A stretch of 52,336 nucleotides of DNA from Candidatus Woesearchaeota archaeon (lineage in GTDB: Archaea; Nanobdellota; Nanobdellia; Pacearchaeales; GW2011-AR1), in contig CAZFDH010000001.1 in assembly GCA_964518155.1 (NCBI GenBank), positions 1 through 52,336 on the forward strand, in the 5' to 3' direction. Made by a program: the position numbers and the translations under genes. Below are positions 1 through 52,336 of the stretch, in pieces; positions within the stretch are counted from its first letter, which is position 1, and each line of letters begins with the position of its first letter. The notes below the pieces were generated by a model that saw only the letters and a list, made by a program, of their open reading frames with translations, did not search any database and was not told the origin of the DNA.

Positions 1-170
1 GCCATCACTGCCTTGAATCTTCCTCCTTTTCGTAAATCATTTTCTGCACTTGGACATTTCCAGTCATCCGACGCAAAATTCCATTTTGTTATGTGCTCGG
101 GCTGAACCCAAAATCTCCAAACTTTTTCTACTGGAGCATTTACTTCAGTTCCAATAATTATTTTCGTCAT
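1..170 (-). CDS. SRPBCC / AHSA1-like domain protein, N-terminal part only (runs off the window)
   Basis: My own reverse-strand translation from the ATG at 170-168 gives MTKIIIGTEVNAPVEKVWRFWVQPEHITKWNFASDDWKCPSAENDLRKGGRFKAVM... This is a typical N-terminus of SRPBCC/AHSA1-family proteins. It is absent from the ORF track because the window edge truncates it. Confidence 0.7.
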   Translation of the reverse strand, partial: MTKIIIGTEVNAPVEKVWRFWVQPEHITKWNFASDDWKCPSAENDLRKGGRFKAVM

Positions 171-221
171 AAAATGAGAGGGAAAAAATAATTTAAAAAA
201 CTATGCAGCAAATTTTACAAT

Positions 222-473
222 TTATCGATGAGAACATCCCATCCAACAACACGGCCTTCTCTTTCCGTTTAGAAGATCTTCATATACACGTTCTACGTGT
301 TGTTTTCTTGTTTCTTCTTTCTTAACTGAAATCGTCCAGCAAATCCACTCGTTACGAGCAAGAGGAGTAAGATTATTCCATCTTTCAAGCACTTTTGGAT
401 TCGAAGACAAAATCTTCCGCAAATCAGAAGGAACTTTGTGTGCAACGCCTTCAAAAATCTTTTCTTTTGCCAT
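222..473 (-). CDS. YdeI/OmpD-associated family small protein
   Basis: 83 aa. It carries LTPLARNEWICW...KKEETRKQHVERVYEDL..GKRRPCCWMGCSHR, the characteristic C-terminal signature of the YdeI/OmdA family. Confidence 0.7.
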   Translation of the reverse strand: MAKEKIFEGVAHKVPSDLRKILSSNPKVLERWNNLTPLARNEWICWTISVKKEETRKQHVERVYEDLLNGKRRPCCWMGCSHR

Positions 474-545
474 TTTATTAAATAGAATGCAGAATTAATA
501 AATGTTTATTGAAAAAGAATTTAAAGAGACAAACTATTTCCCGCT

Positions 546-944
546 ATGATAATCTTGATTAAAGATCCCGGCTCTGTACGAAGCACTCAAACAAACCTTC
601 AATGTTATAGAAATATTTACAGAAACGCTTCTACAAGGTTGAGTAACATCGATAGAACAATTGAAGTGCTTGATGTAAGATTACCTCTAGTAAGCTCAAA
701 TCCATTACCTCCAGGAGATTACAGAGTTATAGAAGGACACACCCGGTTTTATGAAGCTACAAAAAGAGGAGTGGGGATTGAAGCAGAATTAATTAACTCC
801 GAAACTGATATACTTAAATGTCCTAAAGAATGCTTTGCCCAACTTTCCATCGAATCATGTGTAAGTATATTTTTGAATCTCAATTTCTATCAGATGAAAG
901 CTCAAGAAGAAGGAGTTATTTTTATTAGAGATTTGTTGTCTTAG
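546..944 (+). CDS. hypothetical protein with a weak ParB/Srx-like nuclease-fold motif
   Basis: 132-aa ORF with a TATA-like AATTTAAAGA about 25 nt upstream. YRVIEGHTRFYEATKRG resembles the ParB-like (D/E)GHHR..A motif. The resemblance is by eye only. Confidence 0.4.
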   Translation: MIILIKDPGSVRSTQTNLQCYRNIYRNASTRLSNIDRTIEVLDVRLPLVSSNPLPPGDYRVIEGHTRFYEATKRGVGIEAELINSETDILKCPKECFAQLSIESCVSIFLNLNFYQMKAQEEGVIFIRDLLS

Positions 945-988
945 TTTAAAGTCTTAATGATCTCTACCAGAATCAAACTGCGGTATCA

Positions 989-1059
989 TGGCCCATGGAG
1001 GAATCGGACCTCCGCCTCATCGGTGTAAACGATGTGTTCTACCATTAGACTAATGGGCC
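989..1059 (-). tRNA. tRNA-Val (anticodon UAC)
   Basis: 71-nt cloverleaf folded by hand. Acceptor is GGCCCAT/ATGGGCC, the anticodon arm is CATCG-TTTACAC-CGATG, the T arm is GGAGG-TCCGATT-CCTCC and the discriminator is A. There is no encoded CCA and one C-A mismatch in the D stem. Confidence 0.85.
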
Positions 1060-1080
1060 ATAAAAATATATCTCTAGATT

Positions 1081-1090
1081 GGTTAAAAAA
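1081..1090 (-). promoter_or_regulatory. TATA-like box for tRNA-Val
   Basis: The reverse strand reads TTTTTTAACC, centred about 27 nt upstream of tRNA nucleotide +1. Confidence 0.4.
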
Positions 1091-1094
1091 CTTT

Positions 1095-1382
1095 CTATCC
1101 GCTAAAGTATTCTTCAATTCTAGAATAAATCTCTCGACCGGATTCGTCGCACAGTCTCACTTCACCTTCGACCTGGCCATTCTCGCTAACTCGCGCAACA
1201 ACTGCTAGATCATTTCCCACATACACGTCAAAAGAATTCATAACAAATCTATCTTTAACCCGTCCATCTTCAACAACTTCCAAATGAGGAGGAATTAACA
1301 TCCTAACTTGTCGAAAATGGTGATCTCTCCCCCCTTTCAAAATAAATTTTTTCTTTTCCAGCGGATTCAGATATCTTTCCAT
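1095..1382 (-). CDS. hypothetical protein
   Basis: 95-aa ORF with a TATA-like ATATTTTAAAGC about 27 nt upstream on the reverse strand. I recognise no family. Confidence 0.5.
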   Translation of the reverse strand: MERYLNPLEKKKFILKGGRDHHFRQVRMLIPPHLEVVEDGRVKDRFVMNSFDVYVGNDLAVVARVSENGQVEGEVRLCDESGREIYSRIEEYFSG

Positions 1383-1456
1383 ATTTCTACCTCACTTTAG
1401 CGCTTTAAAATATTTCTATTAGTAACATTTATAAGTGACGATCCTTATTTTTCACT

Positions 1457-3262
1457 ATGGCAAACGACAAAAATGATTCTGTCGAAAACATTCCGGAAAT
1501 GAAAATTGATAACAAGTATTCTGAGAAAAAACCGATCTTGCCGGAGAACAACAGCGAAATGCAGAAAGAAATGGACAAGACGAAAAAGGAACTTGAAAAG
1601 TTAAAAAATTTCATCGTTAAAAAATATCCTTTCACACAATCAATAAGCATCTTGCCTCAGCAATCAATAAAATTCTTTATCGAAGAAGAGGAAGTCCCAA
1701 AACAAACTGAAACTCATTTGCAGCTTTACATGATTATTCCCGAAGACAACTTAAAAGAAATTCCAAAAATAAAAGAAGAAGTAATAAAAGAAATCGAAAA
1801 AACGAAACAAAAAGTATGGCTTCAAATTAAAACTCCAGTCGACTTATGGGAACTTTGCCTTGACAGTAAATTTGATCTTGTTTCTTCAATTGCATTGTCT
1901 TTCCCGATTCACGACACTGGGCTTTTATCTTCATTACGACTTGCAGAAATTCATAAATCTCTTGTCTTGAACAAATTTGACAAATACATTGTTTCATATG
2001 TTATCGGAGGAAGTTTAGTTCGTGGAGACGCAACAACAACATCTGACGTCGACGTTTTCATTGTAATTAACGACACAGACGTTAAAAAAATGCCGCGTTT
2101 GGAACTAAAAGAAAGATTAAGAAGTATTATCAATCAATACATCGGTGAAGCAACTGCTTTGGCCGGAGCGAAAAAAAACCTGCTTAACGTTCAAGTTTAT
2201 TTGTTAACTGACTTCTGGGAATCGGTTAAAGATGCTCATCCGGTAATGTTTACTTTTATTCGTGACGGAATTCCAATCTACGATCGTGGAACATTCTTGC
2301 CTTGGAAAGCATTGCTGAAAATGGGAAGACTTAAACCTTCACCTGAAGCAATTGATATGTTTATGTCAATGGGTGATAAAACAGTCAAGCGGGCAAAACT
2401 TGCATTGTTAGATATTTTAGTTCATGATATTTACTGGGGTGTTGTAACTCCAACTCAAGCATTGTTGATGCTTCACGGCCTTCCTCCTCCAGCTCCAAAA
2501 CAAATTGTAGAAGACGTAAAGAAAGCATTCTTAGAAAAAGAAAAAATGCTTGAGAAGAAATACGTCGACATTTTAGAAAAAGTAGTTAAGCTCTACAAAG
2601 ACTACGAGCACGAGAAATTAAAAGAAATTGAAGGCGCTGAAATTGACAAGTTAATCAAAGACACAGAAGATTATTTGAAGCGGCTCGTTGAACTAAGGGA
2701 GCAAATTGAAAAACGTGCGCAGGAAAAAACAATTGAGCAAATCCACAAGGATGTTTTCGAGCTTTTGAAAGGAATTTTCGGAAATCACTCTCAGGAAAAA
2801 CTAATTCAGTCATTCGAGAAAGATCTTGTTAAAACCAGTAAGTTTACTCACCAGCATTTGAGAATTCTGGAAAATATTGTTTCTGCAAGAGCGGAATTCA
2901 AGAAGGGAAAATCAAACGCACATAAAGTTGACGAAGCCAGAAAGAACGCTTCAATTTTGATAAATGATTTAATTGATTACACTCAAAGAAAAGAAATTAT
3001 GAATCTGGAAAAAGGCAGAATGAGAATAAAATATCAAATTGCCGGAAAAGATCAATATGCCGAACTGCTTTCAACTAACGATGCTTCGTTCTTATTCATA
3101 GGAAGTGTCATCAAAAAGTTAACAACTAAAATCGAAAAAAGCACAATGGAAGAAGTTACAAAACATATTGAAAAACAAAAGAATCAATCTCAACTTAATG
3201 TTAATCCTAAAATTTTCGAACTCTTAGGTGAGGAGCTGGGAGATTACGAATTAACTATTTAA
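1457..3262 (+). CDS. large nucleotidyltransferase (Pol-beta superfamily) domain protein with a helical C-terminal region
   Basis: 601 aa. The minimal NTase motif is GGSLVRGDATTTSDVDVFIVIND. It is a paralogue of the 6641-7486 product over the NTase and following helical domain. A TATA-like CATTTATAAG lies about 25 nt upstream. Confidence 0.75.
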   Translation: MANDKNDSVENIPEMKIDNKYSEKKPILPENNSEMQKEMDKTKKELEKLKNFIVKKYPFTQSISILPQQSIKFFIEEEEVPKQTETHLQLYMIIPEDNLKEIPKIKEEVIKEIEKTKQKVWLQIKTPVDLWELCLDSKFDLVSSIALSFPIHDTGLLSSLRLAEIHKSLVLNKFDKYIVSYVIGGSLVRGDATTTSDVDVFIVINDTDVKKMPRLELKERLRSIINQYIGEATALAGAKKNLLNVQVYLLTDFWESVKDAHPVMFTFIRDGIPIYDRGTFLPWKALLKMGRLKPSPEAIDMFMSMGDKTVKRAKLALLDILVHDIYWGVVTPTQALLMLHGLPPPAPKQIVEDVKKAFLEKEKMLEKKYVDILEKVVKLYKDYEHEKLKEIEGAEIDKLIKDTEDYLKRLVELREQIEKRAQEKTIEQIHKDVFELLKGIFGNHSQEKLIQSFEKDLVKTSKFTHQHLRILENIVSARAEFKKGKSNAHKVDEARKNASILINDLIDYTQRKEIMNLEKGRMRIKYQIAGKDQYAELLSTNDASFLFIGSVIKKLTTKIEKSTMEEVTKHIEKQKNQSQLNVNPKIFELLGEELGDYELTI

Positions 3263-3284
3263 AGATTCGAGGCTTTAATTCTAT

Positions 3285-4409
3285 ATGAAATATTTATTTA
3301 TCTTGGGGAGAAATCCTGAACTTTCCGTCGCTGAGATACTTTCATATCTGGAAAAAATTGGAAATAAAGTCGTAGACTTCTCAGTTGTAAATAACGGGAT
3401 GCTTCTGGAAGTTCGTCAAAAGATAAATCCTCTGCTCGTCAAAAATTTAGGCGGAACAATTTCAATAGGAGAAATAATTTCAAAAGGAAAATCTGAAGGA
3501 ATACTTAACGAGCTTGAAAAAAAAGAACTTTACAGCGGAACAAAAAATAATTTTAATTACTGTGTCTGGGATTTTGGAGAAAATGAATTCTACGACGAGA
3601 TAGTTGAATATTTAAAACAAAGGTTCCGTTCTGAAAAATTAAAGCCAACTTTAAAAAATTTAACCGGTTCACTGGATTTGCAATCAGGAGAAAGAGTTTT
3701 CATCTCAGGTTCTGACTTGATTGATATAGAATTCTTCGTGTTCTCCGACGAGAATGAAGACTATTTTGGAAAAATAATTTCAAAAACAAATTTTAAAGAA
3801 ATAGAAAAGCGCGACATTGAAAAGCCAGTAAGAAGAGAAGCACTTGCAATTTCTCCGCGCCTTGCGAAGATAATGATTAATCTTTCTCTAGTAGAGGAAA
3901 ACGAAATTCTCGTCGATCCTTTTTGCGGAATTGGAGTCGTTTTACAGGAAGCGCTTTTGCAGGACATAAAAGTAATCGGAATAGACAAAGATAAAACCGC
4001 AATTGAAGGCGCAGCGCAAAACTTGAAGTGGGCAAAATTTAATCCTAAAAGTTACACACTAATAAATAATGATTCCTCAAAAGTTTCAATTCCAAAAGCA
4101 AACGTCATCGTTTCCGAGCCCGACCTGGGACAAATATTAAAAAAAATGCCTACAAAAGAAAGAGCAAAAGACATCTTAAATTACTACGAAAATTTAATTA
4201 TAAAAGTTATAAATAATCTAAAAGGAAAAATCTCTGGCCGGATAGTTCTCACCGCTCCATTTATTTTAGTTAATAAAAACGAAAGAATCGGCGCTGACTT
4301 TGTAAAAATCGCTGAAAAAACTCAGTTTACAATAAACGAATATTTCCCAATCGCCGACTATAGAAAGAATCAAATCGTCGGAAGGCAAATTATTGTGCTC
4401 CAGAAATAA
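3285..4409 (+). CDS. putative tRNA (guanine-N2)-methyltransferase, Trm11/Trm-G10-like (COG1041-type)
   Basis: 374 aa. The N-terminus LGRNPELSVAEILSYLE is typical of Trm11-type proteins. The SAM-binding motif is VDPFCGIGVVLQEA and the catalytic-type motif is SEPDLG (a D/N-PP-Y/F variant). Confidence 0.6.
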   Translation: MKYLFILGRNPELSVAEILSYLEKIGNKVVDFSVVNNGMLLEVRQKINPLLVKNLGGTISIGEIISKGKSEGILNELEKKELYSGTKNNFNYCVWDFGENEFYDEIVEYLKQRFRSEKLKPTLKNLTGSLDLQSGERVFISGSDLIDIEFFVFSDENEDYFGKIISKTNFKEIEKRDIEKPVRREALAISPRLAKIMINLSLVEENEILVDPFCGIGVVLQEALLQDIKVIGIDKDKTAIEGAAQNLKWAKFNPKSYTLINNDSSKVSIPKANVIVSEPDLGQILKKMPTKERAKDILNYYENLIIKVINNLKGKISGRIVLTAPFILVNKNERIGADFVKIAEKTQFTINEYFPIADYRKNQIVGRQIIVLQK

Positions 4410-4447
4410 TCCAATAATTATTAAAACTCTTTAGAAATATTTAATTT

Positions 4448-4882
4448 ATGACTAAAGATTACTCTAAATTTAGACTGAAGGAATTTGATCATTGGGAATT
4501 ATATTTACACCAAACCCAATTTCCTTTTTTAGGAAGATGCTATGCTTGGGCAACAAGAGATCAGGCGAATTTTTTGACAGATATGAATTCAGATGAGAGA
4601 AATGAATTATTTGGGTTAATTATTCCAACTTGGAAAAAGGCAATACTTCAATTAATTGGGTCATCATTTTCTAGAGAGAACCTGGCAATATTAGGAAACG
4701 ATGCTCATCATTTACATGCACATTTAATTCCAAGATTTAACGGCTCAATTCAAAAGTATGGGATAACCTTTGAAGATCAAAATCCAACCGGAAATTATTC
4801 TCCCTACCCTAAAAAAGATCTTTCACAGGAGATACTATTCTCAATTAGAGGTGATCTAATTTCTTTACTTAATTCTCAGTAA
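4448..4882 (+). CDS. HIT-family hydrolase-like protein
   Basis: 144 aa with a histidine-triad-like motif, AHHLHAHLIPR. Confidence 0.6.
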   Translation: MTKDYSKFRLKEFDHWELYLHQTQFPFLGRCYAWATRDQANFLTDMNSDERNELFGLIIPTWKKAILQLIGSSFSRENLAILGNDAHHLHAHLIPRFNGSIQKYGITFEDQNPTGNYSPYPKKDLSQEILFSIRGDLISLLNSQ

Positions 4883-4923
4883 CCTTTTTAAACTAACTTT
4901 CTTCTTTACTAAAATAGTAATTA

Positions 4924-5190
4924 ATGATTAAAATGAAAGGAAAAGTTGTTCAATTCAGGCGTGGAAAAAACACAATTCACGAAAGGCATTTTTTAATAGA
5001 GATAGATGGATCTAAATCCCGATCTGATGCTCAAAAACTCGTCGGCAAAGACGTTGAGTGGAAGTCGCCTGCAGGAAAAATAATCAAAGGTAAAATTTCT
5101 GGAGCACATGGAAACAAAGGTGCAGTAAGGGCAATCTTCGAGAAAGGCCTTCCAGGACAATCAATTTCTACCGATGTGGAGGTAAAATAA
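4924..5190 (+). CDS. rpl35ae: 50S ribosomal protein eL33 (L35Ae)
   Basis: 88 aa. GKVVQFRRGKNTIHERHFLIEIDG...KLVGKDVEWKSPAGKIIKGKISGAHGNKGAVRAIFEKGLPGQ is a typical L35Ae sequence. Confidence 0.9.
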   Translation: MIKMKGKVVQFRRGKNTIHERHFLIEIDGSKSRSDAQKLVGKDVEWKSPAGKIIKGKISGAHGNKGAVRAIFEKGLPGQSISTDVEVK

Positions 5191-5191
5191 G

Positions 5192-5479
5192 ATGACAGGA
5201 TCAAAACAAGGTCATAGAAGATTTACAACTAGCAGATTGTTAAGAAAATTAGTTGGAACCCATGTTAATGTTCTAGGTTTTAAAAAAGGAGAAGTAGTTG
5301 ATATTGGTCGCGGAATTTTAGAGTATAGGAAACAATTTGGTTCTGAAAATGCAGGTTATTTTTTAGCAGGAATACAAATTCCAGTGAGATCAGTAGAAGT
5401 ATATGAATTCGGTCCATATAATCTCGGTGTTAAAAATGATTATACAAAAAAACCCCAAGTGGGAAGGGGTGTAGCATAA
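5192..5479 (+). CDS. hypothetical small protein embedded in a ribosomal-protein operon
   Basis: 95 aa, with single-nucleotide gaps to both flanking ribosomal protein genes. There is only weak by-eye resemblance to small beta-barrel RNP proteins (VEVYEFGPYNLGVK is Gar1-like; LVGTHVNVLG is Sm/Rpp29-like). Confidence 0.55.
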   Translation: MTGSKQGHRRFTTSRLLRKLVGTHVNVLGFKKGEVVDIGRGILEYRKQFGSENAGYFLAGIQIPVRSVEVYEFGPYNLGVKNDYTKKPQVGRGVA

Positions 5480-5480
5480 A

Positions 5481-6017
5481 ATGGGATTAAGAAAAGCTAG
5501 TGCATATTCAAAGAAAACTGTGGTACCTTTCACAAGAATTTCTAAAAGAAAGAATAAGGCTTACATAAAGACTGTTCCTCCTCAAAAAATCGTAAAATTC
5601 ACAATGGGTAATGAAAAGCTCGTTACTGAGAAAAAACTGCCCCACATTCTAAAGGTAGTTTCTACAGAAGACGTCCAAATAAGGCACAACGCATTGGAAG
5701 CATGCAGACAGTTCTTGAATAAAAAACTAGACAAATCTCTTAACGGACAATATGTCTTCAAAGTAGTTCCTTTCCCTCACCACGTTCAAAGAGAGAATAA
5801 AATGTTGACTGGTGCTGGTGCAGATAGAATGCAGACAGGAATGCAGCTTTCCTTCGGGAAATCGATGGGTAAAGCGGCAATCGTCAAACAAGGCGACGAG
5901 GTTTTCATATTCCATCTTCCTAATCCGAAAGCAGTTCAAACTCTTAGAGTAGCAATAAAACAAGTAAAATCAAAGCTTCCTGGGAAAATAAGAGTCGATT
6001 ACCAAGAAATGAAGTAA
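5481..6017 (+). CDS. rpl10e: 50S ribosomal protein uL16 (L10e)
   Basis: 178 aa. The N-terminus MGLRKASAYSKK...FTRISKRKNKAYIKTVPPQKIVKFTMGN and the central ...GAGADRMQTGM... are typical of archaeal L10e. Confidence 0.9.
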   Translation: MGLRKASAYSKKTVVPFTRISKRKNKAYIKTVPPQKIVKFTMGNEKLVTEKKLPHILKVVSTEDVQIRHNALEACRQFLNKKLDKSLNGQYVFKVVPFPHHVQRENKMLTGAGADRMQTGMQLSFGKSMGKAAIVKQGDEVFIFHLPNPKAVQTLRVAIKQVKSKLPGKIRVDYQEMK

Positions 6018-6082
6018 TTTTGTTACACTAAGTAGTGACAACAAAACCCAAAGCTTTATATATTCTGAAATTATCTATTTTT

Positions 6083-6640
6083 ATGGCAAACACTGATGAA
6101 ATGAAAAAATTCCAGTACGGTGGACTAGCTGGAAGATTCTTATCTGAAAAAGATTTAGCAGGAGCTAAGGGATCTTTAGAGGGTCTAGCGAAAGATTTAG
6201 GATTCGGTCCAGAACTACAAGGATTTATTGAAGGTACATTTGCATCAGAAAAGGGAATAGAAAAAGCAGTAGGAACTTATATGGCTAAATACCAAGAATT
6301 TAAGGGAAAGTCAACTGTAAAAGAGTTAGGGACTTATTATGATCAATTAATTGACGAATATCTAGAAAGTAAAAGCCCTGAAGCTAAAGCAGAACTAGAT
6401 CAATATCAAACAGAAGCATATGGCGATATATTAAGGAAAGTAACACAAGCTCAAGAAAAAATAAAATCTAAAACTGGAAACTTCTCACAACAAGATAAAG
6501 ATGACGCACAAAAGGTTTTAGATAAGTATAACAAAGTTGTGGCTATTCTTGAAACAATGGAAGAAGTAACCTTTGATAAACTCGCAACAGGAGTTACTAA
6601 GAATGTTAGAAAGAAAGAATTACAAAGTTTATTCCCTTAA
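6083..6640 (+). CDS. hypothetical protein
   Basis: The ORF track starts at a GTG at 6035. I prefer the ATG at 6083 (MANTDEMKK...) because CTTTATATATT sits about 25 nt upstream of it. I recognise no family. Confidence 0.5.
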   Translation: MANTDEMKKFQYGGLAGRFLSEKDLAGAKGSLEGLAKDLGFGPELQGFIEGTFASEKGIEKAVGTYMAKYQEFKGKSTVKELGTYYDQLIDEYLESKSPEAKAELDQYQTEAYGDILRKVTQAQEKIKSKTGNFSQQDKDDAQKVLDKYNKVVAILETMEEVTFDKLATGVTKNVRKKELQSLFP

Positions 6641-7486
6641 TCACTGAACAATCTCTTTAACTATTCTTACCATCGTCGATAAAAAATCTTCAGTTCTTGC
6701 TTGCCATACGTCAATCTCAGCGCCTTTAAGATCTCTTATCTCGCCCTGCATTATTTTTTTATGTAAAACGTGTAACTCATTATACCAACCTACGTATTTT
6801 GAATCAAGTTTTTTGCTGTCGACAAACACTTCTTTCAAATCAACCGAGACATGTTCTGGCGAAGGTGGAACAACTCTTGCGGCAATCAATGCAGCATGCG
6901 CAGCATCAACCATACACCAATACAAACCTTCAATTGCACCAAGTTCTGAAGCTTTGCTCCTAGCTAAATGCGTCGGTGCTCGTTCAAGTAAACTATAAAT
7001 TGATTCCGGAGTAGATTTTATTTTACCAGTCAAAAGCAAATATTTTTGCGGCTCAAAAAATCCAGCCATGTCAATCATTGCTTCACCATAACGTAAAACA
7101 TTAATTACAATCGGATCTCCTCTCATTAAGTCCTGCCACCATGTGCTTAACTTAACCGTATTAATATGCAATTCTTTTGAGTAAGGATTTGCTTTTATCA
7201 CTTTCTCAAGTTCTTCTCTATACCAAGCAATTAGTTCTTGATCCCATCTGATTGAAACATCGTCGATAATTATTATAATATCTATATCAGAACCAGCAAC
7301 TGCAGTTTTCTTCGCACTTGAACCAAAAAGAATTACTGATTTTATTATCTTATCAAATTTCTTGTAAGCTTTAGTTGCAAAATCTAGCGCAATGTCATGC
7401 TCGTTGCTAAGTTTTAATGTTGGAATTTGTTTCAAATCCTTTTTCTTAGATTTCTTTTTCACACTCTTTTCTTTTGCCATTCTCAC
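6641..7486 (-). CDS. nucleotidyltransferase domain protein with a HEPN-like helical C-terminal domain
   Basis: 281 aa. The NTase motif is FGSSAKKTAVAGSDIDIIIIIDD. The downstream blocks GDPIVINVLRYGEAMID and PPSPEHV...GAEID are colinear with AHPVMFTFIRDGIPIYD and PPAPKQI...GAEID in the 1457-3262 product. Confidence 0.7.
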   Translation of the reverse strand: MRMAKEKSVKKKSKKKDLKQIPTLKLSNEHDIALDFATKAYKKFDKIIKSVILFGSSAKKTAVAGSDIDIIIIIDDVSIRWDQELIAWYREELEKVIKANPYSKELHINTVKLSTWWQDLMRGDPIVINVLRYGEAMIDMAGFFEPQKYLLLTGKIKSTPESIYSLLERAPTHLARSKASELGAIEGLYWCMVDAAHAALIAARVVPPSPEHVSVDLKEVFVDSKKLDSKYVGWYNELHVLHKKIMQGEIRDLKGAEIDVWQARTEDFLSTMVRIVKEIVQ

Positions 7487-7524
7487 ACTCTTTTATTTAA
7501 TAATCATTTTTAGTTTTTAAATAT

Positions 7525-9360
7525 TCACTCCATTGGTCTTCCACTCATTCTGCTTCCAGCCGCACCTTGAGCTGAACCACCTAGTTCCGACGGAAGCCGT
7601 GAAAAACCCGCGCCCCAAGTCTCATAATTTGTTTGAGGAAGCATCATACCATAACCGCCAAAATAACCTTGATACAATCCATTCGTTTGATTCCAATACG
7701 GTCCCATTTTCATTCCATATATCGGCGAACCCATTCCTTCTAAAATTGCAGGATAAGGAGAAATTCCGAAATGCTGCGGAATACCTGAAGCCTCGACGAT
7801 CTTCCGCGTATCTCCAAGAACGCCTGCTTTTTCCAAAACTTCTAAATGTTCTTTAAACGGAACGTTTCCCATTCCAGGAGCCAAGTGACTATCACTATAA
7901 CCGAAGTTATCTGTTAAATGAACATGCTTAACATACTTCGCAAATTTCTCGGCTTCCTTAACTAAATCTTTGTCAGTAAAACCATGCTTCTTCGCAATAT
8001 TCAAATGCCCGACGTCAAAAGTCATACCAATTATATCTTTCGCTGCCTTTTCCGCTTCACCTTGTGACAAACCTTTTTTCAAAGCAGTATCAATAAAATT
8101 CTTCCTCGAAGCTTCAATCAACGCAGCCATTTCATCACCCATCGAATGCGCAATTCCAGGATAAACATTTTCAATTCCAATTTTAGGAGGCGCAATTCCT
8201 CGCTTCTTAGATTCTTCAAACGCATGCCATGCAACATTCGCGAACGTCTGCGACGACTTTTCTTTAGCAAATTCTTCAACTTGAACGAAAAGGTTTGGAT
8301 TAAATTTTTCCAGCTCTTGATTCAAATAAAAAAGCGCATCAGACTGTCTTTTTGGATCAAGTGAAGTTATTTCTCTAATCATTTTTCCATCTTTTTCTTG
8401 TATTCCTAACATCTTTTTATATTCTTCAGCAACTTTCAATAACTCTTTCCTATCTTCCTCAGTGCCATATTTGTAGGCCTTATTGAAATTACCATTTGCA
8501 CTTAAACTTGCCTGTTTCATATACTCATGCGCCGAATAAATTTTACTGATATCTTGCTGTTCTCCTTCCTCTATTTCTGGTTTAGGAGCATGCTGTGGAT
8601 CATCATTATATTGCACTAGTTGCAAAAATTTAGCTCTTGCAATTGGAGAAACATTTTCAATAATTCTTTCCGCACTTTCTCTCTGAAATTCAACTTTAGA
8701 TAATTCTTGATCCCATTGACTATGATTTACAGTTTTTAATTCATCATAAATGTCTGGAACTTTACCAAATTCATCTTTTCCCATACTCGGATAATATCTC
8801 TCCTTCGCCTCGATCGGAGTCATTCTTCCACTTTCCCTGTCGACAACAATCATTTTTTCAATAACTTTGTTGCCTTTCTCGTCGATCTTCCACTCAGTTC
8901 CCGGAATATTCGCCGAATGCATTACAATCGGAATTCTTCCATTTTCATCCAAATCAAAAGTCTTGTCAATAACTGACATAAATCTCCTCTCTGCTAAAAC
9001 TCTATTTTCTTCGCTCCATCCAGCTTGCTGATCTAGTCCCGACGCTTCCATCAAAGGAGCATGAACAGAAATCTTAGCACCAGTTAATTTAGCCATCCTG
9101 TTTATTTCCTTAAAATGATCTTTTGGAATTTGATCAAAAACATCTGGAGACAAAGCGCCAACTTCAATCGGAACAATACCTTGATTTAACAACGCATTAA
9201 CTTGTGCAATTTGATTTGCAGTATCTGGTTTCGTTGGCGCACCAATCTGTCCCGTCGGAACTCTTATTCCGCCTCCTATAAATGGACCATAATTTGGTTT
9301 GAAAGAATCGTAACCGCCTTGATAAATATCTTCGACTTTGTATCCACCAACTTTTACCAT
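7525..9360 (-). CDS. xylose-isomerase-like / AP-endonuclease-2-type TIM-barrel protein with a large insertion and a Gly/Tyr/Met-rich tail
   Basis: 611 aa. The C-terminal TIM-barrel motifs are FDVGHLN and VKHVHLTDNFGYSDSHLAPGMGNVPF, and the N-terminal part contains KISVHAP. The two halves are separated by about 230 aa of charged helical sequence. The tail is GLYQGYFGGYGMMLPQ... Confidence 0.6.
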   Translation of the reverse strand: MVKVGGYKVEDIYQGGYDSFKPNYGPFIGGGIRVPTGQIGAPTKPDTANQIAQVNALLNQGIVPIEVGALSPDVFDQIPKDHFKEINRMAKLTGAKISVHAPLMEASGLDQQAGWSEENRVLAERRFMSVIDKTFDLDENGRIPIVMHSANIPGTEWKIDEKGNKVIEKMIVVDRESGRMTPIEAKERYYPSMGKDEFGKVPDIYDELKTVNHSQWDQELSKVEFQRESAERIIENVSPIARAKFLQLVQYNDDPQHAPKPEIEEGEQQDISKIYSAHEYMKQASLSANGNFNKAYKYGTEEDRKELLKVAEEYKKMLGIQEKDGKMIREITSLDPKRQSDALFYLNQELEKFNPNLFVQVEEFAKEKSSQTFANVAWHAFEESKKRGIAPPKIGIENVYPGIAHSMGDEMAALIEASRKNFIDTALKKGLSQGEAEKAAKDIIGMTFDVGHLNIAKKHGFTDKDLVKEAEKFAKYVKHVHLTDNFGYSDSHLAPGMGNVPFKEHLEVLEKAGVLGDTRKIVEASGIPQHFGISPYPAILEGMGSPIYGMKMGPYWNQTNGLYQGYFGGYGMMLPQTNYETWGAGFSRLPSELGGSAQGAAGSRMSGRPME

Positions 9361-9390
9361 TTTGAACTAATGAATTTTATTTATTTAAAC

Positions 9391-9975
9391 TTATCTCGTT
9401 TTGTACTTGCGCATAAATTCCGGACCTTTCTCTTCATCAACTCTTACAAATCTGCCGTCGGAAACAAAATATTTTGCATCTCTTTCTTCAAATTCTTTAG
9501 GTCTGACTGAATAAACATCATCTGCAGTCACCGCCCTCATTTTTTCATGCGGCATAATTTCTTGAACTTCTTTGGAGACTTCCTGATAATCACTTGAATT
9601 ATAACTTGTTTCATATTTTTTTCCTTGATACCTGCGGCGATCTTCTTGAGGCAAAACCACTCCTGAAAGAACTTCTTCCAAATCTCTTACTCTCTGTTGA
9701 AGTTTTTCTTCCTTCAGCGTCGGATTCGCCTCAGGTAATTCTAATTTAACTTCAGGGGTCTTTTCTTTGTGATCATCCACAAATTCTTTAGCCTCTTTTC
9801 CTTCTGAATCTTTAAACTCTTCTTCATCAGAAATTTTTCTTTCCTTCGAATCCTTTTCTCTTCGACCGCTTTTGGCATCACGCACGAACTCTGGCTTTGA
9901 ATTTTTCTTTAGAGAACCGACATCGGGAATTCCTTTCCCAGTCACCTTAGCATTACTTTTCTCCCCTTTATCCAT
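9391..9975 (-). CDS. hypothetical highly charged protein
   Basis: The track ORF begins at a TTG at 9993. I use the ATG at 9975 (MDKGEKS...). The protein is Lys/Glu/Asp-rich and I recognise no family. It is the middle gene of a tight three-gene string. Confidence 0.5.
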   Translation of the reverse strand: MDKGEKSNAKVTGKGIPDVGSLKKNSKPEFVRDAKSGRREKDSKERKISDEEEFKDSEGKEAKEFVDDHKEKTPEVKLELPEANPTLKEEKLQQRVRDLEEVLSGVVLPQEDRRRYQGKKYETSYNSSDYQEVSKEVQEIMPHEKMRAVTADDVYSVRPKEFEERDAKYFVSDGRFVRVDEEKGPEFMRKYKTR

Positions 9976-10009
9976 CAGAAATAAACACTTCAAAAATATT
10001 TAAGCTTAA

Positions 10010-11383
10010 CTAAGTAAAACTAACCATTCCATGTGCTTTTTTGTAAGTGTCGAAAATCGCATACAAGCTATCTGTCGCACCTTCCGCCGCATTTTTTCTC
10101 AAATAATTTTTTTCTATCCAATCATCTTCTCTTATCTTACCGTCTTTCTTTTTGTCTTCTTTTTTATCTTCAGTCTTATCGTATCCTCCAATTAACGCTT
10201 TGAAAGGATTCGAATCATCTTTGACTTCTTTTTTCTTTTTTTCCTGTTCTTTATCTTCACCTAAGAAATAATCAATATCTTTTTGTAGTTGGTCCAAACT
10301 CTCCGTCGTAGAACCTTCAATTAATCTAAGAACATCACCCAAATCTGACTTATTCAATTCTTCATCTAATTTCTTCAATTCATCATCATTTAACGCGTAT
10401 GCTTTGAAGTTAACTTCTGTCTTACCAACATAAGCTCCTTGACCTGGAAGCCCAACAAACCTAAAGCTCAGTAGAACACATTTGTTATATTTTCGTTTGA
10501 ATTTCATTTTTGCAAAATCCATCGGCATATTTCCCGATGCTGCTTCTCCAGCCGGATCGACAGATGATTTCCCCAAAAGAACAACTTCAAAAACAGTACG
10601 ATTAAAGATATTCACAATATTTGGATCTCTACCTAAATGTTTGGATTCAAGCTCTTCTGACATTCTCAAATACGGTTTAACCCATCGGGAATAAAGTTTC
10701 AAACTGTTAACTTGGCTTTTCAAATAATTTCTTTCTATTTCATATCTTTTTCTTAATTCCGCTTCGGACTGAGAAAGCCATGTCTCAAACTCTTGAACTC
10801 TTGAGATTACAATTCTTTTTACTCTGTCATTCAAATCCAATTTCTCAGCTGACTTAACATCTTCAGAAGCCAAAAACGCATCAATCACTGTAACAAAACC
10901 TGCCTGTGTCGTCGCCAAACCCTTTAAACTGGAGTTACCTTTTTGGAAATCTACTTTGTCCATCCAAATTTGTTTCAGAGAAAGCAAAGCCGCATTTCTC
11001 ATCGAACTATCTTTTGATTTCAATCCTTCATAGTGATCAAGTCGAATTCTAAATTCTCTTAAGTCATAAATTAAATTCAAAATACTTCTTAAGACCGTGT
11101 TGGTATCCCCTAATAATTTAGATGCTTGCTGCTGCATAATTCCTTTCCTTTGTCCTAATTCTTGCGCATGCGGTGAACCCGGAGGCAACGAAAAGTTATC
11201 AACGAGTTTTTCAACTTTATAACCAAAACTCCCAAGAAGATCTAACAAGAAATAATAAACTGGTTCAACAGTTTCCGTGAACGACTCATAGAGAAGATCG
11301 TGATTTGATTCCGGCCCACCCTTTTTTTTGTAGTAAGAGCTTACATCTTGTATTAGTTGATCAACCGACTTTATTTCAGCCAT
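10010..11383 (-). CDS. hypothetical protein (first gene of a three-gene operon)
   Basis: 457 aa with a TATA-like TTTTTTAAAC about 27 nt upstream on the reverse strand. I see no nucleotide-binding or catalytic motif. It has coiled-coil-like stretches and a Lys/Asp/Glu-rich C-terminal region. Confidence 0.6.
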   Translation of the reverse strand: MAEIKSVDQLIQDVSSYYKKKGGPESNHDLLYESFTETVEPVYYFLLDLLGSFGYKVEKLVDNFSLPPGSPHAQELGQRKGIMQQQASKLLGDTNTVLRSILNLIYDLREFRIRLDHYEGLKSKDSSMRNAALLSLKQIWMDKVDFQKGNSSLKGLATTQAGFVTVIDAFLASEDVKSAEKLDLNDRVKRIVISRVQEFETWLSQSEAELRKRYEIERNYLKSQVNSLKLYSRWVKPYLRMSEELESKHLGRDPNIVNIFNRTVFEVVLLGKSSVDPAGEAASGNMPMDFAKMKFKRKYNKCVLLSFRFVGLPGQGAYVGKTEVNFKAYALNDDELKKLDEELNKSDLGDVLRLIEGSTTESLDQLQKDIDYFLGEDKEQEKKKKEVKDDSNPFKALIGGYDKTEDKKEDKKKDGKIREDDWIEKNYLRKNAAEGATDSLYAIFDTYKKAHGMVSFT

Positions 11384-11454
11384 ACAAATAATTAGTTAAC
11401 AGTGTTTAAAAAATGTATGGGAAGATTTTTAACTACTTCTTTTGCTAAAATTGT

Positions 11455-12039
11455 ATGGAAATGCAGAATCTAAATGATCCAAGATATTTCCTTGGAGAAG
11501 GAGAACGAACAAGTAGGGGAGAAATAACAAGAGTTCACTTAACAAGAGCTAGGTCTATGGGGAATAGTACTACGAGAAGAAATATCGGAGAATATATTCA
11601 GAAGTTTAGAAGTGATGTAAACAAGAAATTATCTCCTAGATTTAGAATGAAAACAGCAGAGCAGATTTTAGAGGAAGAATTAACTAGTGGATGTAGTGAT
11701 GTCGCTTTAGCATTTTGCGTACTATCAAGGGAAGCAGGAATCCCTACAAGATATGTAGAAACATTTGAGGAAGAGAATATTATTAATCCTAGTTCACATG
11801 TAAGTGGACATGTATTTCTAGATCTTTACTTAGACGATCAATGGTTTCCTTATGAACCATTGAGGGGATTTATGAAAAGCTCTGATTACTCTCTTTCAGG
11901 CAGAAATTATATTCTTGTTGGAAAAGGTCTAGATTTTACTGATTTAGTTAGTCCTCATGGAGAAAAAATGAATTTAGATTCAGTTGATAAATTAATGGCT
12001 TTAAGAAATAAGATGTCAAGTCAAATTAAAAATAGATAG
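11455..12039 (+). CDS. transglutaminase-like cysteine protease superfamily protein
   Basis: 194 aa. SGCSDVALAFCVLSREAGIPTRYV, followed by SGHVFLDLYLDDQWFPYEP, matches the Cys...His...Asp transglutaminase-core arrangement. Confidence 0.65.
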   Translation: MEMQNLNDPRYFLGEGERTSRGEITRVHLTRARSMGNSTTRRNIGEYIQKFRSDVNKKLSPRFRMKTAEQILEEELTSGCSDVALAFCVLSREAGIPTRYVETFEEENIINPSSHVSGHVFLDLYLDDQWFPYEPLRGFMKSSDYSLSGRNYILVGKGLDFTDLVSPHGEKMNLDSVDKLMALRNKMSSQIKNR

Positions 12040-12083
12040 TCTTCAATCCTTAAATTTAAAAACGTCAGTTTCATCTAGAAAAT

Positions 12084-12434
12084 ATGGCCTTTTTTGGAAT
12101 GGGTAAGAAAAGGGATGTTGTAGATTTGGGAGAATTTTATAGAAAACATCAAGATAGAGTTGAAAGAATGAAAGAGGACGTCAAGGAATCTCAGACAGCT
12201 CCTTCTCCAGAAAACGCTTCAGGCCTACCAATGTTTAACTTCGATCAGCCAAGAGTTGAAACTTATTCTGAAAACTTACAAGAAAATCATTCTCCTGAAG
12301 AAAGAAGAAAAAAACTTGCAAAACGTTTGATTGATATGACGAACAAAATCGACGACCTCACAAGCCAAGTTTATCACCTTCAGCAAAGAGTTGAAGTTCT
12401 TGAAAAGAAAAACAAAACAGAATTCTTAAATTAA
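12084..12434 (+). CDS. hypothetical coiled-coil protein
   Basis: 116 aa with a TATA-like TTAAATTTAAAAA about 25 nt upstream and a C-terminal heptad-like segment, IDDLTSQVYHLQQRVEVLEKK. Confidence 0.5.
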   Translation: MAFFGMGKKRDVVDLGEFYRKHQDRVERMKEDVKESQTAPSPENASGLPMFNFDQPRVETYSENLQENHSPEERRKKLAKRLIDMTNKIDDLTSQVYHLQQRVEVLEKKNKTEFLN

Positions 12435-12444
12435 ATATTTAAAC
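12435..12444 (+). promoter_or_regulatory. TATA-like box upstream of GluRS
   Basis: ATATTTAAAC, centred about 25 nt upstream of the ATG at 12465. This implies a leaderless or near-leaderless mRNA. Confidence 0.45.
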
Positions 12445-12464
12445 TATCTTTAACATAAACCACT

Positions 12465-13673
12465 ATGAAAGATTTTGAGAAAAAAACAAAAGCCTATGCG
12501 CTAAAAAACGCTCTTGCTCACGAAGGAAAAGCCCAAGTCGGAAGCGTAATTTCTTCTTTATTTAACGAAGGACTAAAACGAGAAGATGTCAAAGAATATT
12601 CTAAAAAAATAAATGAAATTGTCTTAGAAGTAAACAAACTATCACTTCAAAAACAAGAAAAAGAATTTGAATCGCTAAAAGAAATAATCTCGGAAAGAGA
12701 ATCTCGTGTTGGTCTTCCCGAATTGCCCGACGTTCCAAAATCAGGAGTAGTAATGCGTTTCCGCCCAGCCCCATCAGGTCCAATGCATGTAGGTCACATA
12801 ATTTCAAACATGGCTTCATCCTTATACGTAAAAAAATACGGAGGAAAATTTTACATAATCATCGACGACACTGATCCAGAAACAACTTTAAAATCTGCCT
12901 ACGCCGATTTGAAAAAGGATTGTGATTGGATTTTCGCAAACGTAACAGAATATCTGAATGCTTCAGATAGAATTGAACTTTATTACAAATACGCTCTAGA
13001 ACTAATAAAAAAAGACAAGGCCTATGTTTGCACTTGTCCTCAGGAAAAATTCAAAGAACTTTCAATGAAGAAAAAAGATTGTCCTTGTAGAAAGTTTACA
13101 GTTAAAGAAAACCTCCAGCGTTGGGCAGAAATGCTTGATAAAAAAGGATTCAAAGAAGGCGAAGCGGTTTTGAGATTCAAATCCGACATGAAACATCCTA
13201 ATCCTGCAATGAGAGATTTCCCTCTTGCAAGAATTTCTGAAAAGGATCATCCGTTGCAAGGAAAAAAATATCGCGTTTGGCCGTTAATGAATTTAGCCGT
13301 TGCCGTCGACGACATGGAACTAAAAATGACTCACATAATCCGTGGAAAAGACCATCGTGACAACGCAGAAAGACAAAAATTGATTTTCGAAGTTTTCGGA
13401 AAAAAATACCCTCACTCATTTTTCATCGGGAGAGTTAAATTCACGGATTTGGTTTTATCAAAAAGAAAAATCACTGCATTAATCGAGTCGGGCGAATTTT
13501 CTTCTTCAGAAGATGAAAAACTCCCTACAGTCGCTTCATTAAGAAAAAGAAATTACTCACCGCAGGCATTCGCCGAATTTGTTGAACAAAGGGGCCTTAC
13601 TGAAGTTGACAAAGTTATTTCTGGAAAAGATTTCTTCGACGTCATTGATAGATATAATAATTCTCGAGAATAA
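12465..13673 (+). CDS. gltX: glutamyl-tRNA synthetase, archaeal/eukaryal class Ic type, catalytic domain only (no anticodon-binding domain)
   Basis: 402 aa. The HIGH motif is RFRPAPSGPMHVGHI and the KMSKS-type motif is LVLSKRK. The ORF stops about 70 aa after KMSKS, where full-length archaeal GluRS enzymes continue into beta-barrel anticodon-binding domains. Confidence 0.8.
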   Translation: MKDFEKKTKAYALKNALAHEGKAQVGSVISSLFNEGLKREDVKEYSKKINEIVLEVNKLSLQKQEKEFESLKEIISERESRVGLPELPDVPKSGVVMRFRPAPSGPMHVGHIISNMASSLYVKKYGGKFYIIIDDTDPETTLKSAYADLKKDCDWIFANVTEYLNASDRIELYYKYALELIKKDKAYVCTCPQEKFKELSMKKKDCPCRKFTVKENLQRWAEMLDKKGFKEGEAVLRFKSDMKHPNPAMRDFPLARISEKDHPLQGKKYRVWPLMNLAVAVDDMELKMTHIIRGKDHRDNAERQKLIFEVFGKKYPHSFFIGRVKFTDLVLSKRKITALIESGEFSSSEDEKLPTVASLRKRNYSPQAFAEFVEQRGLTEVDKVISGKDFFDVIDRYNNSRE

Positions 13674-13751
13674 AAAGTTTTAAATAAGGCGATTAATTTG
13701 TACACTCAGGATGCGTTGCATTCAATAAAGAGGATGAAAGGAGGTGAGATT

Positions 13752-14195
13752 ATGAATAATAAAAAAGGTCTTTCTGATGTTGTTACCGCTCTAATAATTA
13801 TCCTTTTAGTGCTTGTAGCATTAGGAATAGTTTGGGTAGTTATAAGAAATTTAATCGACAGCAGCAGCGGACAAATCGACACATTAAGTCAATGTCCTTT
13901 GATAAATGTAAATATCGTTTCTGCGGTTTACGATCCTGTAGCAGACAAGTTAAATGTTACAGTTGAAAGAGCTGCAGGTGGTGGAGATATCAATGGAGTT
14001 TTAGTAGTCGCTAGCGACGGAACAACTTCTGCTTCGAACGACACAGTCGATCTAAACGAACTTGACAGAAAAACTGCTGTTATATCTATGTCAACAACAC
14101 CAACAAGTGTTACTGTTGCGCCTTACTTCACTGTTAACGGTGAAAGACAAGTATGTTCAACATCTGAAACAAGTGATGATATAACAACACTTTAA
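13752..14195 (+). CDS. archaeal type IV pilin-like protein (class III signal peptide)
   Basis: I chose the ATG at 13752, which is preceded by GGAGGTGA. The N-terminus is MNNKKGLSDVVTALIIILLVLVALGIVWVVI, that is, a short basic leader, G/LS and a hydrophobic helix, typical of archaeal pilin/archaellin N-termini. The C-terminal part is Thr/Ser-rich. Confidence 0.65.
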   Translation: MNNKKGLSDVVTALIIILLVLVALGIVWVVIRNLIDSSSGQIDTLSQCPLINVNIVSAVYDPVADKLNVTVERAAGGGDINGVLVVASDGTTSASNDTVDLNELDRKTAVISMSTTPTSVTVAPYFTVNGERQVCSTSETSDDITTL

Positions 14196-14287
14196 TTTCA
14201 TTTTTTATTTTATTTTCTCTTTTTATTTTATTACCAATCAGTGGCAACTATGCAAAAGTTTAAATACGCATTTTCTAATGAAATTTT

Positions 14288-14623
14288 ATGACAATTGAAG
14301 ACACACTAAAAAATTTATTAGAAGGTCCAAATGGAGAAGAATATAGAAAAGTTCTCGCTTTAGATAGCATGCCTCGAACTCAACCAAAAGAGATTAAACA
14401 AAGATTAAGAAGATGCGATCTTTGTCATGCCGTAGAAATGGAAGGTCAGTTAGTTCCTTTGGGAGAATATGATCAAAACGAATTTGACTATAGTGACGCA
14501 TCTCTTTCCTATGAATGTGCAGCAAAGTTATATGGAAAAGAAATGGCAGACAGATTACTTCAGAGAGCCGAAAGAGACAATCAACCTTTGTATGATTCCT
14601 GCCCAACTCAGTCAGATCAATAA
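14288..14623 (+). CDS. hypothetical protein
   Basis: 111-aa ORF with a TATA-like AGTTTAAATAC about 25 nt upstream. I recognise no family. Confidence 0.45.
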   Translation: MTIEDTLKNLLEGPNGEEYRKVLALDSMPRTQPKEIKQRLRRCDLCHAVEMEGQLVPLGEYDQNEFDYSDASLSYECAAKLYGKEMADRLLQRAERDNQPLYDSCPTQSDQ

Positions 14624-14625
14624 AT

Positions 14626-14635
14626 CTTTTATACT
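14626..14635 (+). promoter_or_regulatory. TATA-like box for tRNA-His
   Basis: CTTTTATACT, centred about 26 nt upstream of the G-1 of tRNA-His at 14657. Confidence 0.45.
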
Positions 14636-14656
14636 CATTATTTCTAATTTAATCAT

Positions 14657-14728
14657 GGCGGTTGTAGTTCAATGGTAGAACGTGTGACTGTGGCTCGCAA
14701 AACGAGGGTTCGATTCCCTCTTTCCGCC
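14657..14728 (+). tRNA. tRNA-His (anticodon GUG) with a genome-encoded G-1
   Basis: Hand fold: G-1, acceptor GCGGTTG, D arm GTTC-AATGGTA-GAAC, anticodon arm TGTGA-CTGTGGC-TCGCA, T arm GAGGG-TTCGATT-CCCTC and 3' strand TTTCCGC plus C73. The inner end of the acceptor stem is weak, with two U-U mismatches and one G-U pair. Confidence 0.75.
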
Positions 14729-14783
14729 CTTTCGAACTTAGCGAGAAAAGAGTGGGACAAGAAATTTATTTCGATCCGCCCTT
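14723..14783 (+). repeat. direct repeat of the tRNA-His 3' end (TCCGCCCTT at 14723-14731 and 14775-14783), period 52 nt
   Basis: Exact 9-nt duplication read directly from the sequence. The 43-nt interval between the two copies (14732-14774) is homologous to the tRNA-Trp trailer. Confidence 0.8.
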
Positions 14784-14788
14784 AAATT

Positions 14789-15304
14789 TCATCCCCCCTT
14801 CTTAAATTCCCTCTGCATTTCTTCATACTGCTGAAGCGCCCTTTCCCATCGATCTGAATGTTCTAACATATATTCGGCAAGTAATTGATAAGATTCATCT
14901 CTTCCAATATTATTCACAATCTGTGGCCATCTTCTTTCATACCAACTCGTTGGCGGACTCACTGAGCTCGCTCCTGCAAGAGGATCCGGACAAGCATAAA
15001 TAATTCTACCAACCCGATTATGAATCATTGTACCAAAGCACATAAGGCACGGCTCCAGCGTCGTAAAAACTTCTATCCGTTTTCCGCCATTATGGGAAGC
15101 TTGTATTAAAGAAGCATACTCTTCAACTAACTTCAATTCTGCATGAGAAAAAAAATTAGAATCAGTCACCTGATTATTTCTTCCAACACCTATAACCTCT
15201 CCGTCAATAACTAATGCCGCTCCTATCGGTAAATTTCCTTCTAGTTTAGCCTTTCGTGCTTCATCGAGTGCAATATTCATATAAACTAAATCATTACCGC
15301 TCAT
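14789..15304 (-). CDS. cytidine/deoxycytidylate deaminase-family zinc enzyme (TadA/nucleoside-deaminase-like)
   Basis: 171 aa with the zinc motifs SHAELKLVEE and LEPCLMCFGTM (H-A-E ... P-C-x-x-C). Confidence 0.75.
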   Translation of the reverse strand: MSGNDLVYMNIALDEARKAKLEGNLPIGAALVIDGEVIGVGRNNQVTDSNFFSHAELKLVEEYASLIQASHNGGKRIEVFTTLEPCLMCFGTMIHNRVGRIIYACPDPLAGASSVSPPTSWYERRWPQIVNNIGRDESYQLLAEYMLEHSDRWERALQQYEEMQREFKKGG

Positions 15305-15852
15305 TTCTTTTTTCCCTTCTTCTTAGAGCTAATGAAATAAATCAAAGCTGCAAAAATAAACAGTTCAATCAAAAACATCCCGATAAAATAAAACACCTTA
15401 TTATCTTTAGTTTGTTGTTTTGTAAGTGAAATTTTTTCTCCATCTTCATTAGTTTCAACATCATCGGCACTCTTTACAACTTGACTATTAAATTTAGCAC
15501 CTACAGTTGCTTTCTTGTTATCATCCTCATTATTTGAATCATCGTTATTGTCATCAGAATTGTCTTCATTTATTCCTCCTTCATCCTCAGAGCCGCACGT
15601 TAATTCTTCCGAGTTGCACGCATTCAGACTCATTGGACAATAAACTCCAGGACTAACTTCTTTAACGCAATATTGGCAACCGCCGCTGCTTGTACATTCA
15701 CGGTCCGCAATTCCTTCATTACATTTTGAGAATTCAATACTATCTCCTTCATCTAAACAAAGCAATTTAATTTCATCAGCCAACACTAAATTAGCCAAGA
15801 ATGCAACCAAGACTAATCCAAATACTAACATCAACAATCTTTTAGATTTCAT
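15301..15852 (-). CDS. secreted Cys-rich protein with a C-terminal membrane anchor
   Basis: 183 aa with an N-terminal signal-like helix, a Cys-rich domain, an Asp/Asn-rich linker, a C-terminal TM helix and a KKKGKKK tail. Its stop overlaps the start of the downstream deaminase gene by 4 nt. Confidence 0.5.
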   Translation of the reverse strand: MKSKRLLMLVFGLVLVAFLANLVLADEIKLLCLDEGDSIEFSKCNEGIADRECTSSGGCQYCVKEVSPGVYCPMSLNACNSEELTCGSEDEGGINEDNSDDNNDDSNNEDDNKKATVGAKFNSQVVKSADDVETNEDGEKISLTKQQTKDNKVFYFIGMFLIELFIFAALIYFISSKKKGKKK

Positions 15853-15905
15853 AAAATATCCAAAATCTCTCCTTTTTTAAGCATTATTGGGATCCAAAAG
15901 ATTTG

Positions 15906-16670
15906 TTAAATTGAGTTAATTTCCTTCTCATTTCCCTTAACAAATTCCCAAGATTTAACTAAGAAATCTTCAAAACTTTCACGATTATCATAAAATTCCT
16001 GTAAATAAGACAAAATAGGTTGTCCATTCAATAAAAAATTCTGAAATTCATCATATGAACCAAATTTAAATCTAAAAACTTCTTGAATTTTTTTATCATT
16101 TAATATAATTGCTGGCACCATCTCACTTAACTTCCATACCAGATAAGGATAATCAAACTCTTCTTCTTTAGTCTGGGGAAAAACTTTCTTCCATTTTTCA
16201 AAGTAAAGGAAATGTGAAGCTTCATGAATCACTGTTTCCTTCATTTGTTTTATGGTCGAATCATAAAAAACATCAAAACTTCTATCTTTTATCCATCGAG
16301 GGCAAATTGGATTTAAAGAGATACCAGCATAAATCTTTCTGTCTTGCTTAGGCCATTTTTGTTCCATAACCTCTGACAAAGCAATCATTATTTTGTCATT
16401 AACCTTATTCCACTCTTTTTGAAAAATCTTCTTTTTCATTTCTAGTTCATCTTTTTTCTCATAAAATATTTCTTCAAAAAATTCTTTTTCAATTTTTTTC
16501 CGTTTATTAATATCTTTTATTCGATCAAGTCTATTCTTTAATTCCGGATAATGTCGATAAATTGAACCACTCCAATCCCAATCATTCTTCCGAGGATTTA
16601 GAAAATCCTGAATTATAGGTAAAGTAACTTTAAGAGAAGCAACGCTGAATTCAACTTTAGGAATATTCAT
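15906..16670 (-). CDS. hypothetical protein with an HExxH motif (possible zinc-dependent hydrolase)
   Basis: The track ORF starts at a TTG at 16679. I use the ATG at 16670 (MNIPKVE...). The VIHEASHFLYF motif is the only functional hint. Confidence 0.45.
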   Translation of the reverse strand: MNIPKVEFSVASLKVTLPIIQDFLNPRKNDWDWSGSIYRHYPELKNRLDRIKDINKRKKIEKEFFEEIFYEKKDELEMKKKIFQKEWNKVNDKIMIALSEVMEQKWPKQDRKIYAGISLNPICPRWIKDRSFDVFYDSTIKQMKETVIHEASHFLYFEKWKKVFPQTKEEEFDYPYLVWKLSEMVPAIILNDKKIQEVFRFKFGSYDEFQNFLLNGQPILSYLQEFYDNRESFEDFLVKSWEFVKGNEKEINSI

Positions 16671-16745
16671 ATTAATCAAATGAAGTTATTATTTATTAAC
16701 ATAACGTTTAACAACATTTTTAATCCCGATTTCATTAATACAAAC

Positions 16746-17879
16746 ATGGAAACGCTGAAAGGATTCAAAGATTTCACCGGAGAAGAAGCCCAAAAACGAG
16801 CGGCAATAAAAAAAATCATAGTCCAGACTTTCGAAAAATATGGCTTCGAGCCCGCTGAAACGCCAATAATCGAACCAGAAGAATTTGTAAAATCACAATC
16901 CGACGAAAACGACGAAGCTATCTCAGACACTTACAAACTTGAAGACAAAGGAAAAAGAAAACTTGCATTAAGATATGAATTTACCTTTCAATTAAAAAGA
17001 ATTTCCAACAACAAAAAACTCCCTTACAAAAGATACCAGATCGGAGAAGTATTCAGAGACGAGCCAGCATCAACAAACCGCTTCAGACAGTTCACACAAT
17101 GCGACGCTGACGTAATAGGCTCCACAATAAAAGATGAAGCAGAGATCTTGACGTTAGCAAATGAAATTCTAGACAAACTAAAAATAAAATCAATAATTTA
17201 CATTAACAACCGTAAACTCTTAAACGAAATTTTAGAAAAAGAAGGAATAAAGGAAAATGTTCGCCCCCAAGTTTTAAGAGAACTTGACAAATACGATAAA
17301 CTTCCAGAAAAAGAAATTATTGAGAATCTAAAAAAATTCAAAGCAGAAAAAATCCTCCAAAAAATAAAAGAGGGTCAATCATATTTCAAAAAATTTGATT
17401 CATATAAAGAAATCTTAGAATTGATGAATTACTGCAAAAACTTCGGAGTAAAAGTTGTGTTCTCACCGACGGTAATTAGAGGACTATCTTATTACAATGG
17501 AACGGTATTCGAAATAAAGTCAGAAAAAATGAAAGAAACAATGATTGCTGGAGGAAGCTACAAGGTCGGAGAAAATCAATGCGCTGGGATTTCATTCGGA
17601 GTCGAAAGAGTTTCTGTTTTGGCTCAAGCAGAAATAAATTCAACAGAATATTTAGTAATTTCTTTAAACCAGGACAAAGAAGCAATAAGTATAGCGCAAA
17701 AACTCCGCGAAAAAAATAAATCTGTTTCAATTTATTATGGAAAACCATCCAAAGCGCTAGAATACGCAAACGCATATTCAATAAGTAAAGTTATCTTCGT
17801 CGGAGAAAAAGAAGTCAAAGCAAAAAAATTCAAGGAAAAAGACATGACATCTGGGAAAGAAAAGGATCTGAAACTTTAA
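16746..17879 (+). CDS. hisS: histidyl-tRNA synthetase
   Basis: I start at METLKGFKDF (ATG at 16746), with a TATA-like element about 25 nt upstream. The class II motifs are LRYEFTFQLKR/FRDE and GGSY...GISFGVERV, and a C-terminal anticodon-binding-like domain is present. Confidence 0.85.
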   Translation: METLKGFKDFTGEEAQKRAAIKKIIVQTFEKYGFEPAETPIIEPEEFVKSQSDENDEAISDTYKLEDKGKRKLALRYEFTFQLKRISNNKKLPYKRYQIGEVFRDEPASTNRFRQFTQCDADVIGSTIKDEAEILTLANEILDKLKIKSIIYINNRKLLNEILEKEGIKENVRPQVLRELDKYDKLPEKEIIENLKKFKAEKILQKIKEGQSYFKKFDSYKEILELMNYCKNFGVKVVFSPTVIRGLSYYNGTVFEIKSEKMKETMIAGGSYKVGENQCAGISFGVERVSVLAQAEINSTEYLVISLNQDKEAISIAQKLREKNKSVSIYYGKPSKALEYANAYSISKVIFVGEKEVKAKKFKEKDMTSGKEKDLKL

Positions 17880-17945
17880 CAATCAACCAAAAAGATATTT
17901 ATTTAAATCACATTTTCTTAACTCAATTAAGAAAGGAGGTTGAAA

Positions 17946-18119
17946 ATGGCAAAGTTAACAGCTTGGTTGGTCACCCTTATCGGTATAGTTTTGATTCTAG
18001 CTGCAATGGGTGTATTCAGCGTTACAGACACTTGGTTCCTATGGGTACTAGGTGGGGGAGTTCTAGTAATCGGTATCGGTAAACTAATAAGAAACTACTC
18101 TTCTAAAAAAAGAAAGTAA
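17946..18119 (+). CDS. small two-TM membrane protein (57 aa)
   Basis: Not in the ORF track. It reads MAKLTAWLVTLIGIVLILAAMGVFSVTDTWFLWVLGGGVLVIGIGKLIRNYSSKKRK and is preceded by AAGGAGGT 7 nt upstream. Confidence 0.4.
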   Translation: MAKLTAWLVTLIGIVLILAAMGVFSVTDTWFLWVLGGGVLVIGIGKLIRNYSSKKRK

Positions 18120-18137
18120 AATCAGTCGTTTTATTTT

Positions 18138-18704
18138 TTATTCTTTATTTTCTTTTACAAACTCTTCAATTAATTCCTTGTTTCTAACTTCCGGATGAAA
18201 TAAGCACCCAAAGATCTTTTTTTGCTTATGCTTTATTGCCCCAATCCCCGAAGGAGATTTAGAATAAACTTCAAAATCTTTTCCAACCCTTATCACGCTA
18301 AGCCCATGCAATTGATAAACCTCTTTTTCTCCATTAGCACCGAGGAATCCTTTTTTAAAATTAATTTTCTCAAGCCCAATTTTTTCATTTTTCTCTAATT
18401 CCCCTCCAAAAAGTTTAACAATTATTTGCATTCCTGCACAAATTCCCAAAATAGGTTTACCATAATCTTTGATCCAATTGAATTTATCAATCTGACCAAT
18501 ATACTCAAAATCAGCCAAAGACGTTCCACAGATTATAACTTTTGACGATTTCTCAAGATCTTTTTTAGCCAAACAATCATATCTCCTGATAAAACCTTTA
18601 ACATTATTCTTAACCAAAACATCTCCTACTGGCTTCACAAATTCATAAAAATGTAGTTTCTCTTTACAAACATTAACAATCAAAACATTATTTTGTACTT
18701 TCAT
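18138..18704 (-). CDS. class I glutamine amidotransferase (GuaA-subunit-A-like)
   Basis: 188 aa with the nucleophile-elbow motif PILGICAGMQ and a C-terminal FGCLFHPE (the His-Glu of the triad). Confidence 0.7.
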   Translation of the reverse strand: MKVQNNVLIVNVCKEKLHFYEFVKPVGDVLVKNNVKGFIRRYDCLAKKDLEKSSKVIICGTSLADFEYIGQIDKFNWIKDYGKPILGICAGMQIIVKLFGGELEKNEKIGLEKINFKKGFLGANGEKEVYQLHGLSVIRVGKDFEVYSKSPSGIGAIKHKQKKIFGCLFHPEVRNKELIEEFVKENKE

Positions 18705-18737
18705 AAATTATTTAATAAAAAACTGCTTTTATTTCTT

Positions 18738-18848
18738 ATGGATCAGGACGAAAAAGATGTTATTTGGAACATTCCATTAATTTTTGGACTCATAATTCTA
18801 CTCCCAGTTGTTTTCACTTACAACTTTATGAAAAAGGCTCTAGCTTAA
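18738..18848 (+). CDS. possible 36-aa membrane micropeptide
   Basis: My own translation is MDQDEKDVIWNIPLIFGLIILLPVVFTYNFMKKALA. It has one TM helix and overlaps the 3' end of the convergent Dph6-like gene by 9 nt. It may be spurious. Confidence 0.2.
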   Translation: MDQDEKDVIWNIPLIFGLIILLPVVFTYNFMKKALA

Positions 18849-19511
18849 CTCAAACTCTCTTCTCCAAGAGTTTTCTTTGCCATAATCTCTAAATGATTTT
18901 ATTTTTAGTCTTTGCTTAAACAATCCAGGAGCAAATAAAACTAAACTTTCAAACTCCCCTCCTTCTCCAGCCGGATTTATTTTATACTTTTCTTTAAGTT
19001 TAGAGATTTCTTCAATGAATTTTCTATCAATTTTCTTTCCCAACCAATTTTCATTCAAAGGATAAGCCGCTACGCCACTAATAACAACTTCAAATTTATT
19101 TTTTACCAGACCTTCCAATAGTTCAATTTGATCTTTCTGCCAAAGCGGATTAAAACATTCAAGTTTAAGTTTTGAACAAATTTTTTGAATTCTACTTGCT
19201 TGATAAACCGACTCAACCGCGCCAGTCACAACCCCTTTAATTTTATATTTGTCTTTAGCATGCAAAATCGCTTTTTCTAAATCTTTAAGCTCTTCTTCTT
19301 TCTTCCCTTTGGTTTTCTGAATTATTATTGGGACTCTCATGGCCTGCGCTTGCATTTCCGTCGAAGAAATTGATGGCGTGTGAAACATGTAGCTATCTTT
19401 ATTCTCAGAAATAACTGAAATCAAACAAACAATTTCGTATCCTTCTTTTTTCGCTAGCCAAGCTGCATAAGTTGAATCTTTCCCTCCAGAGAATAAAACA
19501 CCAACTTTCAT
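18840..19511 (-). CDS. diphthine-ammonia ligase-like ATP pyrophosphatase (Dph6 / MJ0570 family)
   Basis: 223 aa. The PP-loop N-terminus is MKVGVLFSGGKDSTYAAWLA, and ...GEGGEFESLV is typical of this family. Confidence 0.75.
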   Translation of the reverse strand: MKVGVLFSGGKDSTYAAWLAKKEGYEIVCLISVISENKDSYMFHTPSISSTEMQAQAMRVPIIIQKTKGKKEEELKDLEKAILHAKDKYKIKGVVTGAVESVYQASRIQKICSKLKLECFNPLWQKDQIELLEGLVKNKFEVVISGVAAYPLNENWLGKKIDRKFIEEISKLKEKYKINPAGEGGEFESLVLFAPGLFKQRLKIKSFRDYGKENSWRREFELS

Positions 19512-20362
19512 CCTTCTTTCTCCGCCATAGATTTATCTTTATCACTGAATTCTTCAACTTCTTCAATTGAATCAAGTAATTCTGCATAAGGATTTCCATT
19601 GTGCCTAAAGTAGACATCTTTAAGCCAAACGTTTATTTCGCCAAAATGATTCTCTTGATGAAGCCAGACTTTACTTTGATTTTCCAAATGCAAAAGAGAT
19701 GAAAACGCCGCGATTCTATGTTCTTTTTCTCCAACAACAAGCTCGCTAAATAAAATATTTTTTCTAAGATTCTCATCTTTGAGGTGTCCAAAAAGAAGTT
19801 CATAGATTTCTTTTATTTTATCTGTAATACTTATTGTCCTTTTTGGCAAAGAAATTGAGCTCTCACGCAAAGCGTTTTTATTGATAATTTCTTTTTTTAT
19901 TCTACGGTTTTCTGTAATAATCGCTTTATTCAAGGAATCAATAAGTTCTTGAAGCGTAACTTTTTTGTAACGCGGCATCGGACTTCGTGGAATTAACTCC
20001 GGAATTTCTTCATCAAGTTCAATTCTTTCCATAGAATACTTTTTTTGATCTTTCTTTCCAAAAAGAATCTCATCTATACTTTTGATATATTTGTTAAGCA
20101 AAATCTCAGATTTTATTCTAAGTAAAAACGCAGCTGCAAGCAGAACTTTGCTAGAAATAAAGAAGTCTGCTTCTTCTAAAGACCTTATTTTCTCCAAATA
20201 CCCATCTGTAAGAGTAACAATATCGATATCCCAAGGGTCAAGTTGCTCCGTATTAATCAAGTCATAAATTATTTCTTGCCAACTTATCTCTCTTCCAAAC
20301 AAAAGGTCATGAATTTGCTCTTGTTTGACGTTTCTAGCCTCTTTTTCTTGTCCTTCCACCAT
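19508..20362 (-). CDS. scpA: segregation and condensation protein A (kleisin ScpA)
   Basis: LDPWDIDIVTLTDGYLEKIRSLEEADFFISSKVLLAAAFLLRIKSEIL is the ScpA N-terminal signature. I start at the ATG at 20362 (MVEGQ...) rather than the GTG at 20416 because of the TATA box at 20383-20392. Confidence 0.8.
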   Translation of the reverse strand: MVEGQEKEARNVKQEQIHDLLFGREISWQEIIYDLINTEQLDPWDIDIVTLTDGYLEKIRSLEEADFFISSKVLLAAAFLLRIKSEILLNKYIKSIDEILFGKKDQKKYSMERIELDEEIPELIPRSPMPRYKKVTLQELIDSLNKAIITENRRIKKEIINKNALRESSISLPKRTISITDKIKEIYELLFGHLKDENLRKNILFSELVVGEKEHRIAAFSSLLHLENQSKVWLHQENHFGEINVWLKDVYFRHNGNPYAELLDSIEEVEEFSDKDKSMAEKEG

Positions 20363-20382
20363 TCTTACATTAGTGCCAACAA

Positions 20383-20392
20383 CTTTATAAAG
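20383..20392 (-). promoter_or_regulatory. TATA-like box for scpA
   Basis: CTTTATAAAG, with 20 nt between the box and the ATG at 20362. Confidence 0.45.
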
Positions 20393-20613
20393 ATTGTATC
20401 TTATGATATTCAACACTAAAATAAGCTGTAGTGCCTAACCTTAACTTCAGTTTAAATAAAATGATAACTACTATTGGTTCAAGAACCATTGTCATTTTTT
20501 AAGAGTAACAGAAACGAAAGGTTTAAATAGTATTTAGTTCTAAGATTATTATCACCTCTTTTTCCCCAGGAGAGGCTTCAGGTCGTGCTACTTGTTTGAT
20601 CTGAAAACTCTCC

Positions 20614-20695
20614 CAGGGTTTATAATTTATTAGAAACCCGTCAAAAGAGTCATATAATGACGACATTCAATCAGAGTTTATAATTTATTAGAAAC
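20614..20695 (+). repeat. two direct 24-nt repeats with CRISPR-like architecture
   Basis: CAGGGTTTATAATTTATTAGAAAC lies at 20614-20637 and CAGAGTTTATAATTTATTAGAAAC at 20672-20695. The 20-nt core is identical, the cores are 38 nt apart and the period is 58 nt. The core starts GTTT and ends GAAAC. A TATA-like GGTTTAAATAG lies at 20519-20529, about 85 nt upstream of the first repeat. Confidence 0.6.
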
Positions 20696-20793
20696 TAACA
20701 GAAACATTTACATTCACAAATTAAATCGTGGATTATAGCATTTATTTTTTAGTATTTGCTTCCACGTAACATATTCAAGAATTATTTCTACTA

Positions 20794-21006
20794 TTACTTC
20801 TTACTGTCGAATTCGGTGTAATGACACTTTCCACAATAAGATCTTCCTTGAGAACTTCTTAAGAAAACTCCTGGTCCGCATTTAGGACAGAATTTTGCTT
20901 CTCTAACAGCCTTTTCACCAGCGATTTTATACTTAGAATATTTTTTACTTGTAGGTTTGTTTTTATGCGGTTTCTTTCCTTTCTTTACAACTTTTTTCCC
21001 ACCCAT
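20794..21006 (-). CDS. rps27ae: 30S ribosomal protein eS31 (S27ae)
   Basis: 70 aa with the zinc ribbon FCPKCGPGVFL...YCGKCHYT and a Lys-rich N-terminus. Confidence 0.9.
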   Translation of the reverse strand: MGGKKVVKKGKKPHKNKPTSKKYSKYKIAGEKAVREAKFCPKCGPGVFLRSSQGRSYCGKCHYTEFDSKK

Positions 21007-21377
21007 TATGCACTTTCTCCTTCAGAATTTTCTGTTGATTCTTTCGGGGCTTTAGCCGCTTTCCTCGCTTCTGCTTCAGCCTTTATTCTTTCAGCAATCA
21101 TTTTCTTTTCCGCATCTCTTTCCTTTTTACTTTTTATTTCGATTCTATCTTTGTCTTGAGCAGAACCATAAATGTTAGCAACAATGGTAAATCTCCTAGT
21201 CCCAAAATTACCGGAGATTGATTTTATTTTTATGTTTTCCACCGGAGAAGAAAATTTTTCAGAAATTAACGCTTCAACTTCGCTTTTCTTAGGACTTGAT
21301 TCGTGATCCATTTCTAGTCTAACTTCTTTTCTTCCAAAAAGAGGATTTTCGGTTTGTTTTACGACGTCGAATTTCAT
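21006..21377 (-). CDS. rps24e: 30S ribosomal protein eS24 with a Lys/Glu/Ala-rich C-terminal extension
   Basis: 123 aa. ENPLFGRKEVRLEMDHESSPKKSEV...FGTRRFTIVANIYGS is typical S24e. Its stop abuts the start of S27ae. Confidence 0.9.
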   Translation of the reverse strand: MKFDVVKQTENPLFGRKEVRLEMDHESSPKKSEVEALISEKFSSPVENIKIKSISGNFGTRRFTIVANIYGSAQDKDRIEIKSKKERDAEKKMIAERIKAEAEARKAAKAPKESTENSEGESA

Positions 21378-21571
21378 CTTGTTTTTATTGCAAACTCGCC
21401 TTTCTGAGTCAAATTTAATTTCTTTGCAAATTCTGATTCTTGTGGATTAAGAACAATTATTCTTCCTTTCCAACCTTCAGTATATTCATCTCTATTCAGA
21501 CTTTTTTCCTTTATTTCGTAATCTGAAACCAATTCATTCGTTATTTTGCTCGCTAATTTTTTTTCTGGCAT
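21374..21571 (-). CDS. spt4: transcription elongation factor Spt4 (RpoE'') homologue lacking the zinc-ribbon cysteines
   Basis: 65 aa. The C-terminal half, WKGRIIVLNPQESEFAKKLNLTQKGEFAIK, matches the conserved Spt4 core. It sits in the canonical position between rpo7 and rps24e. The protein contains no Cys. Confidence 0.7.
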   Translation of the reverse strand: MPEKKLASKITNELVSDYEIKEKSLNRDEYTEGWKGRIIVLNPQESEFAKKLNLTQKGEFAIKTR

Positions 21572-22227
21572 TATTTCTTCTCCTTCTTGGATTTAGTTCC
21601 CTTTTCTTCATCTTTAGCAGCCTTTGCAACAGCTTTTTGTTTCTTAGCATGATCTTCTTTTATCCATTCAAGTTTTCCTAATCCTGGTTGTCTCATTGTT
21701 AAACCAATTTTCAGATCGTCACCTTTATGACTTATTGAAACAACTCTAGCTAAACATAAATCACCTTGTTTCAAAGTTCTTTTCGAATTCTTTCCCAAAA
21801 GCGAGTTTGCTTTACTGAAGCTCACAAAGTCATCCATTGTCTGACTTATATGAATCATTCCTCTAACAACACCAAGATCAATGAATGCGCCAAAATTCGT
21901 TATTTCTGAAATTGAGCCGTAAACTAATTCCTGAAGCTCCGGTTTCCAAATTAAAATCTTAAATCTTGAACTGTAGTAAGCCGCACCATCACCAGGAATT
22001 ATAACTCCCCTTCCGACTTCTAAAACTTCTACGACTGCGACAACTTTTCCAAGTTCTTTATCGTAATAATTTGCATAGGTTTCCCTAAGTTGTTTGTCAA
22101 CAGCCTCGGAAGTAGATAAACCGAAAAGTCTCGGTTCCACTCTTACATAATCTTGTACTTCTGCTAAATAGAACATGAAATCTAGAGTAAAAAACGGTTT
22201 AAAAAGCTTATGCCCCCTCTTCGCCAT
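21571..22227 (-). CDS. rpo7: DNA-directed RNA polymerase subunit Rpo7 (E')
   Basis: 218 aa. It has ...FYLAEVQDYVRVEPRLFG... and an S1 domain (ELVYGSISEITNFGAFIDLGVVRGMIHISQ). The ATG at 22227 overlaps the PIN stop as TAATG. An alternative start at 22176 (MFYLAEV) is possible. Confidence 0.85.
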   Translation of the reverse strand: MAKRGHKLFKPFFTLDFMFYLAEVQDYVRVEPRLFGLSTSEAVDKQLRETYANYYDKELGKVVAVVEVLEVGRGVIIPGDGAAYYSSRFKILIWKPELQELVYGSISEITNFGAFIDLGVVRGMIHISQTMDDFVSFSKANSLLGKNSKRTLKQGDLCLARVVSISHKGDDLKIGLTMRQPGLGKLEWIKEDHAKKQKAVAKAAKDEEKGTKSKKEKK

Positions 22228-22571
22228 TAAATCACATCGATTTTTTTCTTATTTCTAATGATTATTTTACGGTTCAGAACTCTTCTTTGCAATTCTTTAT
22301 CCAAAGTAGCCAAGTAAACATCTTTATGTTCGTCAAGATATTTTTTTATTCCGTTATCAACATAGCCTTTCCCAAGACTAACTTTCTTAAAATTATATTC
22401 ATTTATTATCTTAAGCGCAGTTTCTGCTTCAGGCTTTTTATTTTTCTTTATTTCATTAACAACTTCTTCTGGAACAATTATTTCAAATCCCTTGAATTTA
22501 AGCTCGTCTGCAAAGTCCAATTTATTTCTAATGCACGACAAAATAAAATTTGTATCAACTATAACATCCAT
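22227..22571 (-). CDS. PIN-domain protein, Fcf1/Utp24-like (COG1412-type), first gene of the rpo7-spt4-S24e-S27ae operon
   Basis: 114 aa. The N-terminus MDVIVDTNFIL is the first acidic PIN motif. The conserved archaeal gene context supports the call. Confidence 0.7.
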   Translation of the reverse strand: MDVIVDTNFILSCIRNKLDFADELKFKGFEIIVPEEVVNEIKKNKKPEAETALKIINEYNFKKVSLGKGYVDNGIKKYLDEHKDVYLATLDKELQRRVLNRKIIIRNKKKIDVI

Positions 22572-22686
22572 TTAATACAATAGAATTTGTAATATAAAAA
22601 CTTAACATTTATTAATGATGTTTTACTAAAATAGATGCCACGAAGTGGGTTGCTTGATTCGTAAAAACCCGCTGGAGGTTTTTACT

Positions 22687-23247
22687 ATGCAAGAGGTCGA
22701 AAATATTCTGGACATTCTCAAACAAACTAAAGAGGCTTTAGTAAAAGATGACCCTTCAAAAATAAGAGAGCTAAGCAACCGAACAATAAACACTGCTTCT
22801 TTGACTCAAGATCCTGACAACATTGCCGTCGCTGTAATTGTATATTCTTTAAGCAAAATAACAGAAAGAAGAGACTACAGAGAGTTGCGAGGATGGACAG
22901 AATTCTCCAAAAAATGGAATTATTATCTTGATCTAACAATCGAATCAATTGAAAAGAAGAAATGGGATCAGGCATCAAAAAATCTTGAGCAAATGAGAAA
23001 AGAAATCGGAAAACTTTCAGGTAAATTCAAAAAGTACGTTCAGGATGTTTTCAGGAGAGCGTCGATAAACAAAGCTTCTAGAATTTATGAACACGGAATT
23101 TCAATGGAACAAACCGCAAAACTTCTGGGAATTACAATGTGGGAGCTTGCAGATTATGCTGGCCAAACCGGAATCTCCGACGTTCCTCTGAGTAGAACAC
23201 TGACAGCAAAATCAAGAATTAAACTTGCACAAGATTTTTTCAAATGA
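22687..23247 (+). CDS. hypothetical protein with a C-terminal HTH (UPF0175-like antitoxin-type domain)
   Basis: I use the ATG at 22687, which is preceded by GGAGGT, rather than the GTG at 22645. The C-terminus, GISMEQTAKLLGITMWELADYAGQTGI, looks like an HTH. Its stop overlaps the next gene's ATG (ATGA). Confidence 0.5.
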   Translation: MQEVENILDILKQTKEALVKDDPSKIRELSNRTINTASLTQDPDNIAVAVIVYSLSKITERRDYRELRGWTEFSKKWNYYLDLTIESIEKKKWDQASKNLEQMRKEIGKLSGKFKKYVQDVFRRASINKASRIYEHGISMEQTAKLLGITMWELADYAGQTGISDVPLSRTLTAKSRIKLAQDFFK

Positions 23248-23924
23248 TCACAGAAAAAGTAATAATCTTCGACGCCAGCACTTTGATAAGTATTTCGATG
23301 AACGGTTTATACCCAGAATTAAAAAAACTAAAAGAAAAATTCAATGGAAAATTCATAATTACAAAAGAAGTAAAATATGAAGTTATAGATAGACCAATCC
23401 AAATAAAACGTTTTGAGCTTGAAGCTCTAAGGCTTAAAGAATTATTTGATCAAAAAATAATTGAATCGCCTTCTTCAGTCGGTTTTTCAGACGCAGAAAT
23501 CTCAAGAAAGACTCAGGAGATACTAGAGATCTCGAATAAATCTTTCATTGGAAACGGCAAAGAAATTCATCTAATTGATCTTGGCGAAGCATCTTGCATC
23601 GCGCTAGCAAATATAATTGGAAATAAAGTGGATTATCTATTAGCAATAGATGAAAGAACGACTAGAATGCTCTGCGAAAATCCGGAGAATCTTAGAAAAT
23701 TACTTGAGAAAAAACTGCACACCAAGATCATTGTTAAAAATCAAAATTTTAAACTCTTCAAGGGACTAAACATAATTCGTTCAACTGAACTGATTTATGT
23801 TGCATATAAAAAAGGCATTTTTGAAATAAAGAACAATCAGCTTCTTGACGCACTGCTTTACGGACTCAAATTTAAAGGTGCATCAATCTCCGACGAAGAA
23901 ATCGAAGAAATCAAGAAGATTTAA
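23244..23924 (+). CDS. PIN-like nuclease-fold protein (DUF3368/COG2405-like)
   Basis: 226 aa. VIIFDASTLISI (first acidic motif) and IDLGEASCIALA are typical of PIN-like toxin-type proteins that pair with UPF0175 partners. Confidence 0.5.
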   Translation: MITEKVIIFDASTLISISMNGLYPELKKLKEKFNGKFIITKEVKYEVIDRPIQIKRFELEALRLKELFDQKIIESPSSVGFSDAEISRKTQEILEISNKSFIGNGKEIHLIDLGEASCIALANIIGNKVDYLLAIDERTTRMLCENPENLRKLLEKKLHTKIIVKNQNFKLFKGLNIIRSTELIYVAYKKGIFEIKNNQLLDALLYGLKFKGASISDEEIEEIKKI

Positions 23925-24198
23925 CAGTCGGGAGATTAATTACTCTAAACTCATCAGATCTTGAAGGAGGTGGAAGATACCATTCCCACATTCCCCTTTC
24001 TCTAGAAATATAATATTCACATGGCCTTTGTGTGTTTCCATTTGAACGGTCATGATCATAATCCCTATGAAAAAGACAATCGTAATTTCCGCATGAATCA
24101 TCAACACATTTTTTTAAAGACAAAGCAGGGTCATCTAAAGAATCTAGTTCATTTCTATGTAGCTCTTGAGCAATTTCTTTGTCGTTCACTTTAACCAC
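23911..24198 (-). CDS. hypothetical Cys/His/Asp-rich protein
   Basis: 95-aa ORF with only a GTG start. I recognise no family and coding status is uncertain. Confidence 0.3.
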   Translation of the reverse strand: MVKVNDKEIAQELHRNELDSLDDPALSLKKCVDDSCGNYDCLFHRDYDHDRSNGNTQRPCEYYISRERGMWEWYLPPPSRSDEFRVINLPTVKSS

Positions 24199-24230
24199 TC
24201 TTTTCTGTGCATTTTCTCAGCCTAACAAAT

Positions 24231-24239
24231 TATTTAAAC
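24231..24239 (+). promoter_or_regulatory. TATA-like box for tRNA-Trp
   Basis: TATTTAAAC, centred about 27 nt upstream of tRNA position +1 at 24262. Confidence 0.45.
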
Positions 24240-24261
24240 ATTCTTATTGTGAAAAATATAC

Positions 24262-24332
24262 GGGTGCGTAGTTTAATGGTAAAATAGGCGGCTCCAGACC
24301 GCCAGCTGGGGGTTCGATTCCCTCCGTGCCCA
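24262..24332 (+). tRNA. tRNA-Trp (anticodon CCA)
   Basis: 71-nt hand fold. Acceptor is GGGTGCG/CGTGCCC with two G-U pairs. D arm is GTTT-AATGGTA-AAAT, anticodon arm is GGCGG-CTCCAGA-CCGCC, T arm is GGGGG-TTCGATT-CCCTC and the discriminator is A. There is no intron at 37/38 and no encoded CCA. Confidence 0.85.
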
Positions 24333-24385
24333 TTCGATAAGAAAGCATGGAGCAAGAAATCTTTGATTTCGACCTCCGTGCCCAT
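24321..24385 (+). repeat. direct repeat of the tRNA-Trp 3' end (CCTCCGTGCCCAT at 24321-24333 and 24373-24385), period 52 nt
   Basis: Exact 13-nt duplication read directly from the sequence. The 39 nt between the copies (24334-24372) are homologous to the tRNA-His trailer. Confidence 0.85.
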
Positions 24386-24427
24386 AACACAATAATCTTA
24401 ATAAATCAAAATTTATTTCTGGAATAA

Positions 24428-24793
24428 ATGAATCTCAAAGAAGAATTAGAAGAACATTTTCTGGGATCTACAACAGTAAGAAGAGCTCATGAAATGAGGA
24501 ATTTTTTCTCCACATCATTGAGCGAAGAATATATTCCTCAAAGAATGATAAGGGGTTTTGTTCTCAAGGCAAGAAGTATCCCAAACCTAATGGCGTGTTC
24601 AGCAATTTATCTTCTAACTCGAGATTATAATTTTCTTGCTTGCTGTATGTTAGGAGTAGGAGAAATATATAGAGCCAGAGAATCAATTAAATTAGATGAT
24701 TATCTAGAAAGTTTAGAATCACATTTCAAATCAAGACCAAAAACTGAAACAGAAGAAGCTGATTGGGAAAACGGCGAACAAGATATTTTATAA
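24428..24793 (+). CDS. hypothetical protein
   Basis: 121-aa ORF. I recognise no family. Confidence 0.45.
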   Translation: MNLKEELEEHFLGSTTVRRAHEMRNFFSTSLSEEYIPQRMIRGFVLKARSIPNLMACSAIYLLTRDYNFLACCMLGVGEIYRARESIKLDDYLESLESHFKSRPKTETEEADWENGEQDIL

Positions 24794-24835
24794 ATGAAAT
24801 TATCTTAATAAAATAAATAAATTCTAGGAGGTAAA

Positions 24836-25222
24836 ATGAAAGGAAAAAATGAGTGGAGTTATCTTGCTATTCGAGTTTCAATAGGTTTGTTGTTTTTTAC
24901 AGCAGGCTTAGCTAAACTTATGAACCCTGCAGGAGTCACCGGTATGTTAACAAGTATCGGCTTCCCAGTACCCTCGATATTTGCTTGGATTTTAATCTTA
25001 TCTGAAATTTTATTCGGACTTTCAGTTTTGATTGGATTCAAAGTAAAATACACTGTATGGCCATTAGTAATAGTATTTGTAGTGGCAATTTCAACAGTGA
25101 CAGTTCCAGGTGCATTGAATTCAGGAAGTTGGAACAACACGATTTTGCATGTAGTAACGCTTGCAGGATTAGTACATATCGCCGCTAAAGGTCCGGGAAT
25201 CTGGGCAGTTAGCAAAAATTAA
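24836..25222 (+). CDS. DoxX-family membrane protein
   Basis: 128 aa with four TM helices. LAIRVSIGLLFFTAGLAKL is the DoxX N-terminal signature. AGGAGGT lies upstream. Confidence 0.75.
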   Translation: MKGKNEWSYLAIRVSIGLLFFTAGLAKLMNPAGVTGMLTSIGFPVPSIFAWILILSEILFGLSVLIGFKVKYTVWPLVIVFVVAISTVTVPGALNSGSWNNTILHVVTLAGLVHIAAKGPGIWAVSKN

Positions 25223-25254
25223 ATAGTTATTTTATTTTTCTTTTTTTCTTTAAA

Positions 25255-26286
25255 ATGAAAAGAGTCATAATTATCGGAGGGGGTTTCGCGGGAGCGGAAA
25301 TCGCAAAAAATCTCGAAGAAAAATTCGATGTGACATTAATTGATTCTAAGAATTATTTTGAATTCACACCGGGAGTGTTAAGAACTTTGATCGAACCTCC
25401 GCACCGGAGTAAAATCCAAGTTTTGCACAAAAACTATCTTAAAAAAACAAAAATAATGATGGATCGTGTAAAGAAGATCGAAAAAGACAAAGTCATCTGC
25501 AAAAAATCGCAAACCAGCTTTGATTATTTAGTAATTTGTTCAGGATCAAAATATTCTCCATTCAAAGAAAAGGAGATTATCTTGGCAAACCGTTCAAAAG
25601 AATTAATAAAATATCATGAAAAGTTAGAACATTCTAAAAAAATATTAATAATCGGCGGAGGACCAGTTGGCGTCGAATTAGCATCAGAAGTATGTACAAG
25701 ATATCCAGATAAAGAAATAACTTTAATTCATGCACATGAAAAATTAATGGAAAGAGTTTCTAAGAAAGCTTCAGACTATGCTCAAGATTTTCTAAAAGAA
25801 CATGATGTAAAGATACTATACAATGAAAGAGTTGAGAAATATGAGAATGGATATTATTTTACAAATAAGAAAAACAAAATTAAAGCAAACCTCGCATTTT
25901 CTTGCACAGGTATCACACCAAACTCAGAATTCCTAAAAGACTCAGAAATAATCATCGATAAAAAAGGATTTATAGTTGTTAATGAAAATCTTCAGACTTC
26001 GCTGCCGAATATTTTTGCTGCAGGAGATGTAACAAATATTAACGAAGAAAAAACCGCACAAAATGCAATAAGACAATCACATGTCGTAATTAAGAATATA
26101 AAGAATATGGAAAAGGAAAAAGAGATGGAAAAATACATTTCAAAAAAAACTCCTCTTGTAATAAGTCTTGGAAAAACGAACGGAATCTTTTATTTGGAGA
26201 AATTTGTCTTGACAGGATTTTTGCCAGGAGTCTTAAAATCTCTTATTGAGAAGAGAGAGATGTTAAAATATAAATCATTTTTCTAA
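25255..26286 (+). CDS. FAD-dependent pyridine nucleotide-disulfide oxidoreductase, NDH-2/AIF-like
   Basis: 343 aa with two Rossmann motifs, VIIIGGGFAGAE and ILIIGGGPVGVELA, and a C-terminal FAAGDV. Confidence 0.75.
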   Translation: MKRVIIIGGGFAGAEIAKNLEEKFDVTLIDSKNYFEFTPGVLRTLIEPPHRSKIQVLHKNYLKKTKIMMDRVKKIEKDKVICKKSQTSFDYLVICSGSKYSPFKEKEIILANRSKELIKYHEKLEHSKKILIIGGGPVGVELASEVCTRYPDKEITLIHAHEKLMERVSKKASDYAQDFLKEHDVKILYNERVEKYENGYYFTNKKNKIKANLAFSCTGITPNSEFLKDSEIIIDKKGFIVVNENLQTSLPNIFAAGDVTNINEEKTAQNAIRQSHVVIKNIKNMEKEKEMEKYISKKTPLVISLGKTNGIFYLEKFVLTGFLPGVLKSLIEKREMLKYKSFF

Positions 26287-26291
26287 AAAAA

Positions 26292-27680
26292 ATGGCAAAA
26301 AGTATAGAGAAAAAGAATGAAAAATCCCGTGAAGTCTCCATCAAGGAAGGCAGCGCAGCGTCGGTAATGTCCGGTGCGGGAGATAGCTATATAGTGCCAT
26401 ACGCATTAGCATTGAACGCTTCAAATTTCCAAGTTGGTTTCTTATCCAGTTTCGTAGGACTGTTCTCTGCATTTTCACAACTTGTCGGAGGAGAACTAGT
26501 TTACAAATTCAAAAAGAAAAACCTTGTAATGCTTGGAGTCTTCTTTCAAGTATTGGCGTGGATTTCAATTTCTATGCTAGGGTTTTTATATTGGAAAGGA
26601 ATAATTCAAAGTAAGGTTATAATTCTATTAATAATATTTTATTGCACCGCTTCAATTTCAGGTGCATTGGCAGGACCGGCATGGTTTTCATGGATGGGAG
26701 AAATCGTCCCCCAAAAAATTAGAGGATCATACTTCTCTAAACGAAATAAAATTGCAGGATTCGTCGCTGTTATCACGACATTACTAGCATCATTCTGGCT
26801 AGATTATATGGAAAGTCTCGGACTAATTGTCATAGCATTTTCTTCTCTTGCAATGATCGCTGCAGTTGGCCGGTTCATATCTTGGTTATATTTTGCAAAG
26901 ATGCATGAGGAGTATGAAAAACCAAAAAAAGATTCTTATTTTTCAATCTTAGAGTTTGTCAAAAAAGCACCATCAAATAACTACGGCCGATTCGCAATTT
27001 ACGTTGGACTAATTAATTTGATGACGAACGTCGCAGGCCCGTTCTTCACAGTTTATATGTTAAACGAGCTTCATCTAAGTTACATTTGGTACATTCTGAT
27101 TATTTTGTCAGCAACAATGTTTAACGCAATTATGATGCCGGTGTGGGGAAAATTCGGCGACGAATACGGAAACAGAAATCTGCTTAAGATTGGAGCAATA
27201 CTTGTTACAATTACACCTTTGCTTTGGTTATTGACTGACAATCCTTTAATGCTTATTTTAGTCGCACAATTATGCAGCGGAATCGGTTGGAGCGCATTTA
27301 ATCTTGCTTCATCTAACTTTATTTACGACGCTGTAACACCTCAAAGAAGAGCAATTTGTGTCGCTTATTACACAGTCTTTAATGGTCTTGGAATTTTCTT
27401 AGGTGCACTCCTTGGAGGATACATTGCCGATCATGTCGCTCCTTCGTTCATGAGTGTTTTCCTTTTGTTGTTCTTAATCTCAGGAATTGGAAGAGGAATC
27501 GTTTCATTAATTTTCATTCCGTTAATAAGAGAAGTAAGAGACATTCCAAAAAATAAAGGAAGAATATCTTTATTCCAATATGCATATTTGATAACACCCC
27601 GCCCGCTGTTCTCAATTGTCAGAGGAGTTAGAGTCGCCGTCGACGGTCTTTTCAACATAAATAAAAAAGGTAAAACCTAA
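26292..27680 (+). CDS. MFS-type transporter
   Basis: 462 aa with about 12 hydrophobic segments. The overall organisation is MFS-like and there is a GKFGDEYGNRN loop between helices. Confidence 0.7.
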   Translation: MAKSIEKKNEKSREVSIKEGSAASVMSGAGDSYIVPYALALNASNFQVGFLSSFVGLFSAFSQLVGGELVYKFKKKNLVMLGVFFQVLAWISISMLGFLYWKGIIQSKVIILLIIFYCTASISGALAGPAWFSWMGEIVPQKIRGSYFSKRNKIAGFVAVITTLLASFWLDYMESLGLIVIAFSSLAMIAAVGRFISWLYFAKMHEEYEKPKKDSYFSILEFVKKAPSNNYGRFAIYVGLINLMTNVAGPFFTVYMLNELHLSYIWYILIILSATMFNAIMMPVWGKFGDEYGNRNLLKIGAILVTITPLLWLLTDNPLMLILVAQLCSGIGWSAFNLASSNFIYDAVTPQRRAICVAYYTVFNGLGIFLGALLGGYIADHVAPSFMSVFLLLFLISGIGRGIVSLIFIPLIREVRDIPKNKGRISLFQYAYLITPRPLFSIVRGVRVAVDGLFNINKKGKT

Positions 27681-27700
27681 AATAATTAAGAAATAAGCAA

Positions 27701-28123
27701 TTAATCTTCCTTCTTTGTCAGTCCTTCAGGAACCCTATATTCATACCAAGAAACTTTTCCTTTCTTAACGAGATCTTTTATTTGTTGTTGAACCGGCGAA
27801 AGTTTTGAGTTGCCTGATTTAACTTCGACAAACGCAATCTCCTGAATGTTTTTTTCATCCATTCCTTCAAAAACTATAAAATCAATTGGTTTTCCTATAA
27901 ACCTCGCTTCCGACGGATTAAACGGAAAATCTGGCATAAACGGTGCAAGTTGTTCTGAAAATTGTCCGGCCAAAACCGCCCGCGATTTAGAAACCGCGTC
28001 CTTTCTCAGCGACGGAACTTGAGTTTTCCAATAATAAGTAGTTTTAATTTTCGCAATATAATAACCAATTACAAAAGATAAAATAATCAATAGCGCTAAA
28101 ATAAACTCAATTGGAATAACCAT
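27701..28123 (-). CDS. membrane-anchored endonuclease related to the archaeal Holliday junction resolvase (PF10107/COG4741-like)
   Basis: 140 aa with an N-terminal TM helix. SKSRAVLAGQFSEQLAPFMPDFPFNPSEARFIGKPIDFIVFEG...IAFVEVKSGNSKLSPVQ matches this family's conserved core. Confidence 0.65.
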   Translation of the reverse strand: MVIPIEFILALLIILSFVIGYYIAKIKTTYYWKTQVPSLRKDAVSKSRAVLAGQFSEQLAPFMPDFPFNPSEARFIGKPIDFIVFEGMDEKNIQEIAFVEVKSGNSKLSPVQQQIKDLVKKGKVSWYEYRVPEGLTKKED

Positions 28124-28125
28124 TA

Positions 28126-28650
28126 TTACGCTCTCACTTTAATTGCTTTAGGAAAATCGTAATCTTTGTGCTTCAAAATCCACTGAGAAACTTTTTCCCC
28201 AGAAGAAAGAAAAGTAGTTTCATCCCAGACCTTACCAAACTTCTTACCTAATGAGTAAGCAGCATGGCGGCAAAGCAAAAAATATTCTTTGTCGGGAAGT
28301 CTTTTTTTCTTGTCTAATTCAAAAAATTTGTCGATAAAAACCAGACATTTCCCAAGTTTTTCTTTAGTTTCAAAATCATACGCAATAGCTTCTTCAAGAT
28401 CATATTCTGTTTCTCTCAAAAAAAGTTCTTCGAGTTCTTTTTCTGTCACGCTAAACATCACACCATTAAAAAAAGACTTTTTGTCGACGGATAAATTCAA
28501 TACATCTTTTCCGTTTGAATCTTTATCTCTTAAATTAAAAACTCTTCTATAACCTTTTACAATTACCGTCTTAAAATGTTTGTTGGAAATTGTTTCCATT
28601 AAAGAATGCCTGTCCTCTAAACTCCCGTACCCAATAACATGATAATTCAT
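28126..28650 (-). CDS. gamma-glutamylcyclotransferase-fold protein (ChaC/AIG2-like)
   Basis: 174 aa. VIGYGSL near the N-terminus and a later LRETEYD resemble the ChaC-type YGSL ... RE..Y pattern. The match is by eye only. Confidence 0.5.
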   Translation of the reverse strand: MNYHVIGYGSLEDRHSLMETISNKHFKTVIVKGYRRVFNLRDKDSNGKDVLNLSVDKKSFFNGVMFSVTEKELEELFLRETEYDLEEAIAYDFETKEKLGKCLVFIDKFFELDKKKRLPDKEYFLLCRHAAYSLGKKFGKVWDETTFLSSGEKVSQWILKHKDYDFPKAIKVRA

Positions 28651-28724
28651 TATAGTTGTTAGAAAAGATAATTAATAAATTCTGCGGTCAAAAACTTAAT
28701 AAACTAAATTTATCTAAACATTAA

Positions 28725-29171
28725 ATGAATAAAAAAAGAGCAGGATTATTTTTATTAATCTTAGGAGGGATAGTTGTCATCGCTTCTAACTCACCTTCAA
28801 TAACTGGAAATGTGATATCCGAGAAATCAACAAACTTGACTTCATTCGTTGGAGTCCTGTTCATCATTTCAGGTTTAATTCTTTCTTTAGCCCCTAGTCT
28901 AGAGAGAACTTTATCTTCTTCGCAAAGAGAAGAGATAAAATCTGCATTTAGAGGATGGGATGGAAGAAGATTAAACGGCTCACAAAAGAAGTTATTAAAA
29001 AAATATGGATTAGAGCATGAAATGAACGGTAGAGATCATAACAAGTTTTATTTTCCTAATAGTAGCTCTAGTGCAACTTTCTCTCACACTACAAGCGATT
29101 ACAGAGCAGGATTAAATTTTGCACTAAAACAATTAATTCCCTACATTGAAGAAAATTATAACAGACAATAA
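28725..29171 (+). CDS. hypothetical two-TM protein with an ITGNVI motif and a C-terminal soluble domain
   Basis: 148 aa. The N-terminal 55 aa and about 30 nt of upstream DNA are homologous to the 34284-34490 gene. Confidence 0.5.
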   Translation: MNKKRAGLFLLILGGIVVIASNSPSITGNVISEKSTNLTSFVGVLFIISGLILSLAPSLERTLSSSQREEIKSAFRGWDGRRLNGSQKKLLKKYGLEHEMNGRDHNKFYFPNSSSSATFSHTTSDYRAGLNFALKQLIPYIEENYNRQ

Positions 29172-29239
29172 ACTGCACAAAATCTCAATTTATTTCAGTA
29201 GTCAGATAATTTTATAAGCAAAATTCTCCTGTTATCGTC

Positions 29240-30190
29240 ATGGAACAATATGACTTTCTAATAATTGGCGGTGGAGGAACAGGTTTAGCGGCAGCGATGT
29301 ATGGAGCTCGGCTCGGACTAAAAACGCTGATTCTAGGGTATACTCACGGCTCAGAATTGCCTGTGGGAGGAGTTATTACGACAACAAATCTCGTCGAGAA
29401 CTACCCAGGTTTTGTAAGATTAACTGGGCAAGAGTTAGCAAAAAAACTTGAAGATCACGCTCGTTCATACGATTTAGTCAAAATAAAAAATGAAAAAGCA
29501 GAATCAATAAAGAAAAATCAGTTGGGATTTATAGTTAAAACAAAAAAATCTGAGTATCAATCACGAACAATTTTATTTGCAACCGGAACAAAATGGAGAA
29601 AGCTAGAAGTTCCAGGCGCAGAAGAATTTGAAAACCGCGGAGTAAATTATTGTGCTTTATGTGACGCCCCACTTTTCAAAGACAAAGTTGTCGCCATCGT
29701 CGGAGGATCGGACTCCGCTGCAAAAGATGCTCTGGTCTTGGCAGAACATGCTTCAAAAGTTTACATAATTTATCGTGGAGAAAAAATCCATCCAGAGCCA
29801 ATCAACTTAAAACGAATTGAATCAAATAAGAAAATAGAAATAATAAACAACACAAATGTAAAAGAAGTTAGAGGTGAAAAATCAGTTAACAAAGTTATTT
29901 TGGACAAGTCTTTCAAAGGTTCAAAAGAATTAAAGCTCGACGGCCTTTTCGTTGCAATCGGTCACATCGTTCTTTCAGACTTAGCAAAAGAGCTCGGTGT
30001 TAAAACTAACAATAAAGGTGAAATAATAATTGATCATAAAACTTCGGAAACAAATCTGCCTGGAGTTTTCGCCGCAGGCGACGTGACAGACAAACAATTC
30101 AAACAGTTAATAACCGGAGTTGCCGACGGCTGTACTGCCGCATATTCTGCTTACGAATACATTACTAAAGAAAGAGTTGAAACTGCTTAG
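29240..30190 (+). CDS. trxB: thioredoxin reductase-type flavoprotein
   Basis: 316 aa. The motifs are FLIIGGGGTGLAAAMY, the redox CxxC NYCALCDAPLF, the NADPH site IVGGSDSAAKDA and FAAGDV. Confidence 0.85.
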   Translation: MEQYDFLIIGGGGTGLAAAMYGARLGLKTLILGYTHGSELPVGGVITTTNLVENYPGFVRLTGQELAKKLEDHARSYDLVKIKNEKAESIKKNQLGFIVKTKKSEYQSRTILFATGTKWRKLEVPGAEEFENRGVNYCALCDAPLFKDKVVAIVGGSDSAAKDALVLAEHASKVYIIYRGEKIHPEPINLKRIESNKKIEIINNTNVKEVRGEKSVNKVILDKSFKGSKELKLDGLFVAIGHIVLSDLAKELGVKTNNKGEIIIDHKTSETNLPGVFAAGDVTDKQFKQLITGVADGCTAAYSAYEYITKERVETA

Positions 30191-30226
30191 CAAAAAATCT
30201 TTAAACTAACTTTTTAATCTAATTTT

Positions 30227-30487
30227 ATGGGAAAGTTAATTGACAAAAACGACAGAAGTTTTGTTGTCGAAGACGGAAGTTCAATCAGAGATGTTTGTGA
30301 AAATGAGCTCTCAATTCCATTCGGATGTCAGTCTGGAATTTGTGGAACATGCATGATCGACGTTTTAGAGGGAGAAGAAAACTTATCAGAGTTAACTGAA
30401 CAAGAAATCGATCTGGCACGGGATGAAAAACACCGCCTAGCATGTCAGTGCAAATTAAAGCACGGCGAAGTCAAAATCGATTGGTAA
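30227..30487 (+). CDS. [2Fe-2S] ferredoxin (plant/adrenodoxin-like Cys pattern)
   Basis: 86 aa with GCQSGICGTCMIDV ... LACQC, the Cx4Cx2C...C pattern. Confidence 0.8.
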   Translation: MGKLIDKNDRSFVVEDGSSIRDVCENELSIPFGCQSGICGTCMIDVLEGEENLSELTEQEIDLARDEKHRLACQCKLKHGEVKIDW

Positions 30488-30499
30488 GGTTTAAATAAG
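30488..30499 (+). promoter_or_regulatory. TATA-like box upstream of dph2
   Basis: GGTTTAAATAAG, about 25 nt upstream of the ATG at 30520. Confidence 0.45.
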
Positions 30500-30519
30500 A
30501 AATTTTAACTTATTCTAAC

Positions 30520-31506
30520 ATGGTACTCAACTTCGAAAAAGAAGATTTAATTAAAGAATTAAAGAAGAAAAAACCAAAGAAAGTTTTGGTTCAGTTAGCC
30601 GAAGGTATAAAACAAAATTCGCACGAACTTGCAAAAATATTTGAAGATTTAGGAATTGAAGTAATTTTTTCAGGAGAAACGTGCTGGGGAGCATGTTCCG
30701 TCGCTGTTCAGGAAGCCCAGGCGCTCGGGGTTGACTTAATAGTTCATTTTGGCCACGCCCAGTTCATCCCCGTAAAATTCCCTGTTCTTTATGTTGAAGT
30801 AAGAGACGAACTAAAATTAGATCCGATTTTGGAGAAATCTTTACCCGTATTAAAGAAATACAAAACAATTGGATTATCATATTCGATTCAGCACCGTCAT
30901 GATTTAGAAAAAATAAAAAAATTCTATGAAAATGCCGGAAAGAAAGTAATTTTATCTAAAAAGTTAGGAACTTCCGCTTACGAGGGCCACATAGTAGGTT
31001 GCGAATACACGGGCCTGAAAGCAATTCAAAAAGATGTTGAAGCGTTTGTAATCTTCGGAAATCAATTCCATTCAATGGGCGCAGCAATTGCCGTCGAAAA
31101 ACCCGTTGTATTAATTGATGTTTATAATTATGACGTGAGAGAAATGCAGGGAGTAAGAGAAAAAATCTTAAAACAAAGAGCAATCTCAATTCAAAAATTA
31201 AAAGATGCAAAAAACGTCGGAATCATTATTGAAATAAAACCAGGGCAAAAATTTGGCTCTCCAAAGTATTTAATTGATAAATTAAAAGAAAAAGGAAAAA
31301 ATCCGATAATAATAACAATGAACGAAATGACGCCGGATAAAATAATGAATTTCTATAACATTGAATGTTTCATTGAATTAGCGTGCCCCAGAATCGCAGT
31401 AGATGATTTTGCAAAATACCAACGAACAATCGTGACTTTCAAAGAAGCTCTCGTCGCCCTCGGAGAAAAATCTTGGGACGATATTTTAGCAACAGGATTT
31501 GTTTAA
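30520..31506 (+). CDS. dph2: 2-(3-amino-3-carboxypropyl)histidine synthase Dph2 (diphthamide biosynthesis)
   Basis: 328 aa, the typical size of archaeal Dph2. VLVQLAEGIK..., SGETCWGACSV, IVGCEYTG and the C-terminal ELACPRIA carry the conserved cluster-ligand cysteines. Confidence 0.85.
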   Translation: MVLNFEKEDLIKELKKKKPKKVLVQLAEGIKQNSHELAKIFEDLGIEVIFSGETCWGACSVAVQEAQALGVDLIVHFGHAQFIPVKFPVLYVEVRDELKLDPILEKSLPVLKKYKTIGLSYSIQHRHDLEKIKKFYENAGKKVILSKKLGTSAYEGHIVGCEYTGLKAIQKDVEAFVIFGNQFHSMGAAIAVEKPVVLIDVYNYDVREMQGVREKILKQRAISIQKLKDAKNVGIIIEIKPGQKFGSPKYLIDKLKEKGKNPIIITMNEMTPDKIMNFYNIECFIELACPRIAVDDFAKYQRTIVTFKEALVALGEKSWDDILATGFV

Positions 31507-31571
31507 GTAGAATTATTGAATTAGTAGAAAATAATATAAGTAATTTTAAACTAGCACAGTAAATTAGTTCC

Positions 31572-31967
31572 ATGTTATACACTAAATCTATATTTAAAAA
31601 TAAATTGCTTGAAGATGGAGTAAGAATCTCAGTTATGAGCAGACATACCTTAAACGACGGAATTACTCCTGATCCAAGAATAACAAAAGATTCTTTTGAC
31701 GAACATTTAACCCTTGTTGCTCCTCCTGCAAAACTTATCGGAGATTATTACAAAAGAGGACTCACGTGGGAAGATTATACTGGGAGATATCTAGAACATT
31801 TAAGAAAACCAGAAATTGCTCAAACAGTAGAACAAATATCTAGAAGAGCAATGCAGCAAGATATTACTCTCTTATGTGTCGAAGATTCTGCCGAATATTG
31901 TCATAGAAGAATTTTAGCGGAAGAATGTCAGAAATATAATCCTTCCTTAATTGTTATTCATAAATAA
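31572..31967 (+). CDS. DUF488-family protein
   Basis: 131 aa. VAPPAKLIGDYYKRGLTWEDYTGRYLEHL and LLCVEDSAEYCHRRILAEE are the DUF488 signatures. Confidence 0.7.
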   Translation: MLYTKSIFKNKLLEDGVRISVMSRHTLNDGITPDPRITKDSFDEHLTLVAPPAKLIGDYYKRGLTWEDYTGRYLEHLRKPEIAQTVEQISRRAMQQDITLLCVEDSAEYCHRRILAEECQKYNPSLIVIHK

Positions 31968-31977
31968 TAAAGTGGCT

Positions 31978-32814
31978 TTATTCCCCTCGTCTTAATCTCA
32001 TCAACTCTTGTTCATCTTCCATTAACTTTCTTTTTGCTTCTTCAATTCTTTGACCGTTACTTCCTCTAAGCCTTGCAACTTCTGCTTGTGCTTGCCTCAA
32101 TCTTTCTTCAGCCTCTGAAAGTTCACTGCTTTGTTTAACTCTTTCCAGAGCTTGCTCTTGCCTGAAGTCAGAATATTTTCTAACTACAATGTCTTTTTGT
32201 TTCGACTCTTCAGGATAAACTACTTTACTCTTTTTTCTAAAAACGAAAAGCCAAAGCCCAATGAAAACTAAAACCCCAATCCCAAGAGCATAGTAAATTA
32301 TTTCCTTCGCAGAAAAATCTGTACCAAGAATAGCTAAACCGGTAAACCCGCTTGATTCTTGTTCAACTATAACTTCAGAGGGTTCTACTTCTTCAACTGT
32401 TGCATTTTCTTCATCAACAGGATCTGCTAAAATATTTGTATCTGGCTTTTCAAAAACAGGTGCAGAAATATTTTCTAAAACTTCTCCATCTGGCACAACC
32501 TCAAGATAAATTGGTTCTCCGGCCTCAAATTCATCATCGTATTTTTCATAAACCACAGTTTTATCTGATTTCTTTACATAAACAATTAAATCAAAAGTTT
32601 CTTCTTCGGAAGAAAAAACAAAATTCGACAATCCATAATAATCTGAATAATTCTCAAAATGATCAAATGCAGAAATTCCTTCCTTATCCGGATCAAAAGG
32701 AGTAACCTGAACTTCATGCCAAGGCAAAGTCCTAATAGTAATATTGGTCTCGATTGCAGAAACAAAACTAATGCAAACCAGCAACGCTAGAAATACACCA
32801 TACCTCTTTTTCAT
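31978..32814 (-). CDS. hypothetical single-pass membrane protein with an extracellular N-domain and a cytoplasmic coiled coil
   Basis: 278 aa with a signal peptide, a central TM helix (IIYYALGIGVLVFIGLWLFVF) and a C-terminal Glu/Arg/Gln-rich helix. Confidence 0.5.
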   Translation of the reverse strand: MKKRYGVFLALLVCISFVSAIETNITIRTLPWHEVQVTPFDPDKEGISAFDHFENYSDYYGLSNFVFSSEEETFDLIVYVKKSDKTVVYEKYDDEFEAGEPIYLEVVPDGEVLENISAPVFEKPDTNILADPVDEENATVEEVEPSEVIVEQESSGFTGLAILGTDFSAKEIIYYALGIGVLVFIGLWLFVFRKKSKVVYPEESKQKDIVVRKYSDFRQEQALERVKQSSELSEAEERLRQAQAEVARLRGSNGQRIEEAKRKLMEDEQELMRLRRGE

Positions 32815-32923
32815 TCAAAATAAAAATGAATTCTATTTATAAATTTTATTATAAAAAAGATTTGGGGTGAAAAATTATTTTGAATAGAAGTATTTAAAAA
32901 CACAATATATCTATCAAGATAAA

Positions 32924-33007
32924 ATGAGGTTGAAAATGAAAGAGGAGGAAGACTTCTTTGAAGACGAGGACGATCTAGACGATTACCTTGAAGAGCTCGA
33001 CGATTAA
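32924..33007 (+). CDS. possible 27-aa hyper-acidic micropeptide
   Basis: My own translation is MRLKMKEEEDFFEDEDDLDDYLEELDD. A TATA-like GTATTTAAAAAC lies at 32890-32901, with 22 nt between the box and the ATG. It overlaps the stop of the convergent metzincin gene. Confidence 0.25.
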   Translation: MRLKMKEEEDFFEDEDDLDDYLEELDD

Positions 33008-33912
33008 CCTTTTGCGCTCAAACTAATTTTGTTATTTGTTTTTTCTAATTCTTCACCAGAGTAAATTATCTCATAACTTATTTCATTAACACTTACTTTT
33101 CCAGTCCAGACATTTTCCAAAGTTATCCTAACGCCTTCACCTACTCCAAGTGGATCTAATTCCAGCTCTTTAACATTTTTCCCATCGGCAGAGATAATTA
33201 TTTTCCCTTCTTCTGATTTTACTAGCCCATTGTTTCTTACACCAATAATTGTGTCAAGATATCTTCCATTCATTTGCGCTGACATATTCTCAAAAGATAA
33301 ATCTGCAAGTGAAGGATAAGAATAAAGTTCATTAATAGTATTAATTATATCATCTCCCATTTCCTGTCCGCATGAACTTACATTATACATAATATTATCT
33401 GGATTTTCAGAATGATCAAAGCCTAGAACATGCAGCATTTCATGGAGTGCAACATTTGGATTCTCGCAGTTAGAATTTTTGTGCAAAATAAGTTTTCCTT
33501 TTGATATAACGTTAAAATTTTTTGTAATGGTAATCTCTGTTGGTCCGCCTTCTCCAGCAACAATTAATCCCCCGCTAATTTCAGTTCTTTCATCACACGT
33601 AGCATAAACTTCTTCATTAGATGCAACTGGATAAAAACTAAGAACAGTATTCTCTTCTAAAACATTTAACGCTCTTGCGAATTCGTCTTCTTCTCCAATA
33701 GGACAGTCTTCAATTCGATAAGATATTTCTGAATCTGGAAATCTCATATTCTGATAAAATTGCATTGAATTGTTTGTTCCTCCGACACTGAAGTTTGACG
33801 TCCCATAATCAACTCCGAAATCCAAACTCCCCATTGGAAAAAACCAATATACCGTCAAAATCGCTGCTGCAAAAAGAATAAACAAAAAAGCAAGCACACT
33901 CTTTAATCCCAT
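33004..33912 (-). CDS. membrane-anchored metzincin (matrixin/M10-like zinc metalloprotease)
   Basis: 302 aa with an N-terminal TM helix. The motif HEMLHVLGFDHSENPDNIMY is HExxHxxGxxH plus a Met-turn. Confidence 0.7.
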   Translation of the reverse strand: MGLKSVLAFLFILFAAAILTVYWFFPMGSLDFGVDYGTSNFSVGGTNNSMQFYQNMRFPDSEISYRIEDCPIGEEDEFARALNVLEENTVLSFYPVASNEEVYATCDERTEISGGLIVAGEGGPTEITITKNFNVISKGKLILHKNSNCENPNVALHEMLHVLGFDHSENPDNIMYNVSSCGQEMGDDIINTINELYSYPSLADLSFENMSAQMNGRYLDTIIGVRNNGLVKSEEGKIIISADGKNVKELELDPLGVGEGVRITLENVWTGKVSVNEISYEIIYSGEELEKTNNKISLSAKG

Positions 33913-33948
33913 TATAGGTTAAAACCAATTTAATATATAAAGTTGTTG

Positions 33949-33976
33949 AAAAATAAAAGTGGGAAGTTTCCTTCCC
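33949..33976 (-). terminator. hairpin plus T-run (reverse strand)
   Basis: The reverse strand reads GGGAAG-GAAA-CTTCCC followed by ACTTTTATTTTT. It lies just downstream of the small acidic ORF and upstream of the metzincin promoter. Confidence 0.35.
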
Positions 33977-34006
33977 AAAAATTAAATTTGTGATTCACCA
34001 GCAAAA

Positions 34007-34114
34007 TTATTCACTATCTGAATCGCTTGAATCTTCAGTTTCATCCGAAGATTCTTCGTCATCAGAAGCCTCTACATTAGCTTCTTCGTTTTCCATGTTT
34101 TCATTTTCTTCCAT
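34007..34114 (-). CDS. possible 35-aa hyper-acidic micropeptide
   Basis: My own translation is MEENENMENEEANVEASDDEESSDETEDSSDSDSE. GAGGT lies 8 nt upstream and a hairpin-plus-T-run follows. Confidence 0.25.
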   Translation of the reverse strand: MEENENMENEEANVEASDDEESSDETEDSSDSDSE

Positions 34115-34283
34115 TGGATATACCTCAAGTTTAACTCATCTGCAAAAACAATGACCTTTTATAAAAGTTTTGAAAATCGTCGATTTCGCCCTAATTCGCA
34201 CAATAATCTAAAAAATTTGCCGACGAGAAAATAGGGATTGAAAAGGAGGAAAATTATAAAAACTAAATTCATCTCAATAAATT

Positions 34284-34490
34284 ATGAAAAGATTGATTGG
34301 ATATTTTTTAGTTTTATTAACGATTGGAATTGCGCTGTCTAACTTAACATTGACAGGAGCAGTCACTTCAGATTCCAATTCAAATTACTCAAATTTAATT
34401 TCAATAATTTTTCTCTTCATCGGAATGATTCTTCTGTCTTCTGAAGAAAAATCAAAATTGAAGAACATTAAGAATCAAAAAAGAAATTAA
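34284..34490 (+). CDS. small two-TM protein with an LTGAVT motif (paralogue of the N-terminus of the 28725-29171 product)
   Basis: 68 aa. Both the upstream 30 nt and the N-terminal helix-TGxV-helix layout are shared with the 28725 gene. Confidence 0.45.
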   Translation: MKRLIGYFLVLLTIGIALSNLTLTGAVTSDSNSNYSNLISIIFLFIGMILLSSEEKSKLKNIKNQKRN

Positions 34491-34511
34491 GACAGAAGAA
34501 ATAAAACATTC

Positions 34512-34952
34512 TTATCTTTTTTCAACCAAACCAAATTCTCTTCGATTTCTATCGACATAATAATTATTTACCCATCGACCTTGAATTTGTTCACTATGTA
34601 CTTCCCGGACTTCTCTAAATAATGATCTGTATTGATATCTGAATTGCGCTTCAGGATCAATCCCTCCTTTCTTACCATTAGGATTATCATTAGTAAATAA
34701 TAATCTGTTCGTCACTTGTGTTGTTGGACAAACAAATCTCAGTTCTGTTTCAACCCAATAATCTCCCCCGATCTCTCCACTCGGAGGAATATAACCGTGA
34801 GACTGAATTGCAACAAGATCTTGTATTTGATGATACCCATTGCACCCACCGCATTGAATTTTTCTTTTTTTGTTTCTTTTAGCAATTCTTTCTTTCAACT
34901 CTTTTTCTGCCTTTTTCAGCCTTTCAAGCTGCTCGTCTAAAGTCATCGACAT
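34512..34952 (-). CDS. hypothetical protein
   Basis: 146-aa ORF with an N-terminal basic coiled coil. I recognise no family. Confidence 0.45.
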   Translation of the reverse strand: MSMTLDEQLERLKKAEKELKERIAKRNKKRKIQCGGCNGYHQIQDLVAIQSHGYIPPSGEIGGDYWVETELRFVCPTTQVTNRLLFTNDNPNGKKGGIDPEAQFRYQYRSLFREVREVHSEQIQGRWVNNYYVDRNRREFGLVEKR

Positions 34953-35005
34953 AACTTATGAAATAGTATTTCATTTAAAAGAATTATTGTGATAAAGAAT
35001 TAAAA

Positions 35006-35077
35006 CGCCCCAACCGGGAATCGAACCCGGACCTCCTGCGCGACAGGCAAGTGTTCTAGCCACTAAACTATTGAGGC
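35006..35077 (-). tRNA. tRNA-Asp (anticodon GUC)
   Basis: 72-nt hand fold on the reverse strand. Acceptor is GCCTCAA/TTGGGGC, the anticodon arm is CTTGC-CTGTCGC-GCAGG, the T-arm region is CCGGGTTCGATTCCCGG and the discriminator is G. Confidence 0.85.
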
Positions 35078-35138
35078 CTCAATGTAAAAAACCTTAAGAA
35101 TCCTTGACGAAATTAATTTTTAAATCTTTTCGTAGAGA

Positions 35139-35981
35139 TTAAATTATGGAGCTCCTTATAAACTCTTCAACTTTGAAAGAGTCAGCAGAATTCCTTGCTT
35201 TCGTCGCGCTTCTTCTGTCCCCAATCTGATCATAACATTGGGCAAGATTATAATGTGCTCCAACCATTGCTCTTCCATCCTCTGTCCTTCTCGAACGATT
35301 CAACATCCATCTTAAATATTCCAATTTTGCCTCTTGAACTGCACCTTTGTAACCTCCACCTAAACCGTAATAAAAACGAGCTAAAGGACTTAGTGAACCA
35401 AATTCCATCTTTACTCTTTCCCCCTTTTCCAAACCTTCTTCAATTTCTTTAATCGCTGCTTCATATTCAAATTTGTAGAAGTGCGAATTTCCCAGACCAA
35501 GTCTTGCATGAAGATTACTTGAGTCTTTGCTTAAAACTGTTCTTTGAAGTTCCATAGCTTCATCAAATCTTATTAAAGCCATTAACGCAAGCGAATATTG
35601 ATTTAAAGTTCTTGGATCTTCTACTTCACTAATTGCCTCTCGATACAACTCTAAAGCCTTATTATAATTTCCTTTAGTAGCTTGAGCTTCACCCATTGCA
35701 GAAAAAATTCTGCTTCTCAACTGTTGCGGATCAGTCCTTCCAATAGCAGCCAACTCTTTATTTAATAAATCTAAAGCAAGATCAGGATTTTTCCTAACAA
35801 GAATTAAAGATCGTGTCATTCTCTCAGAAAGATCGTAATCTCTCGGAACCAACCCAACTTGAGCCATATCCAAGAGTTGTTTAAAATCTTCCATCCTCTT
35901 CATCGACGGAATATATTTTTCTCTATCATCCAAACTATCTCGATAACTTCTCCTCAATGGGGGTTTATCTTTATTCATCAA
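35139..35981 (-). CDS. TPR-repeat protein
   Basis: 280 aa with repeated A..G.Y..A...Y..A-type 34-residue patterns, for example GNYNKALELYREAI and FEYEAAIKEIEEGL. Confidence 0.6.
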   Translation of the reverse strand: MMNKDKPPLRRSYRDSLDDREKYIPSMKRMEDFKQLLDMAQVGLVPRDYDLSERMTRSLILVRKNPDLALDLLNKELAAIGRTDPQQLRSRIFSAMGEAQATKGNYNKALELYREAISEVEDPRTLNQYSLALMALIRFDEAMELQRTVLSKDSSNLHARLGLGNSHFYKFEYEAAIKEIEEGLEKGERVKMEFGSLSPLARFYYGLGGGYKGAVQEAKLEYLRWMLNRSRRTEDGRAMVGAHYNLAQCYDQIGDRRSATKARNSADSFKVEEFIRSSII

Positions 35982-36049
35982 CTATACAAGAAAATATGGT
36001 TTATAAATATTGCTAACTTTAACCACTATTAGATGACAAAAAGGAAAAA

Positions 36050-37024
36050 ATGAATAAGAAATATAAACAACATTTACTCACAGAAATAATGATTACAAAT
36101 AAATTAAGATATTTGATTTTAATAATCTTTTTATTCTTCCTCTCTATCGTTCTTTTCTTTATGCTTTATTCAATTGACCGAGAAATTACTCCGGACGATT
36201 TCTCAGACGTGAACTTAACGCATTGGAGTCATATGCCTATTGATTACAAAATAACTAATAGAGGATGCGACCAGATTCAAATAAATCAAATTAGAAAAGG
36301 GCTGGAAATAATTGAAAATTCTACTTCCGGCAAAGTAAAATTCACAGAACAGTCCGGAGCTGATCTTGATATATTCTGTATAAACCGGGAGAACGTGAAA
36401 AAGGAATACACTCAATGTAAGAATATAACTCTTGTAAAACGACCTCAAAAAATAAATTGGTATGATGAAGGATATTTAAGATCATCAAGAGATTATTTAA
36501 TCTCAGTAAAATCAGCTGAAACTTTCGACGGATTCATATATGAACTATGTTTCATCGACCAGAAAGAAGCAGGAATAAATTTTGGCGAAGAAACTTTAGG
36601 CGAAGGAGGGCCAACAAAAGTCAAAGAAGGAATGATAGAAAAGGCTGAAGCAATTTTTTACCAGCAAGGAAACGGAAAAACAACTTGTCGTTATCCTACA
36701 AAAGAGATCCATGAAATATTGCATTCATTCGGATTCGACCATTCTTATGAGCCACAGTGGGATTCTTATTACGGTTATTCAAATTGGACTTACGTCGAAG
36801 ATATAATGTTTCCTTATTTATACTGCAGTCTTCAAGATCAGTTAAATGAAAAATATATTTCTTGTCTAAATTACATTTATTCAAACGGCCAGGAAGGAAA
36901 ATGCTCTGACGTAAATTTCCTTTCATCAAAATATGTTTGCGAAGAAGGATGGTTTTTAGTTGAAGGAACAGAATATTGCTGCCCACAAAAAGGAATGAAA
37001 ATCGAAAACGGTTATTGTGTTTAG
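36050..37024 (+). CDS. membrane-anchored metzincin-like zinc metalloprotease, Cys-rich C-terminus
   Basis: 324 aa with an N-terminal TM helix. The motif is HEILHSFGFDHSYEP...IMFPY (HExxHxxGxxH plus a Met-turn). Confidence 0.65.
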   Translation: MNKKYKQHLLTEIMITNKLRYLILIIFLFFLSIVLFFMLYSIDREITPDDFSDVNLTHWSHMPIDYKITNRGCDQIQINQIRKGLEIIENSTSGKVKFTEQSGADLDIFCINRENVKKEYTQCKNITLVKRPQKINWYDEGYLRSSRDYLISVKSAETFDGFIYELCFIDQKEAGINFGEETLGEGGPTKVKEGMIEKAEAIFYQQGNGKTTCRYPTKEIHEILHSFGFDHSYEPQWDSYYGYSNWTYVEDIMFPYLYCSLQDQLNEKYISCLNYIYSNGQEGKCSDVNFLSSKYVCEEGWFLVEGTEYCCPQKGMKIENGYCV

Positions 37025-37085
37025 TCACTTTTTTCTACAACAATTCACCAAATAAACTTATAAACTCAGACTTATTACAAAAATT

Positions 37086-37385
37086 ATGAAAAGAAATGAT
37101 GAAATTGAAAACCAAATTTTTGCCGTCGCTGGTGCAACAGAAGCTATTCGCTATGCCAAGTCACACGAGTTTTTGGACATCGAGCAAGGAATGAAACATA
37201 TCATGAAGCTTGCAGCAGCAAAAAAAGATCACGTTTCAAAATTAATGTTCATCGGTGGCGCATCAAAAGCGTTCTCCATTTACGAAAGAAACCGCCGTCT
37301 AACAGAAAAAGAAATAATGGGAAATGTACTAAAAGAAATTCCCCAAATAATGAGAAATATCAGTGAAGAAATCTATTCAGACTAA
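37086..37385 (+). CDS. hypothetical protein
   Basis: 99-aa ORF. I recognise no family. Confidence 0.45.
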   Translation: MKRNDEIENQIFAVAGATEAIRYAKSHEFLDIEQGMKHIMKLAAAKKDHVSKLMFIGGASKAFSIYERNRRLTEKEIMGNVLKEIPQIMRNISEEIYSD

Positions 37386-37606
37386 ATTCTACTGCCTTGT
37401 TGCATTCTTTGCCCAGCACGTTCTAACGTAGCACCAATTACTTTCTTCTCTCGACGAGCAAATTCTCTTGCCGTCGGACTTCTCTTCAGCCTTGAAGCAG
37501 TCTTTTTAGCTGCTCTCTTCACTTTTGACGTTCCTTTCTTCATTCGACCCGTCATCTTCTTGGTTCTAGTTTTTGCTTTTCTTCTTACCGTTGTTTTTCT
37601 TGCCAT
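37382..37606 (-). CDS. hypothetical highly basic protein
   Basis: 74 aa, very Lys/Arg-rich. It is separated by 2 nt from the upstream membrane-protein gene. Confidence 0.45.
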   Translation of the reverse strand: MARKTTVRRKAKTRTKKMTGRMKKGTSKVKRAAKKTASRLKRSPTAREFARREKKVIGATLERAGQRMQQGSRI

Positions 37607-37608
37607 GT

Positions 37609-37908
37609 TTAAAACCTCCTATAAATTATTGCGATTAATAAAATTACTAACCCAATAATAATTTGAACTATACCCAAATCAAAATCATAAACGTTTGAAA
37701 GGAAATTCGAAATACCGATTGCAATCAAAATGAATGACGTGATAGCCATACACAAAACCAAAGAATATTTTATCATAATTGCTTTGATTTTTGTAACGTT
37801 GCCCACTCTTCTCGCCAGTTCGCCGCTTGTTTCACCAACCGACTCAATCACCGCATTCAAAGTGTCTTCAATGAATCCTTCGAATATCCCTCTTTTTGCT
37901 TTAGGCAT
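37609..37908 (-). CDS. hypothetical two-TM membrane protein (holin-X/YqjE-like layout)
   Basis: 99 aa with an amphipathic N-terminal helix followed by two TM helices. The similarity is in layout only. Confidence 0.45.
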   Translation of the reverse strand: MPKAKRGIFEGFIEDTLNAVIESVGETSGELARRVGNVTKIKAIMIKYSLVLCMAITSFILIAIGISNFLSNVYDFDLGIVQIIIGLVILLIAIIYRRF

Positions 37909-37954
37909 AAAAGGAAGAAGAAATAATCTTTTTTAGAACTATGTTGTATTATCT

Positions 37955-38209
37955 CTACACTTTTTTGAATTTCTTTACACTTACTTTCCCAATGACGTCG
38001 ATTTTCGGTGCAATTTCTTCGTAAAGCATTTCTATTTCGGCTCGCGAGAGTTCTATAATTCCAGACGCATTGCTTCCCTTATAACAAACTTCAACTTTAA
38101 GTTCTTCAGGCTTAAGCAAATCTTCTTTTATAATAACTTCTTTAACAGAACCAATAGACTCGATTCTAACAACTCGCCCATTAGAAAGTTTTTTTGTTTT
38201 AACATTCAT
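37955..38209 (-). CDS. hypothetical protein
   Basis: 84-aa ORF. I recognise no family. Confidence 0.45.
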   Translation of the reverse strand: MNVKTKKLSNGRVVRIESIGSVKEVIIKEDLLKPEELKVEVCYKGSNASGIIELSRAEIEMLYEEIAPKIDVIGKVSVKKFKKV

Positions 38210-38258
38210 AAGAAATAAAATCCTCTTCGATATTTAAGCATTTAGATGATCTGACATA

Positions 38259-38627
38259 CTAAATTTCAGATGCAGTAGATCTAGGTAAATTAGATACTAA
38301 TTCTCCATAAGGTCTATCTAAAAGAAGTCTAACCATACCTTGGAAAAGACTTTGATCTTCATCAGTTTGTGAAGTAATGTTTCGATCTCTTCCATACAAA
38401 GTAATGCTAGAACCATCCATATGATAAGAATATTCAAATTTGGCAAGATCATAAAACCTAAAGAGGCCATTAGATCTTCTTAGAAAAAATTCTTCTTCCC
38501 TAACCCAAGTAAATAAATATTTTGAATCTCCGAAAATGCCTTTCTTAAATCTTTTATCACTTCCCTCATAATGTCTAACAAGAAATTCTCTCAGTGCAAA
38601 AAGATCTGCAACTTCAGGTATAGCCAT
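38259..38627 (-). CDS. hypothetical protein
   Basis: 122-aa ORF. I recognise no family. Confidence 0.45.
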   Translation of the reverse strand: MAIPEVADLFALREFLVRHYEGSDKRFKKGIFGDSKYLFTWVREEEFFLRRSNGLFRFYDLAKFEYSYHMDGSSITLYGRDRNITSQTDEDQSLFQGMVRLLLDRPYGELVSNLPRSTASEI

Positions 38628-38674
38628 AAAAAAATCAAACAGAATCCTTATTTAAGCATTTAGATATTCAAAAA

Positions 38675-39961
38675 CTACTTTTTCGCTTCAATCTTTTTCT
38701 TTCCGCCCATATATTGCTGAAGAATTTTTGGAATGTTAACGCTTCCATCTTTGTTTTGATTATTTTCTAAAATTGCAACCAGTGCTCTTGAAGTCGCAAT
38801 CGCAGTATTATTCAGAGTGTGTGGAACAATTCGTTCCCCCTTGATTCTCGTCGAGATTCCAAGTTTTCTTGCCTGCGCTTCAGTCAAATTAGAACACGAC
38901 CCAACTTCAAAATAGCCTTTTTTACGAGGAGAATAAACTTCAATATCAACTTGCTCGTATTTCAAATCTCCCAAATCACCCGAACAAAGTCTCAAAACTC
39001 TTATAGGTAATTCTAACTTCTCAAAAATCTCAACAGTAATTCCTTTCAATTCTTCAAAAAACTTCTCTGATTCTTCTGGCCTGCAAATAACAATCATCTC
39101 AACTTTGTTAAACTGATGAGTCCTAAACAATCCTTTTTCATCAACACCATGGCTCCCTATTTCTTTTCTAAAACACATCGAATAAGAAGTGTGTTTTATC
39201 GGCAAATCTTTTTCACTCACTTCTTTTCCTGCAAATCTACTAATCAGCGAATGTTCTGAAGTCCCAATCAAAGAAACATCATCATTAGAAATTCTATAAA
39301 TCATATTTTCTTGATCGTTTAAATCTGTAACTTGATTAATTATCTCATTCTTAAGCATCAACGGAGTTTCAGAATACATGAACCCTTTGGAAACCATCGT
39401 ATCAATTGCAAATCTAATTAATGCCTGATTCAAAAGACCCAAATCTCCGTCGAGATAATAAAATCCTGTTCCAGCAACTCTTCCGGATGAATCAAAATCT
39501 GCAACTCCAAGTTTCTCTGCAATTTCAACATGACTCTTAACTTCAAAATCAAATTTCTTTGGCTTTCCATAAACTTTCTCGACGACATTTTCCGAATCGT
39601 CTTTTCCTAAAGGAACTTTTTTTGAAATTATGTTAGGAATAGAAGAAAGTACTTTTCTTATTTCTTCTTCGAGCTCTTTTCTTTTTTCTTCAAGTTTTTC
39701 AATCTTAGCTGGAATTGCTTTAGCTTCTTTTATGAATTTTTGCGCCTTTTTTTCGTCTTTAGCTTTCTTTGCCTTGTTAACCTCTTCTGAAAGTTTATTT
39801 CTTTGCGATCTCAAATAATCTTCATCATACTTTATTTTTCTCCACTCTTCATCTAATTTCTTGACTTTATCCACCAGAACTAGCTTTTCATTTTTGAATT
39901 TCTTTTTTATATTTTCCTTTACAAGATCAGGATTTTCCCGAATCAGTTTTATATCGATCAT
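38675..39961 (-). CDS. serS: seryl-tRNA synthetase
   Basis: 428 aa. It has MIDIKLIRENPDLVKENIKKK, a coiled-coil arm and the class II motifs (FRKEIGSHG..GLFRTHQFNKVE; GSCSNLTEAQARK; NNTAIATSRALVAILENNQ). Confidence 0.9.
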   Translation of the reverse strand: MIDIKLIRENPDLVKENIKKKFKNEKLVLVDKVKKLDEEWRKIKYDEDYLRSQRNKLSEEVNKAKKAKDEKKAQKFIKEAKAIPAKIEKLEEKRKELEEEIRKVLSSIPNIISKKVPLGKDDSENVVEKVYGKPKKFDFEVKSHVEIAEKLGVADFDSSGRVAGTGFYYLDGDLGLLNQALIRFAIDTMVSKGFMYSETPLMLKNEIINQVTDLNDQENMIYRISNDDVSLIGTSEHSLISRFAGKEVSEKDLPIKHTSYSMCFRKEIGSHGVDEKGLFRTHQFNKVEMIVICRPEESEKFFEELKGITVEIFEKLELPIRVLRLCSGDLGDLKYEQVDIEVYSPRKKGYFEVGSCSNLTEAQARKLGISTRIKGERIVPHTLNNTAIATSRALVAILENNQNKDGSVNIPKILQQYMGGKKKIEAKK

Positions 39962-40031
39962 ATAATGACAACTAAAAACTTATATTTAAACTTTTCATTA
40001 AATTTAAAAATATATTAAACTATTTTCTAAC

Positions 40032-40685
40032 ATGGCAGGGGTGATCACAGAAATAATTACTAAAATCGTAACAGGGTACTCAGAGTTTATTTCAATTCTT
40101 CCGCCACTAGCGCAAAAATTCCTCAACCTATTTTTATTAGTCGTCCTTGTTTTCTTTTACGCAATCTTCGTCTGGAAATTCCATAAATACGTCTCAACAA
40201 AAAACCTTCTGGGATTAAACCTAAGCAAATACAATCGTTCCGATCACCCGGTTACATCGAAGTTCTTCGCATTAGTACTTTATTTCATTGAATATATAAT
40301 CATCCTCCCATTTGTTGTTTTCTTCTGGTTTTCGATCTTCACAGTATTTGTAATTCTAATGAGCGAAGGAAAAGACTTACAATCTCTTCTTTTAATTTCT
40401 GCAACAATTGTGGCTTCAATAAGAGTAACAGCATATTATAACGAGAACTTATCCAACGATATTGCAAAACTTCTTCCGTTAACGTTTTTAGCAATTTCTT
40501 TAACCACTTCGGGCTTCTTCAACTTCGAAAGAATTCTCACAACACTGACTCAAATACCAAGTTACATGGGAGATTTATTCATATATTTCCTATTCATAAT
40601 CTTTTTAGAGGTAATATTAAGGTTCTTTGACTTCATATTCTCATTGTTTGAACTAGATGACGTCCCGAGAATAAAAGAAAATTAA
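40032..40685 (+). CDS. hypothetical polytopic membrane protein
   Basis: 217 aa with 5-6 hydrophobic helices. I recognise no family. Confidence 0.5.
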   Translation: MAGVITEIITKIVTGYSEFISILPPLAQKFLNLFLLVVLVFFYAIFVWKFHKYVSTKNLLGLNLSKYNRSDHPVTSKFFALVLYFIEYIIILPFVVFFWFSIFTVFVILMSEGKDLQSLLLISATIVASIRVTAYYNENLSNDIAKLLPLTFLAISLTTSGFFNFERILTTLTQIPSYMGDLFIYFLFIIFLEVILRFFDFIFSLFELDDVPRIKEN

Positions 40686-40694
40686 GACACAAAA

Positions 40695-40706
40695 GGTTTT
40701 TAAATC
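40695..40706 (+). promoter_or_regulatory. TATA-like box upstream of rps10
   Basis: GGTTTTTAAATC, about 25 nt upstream of the ATG at 40726. Confidence 0.45.
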
Positions 40707-40725
40707 GAAAATTTATCCTCTTAAT

Positions 40726-41034
40726 ATGCCAAGCGTAAGAGTAAAATTAAACAGCACTGATATTGAAATGCTTAACAGTATTTGTAATTCTATTTCCGAC
40801 ATCGCAAAGAAGTCAGGAATTGTTGTGAGAGGACCAGTTCCGCTGCCTACAAAAAGACTAAAAATCACAACAAGAAAATCCCCTTGCGGAGACGGAACAG
40901 CAACATTCGACCGATTCGAAATGAGAATCCATAAAAGACTTATCGACCTTCCAGCAAACGAACGAGTTCTTCACCACATCATGAGACTTCAAATTCCTAA
41001 ATCCGTAAACATCAAAATTGAGATGAAGGATTAA
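40726..41034 (+). CDS. rps10: 30S ribosomal protein uS10
   Basis: 102 aa. RGPVPLPTKRLKITTRKSPCGDGTATFDRFEMRIHKRLIDL is the S10 signature. Confidence 0.9.
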   Translation: MPSVRVKLNSTDIEMLNSICNSISDIAKKSGIVVRGPVPLPTKRLKITTRKSPCGDGTATFDRFEMRIHKRLIDLPANERVLHHIMRLQIPKSVNIKIEMKD

Positions 41035-41052
41035 ATTTATTATTTTTAAAAT

Positions 41053-41193
41053 TTAAATTTTTATTCTAGAATCAGGAACATTCTTTGAATGAACATCAAG
41101 CCTTCCACTGTTCAAACAATCCCAGCAAACATGAATAGACCCGTCTTTCTCTTTAACCGTTCCAGTATTTTTACATTTGGGACATTCTTCCAT
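41053..41193 (-). CDS. possible 46-aa zinc-ribbon protein
   Basis: My own translation is MEECPKCKNTGTVKEKDGSIHVCWDCLNSGRLDVHSKNVPDSRIKI, with CxxC...CxxC. It is not in the ORF track. Confidence 0.35.
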   Translation of the reverse strand: MEECPKCKNTGTVKEKDGSIHVCWDCLNSGRLDVHSKNVPDSRIKI

Positions 41194-41283
41194 AACGGTT
41201 AACGAATTCGATCCTATTTAAATTTTAAGGTACTAGAAAATAAAAAGAAAAATGTTTATTAAAGAAAGAATTTTCCAGTATTT

Positions 41284-43842
41284 ATGTTTAAAAAGGAGTT
41301 GATCACGCTTATTAGTTTAATTTTTCTTACATCTCTAGTTTTATCAGCAGCAGACGAAGTAGATGTAATTTATGTTGACAACACTCACACCGGATCAAAT
41401 GAAGGAACACTAGAAAATCCTTATCAGTCTTTCACTGCATTATGGGGAGATTCAAGCCTGGATCAGTTTGATAGAGATAAAGTCTACATTAGAGCAACAA
41501 ATGTTCCATACAGACAATCAATTGCAGGACATTTCTCAAATGCAAAAGCATTCGGAAACAAGTTCTATTTTGATTGGGATGGTGTTAATTCTGAAGGAAG
41601 AGGAGAAAGTAGAGCACAAGTGTGGGGATCGCAAAACGCAGATGATATGAACGGAAGCTGGACAAGAGTAGATGATTCAAACATATGGTATCACGACAAT
41701 TTAACAAACGTAGACAGTTACGTCGGAACAGCAAACGGATCAGGAGTATGGTGGGTCAAAACATGGCCAGACGATGTTGTAGTCTTGAGAGGCAGGGATC
41801 CACATAACGATATAAATATTTCAAATATGAGTCTTTACGATTATTACTATAATAGCACTCAATCAAGATTATATGTCAACATTGACCAAGACCCTTTTGG
41901 GGAGTATATCGAATATGGAAGCGATTTAATTCCGGGCACAAATGACCAAACATTCGAGATTTATACAAGTCAGGAGATTTACAGAGGAGTATTCAGATTT
42001 GCTCAAAGAATCAATCAAAATGGTCATTGCTCTGGTTGGATAATTGATGGTACAGAGATGAGTTATGCAGGTCAAACAATCTTCGAGACAGGAGCAGACC
42101 CATTTTACACAATGGATTATTATGACAGAGAATGTTGTCTTGGAGCATCAAGGTACCCTTGCCCTTATTCCGGAACGGATGGATGCAGTGCACAAGTCGA
42201 TCCAGCAATAGGAAATGAAACTGTTCCACTAGAGTTAAGATCACGAATGCCAGAAATAAAAAACAGCGTCCTAATGGTTTCTCCAACGTATGGAATATTG
42301 TTCACAACTGCAGGAGGAGATTTTGTAGTTGGGGGAAGAGACTTCAAAATACATCACTCAATTATAAGACATATCGGATCAAACCAAATCTTCTTAAGTA
42401 TAGGAAATTTTTCCTTAAATGATTCTATTTATATTTACAACAATATTTTTCTGGACTGGAAGAATGCAAACGGTGCAGTTTATTCACGAGGAGCAGATAA
42501 CAGAGTAAATAACCTTACAATTAAGGGAAACATTTTCATAAACCCTAATTCAACTTATCCGGCAATTCAGGGAGCCAACAATGTTAATAATTTATTAGAA
42601 AGGGACTACAACTTATTCTGGGCAATAGACGGAACACTAAATAGCTCAAATTTCAGAAACTCTTTCACATTTGATCACAGCAACTCAGCATATGATGAGG
42701 GAAATAATTCACTTGCAGTAAATCCATTATTTCTGAACATTAGCAACGTAACAAATTATTTTTTTAAAGGGTCTGTGCCAGTCGTAGATCTTAGCCAATT
42801 CAATTCCAGTTCATCAATAATTGACAGGGGATACAACCATAGCTTTAGCTCAGATTTTTTAGGGAATCCAATTTATGATCTACCTGATATAGGGCCATAC
42901 GAATACGTTCCACCATTTAATCTTTCATCAAACCCATTAGAAATAAACCGAACTGCAAAAGTATACTCCGACGGCAAATACAAATATAATGATTCTGAAA
43001 GCTTGGGCAACTCAAACGTAAGCATAATTCTTACACCTTCTGAAGGCTATTCTTCATCCAACAGAAAAGTTTCATTATATCAAATAAGAGTAAGCGAATA
43101 CGCTTCTGATCTGATAAAGTTCAACATATCTAACATCTCATCTTCAGAGGGCGTGAATATAAAAGTATGTGACCTAACTATAGAAAGGAATTACAGTCTC
43201 TCAATCGACGGAGTTCAAAGTTCCAATTATACAACAGATTCATCAGGTTGTTTAACTTTTGATTATAACAGCGGTTGGTCCGAGCATGAATTTGAACTGT
43301 CTATATTAGAAGTCTCGTCTGCTCCTGTATCTTCAAGTTCTTCCTCTTCAGGCTACCCTTCATATAGCATAAAACCAAATGAAGTTGAAAAAGGAATGAC
43401 TAAATCTTTAGGTAAAAACTGGAAGATGCAATTTAAAATCGGATCCAGGTCACATCAGATTTTAGTTAAAAATATCAGCCCACAGAGAGTTGAAATTGAA
43501 TTGTCAAGTGATCCAATCACATTTGATCTTCACTTAGATGAATCAAAAAAATTCGATTTAGATAATGATATGGATTATGATATTGAGATTTATCTTAAAA
43601 ACGTGACTGGGGTAAGTTATTATATTTCGAATAACAACCCAAACTATCTAAGAGCAGAAGTGATGATAAAAGAAATAAATGAATCATACACTAACAAAGA
43701 AATCCAAAATAATCAGACAATAAACCAAGAAGAAATTGAAACAAAAGAACCAAAAAGAAAAGGGACAATCTTGTTAATTTTATTCTCGATATTAATGATA
43801 GGGATCGTATATTTCTATTTTTTTCTTAAAGATGCAGACTAG
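41284..43842 (+). CDS. large surface protein: signal peptide, right-handed beta-helix region, Ser-rich linker, C-terminal domain and TM anchor
   Basis: 852 aa. The N-terminal signal is LISLIFLTSLVLSAA. Beta-helix-like repeats include IIRHIGSNQIFLS, IYIYNNIFLD and LTIKGNIFIN. There are dozens of N-x-S/T sequons, an SSSSSS linker and a C-terminal TM helix, ILLILFSILMIGIVYFYFF. Confidence 0.7.
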   Translation: MFKKELITLISLIFLTSLVLSAADEVDVIYVDNTHTGSNEGTLENPYQSFTALWGDSSLDQFDRDKVYIRATNVPYRQSIAGHFSNAKAFGNKFYFDWDGVNSEGRGESRAQVWGSQNADDMNGSWTRVDDSNIWYHDNLTNVDSYVGTANGSGVWWVKTWPDDVVVLRGRDPHNDINISNMSLYDYYYNSTQSRLYVNIDQDPFGEYIEYGSDLIPGTNDQTFEIYTSQEIYRGVFRFAQRINQNGHCSGWIIDGTEMSYAGQTIFETGADPFYTMDYYDRECCLGASRYPCPYSGTDGCSAQVDPAIGNETVPLELRSRMPEIKNSVLMVSPTYGILFTTAGGDFVVGGRDFKIHHSIIRHIGSNQIFLSIGNFSLNDSIYIYNNIFLDWKNANGAVYSRGADNRVNNLTIKGNIFINPNSTYPAIQGANNVNNLLERDYNLFWAIDGTLNSSNFRNSFTFDHSNSAYDEGNNSLAVNPLFLNISNVTNYFFKGSVPVVDLSQFNSSSSIIDRGYNHSFSSDFLGNPIYDLPDIGPYEYVPPFNLSSNPLEINRTAKVYSDGKYKYNDSESLGNSNVSIILTPSEGYSSSNRKVSLYQIRVSEYASDLIKFNISNISSSEGVNIKVCDLTIERNYSLSIDGVQSSNYTTDSSGCLTFDYNSGWSEHEFELSILEVSSAPVSSSSSSSGYPSYSIKPNEVEKGMTKSLGKNWKMQFKIGSRSHQILVKNISPQRVEIELSSDPITFDLHLDESKKFDLDNDMDYDIEIYLKNVTGVSYYISNNNPNYLRAEVMIKEINESYTNKEIQNNQTINQEEIETKEPKRKGTILLILFSILMIGIVYFYFFLKDAD

Positions 43843-44258
43843 GATGAATAACTATAACTTCCATCCTCTGCAATGCTCCAGCCCTCTCTATAAAAATTAT
43901 ATCCTCTCCTATGATTTCTTAATCTAAGAATATCGTCCCGGTCCCGATTAGAACCAAAATGATCTTCCCACTCTCCTTTAGATTTGGGGTGAAGTCCCAG
44001 CTCTCTGCCGCTGCAATGAACAACATAAAATTCATCATCAAAATTTAAGACATAATGACTCAAACAGCTTGGTTCTTCACTTAACATTCTTGCCTGAATT
44101 CTAGCGCTTTGAAGATTTTTTCTTCGTTCAACAGTCCATCCTTCTCTGTCAAGATTAACAATAAAATGATTCAGTTCTTTTTCGTCTTTCACTTTCATAA
44201 CTCTAATACTTTTCCAAGGACATGTTTCATCCGTAATATATGTAACTTCAAATCCCAT
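43839..44258 (-). CDS. hypothetical protein
   Basis: The track ORF starts at a TTG at 44273. I use the ATG at 44258 (MGFEVTY...). I recognise no family. It overlaps the surface-protein gene convergently by 4 nt. Confidence 0.45.
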   Translation of the reverse strand: MGFEVTYITDETCPWKSIRVMKVKDEKELNHFIVNLDREGWTVERRKNLQSARIQARMLSEEPSCLSHYVLNFDDEFYVVHCSGRELGLHPKSKGEWEDHFGSNRDRDDILRLRNHRRGYNFYREGWSIAEDGSYSYSS

Positions 44259-44303
44259 CTCTGAAGAAAACAAAAATTATTTTAAAAAAATTCCTGTGAT
44301 TAA

Positions 44304-44313
44304 CTTTATATAT
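44304..44313 (+). promoter_or_regulatory. TATA-like box of the tRNA-Ser locus
   Basis: CTTTATATAT, with 25 nt between the box and 44339, the outer partial 5' copy of tRNA-Ser. It is more than 80 nt from the complete tRNA at 44395. Confidence 0.45.
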
Positions 44314-44338
44314 CGCAAACGCCCATAAATTTTATCGG

Positions 44339-44408
44339 GCCGACATCGCATAAGGCCTGGATCAAAGATCCGTCCGAAATGCTCCTAGGCTAAAGCCGAC
44401 ATCGCATA
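44339..44408 (+). repeat. direct repeat of the tRNA-Ser 5' end (GCCGACATCGCATA at 44339-44352 and 44395-44408), period 56 nt
   Basis: Exact 14-nt duplication read directly from the sequence. The spacer contains a GGATC-AAA-GATCC hairpin. Confidence 0.85.
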
Positions 44409-44475
44409 GTGGTATTGCATAAGATTGGAAATCTTAGCCCTCCGGGGCCCCAGGGTTCGATTCCCTGTGTCGGCG
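44395..44475 (+). tRNA. tRNA-Ser (anticodon GGA)
   Basis: 81-nt hand fold. Acceptor is GCCGACA/TGTCGGC, D arm is GCAT-AGTGGTA-TTGC, anticodon arm is TAAGA-TTGGAAA-TCTTA, the long variable arm is GCCCTCCGGGGCCC, T arm is CAGGG-TTCGATT-CCCTG and the discriminator is G. Confidence 0.85.
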
Positions 44476-44603
44476 TTCATAATATTGAACGAAGTGAAAT
44501 ATTACCTCATTTGGAATCGAACTAAGGGTTTCGTTCGAAACTGAAATTTCGGACGAGAGGGAACGAACAAAGTGAGTGAACTCCGATTCCCTGTGTCGGC
44601 GTT
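44458..44603 (+). repeat. direct repeat of the tRNA-Ser 3' end (CGATTCCCTGTGTCGGCGTT at 44458-44477 and 44584-44603), period 126 nt
   Basis: Exact 20-nt duplication. The second copy is followed by TTTT. The spacer holds a TTCGTTC/GAACGAA stem (44530-44536 / 44561-44567) and an inverted T-arm-like fragment, GGAATCGAAC (44513-44522). Confidence 0.85.
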
Positions 44604-44695
44604 TTCACAACAAAACAATGATTACTATTAGAAGATCTAAAGTTACCACTATAGTTCAATAAAAAAATATTTATACAAGCGAAACCTTGAGAAAT

Positions 44696-45100
44696 ATGTC
44701 ATTCTTTGACGAATTGAATGAAATTGAAAAAGATCACGATATAATTAGAGCGATTTTTCTGGAGATTGAAGATCTCGCCAAACAAGATGAAAAAATAGAC
44801 ATTATGAAGTTAGAGATAAAACTTGCTCGTCTTTCAGAAATCTGGGATAAGCATGAAACTGCAGAAGAAGAATTCTTTTACAAACTAAGTCAAAAAAAAC
44901 AAGACATTCCCATCGAAAAATTTTTAGTGGAGCATAAGCAGCTCAAGGGGCACTTTAAAGCAATCAAAGAAGTGATCAGCTCAAAAGAAAACAATCGAAT
45001 AAAGGTTGCTTTAGAAACAGATGGCAAAATGTTAATGGAAAAGATAAAGAAGCATATGGAATTGGAAGAAATATTTTTTTATCAAATTGCATCAAAATAG
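44696..45100 (+). CDS. hemerythrin-like (HHE cation-binding) domain protein
   Basis: I use the ATG at 44696 rather than the TTG at 44687. Spaced His/Glu motifs are present (KDHDIIRAIF, HETAEEEFFY, EHKQLKGHF, HMELEEIFFY). A TATA-like AAATATTTATAC lies about 25 nt upstream. Confidence 0.6.
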   Translation: MSFFDELNEIEKDHDIIRAIFLEIEDLAKQDEKIDIMKLEIKLARLSEIWDKHETAEEEFFYKLSQKKQDIPIEKFLVEHKQLKGHFKAIKEVISSKENNRIKVALETDGKMLMEKIKKHMELEEIFFYQIASK

Positions 45101-45134
45101 AGAAAGTATAAAAGTCATAAATTTCTGGAACAAT

Positions 45135-46292
45135 ATGGAACGCGAAAAAGTAAACGAAAAATCATTGAAACTGCATAAAGAAAAACACGGCAAATTAGAA
45201 ATAAAATCAAAATTTCCTCTAAAGAATCGGGAAGATCTTTCAATTGCTTATACTCCGGGAGTTGCAGCAGTTTGCAGCGAAATCCATTCAAACCCAGATT
45301 CTGTTTACGATTACACAATCAAAAGAAATTCAGTTGCAATAGTTACTGACGGCTCCGCAGTCTTAGGACTTGGAAATATCGGACCTAAAGCAGCGCTGCC
45401 TGTAATGGAAGGAAAAGCAATTTTGTTCAAGGAGTTTGCTGATATAGATGCCTACCCAATCTGCCTAGACACACAAGATCCAAAAAAAATAATTGAAGCT
45501 GTGAAATTAATTTCTCCTTCATTCGGCGGAATAAATCTTGAAGATATCAAAGCACCCCAATGTTTCGAAATTGAGAAAGAGCTGCAAGATCTAGGAATCC
45601 CTGTAATGCATGACGACCAGCACGGAACTGCCGTCGTTGTTTTAGCAGGAATTATTAATGCAGTAAAAATCTCCGAAAAAAACAAAGAATCAAGAATAGT
45701 GATCAGCGGTGCAGGAGCCGCAGGAATTGCAATCACAAAAATCTTGTTAAAATACGGTTTCAAAAATATAACTGTATGTGATACTAAAGGAGCAATTCAT
45801 TCAAAAAGAAAAGATTTAACTGAAGAAAAAATCCAAATCTCAAGATTAACAAATCTAAATTCTATCGAAGGCTCACTAACTGACGCTCTAAAAAATGCAG
45901 ACATATTTATTGGAGTGAGCAAACCAAACGTTTTGACAAAAGAGATGATAAAATCAATGAACAAAAAGCCAATTATTTTTGCGTTGTCAAACCCCGTTCC
46001 AGAAATTATGCCTGATGAAGCAAAAGAAGCCAGTGCATTTATCATCGCTACCGGTAGATCCGATTTTCCAAACCAAGTAAATAACGTATTGGCATTTCCA
46101 GGAATTTTCAGAGGAGCATTGGATATAAGAGCGACAAAAATTACTGACGAAATGAAAATCGCTGCTGCAGAAGCAATAGCCAAAATCATAAAAAATCCAA
46201 CGCCTGATCAAATCTTGCCAAACCCATTGGACAAGACAGTCGTTCCAGCCGTTGCCCAAGCAATAAAAACTGAATGGAAAAGAGATAAATAA
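45135..46292 (+). CDS. NAD(P)-dependent malic enzyme (short prokaryotic type)
   Basis: I start at the ATG at 45135 (MEREKV...). The motifs are [33 protein letters not shown] and GAGAAGIA. Confidence 0.85.
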
Positions 46293-47387
46293 TTATTTCT
46301 TTTTCTTTTCTTTTGCAGACTCATCAAAGTAAATCGTTCTGCTAGGGAAAGCAAATTCAATCTTTTCTTTTTGAAAAGCCTCAACTATTTTCACATTGAT
46401 TTCTTGCTGAATGTCCATATATTTGTTATAGTCAGCCGTAGGAACATAATAAACCACTTCGAAATCCAAACTCGACTCTCCAAATTTATAAAAGTGAACC
46501 CTATCTAGATTTGCCTCTTTAACATTCTTGATTATCTCTGAAACAATCTTAGGAACCTTTTTAAGTTTCGCCAATTCAGTGCCGTAAACAACTCCAAACT
46601 GAAAGACTACTCTCCTTTTCTCCATACGTTTGTAATTATTTATTCTTGAGTTGATCAAATCAGAGTTGGACATTACAATCTCTTGTCCTCCTAAAGCCTG
46701 GATTCTTGTCGTTTTGATTCCAATGTGTTTTACGACACCCATTTCTCCGCCGACAATTATAAAATCGCCTTCCTTGAATGGTTTATCGAAATAGATTGCT
46801 AATGCACTGAAAAAGTCGCTCAAAACTGTTTGCAAAGCCAATGCAATCGCAATTCCGCCAACACCTAACGCGGCAATTAGAGGAGCAATCTCAATTCCGA
46901 AATTAGCCAAAATCATTAAAAATGCAATAATCCAAACTCCAATTTTAACAAGTAACGCCAAAACTAAAATCATCGAAGTATTTTCCAAACTGTCAGATTT
47001 TCTTTTTCTTTCAATTTGTTTGTTTGCAAAATGGTCAATAACTTTAGTCAAACCCAAAGCAGCATAAAATCCAATAAAAATTATCAGAATATAATTAAGT
47101 GCATTATCAATATGTTCCACTAAATTCAAACTTTGTGCAGAAATAAAAAATGCCAAGTAAATATAAAATGGCGCGTGAATTCCTTCTAAAAACCCGACAA
47201 TTGCATCATCAAACTGAAATTTGGTTTTCTTCGTCGCCTTCTTTAGAATTGCTATAACATATTTATCTGAGAGAATAAAAGCTGCGCTAAGAAGAATGAA
47301 AAAACCCAGAAACAAAAGCCAATCCTGGCTGGAATTTTCACCAACATACATATTTACAAAATTAATAAAATCTGTTAAATTTACCAT
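46293..47387 (-). CDS. MscS-family mechanosensitive channel
   Basis: 364 aa with N-terminal TM helices. The conserved pore/beta-domain region is ALALQTVLSDFFSALAIYFDKPFKEGDFI..GGEMGVVKHIGIKTTRI. Confidence 0.8.
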   Translation of the reverse strand: MVNLTDFINFVNMYVGENSSQDWLLFLGFFILLSAAFILSDKYVIAILKKATKKTKFQFDDAIVGFLEGIHAPFYIYLAFFISAQSLNLVEHIDNALNYILIIFIGFYAALGLTKVIDHFANKQIERKRKSDSLENTSMILVLALLVKIGVWIIAFLMILANFGIEIAPLIAALGVGGIAIALALQTVLSDFFSALAIYFDKPFKEGDFIIVGGEMGVVKHIGIKTTRIQALGGQEIVMSNSDLINSRINNYKRMEKRRVVFQFGVVYGTELAKLKKVPKIVSEIIKNVKEANLDRVHFYKFGESSLDFEVVYYVPTADYNKYMDIQQEINVKIVEAFQKEKIEFAFPSRTIYFDESAKEKKKK

Positions 47388-47393
47388 CCTAAA

Positions 47394-47978
47394 TTATCTT
47401 TTCTTAGAGGTCAAAACTTTTCCAAGATAATATGCAGAGCCAAAAACAATTACTCCCGGAATTAAAGCAATACCTAATGAAGGAACGAGAATACTTGTCC
47501 CAATCGCTCCAATTGTTCCTGCGCCAACCGACTCCAAAACATTAACCGCGCCATGAACGGATTTTTCAATATCTTTTTGCAATGCGTCAAGCTGCATAAT
47601 CATCTTACCTTCACGGAGAATTCTTACTTTTTTATCTTCCTCTGAGATTATTATAACAAGATTTCCTTTAATCTTTGAAGCACTCATCGCCGCGCTATGT
47701 CTCGTCCCAAAATTCTTAAATGTCGTCGTTGATTTTATCATCGCGCCGTAAGCGCTAACCATTCCATTATTATCAATAATCACTGCACCATCAATTAAAG
47801 CAAGTGATTCCAGAAGTTTAGGATTTTCCGCAGCCAAAAAAGGCGGAACATTCTGGTCAATCAAAGCTTTGTATTCAACATCTCCGACGACAAAAAGCGC
47901 TCCTTCTCCACGTTTAGCAATTCTTAATCCAACTTGAATCAAAGTTTCTTGTAATTCTTTTAATTTTTTCTTATTCAT
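47394..47978 (-). CDS. diadenylate cyclase (DAC/DisA_N domain) with a C-terminal hydrophobic tail
   Basis: 194 aa. The DAC motifs are GALFVVGD, DGAVIID and GTRHSAA (the RHR-type motif), and a VIIISEED block follows. The last ~45 aa are Gly/Ala/Ile-rich and hydrophobic. The stop lies 6 nt before the MscS start. Confidence 0.75.
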   Translation of the reverse strand: MNKKKLKELQETLIQVGLRIAKRGEGALFVVGDVEYKALIDQNVPPFLAAENPKLLESLALIDGAVIIDNNGMVSAYGAMIKSTTTFKNFGTRHSAAMSASKIKGNLVIIISEEDKKVRILREGKMIMQLDALQKDIEKSVHGAVNVLESVGAGTIGAIGTSILVPSLGIALIPGVIVFGSAYYLGKVLTSKKR

Positions 47979-48014
47979 AGTAGTAAAATCTTTCTTAGAT
48001 ATTTAAATTTTTCT

Positions 48015-48410
48015 TTAGCTAAGATGCAATCTTTGCAATGCTATCTGCGCAGTCTCAGCCATTTCCAAAACAGGATCGCTGCAGAATCTCTCGACAAATG
48101 GAATAAATTCTTTCTTCCCCAAAGTCGCCAAAGCCAAAATAGCTTCATGCCTTACAAAAACATTTGGATCCTCTTCAACAGACTTCATTAAATACGGCGC
48201 AACTAAATCCGGCGCAGCAGTTTCGCCTAAGACAAACGCAAACTCATGCCTTACAATTGGAGAAGGATCAGTAAACAACCCTTTAGCAACAGTCTTAATC
48301 GCATCAGTACCGACGGCATTTTCAAGTTTGAATGCTGCCTGAATTCTCTCCTCCATCGTCAAATTAAGATCTAAAACTCTTTTAGCAAGTTCTTCTTCAC
48401 TGTATTCCAT
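48015..48410 (-). CDS. HEAT-repeat protein resembling one half of deoxyhypusine hydroxylase (DOHH)
   Basis: 131 aa. There are two His-Glu motifs in HEAT context, VRHEFAFVLGE (H55-E56) and VRHEAILALATLG (H88-E89), 33 residues apart. The C-terminal SDPVLEMAETAQIALQRL closely resembles the segment that follows the second HE motif in eukaryotic DOHH. Confidence 0.6.
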   Translation of the reverse strand: MEYSEEELAKRVLDLNLTMEERIQAAFKLENAVGTDAIKTVAKGLFTDPSPIVRHEFAFVLGETAAPDLVAPYLMKSVEEDPNVFVRHEAILALATLGKKEFIPFVERFCSDPVLEMAETAQIALQRLHLS

Positions 48411-48459
48411 AAAAGCCCAAAACCAAAATTATTTTTAAGTCTTACGATTTTAATAAATA

Positions 48460-48777
48460 ATGAATTTCCAAAAAAATTGTTACGAAATATTAAAGAAAGT
48501 CCCAAAAGGAAAGGTTACAACTTACAAAGAAATTGCTAAAGCGCTCAATACAAAAGCTTATCGTGCCGTCGGAACAGCAATGAACAAAAATCCAAACTCA
48601 TTTTGCGATGGAGGAGATGTGCCTTGCCACAGAGTAATCAACTCAAACGGAAATGTCGGCAAATTTGCAAAAGGAAAAAAAGAAAAGATAAGACTTTTGG
48701 AAAAAGAAGGAATAGAAATAAAAGAGGATAAAATCGATTTAAAAAAATATTTATACAAATTTAATTATTCATCCTAG
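48460..48777 (+). CDS. ogt: methylated-DNA--protein-cysteine methyltransferase (single-domain Ogt/MGMT)
   Basis: 105 aa. KVTTYKEIAKAL..KAYRAVGTAMNKNP and the active site VPCHRV are present. Confidence 0.8.
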   Translation: MNFQKNCYEILKKVPKGKVTTYKEIAKALNTKAYRAVGTAMNKNPNSFCDGGDVPCHRVINSNGNVGKFAKGKKEKIRLLEKEGIEIKEDKIDLKKYLYKFNYSS

Positions 48778-49690
48778 CAGCAACCTTTCGTCCTTGTTTC
48801 CTCGCAGATTTTTCTCTGCACCATTCATTAAATTCTTTTAAGCATTTTTCACTGCAGCACCCAACTAACTTATCCTGACAATCAAGACATATTATAGTCA
48901 AATTATCACAATTAACATTACGGCAATTCTTGTACAGGTCACACGGCATCGAACAAACTGAACAGTTAGTTATCGGCTTTGTCCCTTCAATATTCGAAAC
49001 AAGTCTTTTGTCGAATACAAAACAGCTTCCTTCCCAAAAACTGTTTGGATAATCTTGACAGAATTTTATTATTCCATCTTTAAGCTGCAACACTTCTTTG
49101 AAGCCGTTTTGAACAAGATATGCCGACGCTTTCTCGCACCTTATCCCTCCAGTACAATACATTACAACCTTTTTGTCTTTATACTCTTCAAGCTTCTCGG
49201 CAAGTTTAGGAAATTCTCTAAAAGTTTTTATGTCAGGATTTATCGCTCCTTTGAATCTACCAACGTTATATTCATAATCGTTTCGCGCGTCAACAACAAC
49301 AAAATCTTTCCCGGCTTCTTCATTTTGATAAAGTCGGTACATTTCTTCCGGACTAATGTGTCTTCCTTTTTTTGACATGTCAACTTTTTGTTTCAATGCA
49401 ACAATTTCATCCCTGACTTTAACAACCATTTTTGTAAATGGATGTGTCAGACCAATTTCTTCTTTGAAAACAATATCCGAAAACCTTTCATCGCTAGTTA
49501 GAAGTTTTTTGTATTCTTCCGTCTGCTCTTTCGATCCTGAAACTGAACCATTAATTCCTTCACTCGCAACTAAAATTCTTCCCTTAATCCCAATCTCAAC
49601 ACATTTTTTCAAATGTTCTTCTCTAAACTCGGAAGCGTTCTCGATTTCTACAAACTTATAGAACAAAAGAATATGAATTCTATTTTCCAT
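48761..49690 (-). CDS. rhodanese-domain protein of the UPF0176/YceA (TrhO-like tRNA U34 hydroxylase) family
   Basis: 309 aa. It has ILLFYKF..I........H...C...GIKGRILVASEGINGSVSG and the rhodanese active-site loop YCTGGIRCEKA. The C-terminus is Cys-rich. Confidence 0.75.
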   Translation of the reverse strand: MENRIHILLFYKFVEIENASEFREEHLKKCVEIGIKGRILVASEGINGSVSGSKEQTEEYKKLLTSDERFSDIVFKEEIGLTHPFTKMVVKVRDEIVALKQKVDMSKKGRHISPEEMYRLYQNEEAGKDFVVVDARNDYEYNVGRFKGAINPDIKTFREFPKLAEKLEEYKDKKVVMYCTGGIRCEKASAYLVQNGFKEVLQLKDGIIKFCQDYPNSFWEGSCFVFDKRLVSNIEGTKPITNCSVCSMPCDLYKNCRNVNCDNLTIICLDCQDKLVGCCSEKCLKEFNEWCREKSARKQGRKVAARMNN

Positions 49691-49770
49691 TAACTATTGT
49701 GAAGAAATTCCTTTAAAAAATTTGCCTTAGAAGAGTTTTTAAACTAAATCCAAGTCTTCTCTTTGCTAAA

Positions 49771-50274
49771 ATGAAAAACAGATACATCGAAGTTAGAGAA
49801 TCGAAAATCCACAATAAAGGAATATTCGCAGCAGAAGATATACCTGAAGGAACAAAGATAATTGAATATATTGGAGAAAAGATTTCAAAAAAAGAAGGAG
49901 ACAAACGTGCGAAAAGAACGACGCTAGACTCAAAGAAAAACCCCATCAATGGAGCGGTTTATATCTTCGAACTAAATAAAAAATATGACATAGACGGAAA
50001 TGTTCCGCAAAATGATGCAAAATATATTAATCATTCATGCAATCCAAACTGCAAGGTAAAAATAATTCAAGGAAAAATATGGATAGTGGCAAAAAGAAAA
50101 ATCTCCAAAGGTGAAGAGTTATTGTATAACTATGGGTACGACATGGAAGATTACCACGAACACGAATGCAAATGTGGCTCAAAGAACTGTGTCGGATACA
50201 TTGTTGGAGAAAATTACAAAGAAGAGCTAATAGAAAAATTATCAGAAAAGATTAAAAATAAGATTTCTGTATAA
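49771..50274 (+). CDS. SET-domain lysine methyltransferase with a post-SET Cys cluster
   Basis: 167 aa. It has NKGIFAAEDIPEGTKIIEYIGE, YINHSCNPNC, GEELLYNYGYD and the post-SET HECKCGSKNCVGY. Confidence 0.8.
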   Translation: MKNRYIEVRESKIHNKGIFAAEDIPEGTKIIEYIGEKISKKEGDKRAKRTTLDSKKNPINGAVYIFELNKKYDIDGNVPQNDAKYINHSCNPNCKVKIIQGKIWIVAKRKISKGEELLYNYGYDMEDYHEHECKCGSKNCVGYIVGENYKEELIEKLSEKIKNKISV

Positions 50275-50278
50275 GAGT

Positions 50279-50806
50279 ATGGAAAAAAAAGAGGTTGAAG
50301 AAAAAATCATTCTTTCTTTAGATAGTTACGACGATATTTTCTCGGATTTCGATCCTAGAGATGATTCAGTAAGAGCGCTCTCGGTTGACTTCTTGGACGA
50401 GTTAAAAAGAGCATCAATGGACAAAAAAAATAAGGCTGATATTAAGTTGCTAGTTCCTTCAAAAACAAGAGACAAAAAAGAGGAAGAAGTAATTAAAGCT
50501 AGATTAAAAAATCATTCTGAAAGACATCATAATCTTTTAAGAAAAGAGAAAAGATCATTCATAACGAAAGGATTGGGATTTTTCTTAAGCGGAATAATTG
50601 TAATGATTCTGGCAACTTATGTTCTTTTAACAATGGATGAAAAAACTGCTGTAAGCAGCTTCCTCTTAATTTTCCTTGAGCCCGCTGGATGGTTTTTGTT
50701 CTGGGAAGGTCTTGATTTGATAATATTCTTCCCTCACGAAAGAAAAGAAAATCTGGACTTTTACAGAAAGCTTGTTAATTCAAAAATAGAATTCGGAACT
50801 TATTGA
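50279..50806 (+). CDS. hypothetical membrane protein
   Basis: 175 aa with a charged N-terminal half and two C-terminal TM helices. I recognise no family. Confidence 0.5.
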   Translation: MEKKEVEEKIILSLDSYDDIFSDFDPRDDSVRALSVDFLDELKRASMDKKNKADIKLLVPSKTRDKKEEEVIKARLKNHSERHHNLLRKEKRSFITKGLGFFLSGIIVMILATYVLLTMDEKTAVSSFLLIFLEPAGWFLFWEGLDLIIFFPHERKENLDFYRKLVNSKIEFGTY

Positions 50807-51081
50807 TACGTTGACTGTAATTCCGCTTCATGAATATCAATTAATCTTTGCCCTTCAGAAGCCGAAATACCCCACTCAAAAAAATCCATAATATCCTCCA
50901 AATCACCCTTATAATCCGCCACCATTCTTAGATTATCCGCATTCTCTAAATGCAAATAAAATCTTTGGCTAACTAAATAATAAGACAAGGCTTCATTATC
51001 CCTAAGATCATCGTCGGACTTTCTAGCCTTTTCAAAATAGAAATCAGCTAAATCTTTAAGTTCTTCTGCTAAAGTCTTCAT
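50800..51081 (-). CDS. hypothetical acidic protein, translationally coupled to the U32 gene
   Basis: 93 aa. Its ATG overlaps the stop of the upstream U32-family gene (ATGA). Confidence 0.45.
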   Translation of the reverse strand: MKTLAEELKDLADFYFEKARKSDDDLRDNEALSYYLVSQRFYLHLENADNLRMVADYKGDLEDIMDFFEWGISASEGQRLIDIHEAELQSTYQ

Positions 51082-52336
51082 CTCACACCTTGTCTTTCAA
51101 ATCTATCTGTAAACAAATAAACCTCGTCGTCAACCCTAACTCTTTCATCCGTTTCTAAAGTAACTTCATCTCCTTTAGTTGCTTTTTGAGCGGTCTTCCC
51201 GCAAACGCGTAAACCTCTAACAAAACCATTTACAATGCCGGTTGTTTTTCCTGTAAAAAATATTTCATCTCCTTCATTCAAATCTTTTTTTCCAGATTCG
51301 TAAACAAATTCTGCAACTTTCAATTTTGGATAATATTTTCTAACTTTTCCAATATAAACTCTTTGTTTTGTTGCGTTGCTTCCGTATTGGCTTGCCCATT
51401 TCTCTGATTCAATTCCCATATAATAACCACCTTTCCAAAATCCTCTATTGAAAACTTTTTCAAGTTCCTTAAGCCAGCCCTCAACTTTCTCTCCACTAAA
51501 CTCTACTTTTTCATATGCTAAAGCTGCTTCCTTATAACACTTCACCGTCGTATAAACATAATCTACCGGCTTTCCCCTTCCTTCAATTTTGAAAACTTCA
51601 ACGCCCGCTTCAATCAATTGCGGAACATTTCCAATTGTGCAAAGATCTTTAGGAGACATAATATATTTGTTATCAGTCTTTAATTCCTCCCCAGTTTCTT
51701 CATCAATAATTTTGTAAGCTTTTCTGCACGGCTGCAAACAGTCGCCTCGATTTGCAGAATGATTTGAACACGCCAAAGAAAAATAACATTTGCCTGAAAC
51801 TGAAATGCAAAGCGCGCCATGAACAAACGCTTCAATTTTTACAAGTTCTCCTTTAGGTCCGCGAATATTTTGTTTTTTAATTTCTTCGTGAATTTTTTTA
51901 ATTTGTTCTAGTTTAAGTTCACGAGCTAAAACAACCACATCAGAAAATTGGGAATAAAATTTTACTGCCTCTACATTAGAAATATTAACTTGAGTTGACA
52001 TATGAACTTCAACGCCTTTCTCACGTGCATACAAAACCGCTGCCATGTCCGACGCAATTATCGCATCAACGCCCGCGCTCTTTGCCGAGTCAATTACCTT
52101 TTTTATTTCTTCAAACTCTTCATCATAGACAACAATGTTAACTGTCAAGTAAGTTTTAACTCTAGCCTTTTTACATATTTTAACAATTTCTTTCAAATCT
52201 TCCTTAGTGAAATTCATCGCTGCTCTCGCCCGCATGTTCAGATTTCCAACTCCAAAATAAACAGAATCAGCTCCCGCTTTTATCGCAGCATTAAGCGATG
52301 CAAAATTCCCTGCCGGCGCCATAATTTCAACTTTAG
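51078..52336 (-). CDS. peptidase U32-family protein (RlhA/TrhP-type), 5' end probably just beyond the window
   Basis: The N-terminal region is (KVEI)MAPAGNFASLNAAIKAGADSVYFG. The U32 core contains FVHGALCISVSGKCYFS and ...NRGDCLQPCRK. The first in-window ATG is at 52322, but the reading frame stays open to the window edge and family N-termini usually begin a few residues earlier. Confidence 0.8.
   Translation of the reverse strand, partial: KVEIMAPAGNFASLNAAIKAGADSVYFGVGNLNMRARAAMNFTKEDLKEIVKICKKARVKTYLTVNIVVYDEEFEEIKKVIDSAKSAGVDAIIASDMAAVLYAREKGVEVHMSTQVNISNVEAVKFYSQFSDVVVLARELKLEQIKKIHEEIKKQNIRGPKGELVKIEAFVHGALCISVSGKCYFSLACSNHSANRGDCLQPCRKAYKIIDEETGEELKTDNKYIMSPKDLCTIGNVPQLIEAGVEVFKIEGRGKPVDYVYTTVKCYKEAALAYEKVEFSGEKVEGWLKELEKVFNRGFWKGGYYMGIESEKWASQYGSNATKQRVYIGKVRKYYPKLKVAEFVYESGKKDLNEGDEIFFTGKTTGIVNGFVRGLRVCGKTAQKATKGDEVTLETDERVRVDDEVYLFTDRFERQGVR

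What the first reader, a model, noticed from the sequence alone, without database searches (positions are those of the whole stretch)
44304..44603. tRNA-Ser(GGA) is nested between extra copies of its own 5' and 3' ends, and the promoter is phased to the outer 5' copy
Seen directly in the sequence. A complete cloverleaf lies at 44395-44475. Its first 14 nt (GCCGACATCGCATA) recur exactly 56 nt upstream at 44339-44352. Its last 18 nt plus 2 trailer nt (CGATTCCCTGTGTCGGCGTT) recur exactly 126 nt downstream at 44584-44603, followed by TTTT. The only TATA-like box (44304-44313) is spaced from the OUTER 5' copy as the TATA boxes of tRNA-Val, His and Trp are spaced from their mature +1, and it is more than 80 nt from the inner tRNA. 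The primary transcript therefore probably starts at the outer copy. There are three readings. (a) The 56-nt and 126-nt segments are intervening sequences in the D-loop and T-loop regions whose boundaries are hidden inside the repeats, because removing either segment regenerates exactly the same mature tRNA. (b) The outer GCCGACA and outer TGTCGGC form a second acceptor-like helix that encloses the tRNA, in the manner of a processing stem. (c) The duplications are att-type scars from site-specific integration or recombination at the tRNA gene. The 3' spacer is structured (a TTCGTTC/GAACGAA stem around a GAAA...TTTC hairpin) and contains an inverted T-arm-like fragment, GGAATCGAAC. No integrase is present in the window, and I could not build a canonical bulge-helix-bulge motif by eye.
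Basis: partly seen in the sequence, partly recalled or inferred. Interest (0 to 1): 0.7.

Follow-up and report, generated by a model that had tools for sequence, protein, structure and literature searches.

The report
tRNA gene nested in insertion scars
A serine tRNA gene of an uncultured DPANN archaeon sits between orphaned copies of its own two ends, most likely left by short DNA insertions that each brought a replacement end; about a third of the tRNA genes sampled in related genomes show the same thing, which is unusual in scale but known in kind.

Summary
tRNA-Ser(GGA) lies at 44395-44475. An exact 14-nt copy of its 5' end lies 56 nt upstream, and an exact 20-nt copy of its 3' end lies 126 nt downstream. 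The only TATA box is phased to the outer 5' copy.

The locus is not unique. tRNA-Trp and tRNA-His in the window carry downstream copies of their 3' ends. In 13 non-redundant loci of related Nanoarchaeota/Pacearchaeota-type genomes, 11 of 30 tRNA genes carry such copies, and each copy matches its own tRNA.

Orthologous genes without the insertion have the same promoter directly against tRNA +1. This indicates that the outer copy is the old gene end. In one relative the outer copy is decaying while the inner gene is intact. [quoted passage not shown] One relative has gene-carrying cassettes bounded by the same kind of 3'-end copy.

Best reading: these are att-type insertion scars. The inner gene is the functional one and is cut from a long precursor. 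Two features are unusual and unexplained. The inserts are only 34-106 nt and lack an integrase. Each also contains an inverted copy of the duplicated end, and some share a conserved core.

The parts
44305..44312 (+). TATA box (TTTATATA) of the ancestral promoter. It is the only TATA-like box upstream of the locus.
   Evidence: The gap to the outer copy +1 is 25-26 nt. No TATA is phased to the inner +1.
44339..44352 (+). Outer (orphan) copy of tRNA-Ser nt 1-14. Interpreted as the original 5' end of the gene, still attached to the promoter.
   Evidence: Searches show the exact copy. Searches show orthologues in which the same promoter abuts tRNA +1 directly.
44353..44394 (+). 5' spacer, 42 nt. 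It holds the core AGGCCTGG (44353-60), the hairpin GGATC-AAA-GATCC (44359-71), GATCCGTCC (44367-75), and short stretches complementary to the outer copy (ATGC, GGC). It ends in GGCTAAA.
   Evidence: the core is shared with the L007 tRNA-Asp and L002 tRNA-Ser leaders; the leader folds at -15.6 kcal/mol, and 10 of 300 shuffles fold as well; it is not a tandem copy of the upstream DNA.
44395..44475 (+). Complete tRNA-Ser(GGA), the functional gene.
   Evidence: 57.9 bits.
44476..44583 (+). 3' spacer, 108 nt. It holds an inverted T-loop copy (44513-44522) and a local hairpin CGTTCGAAAC/ATTTCGGACG (44532-44555). The 3' arm of that hairpin is also a perfect complement of the 5' spacer stretch 44371-44380. 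GAACGAA is repeated at 44561-44567.
44584..44605 (+). Outer (orphan) copy of tRNA-Ser nt 56-73 plus TT, running into the T-run 44602-44605. This is the likely original 3' end and terminator.
   Evidence: An independent Logan contig, L001, covers it identically.
24333..24385 (+). The same phenomenon at tRNA-Trp (24262-24332): a 40-nt spacer followed by a 12-13-nt copy of the tRNA's 3' end (24373-24385). The copy is paired with GCATGGAG in a hairpin.
   Evidence: (0 of 300 shuffles fold as well).
14730..14783 (+). The same phenomenon at tRNA-His (14658-14729): a 45-nt spacer homologous to the Trp spacer, followed by a 7-9-nt copy of the tRNA's 3' end (14775-14783).

Best explanation
**What it is.** The locus is a tRNA gene that was hit at both ends by short DNA insertions. 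Each insertion carried a replacement copy of the gene end it displaced.

**Order of parts.**
1. Old promoter.
2. Old 5' end (nt 1-14).
3. A 42-nt filler.
4. The complete working tRNA.
5. A 108-nt filler.
6. Old 3' end (nt 56-73) and its T-run.

The inner cloverleaf is the functional gene. The outer copies are orphans.

**How it is expressed (inferred).** Transcription still starts at the old promoter, about at the outer copy. It probably ends at the T-run after the outer 3' copy. The tRNA is then cut out of a roughly 270-nt precursor by a 5' endonuclease of the RNase P type and by RNase Z.

**How it arose (inferred).** The insertions arose by att-type recombination at the D-loop and T-loop regions of tRNA genes. 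The recombinase would be supplied in trans, or recombination would run on short homology. The same process in this clade also places gene-carrying cassettes at tRNA 3' ends.

**Inverted copies.** Each filler contains an inverted copy of the duplicated end, so it folds into a hairpin with the orphan. These hairpins may keep the orphan from competing with the true acceptor strand.

**Shown versus inferred.** Shown: the anatomy, its recurrence in the clade, the promoter orthology, the absence of BHB motifs, and decay of an outer copy. Inferred: the transcript ends, the processing enzymes, and the recombination mechanism.
For: 1. **The outer copy is the ancestral end.** L007 and L004 share the promoter TTTATATAGCrGGATATAACTTCTTAAT..AA. 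In L007 it abuts tRNA-Ser +1. In L004 it abuts the outer copy.
2. **Presence and absence among orthologues.**
   - tRNA-Ser has the insert in the window, L002 and L004, but not in L007, L009 or L010.
   - tRNA-Asp has it in L007 and L016, but not in the window, L002, L004, L015 or L018.
   - The Tyr-like tRNA has it in L004, but not in L016 or L018.
3. **Copies match their own tRNA.** Examples are GCCGACATCGCATA, GCCCGAATCGCGTA, GCCCAGATCGCGTAG, TGCCTCGGTAGTTTA, CCCCTCTTAGCTCA, and nt 1-23 of tRNA-Arg.
4. **An outer copy decays.** The L207 initiator tRNA has the promoter-phased outer copy AGCGAG----AGCAG while the inner gene is intact. The Trp and His orphans look internally deleted.
5. **Gene cassettes use the same kind of repeat.** L007 tRNA-Asp is followed by a 544-nt segment and a 1.1-kb segment. 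Each carries genes and each ends in CTCGGTCGGGGCG(T).
6. **An insert can bring a promoter.** The L004 Ser spacer has TTTATAT 23-24 nt before the inner +1.
7. **No BHB.** Searches find none, while positive controls work.
8. **5' processing must exist.** tRNA-Asp in the window, L002 and L004 has an 8-16-nt leader. L207 tRNA-Met has a ~76-nt leader and no promoter of its own.
9. **The enzymes are plausible.** RNase Z is encoded in relatives at 311 bits. RNP-type RNase P is near-universal in Archaea (PMC6380272).
10. **The structure is real.** It is identical in independent assemblies: L004/5/6/12, L020-23 and L016/17.
11. **The literature describes the kind.** tRNA 5' or 3' termini are typical archaeal att sites, and integration leaves direct-repeat tRNA fragments (PMC3293823).
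Against: - No integrase, transposase or Cas1 was found in the window ORFs I scanned, nor among the precomputed Pfam families listed for genes in the fetched loci.
- The fillers are far too short to be elements (34-108 nt) and cluster tightly in size. Random deletion of proviruses would not give that.
- One site-specific integrase should not serve tRNA-Ser, Asp, Tyr-like, Arg and Met with different 14-nt identity blocks. Yet the Ser and Asp inserts share a core.
- The 14-nt 5' copies stop at A14 and do not include the D-loop. A classical tyrosine-recombinase overlap region would be expected to lie there.
- The inverted copies of the duplicated end are not a known feature of att scars.
- No free or attP form was found. 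Two viral-contig scans gave only chance hits.
- RNase P was not found in the sequence held. That result is uninformative because only a small part of each genome is held.
Confidence: 0.6

Rival explanations
1. **Local replication errors, not mobile DNA.** In this reading, template switching or snap-back synthesis at the palindromic tRNA gene ends made structures of the tandem-inversion-duplication type (X, inverted X, X). Later deletions trimmed them to the present short fillers. The working gene and its processing would be as in the best explanation.
For: - Every insert holds an inverted Watson-Crick copy of the duplicated end. Examples are UCUUAGC/GCUAAGA, CUCGG/CCGAG, CCACCTCG and GGAATCGAAC.
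- Sense and antisense strands fold equally well, at -202.5 against -205.9 kcal/mol summed. That fits inverted repeats at the DNA level.
- Spacers are enriched in exact matches of 7 nt or more to local sequence: 221 nt covered in inverted orientation against 102 expected, with a shuffle maximum of 204.
- The window tRNA-Asp has a perfect 14-nt palindrome across +1.
- No recombinase was found.
Against: - The spacers of the window Ser, L007 Asp and L002 Ser share a core that does not come from their tRNAs. The Trp and His spacers share a ~40-nt module. This argues for a propagated sequence.
- Spacers are not copies of upstream DNA.
- Most of the local 7-mer matches are AT-rich or low-complexity.
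- The gene cassettes in L007 cannot arise this way.
Confidence: 0.17
2. **A functional RNA architecture.** In this reading the outer copies and the complementary stretches are kept because the leader and trailer hairpins serve a purpose. In the window this would include the outer-outer helix and the 10-bp leader-trailer helix. They would guide processing, protect the transcript, or regulate folding of the tRNA. This corresponds to the first reader's reading (b).
For: - Leaders fold better than shuffles in all six cases tested (0-15 of 300 shuffles fold as well). The Trp trailer is beaten by none of 300.
- The strand that pairs with the orphan differs with the tRNA. It is GCAUGGAG for Trp and GUGGG for His, inside an otherwise homologous module.
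- The 10-bp leader-trailer complement has p of about 0.002.
- The centroid fold pairs the outer 5' copy with the outer 3' copy.
- The structures are fixed in populations.
Against: - There is no strand asymmetry and no excess of G-U pairs.
- The distance from the hairpin to tRNA +1 varies from 4 to 31 nt, read off the sequences.
- Orthologues do without the structure.
- No relative has both outer copies, so the enclosing helix is specific to this window.
- The outer copy decays in L207.
Confidence: 0.08
3. **True introns.** In this reading the 56-nt and 126-nt segments are spliced by the tRNA splicing endonuclease. Their boundaries would be hidden inside the repeats, and the outer copies would be the real terminal exons.
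For: - The promoter and the T-run are phased to the outer copies.
- Most tRNAs of the clade look leaderless, with a 23-nt gap from TATA to +1. A leader is therefore unusual.
- Removing one repeat period regenerates the tRNA exactly.
- EndA is encoded in relatives.
Against: - None of the 15 + 21 same-product splice-site pairs has a 4-bp central helix with flanking helices. The unrestricted scan of six precursors found no BHB site that yields a tRNA either.
- The same scanner finds h5-B-H4-B-h'2-3 motifs for four real introns in the clade.
- The relatives' EndA is a 170-aa single-unit protein. From general knowledge, that type needs canonical BHBs. The enzyme's specificity was not tested here.
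- The inner gene is always intact.
- The L207 outer copy lacks 4 nt and cannot serve as an exon.
- The L004 spacer has its own promoter for the inner gene.
Confidence: 0.05
4. **Decayed tandem gene copies.** In this reading each leader or trailer is what remains of a second, tandem copy of the whole tRNA gene. That copy would have lost its middle, leaving its terminal segment and degenerate arm-like hairpins.
For: - The L020 tRNA-Arg leader is 80 nt long, about tRNA-sized. Read by eye from the sequence, it can be drawn with three hairpins and a short closing stem.
- Spacer tails resemble shortened acceptor 3' strands, such as CUGGC against CUGGGC and UCGGC against UCGGGGC (my reading of the sequences).
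Against: - Infernal finds no tRNA-like hit in the L020 leader, even at E up to 10.
- Identity is 100% over the terminal 14-23 nt and near random beyond. Uniform decay would not give that pattern.
- Most leaders (48-71 nt) are shorter than a tRNA.
- The shared core between Ser and Asp leaders is not derived from either tRNA.
Confidence: 0.05

Closest known systems
att direct repeats left by integrative plasmids and viruses in archaeal tRNA genes (SSV-type and pNOB8-type integration; the tRNA-Thr 5' fragment of Caldiarchaeum subterraneum, PMC3293823)
   Same: - An intact, reconstituted tRNA gene sits next to an orphan direct repeat of its 5' or 3' terminal segment.
- The repeat is bounded by the tRNA end.
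- Presence and absence vary between related genomes.
- Tandem cassettes occur at one tRNA (L007).
   Different: - Only 34-108 nt of non-coding DNA lies between the repeats. Known cases hold a kb-sized element with an intact or partitioned integrase.
- The repeats are short, 7-23 nt against about 44 nt or more in the examples I know.
- Both ends of one gene are hit.
- Each insert holds an inverted copy of the repeat.
- Inserts in different tRNA species share a core.
Non-canonical archaeal tRNA introns and their transposition between tRNA genes (Thermoproteales; recalled from the literature, not tested here)
   Same: - Short non-coding insertions lie in the D-arm or T-arm regions.
- Related insert sequences occur in different tRNA genes.
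   Different: - Those introns form BHB or relaxed BHB motifs and interrupt the only copy of the exon.
- Here there is no BHB, and the displaced exon is duplicated, so the inner gene is uninterrupted.
Split, tri-split and permuted tRNA genes (Nanoarchaeum equitans, Caldivirga maquilingensis, Thermofilum pendens; recalled from the literature)
   Same: - A DPANN/Nanoarchaeota-type host.
- Pieces of tRNA genes are flanked by complementary sequences.
- Promoter design is leaderless.
   Different: - Here a complete gene is present.
- The 14-20-nt pieces are redundant copies, not needed halves.
- No BHB forms between leader and trailer.
Casposon integration at tRNA gene 3' ends with 14-15-bp target-site duplications (recalled; cf. 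PMC4779613 in the list)
   Same: - Six of the seven exact 5' copies are 14-15 nt.
- The L007 and L004 3' copies are 13-14 nt.
- The duplicated stretch is the terminal part of a tRNA gene.
   Different: - There are no terminal inverted repeats, and no Cas1 or PolB.
- Other copies are 7-9, 12-13, 17, 20 and 23 nt, so the length is not fixed.

Membership tests
Archaeal BHB tRNA intron | A bulge-helix-bulge motif (4-bp central helix, two 3-nt bulges, flanking helices) or a relaxed form at the two splice sites. | tested here: not met
   One search covered all same-product site pairs for the window Ser 5', Ser 3', Trp and His inserts. The best results were H=4 with h and h' of 1 or less, or H=3. One search ran an unrestricted scan on six precursors. 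One search recovered canonical motifs for four real introns as a positive control.
Archaeal BHB tRNA intron | The gene cannot give a functional tRNA unless the segment is removed by splicing. | tested here: not met
   The inner gene is a complete cloverleaf. The L207 outer copy is defective. No headless tRNA bodies were found outside the called tRNA genes in the twelve loci scanned.
Archaeal BHB tRNA intron | Cleavage by EndA and ligation are observed. | not testable with these tools
   This needs RNA-seq or an in vitro assay. EndA is encoded in relatives.
att-site duplication by an integrated element at a tRNA gene | A direct repeat identical to a terminal segment of the tRNA, bounded by the tRNA end, next to a reconstituted intact gene. 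| tested here: met
att-site duplication by an integrated element at a tRNA gene | Related genomes have the empty site, with the same flanks and no repeat. | tested here: met
   L007 against L004 tRNA-Ser, with the same promoter. The same holds for the Asp and Tyr-like orthologues.
att-site duplication by an integrated element at a tRNA gene | An element with an integrase gene, intact or partitioned, lies between the repeats. | tested here: not met
   The spacers are 34-108 nt and non-coding. No integrase family appears in the window ORFs scanned. The L007 cassette proteins matched no NCBIfam family. The only Pfam entry on record for them is DUF2283 on the 65-aa protein.
att-site duplication by an integrated element at a tRNA gene | A free or attP form of the inserted sequence exists elsewhere. 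| tested here: inconclusive
   The spacers are unique within the fetched loci. Viral-contig and metagenome pattern scans gave only chance hits. The patterns were narrow.
Transposon with fixed target-site duplication (casposon-like) | Constant duplication length, terminal inverted repeats, and a transposase or Cas1. | tested here: not met
   Copy lengths range from 7 to 23 nt. No TIRs were seen at the L007 cassette ends when I read them by eye. No Cas1 or transposase hits were found.
Split or permuted tRNA gene | No contiguous complete gene exists, and the pieces are joined through a leader-trailer BHB. | tested here: not met
   A complete gene is present. No BHB flanks the 10-bp leader-trailer helix.

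The most novel reading that the evidence does not exclude
The fillers may be a previously undescribed family of tiny non-coding insertion modules, 34-108 nt long.
- They would target the D-loop or T-loop region of tRNA genes in Nanoarchaeota/Pacearchaeota-type DPANN archaea.
- They would heal the gene by regenerating the displaced end.
- Each carries an inverted copy of that end.

On this reading they are either a new kind of tRNA-targeting mobile element or proto-introns. Proto-introns would be the first observable step by which duplicated ends and fillers could later become obligatory introns or split tRNA genes, once the inner copy decays.
Probability: 0.3. Interest if true: 0.8.

Novelty: new variant of a known kind. 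Interest (0 to 1): 0.55.

Why it matters
- **Origin of broken tRNA genes.** How archaeal tRNA genes acquire non-canonical introns and become split is an open question. The leading model invokes mobile elements that recombine at tRNA ends (PMC3293823).
- **A possible intermediate state.** This clade offers many loci caught in a minimal state. Both old and new gene ends are present, tens of nucleotides apart, with the promoter still on the old end. That makes the model directly testable by comparative genomics and RNA-seq.
- **5' processing in the clade.** The tRNA promoters look leaderless, as in Nanoarchaeum. Yet the clade must process 5' leaders of up to about 76 nt, including on the initiator tRNA gene found in L207.
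- **Annotation.** Standard tRNA finders report only the inner gene. They miss the orphan ends, the long precursor and the displaced promoter.

Tried and rejected
- **Exact-pattern scan of genome contigs with the tRNA body.** It found nothing. A degenerate pattern found 4 loci.
- **The single metagenome scan, using the spacer core.** It gave two GC-rich chance hits and was wasted.
- **Homologues of the 144-aa neighbouring protein.** None were found. Synteny was reached through SerRS and malic enzyme instead.
- **Tandem-duplication origin of the 5' spacers.** Rejected. The spacers do not resemble the DNA upstream of the outer copy.
- **Pseudo-tRNA reading of the leaders.** Infernal found no hit in the L020 leader, the one leader tested.
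- **RNA-strand-specific selection on the hairpins.** Not seen. Sense and antisense folds are equal.
- **RNase P RNA.** Searched for in 131 kb of relatives' loci and in the window, and not found. This is uninformative.
- **Hidden or disrupted tRNA-Ser genes near SerRS in L015, L016 and L018.** None were found.
- **Two viral-contig scans for the spacer cores.** About 90 hits each, none near a tRNA.
- **C/D-box, H/ACA, hammerhead and primer-binding-site readings of the spacers.** I considered these by eye and dropped them because the defining boxes are absent.
- **Close relatives of the window.** None exist in the databases. The best matches are 79% identity for SerRS and 71% for malic enzyme, so gain and loss over short evolutionary distances could not be studied.
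Full report
**1. Observation**

- ARAGORN and Rfam both call one complete tRNA-Ser(GGA) at 44395-44475, at 57.9 bits.
- Its first 14 nt recur exactly at 44339-44352.
- Its last 18 nt plus TT recur exactly at 44584-44603.
- Each string occurs twice in the window, against none in 100 shuffles.
- The outer 3' copy runs into the T-run 44602-44605.
- The inverted T-loop fragment at 44513-44522 is a perfect 10-nt complement of 44455-44464 (8 of 2000 shuffles).

Two things were missed.
- The 5' spacer stretch 44371-44380 is perfectly complementary to the 3' spacer stretch 44546-44555 (4 of 2000 shuffles).
- Two more tRNAs in the window have the same feature. tRNA-Trp has a 12-13-nt copy of its 3' end 40 nt downstream. 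tRNA-His has a 7-9-nt copy 45 nt downstream. Their spacers are homologous to each other.

The TATA box at 44305-44312 lies 25-26 nt before the outer copy. No TATA is phased to the inner gene.

**2. Host and relatives**

- The window is about 35% G+C.
- It encodes diphthamide synthesis enzymes and several aminoacyl-tRNA synthetases.
- The best SerRS homologues that carry a source name are labelled Nanoarchaeota or Pacearchaeota archaeon; the closest of all is 79% identical. This is a DPANN lineage with no close relative in the databases.
- Syntenic loci were fetched through SerRS and malic enzyme homologues and through a degenerate tRNA pattern.

**3. The phenomenon is clade-wide**

In 13 non-redundant loci there are 30 tRNA genes.

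Seven carry an exact upstream copy of their own 5' end:

| Locus and tRNA | Spacer length | Extent of copy |
|---|---|---|
| Window Ser | 42 nt | nt 1-14 |
| L002 Ser | 70 nt | nt 1-14 |
| L004 Ser | 38 nt | nt 1-15 |
| L004 Tyr-like | 34 nt | nt 1-14 |
| L007 Asp | 56 nt | nt -1 to 14 |
| L016 Asp | 50 nt | nt -1 to 14 |
| L020 Arg(TCT) | 57 nt | nt 1-23, to the end of the D-loop |

- An eighth gene, the L207 initiator tRNA-Met, has a degenerate upstream copy.
- Four genes carry a short-range copy of their 3' end that starts in the T-loop or T-stem. They are the window Ser, Trp and His, and the L009 Trp. The L009 copy is 17 nt long, follows an 86-nt spacer, and is followed by TTTT.
- Counting the window Ser once, 11 of 30 genes are affected.
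- Each copy matches its own tRNA, even where orthologous tRNAs differ. The Ser 5' ends, for example, are GCCGACA.., GCCCGAA.. and GCCCAGA...
- The structures are identical in independent assemblies from different samples. They are therefore real and fixed in the populations.

**4. Which copy is the old one?**

- L007 and L004 share the promoter TTTATATAGCrGGATATAACTTCTTAAT..AA. In L007 it directly abuts tRNA-Ser +1. In L004 it abuts the outer copy.
- Across the clade, most tRNA genes without an insertion have the end of the TATA box 23-26 nt before +1. That is a leaderless design (the window Val, His and Trp boxes were read by eye because the pattern missed them).
- In five of the seven exact 5' insertions, that spacing is kept to the outer copy. 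I read the L207 promoter by eye, and it is also phased to its outer copy.
- The outer copy is therefore the ancestral gene end. The spacer plus the inner copy is what was added.
- The L004 Ser spacer brings its own TATA 23-24 nt before the inner +1.
- In L207 the promoter-phased outer copy has lost 4 nt (AGCGAG----AGCAG) while the inner initiator tRNA is intact.
- The Trp and His orphans look like copies running from the T-loop to the 3' end, with internal deletions.
- Orphans decay and inner genes do not. A T-loop motif scan of twelve of the loci found no tRNA bodies that lack a good adjacent end.

**5. Not introns**

- I enumerated every splice-site pair that would regenerate the same tRNA, for the window Ser 5', Ser 3', Trp and His inserts. 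None has a 4-bp central helix together with flanking helices.
- An unrestricted scan of six precursors found no BHB site that would give a tRNA.
- The same scanner recovers canonical motifs (anticodon-stem helix of 5 bp, 4-bp H, h' of 2-3 bp) at the canonical position for the real introns of L009 Trp, L018 Asp, and the L004 and L016 Tyr-like genes.
- The L018 Tyr-like intron and the L020 intron were not recovered at the top of the ranking. The scanner's sensitivity is therefore not complete.
- The EndA of relatives is a 170-aa single-unit protein.
- In L207, splicing could not rescue the gene.

**6. Evidence for DNA insertion at tRNA ends in this clade**

- L007 tRNA-Asp is followed by a 544-nt segment. 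It encodes two small proteins, of 76 aa and 65 aa, the second carrying DUF2283. I read them as toxin-antitoxin-like, which is an inference.
- That segment is followed by the copy CTCGGTCGGGGCGT, then by a 1.1-kb segment that encodes a 307-aa protein with an N-terminal hydrophobic stretch, then by CTCGGTCGGGGCG and a T-run.
- L004 has an inverted copy of the tRNA-Asp 3' end 5.1 kb from the gene.
- The literature states that tRNA 5' or 3' termini are the typical archaeal attachment sites, and that integration leaves a reconstituted gene plus a direct-repeat fragment (PMC3293823).

**7. What does not fit a simple att scar**

- No integrase, transposase or Cas1 was found in the window ORFs scanned or in the cassette proteins.
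- The inserts are tiny and similar in size.
- The spacers of the window Ser, L007 Asp and L002 Ser share a core: AGGyCT, a hairpin, then GATCCGnCC. The same module therefore sits in different tRNA species in different genomes.
- Every insert also holds an inverted partial copy of the duplicated end. As a result, the orphan plus its spacer folds into a hairpin.
  - All six leaders tested fold better than shuffles (0-15 of 300 fold as well).
  - The Trp trailer is beaten by none of 300 shuffles.
  - L207 has the perfect 8-mer CCACCTCG.
- Sense and antisense strands fold equally well. The repeats are therefore Watson-Crick inverted repeats. They could reflect how the inserts were made, or selection to sequester the orphan strand.
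- Spacers show some excess of local inverted matches, but most of those matches are low-complexity.
- Spacers are not tandem copies of upstream DNA, are not repeated elsewhere in the fetched loci, and were not found near tRNAs on viral contigs.

**8. How it most likely works**

- Shown: the only promoter serves the outer copy.
- Inferred: the primary transcript runs from about 44337 to the T-run at 44602-44605. The tRNA is released by a 5' endonuclease and by RNase Z.
- A 5' activity must exist in the clade.
  - tRNA-Asp of the window, L002 and L004 has an 8-16-nt leader.
  - The L207 initiator tRNA has a ~76-nt leader and no promoter of its own.
- RNP-type RNase P is reported as near-universal in Archaea, and HARP as absent from DPANN (PMC6380272).
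- RNase Z is encoded in relatives at 311 bits.
- The outer-outer helix and the 10-bp leader-trailer helix are specific to this window, because no relative has both copies.

**9. Verdict**

- Reading (c) is the best supported, reading (a) is disfavoured, and reading (b) is incidental.
- In kind, this is the known att-type partial duplication of tRNA genes.
- It is unusual in four respects: the miniature size of the inserts, the lack of any recombinase, the built-in inverted copies and shared cores, and a frequency of about one tRNA gene in three.
- The origin mechanism remains unresolved.

Noticed in passing
window 24333-24385 and 14730-14783: The tRNA-Trp and tRNA-His trailers share a ~40-nt module (TTCGA..AGAAAG..TGGrrCAAGAAAT.TT..ATTTCGA). 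Each module is followed by a copy of that tRNA's own 3' end. The strand that pairs with the copy differs to match each tRNA.
   Followed up: partly
window 35070-35083 (tRNA-Asp 35006-35077, minus strand): A perfect 14-nt palindrome, ATTGAGGCCTCAAT, spans tRNA-Asp +1. The TATA box lies 39 nt upstream, which implies a ~16-nt leader, unlike the leaderless neighbouring tRNA genes.
   Followed up: partly
tRNA genes of the window and loci L002-L024 (table): In most tRNA genes without an insertion, the TATA box ends 23-26 nt before tRNA +1. For tRNA-His the distance runs to G-1. This is a leaderless promoter design like that reported for Nanoarchaeum equitans.
   Followed up: partly
window 14658-14729: By my reading of the cloverleaf, the tRNA-His acceptor stem has two U-U mismatches (U5-U68 and U6-U67). 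G-1 is encoded opposite C73.
   Followed up: no
L007 13109-14780: Two gene-bearing segments follow tRNA-Asp. One carries 76-aa and 65-aa (DUF2283) proteins. The other carries a 307-aa protein with an N-terminal hydrophobic stretch. Each segment is closed by a 13-14-nt copy of the tRNA's 3' end, in cassette-array style, with no integrase.
   Followed up: partly
L004 7133-7145: An inverted copy of the tRNA-Asp 3' end (TCGGTCGGGGCGT, followed by TTTT) lies 5.1 kb from the gene. This suggests a past inversion or relocation between att-like sites.
   Followed up: no
L004 19964-20111, L016 15349-15505, L018 16534-16721: A Tyr-like tRNA (anticodon loop CUGUAG) is labelled Asp or Asn by ARAGORN. It has canonical-position introns of 75-116 nt. 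L004 and L018 share GGUGGAGAUUCC...AUGAAACCUGAUAAG, and L016 has a related GAUGAAGCAUGAUAAGCC. This may be an intron-encoded small RNA.
   Followed up: no
L207 12829-12980 (minus strand): The initiator tRNA-Met has a ~76-nt leader. It begins at the promoter-phased, partly deleted copy of its own 5' end (AGCGAG----AGCAG). It also contains an 8-nt inverted copy (CCACCTCG) of tRNA nt 3-10.
   Followed up: yes
L001 (Logan SRR15237813 contig), equal to window 44560 onward: An independent short-read contig of the same organism starts inside the 3' spacer and carries the outer 3' copy identically. The contig break may be caused by the 20-nt repeat.
   Followed up: partly
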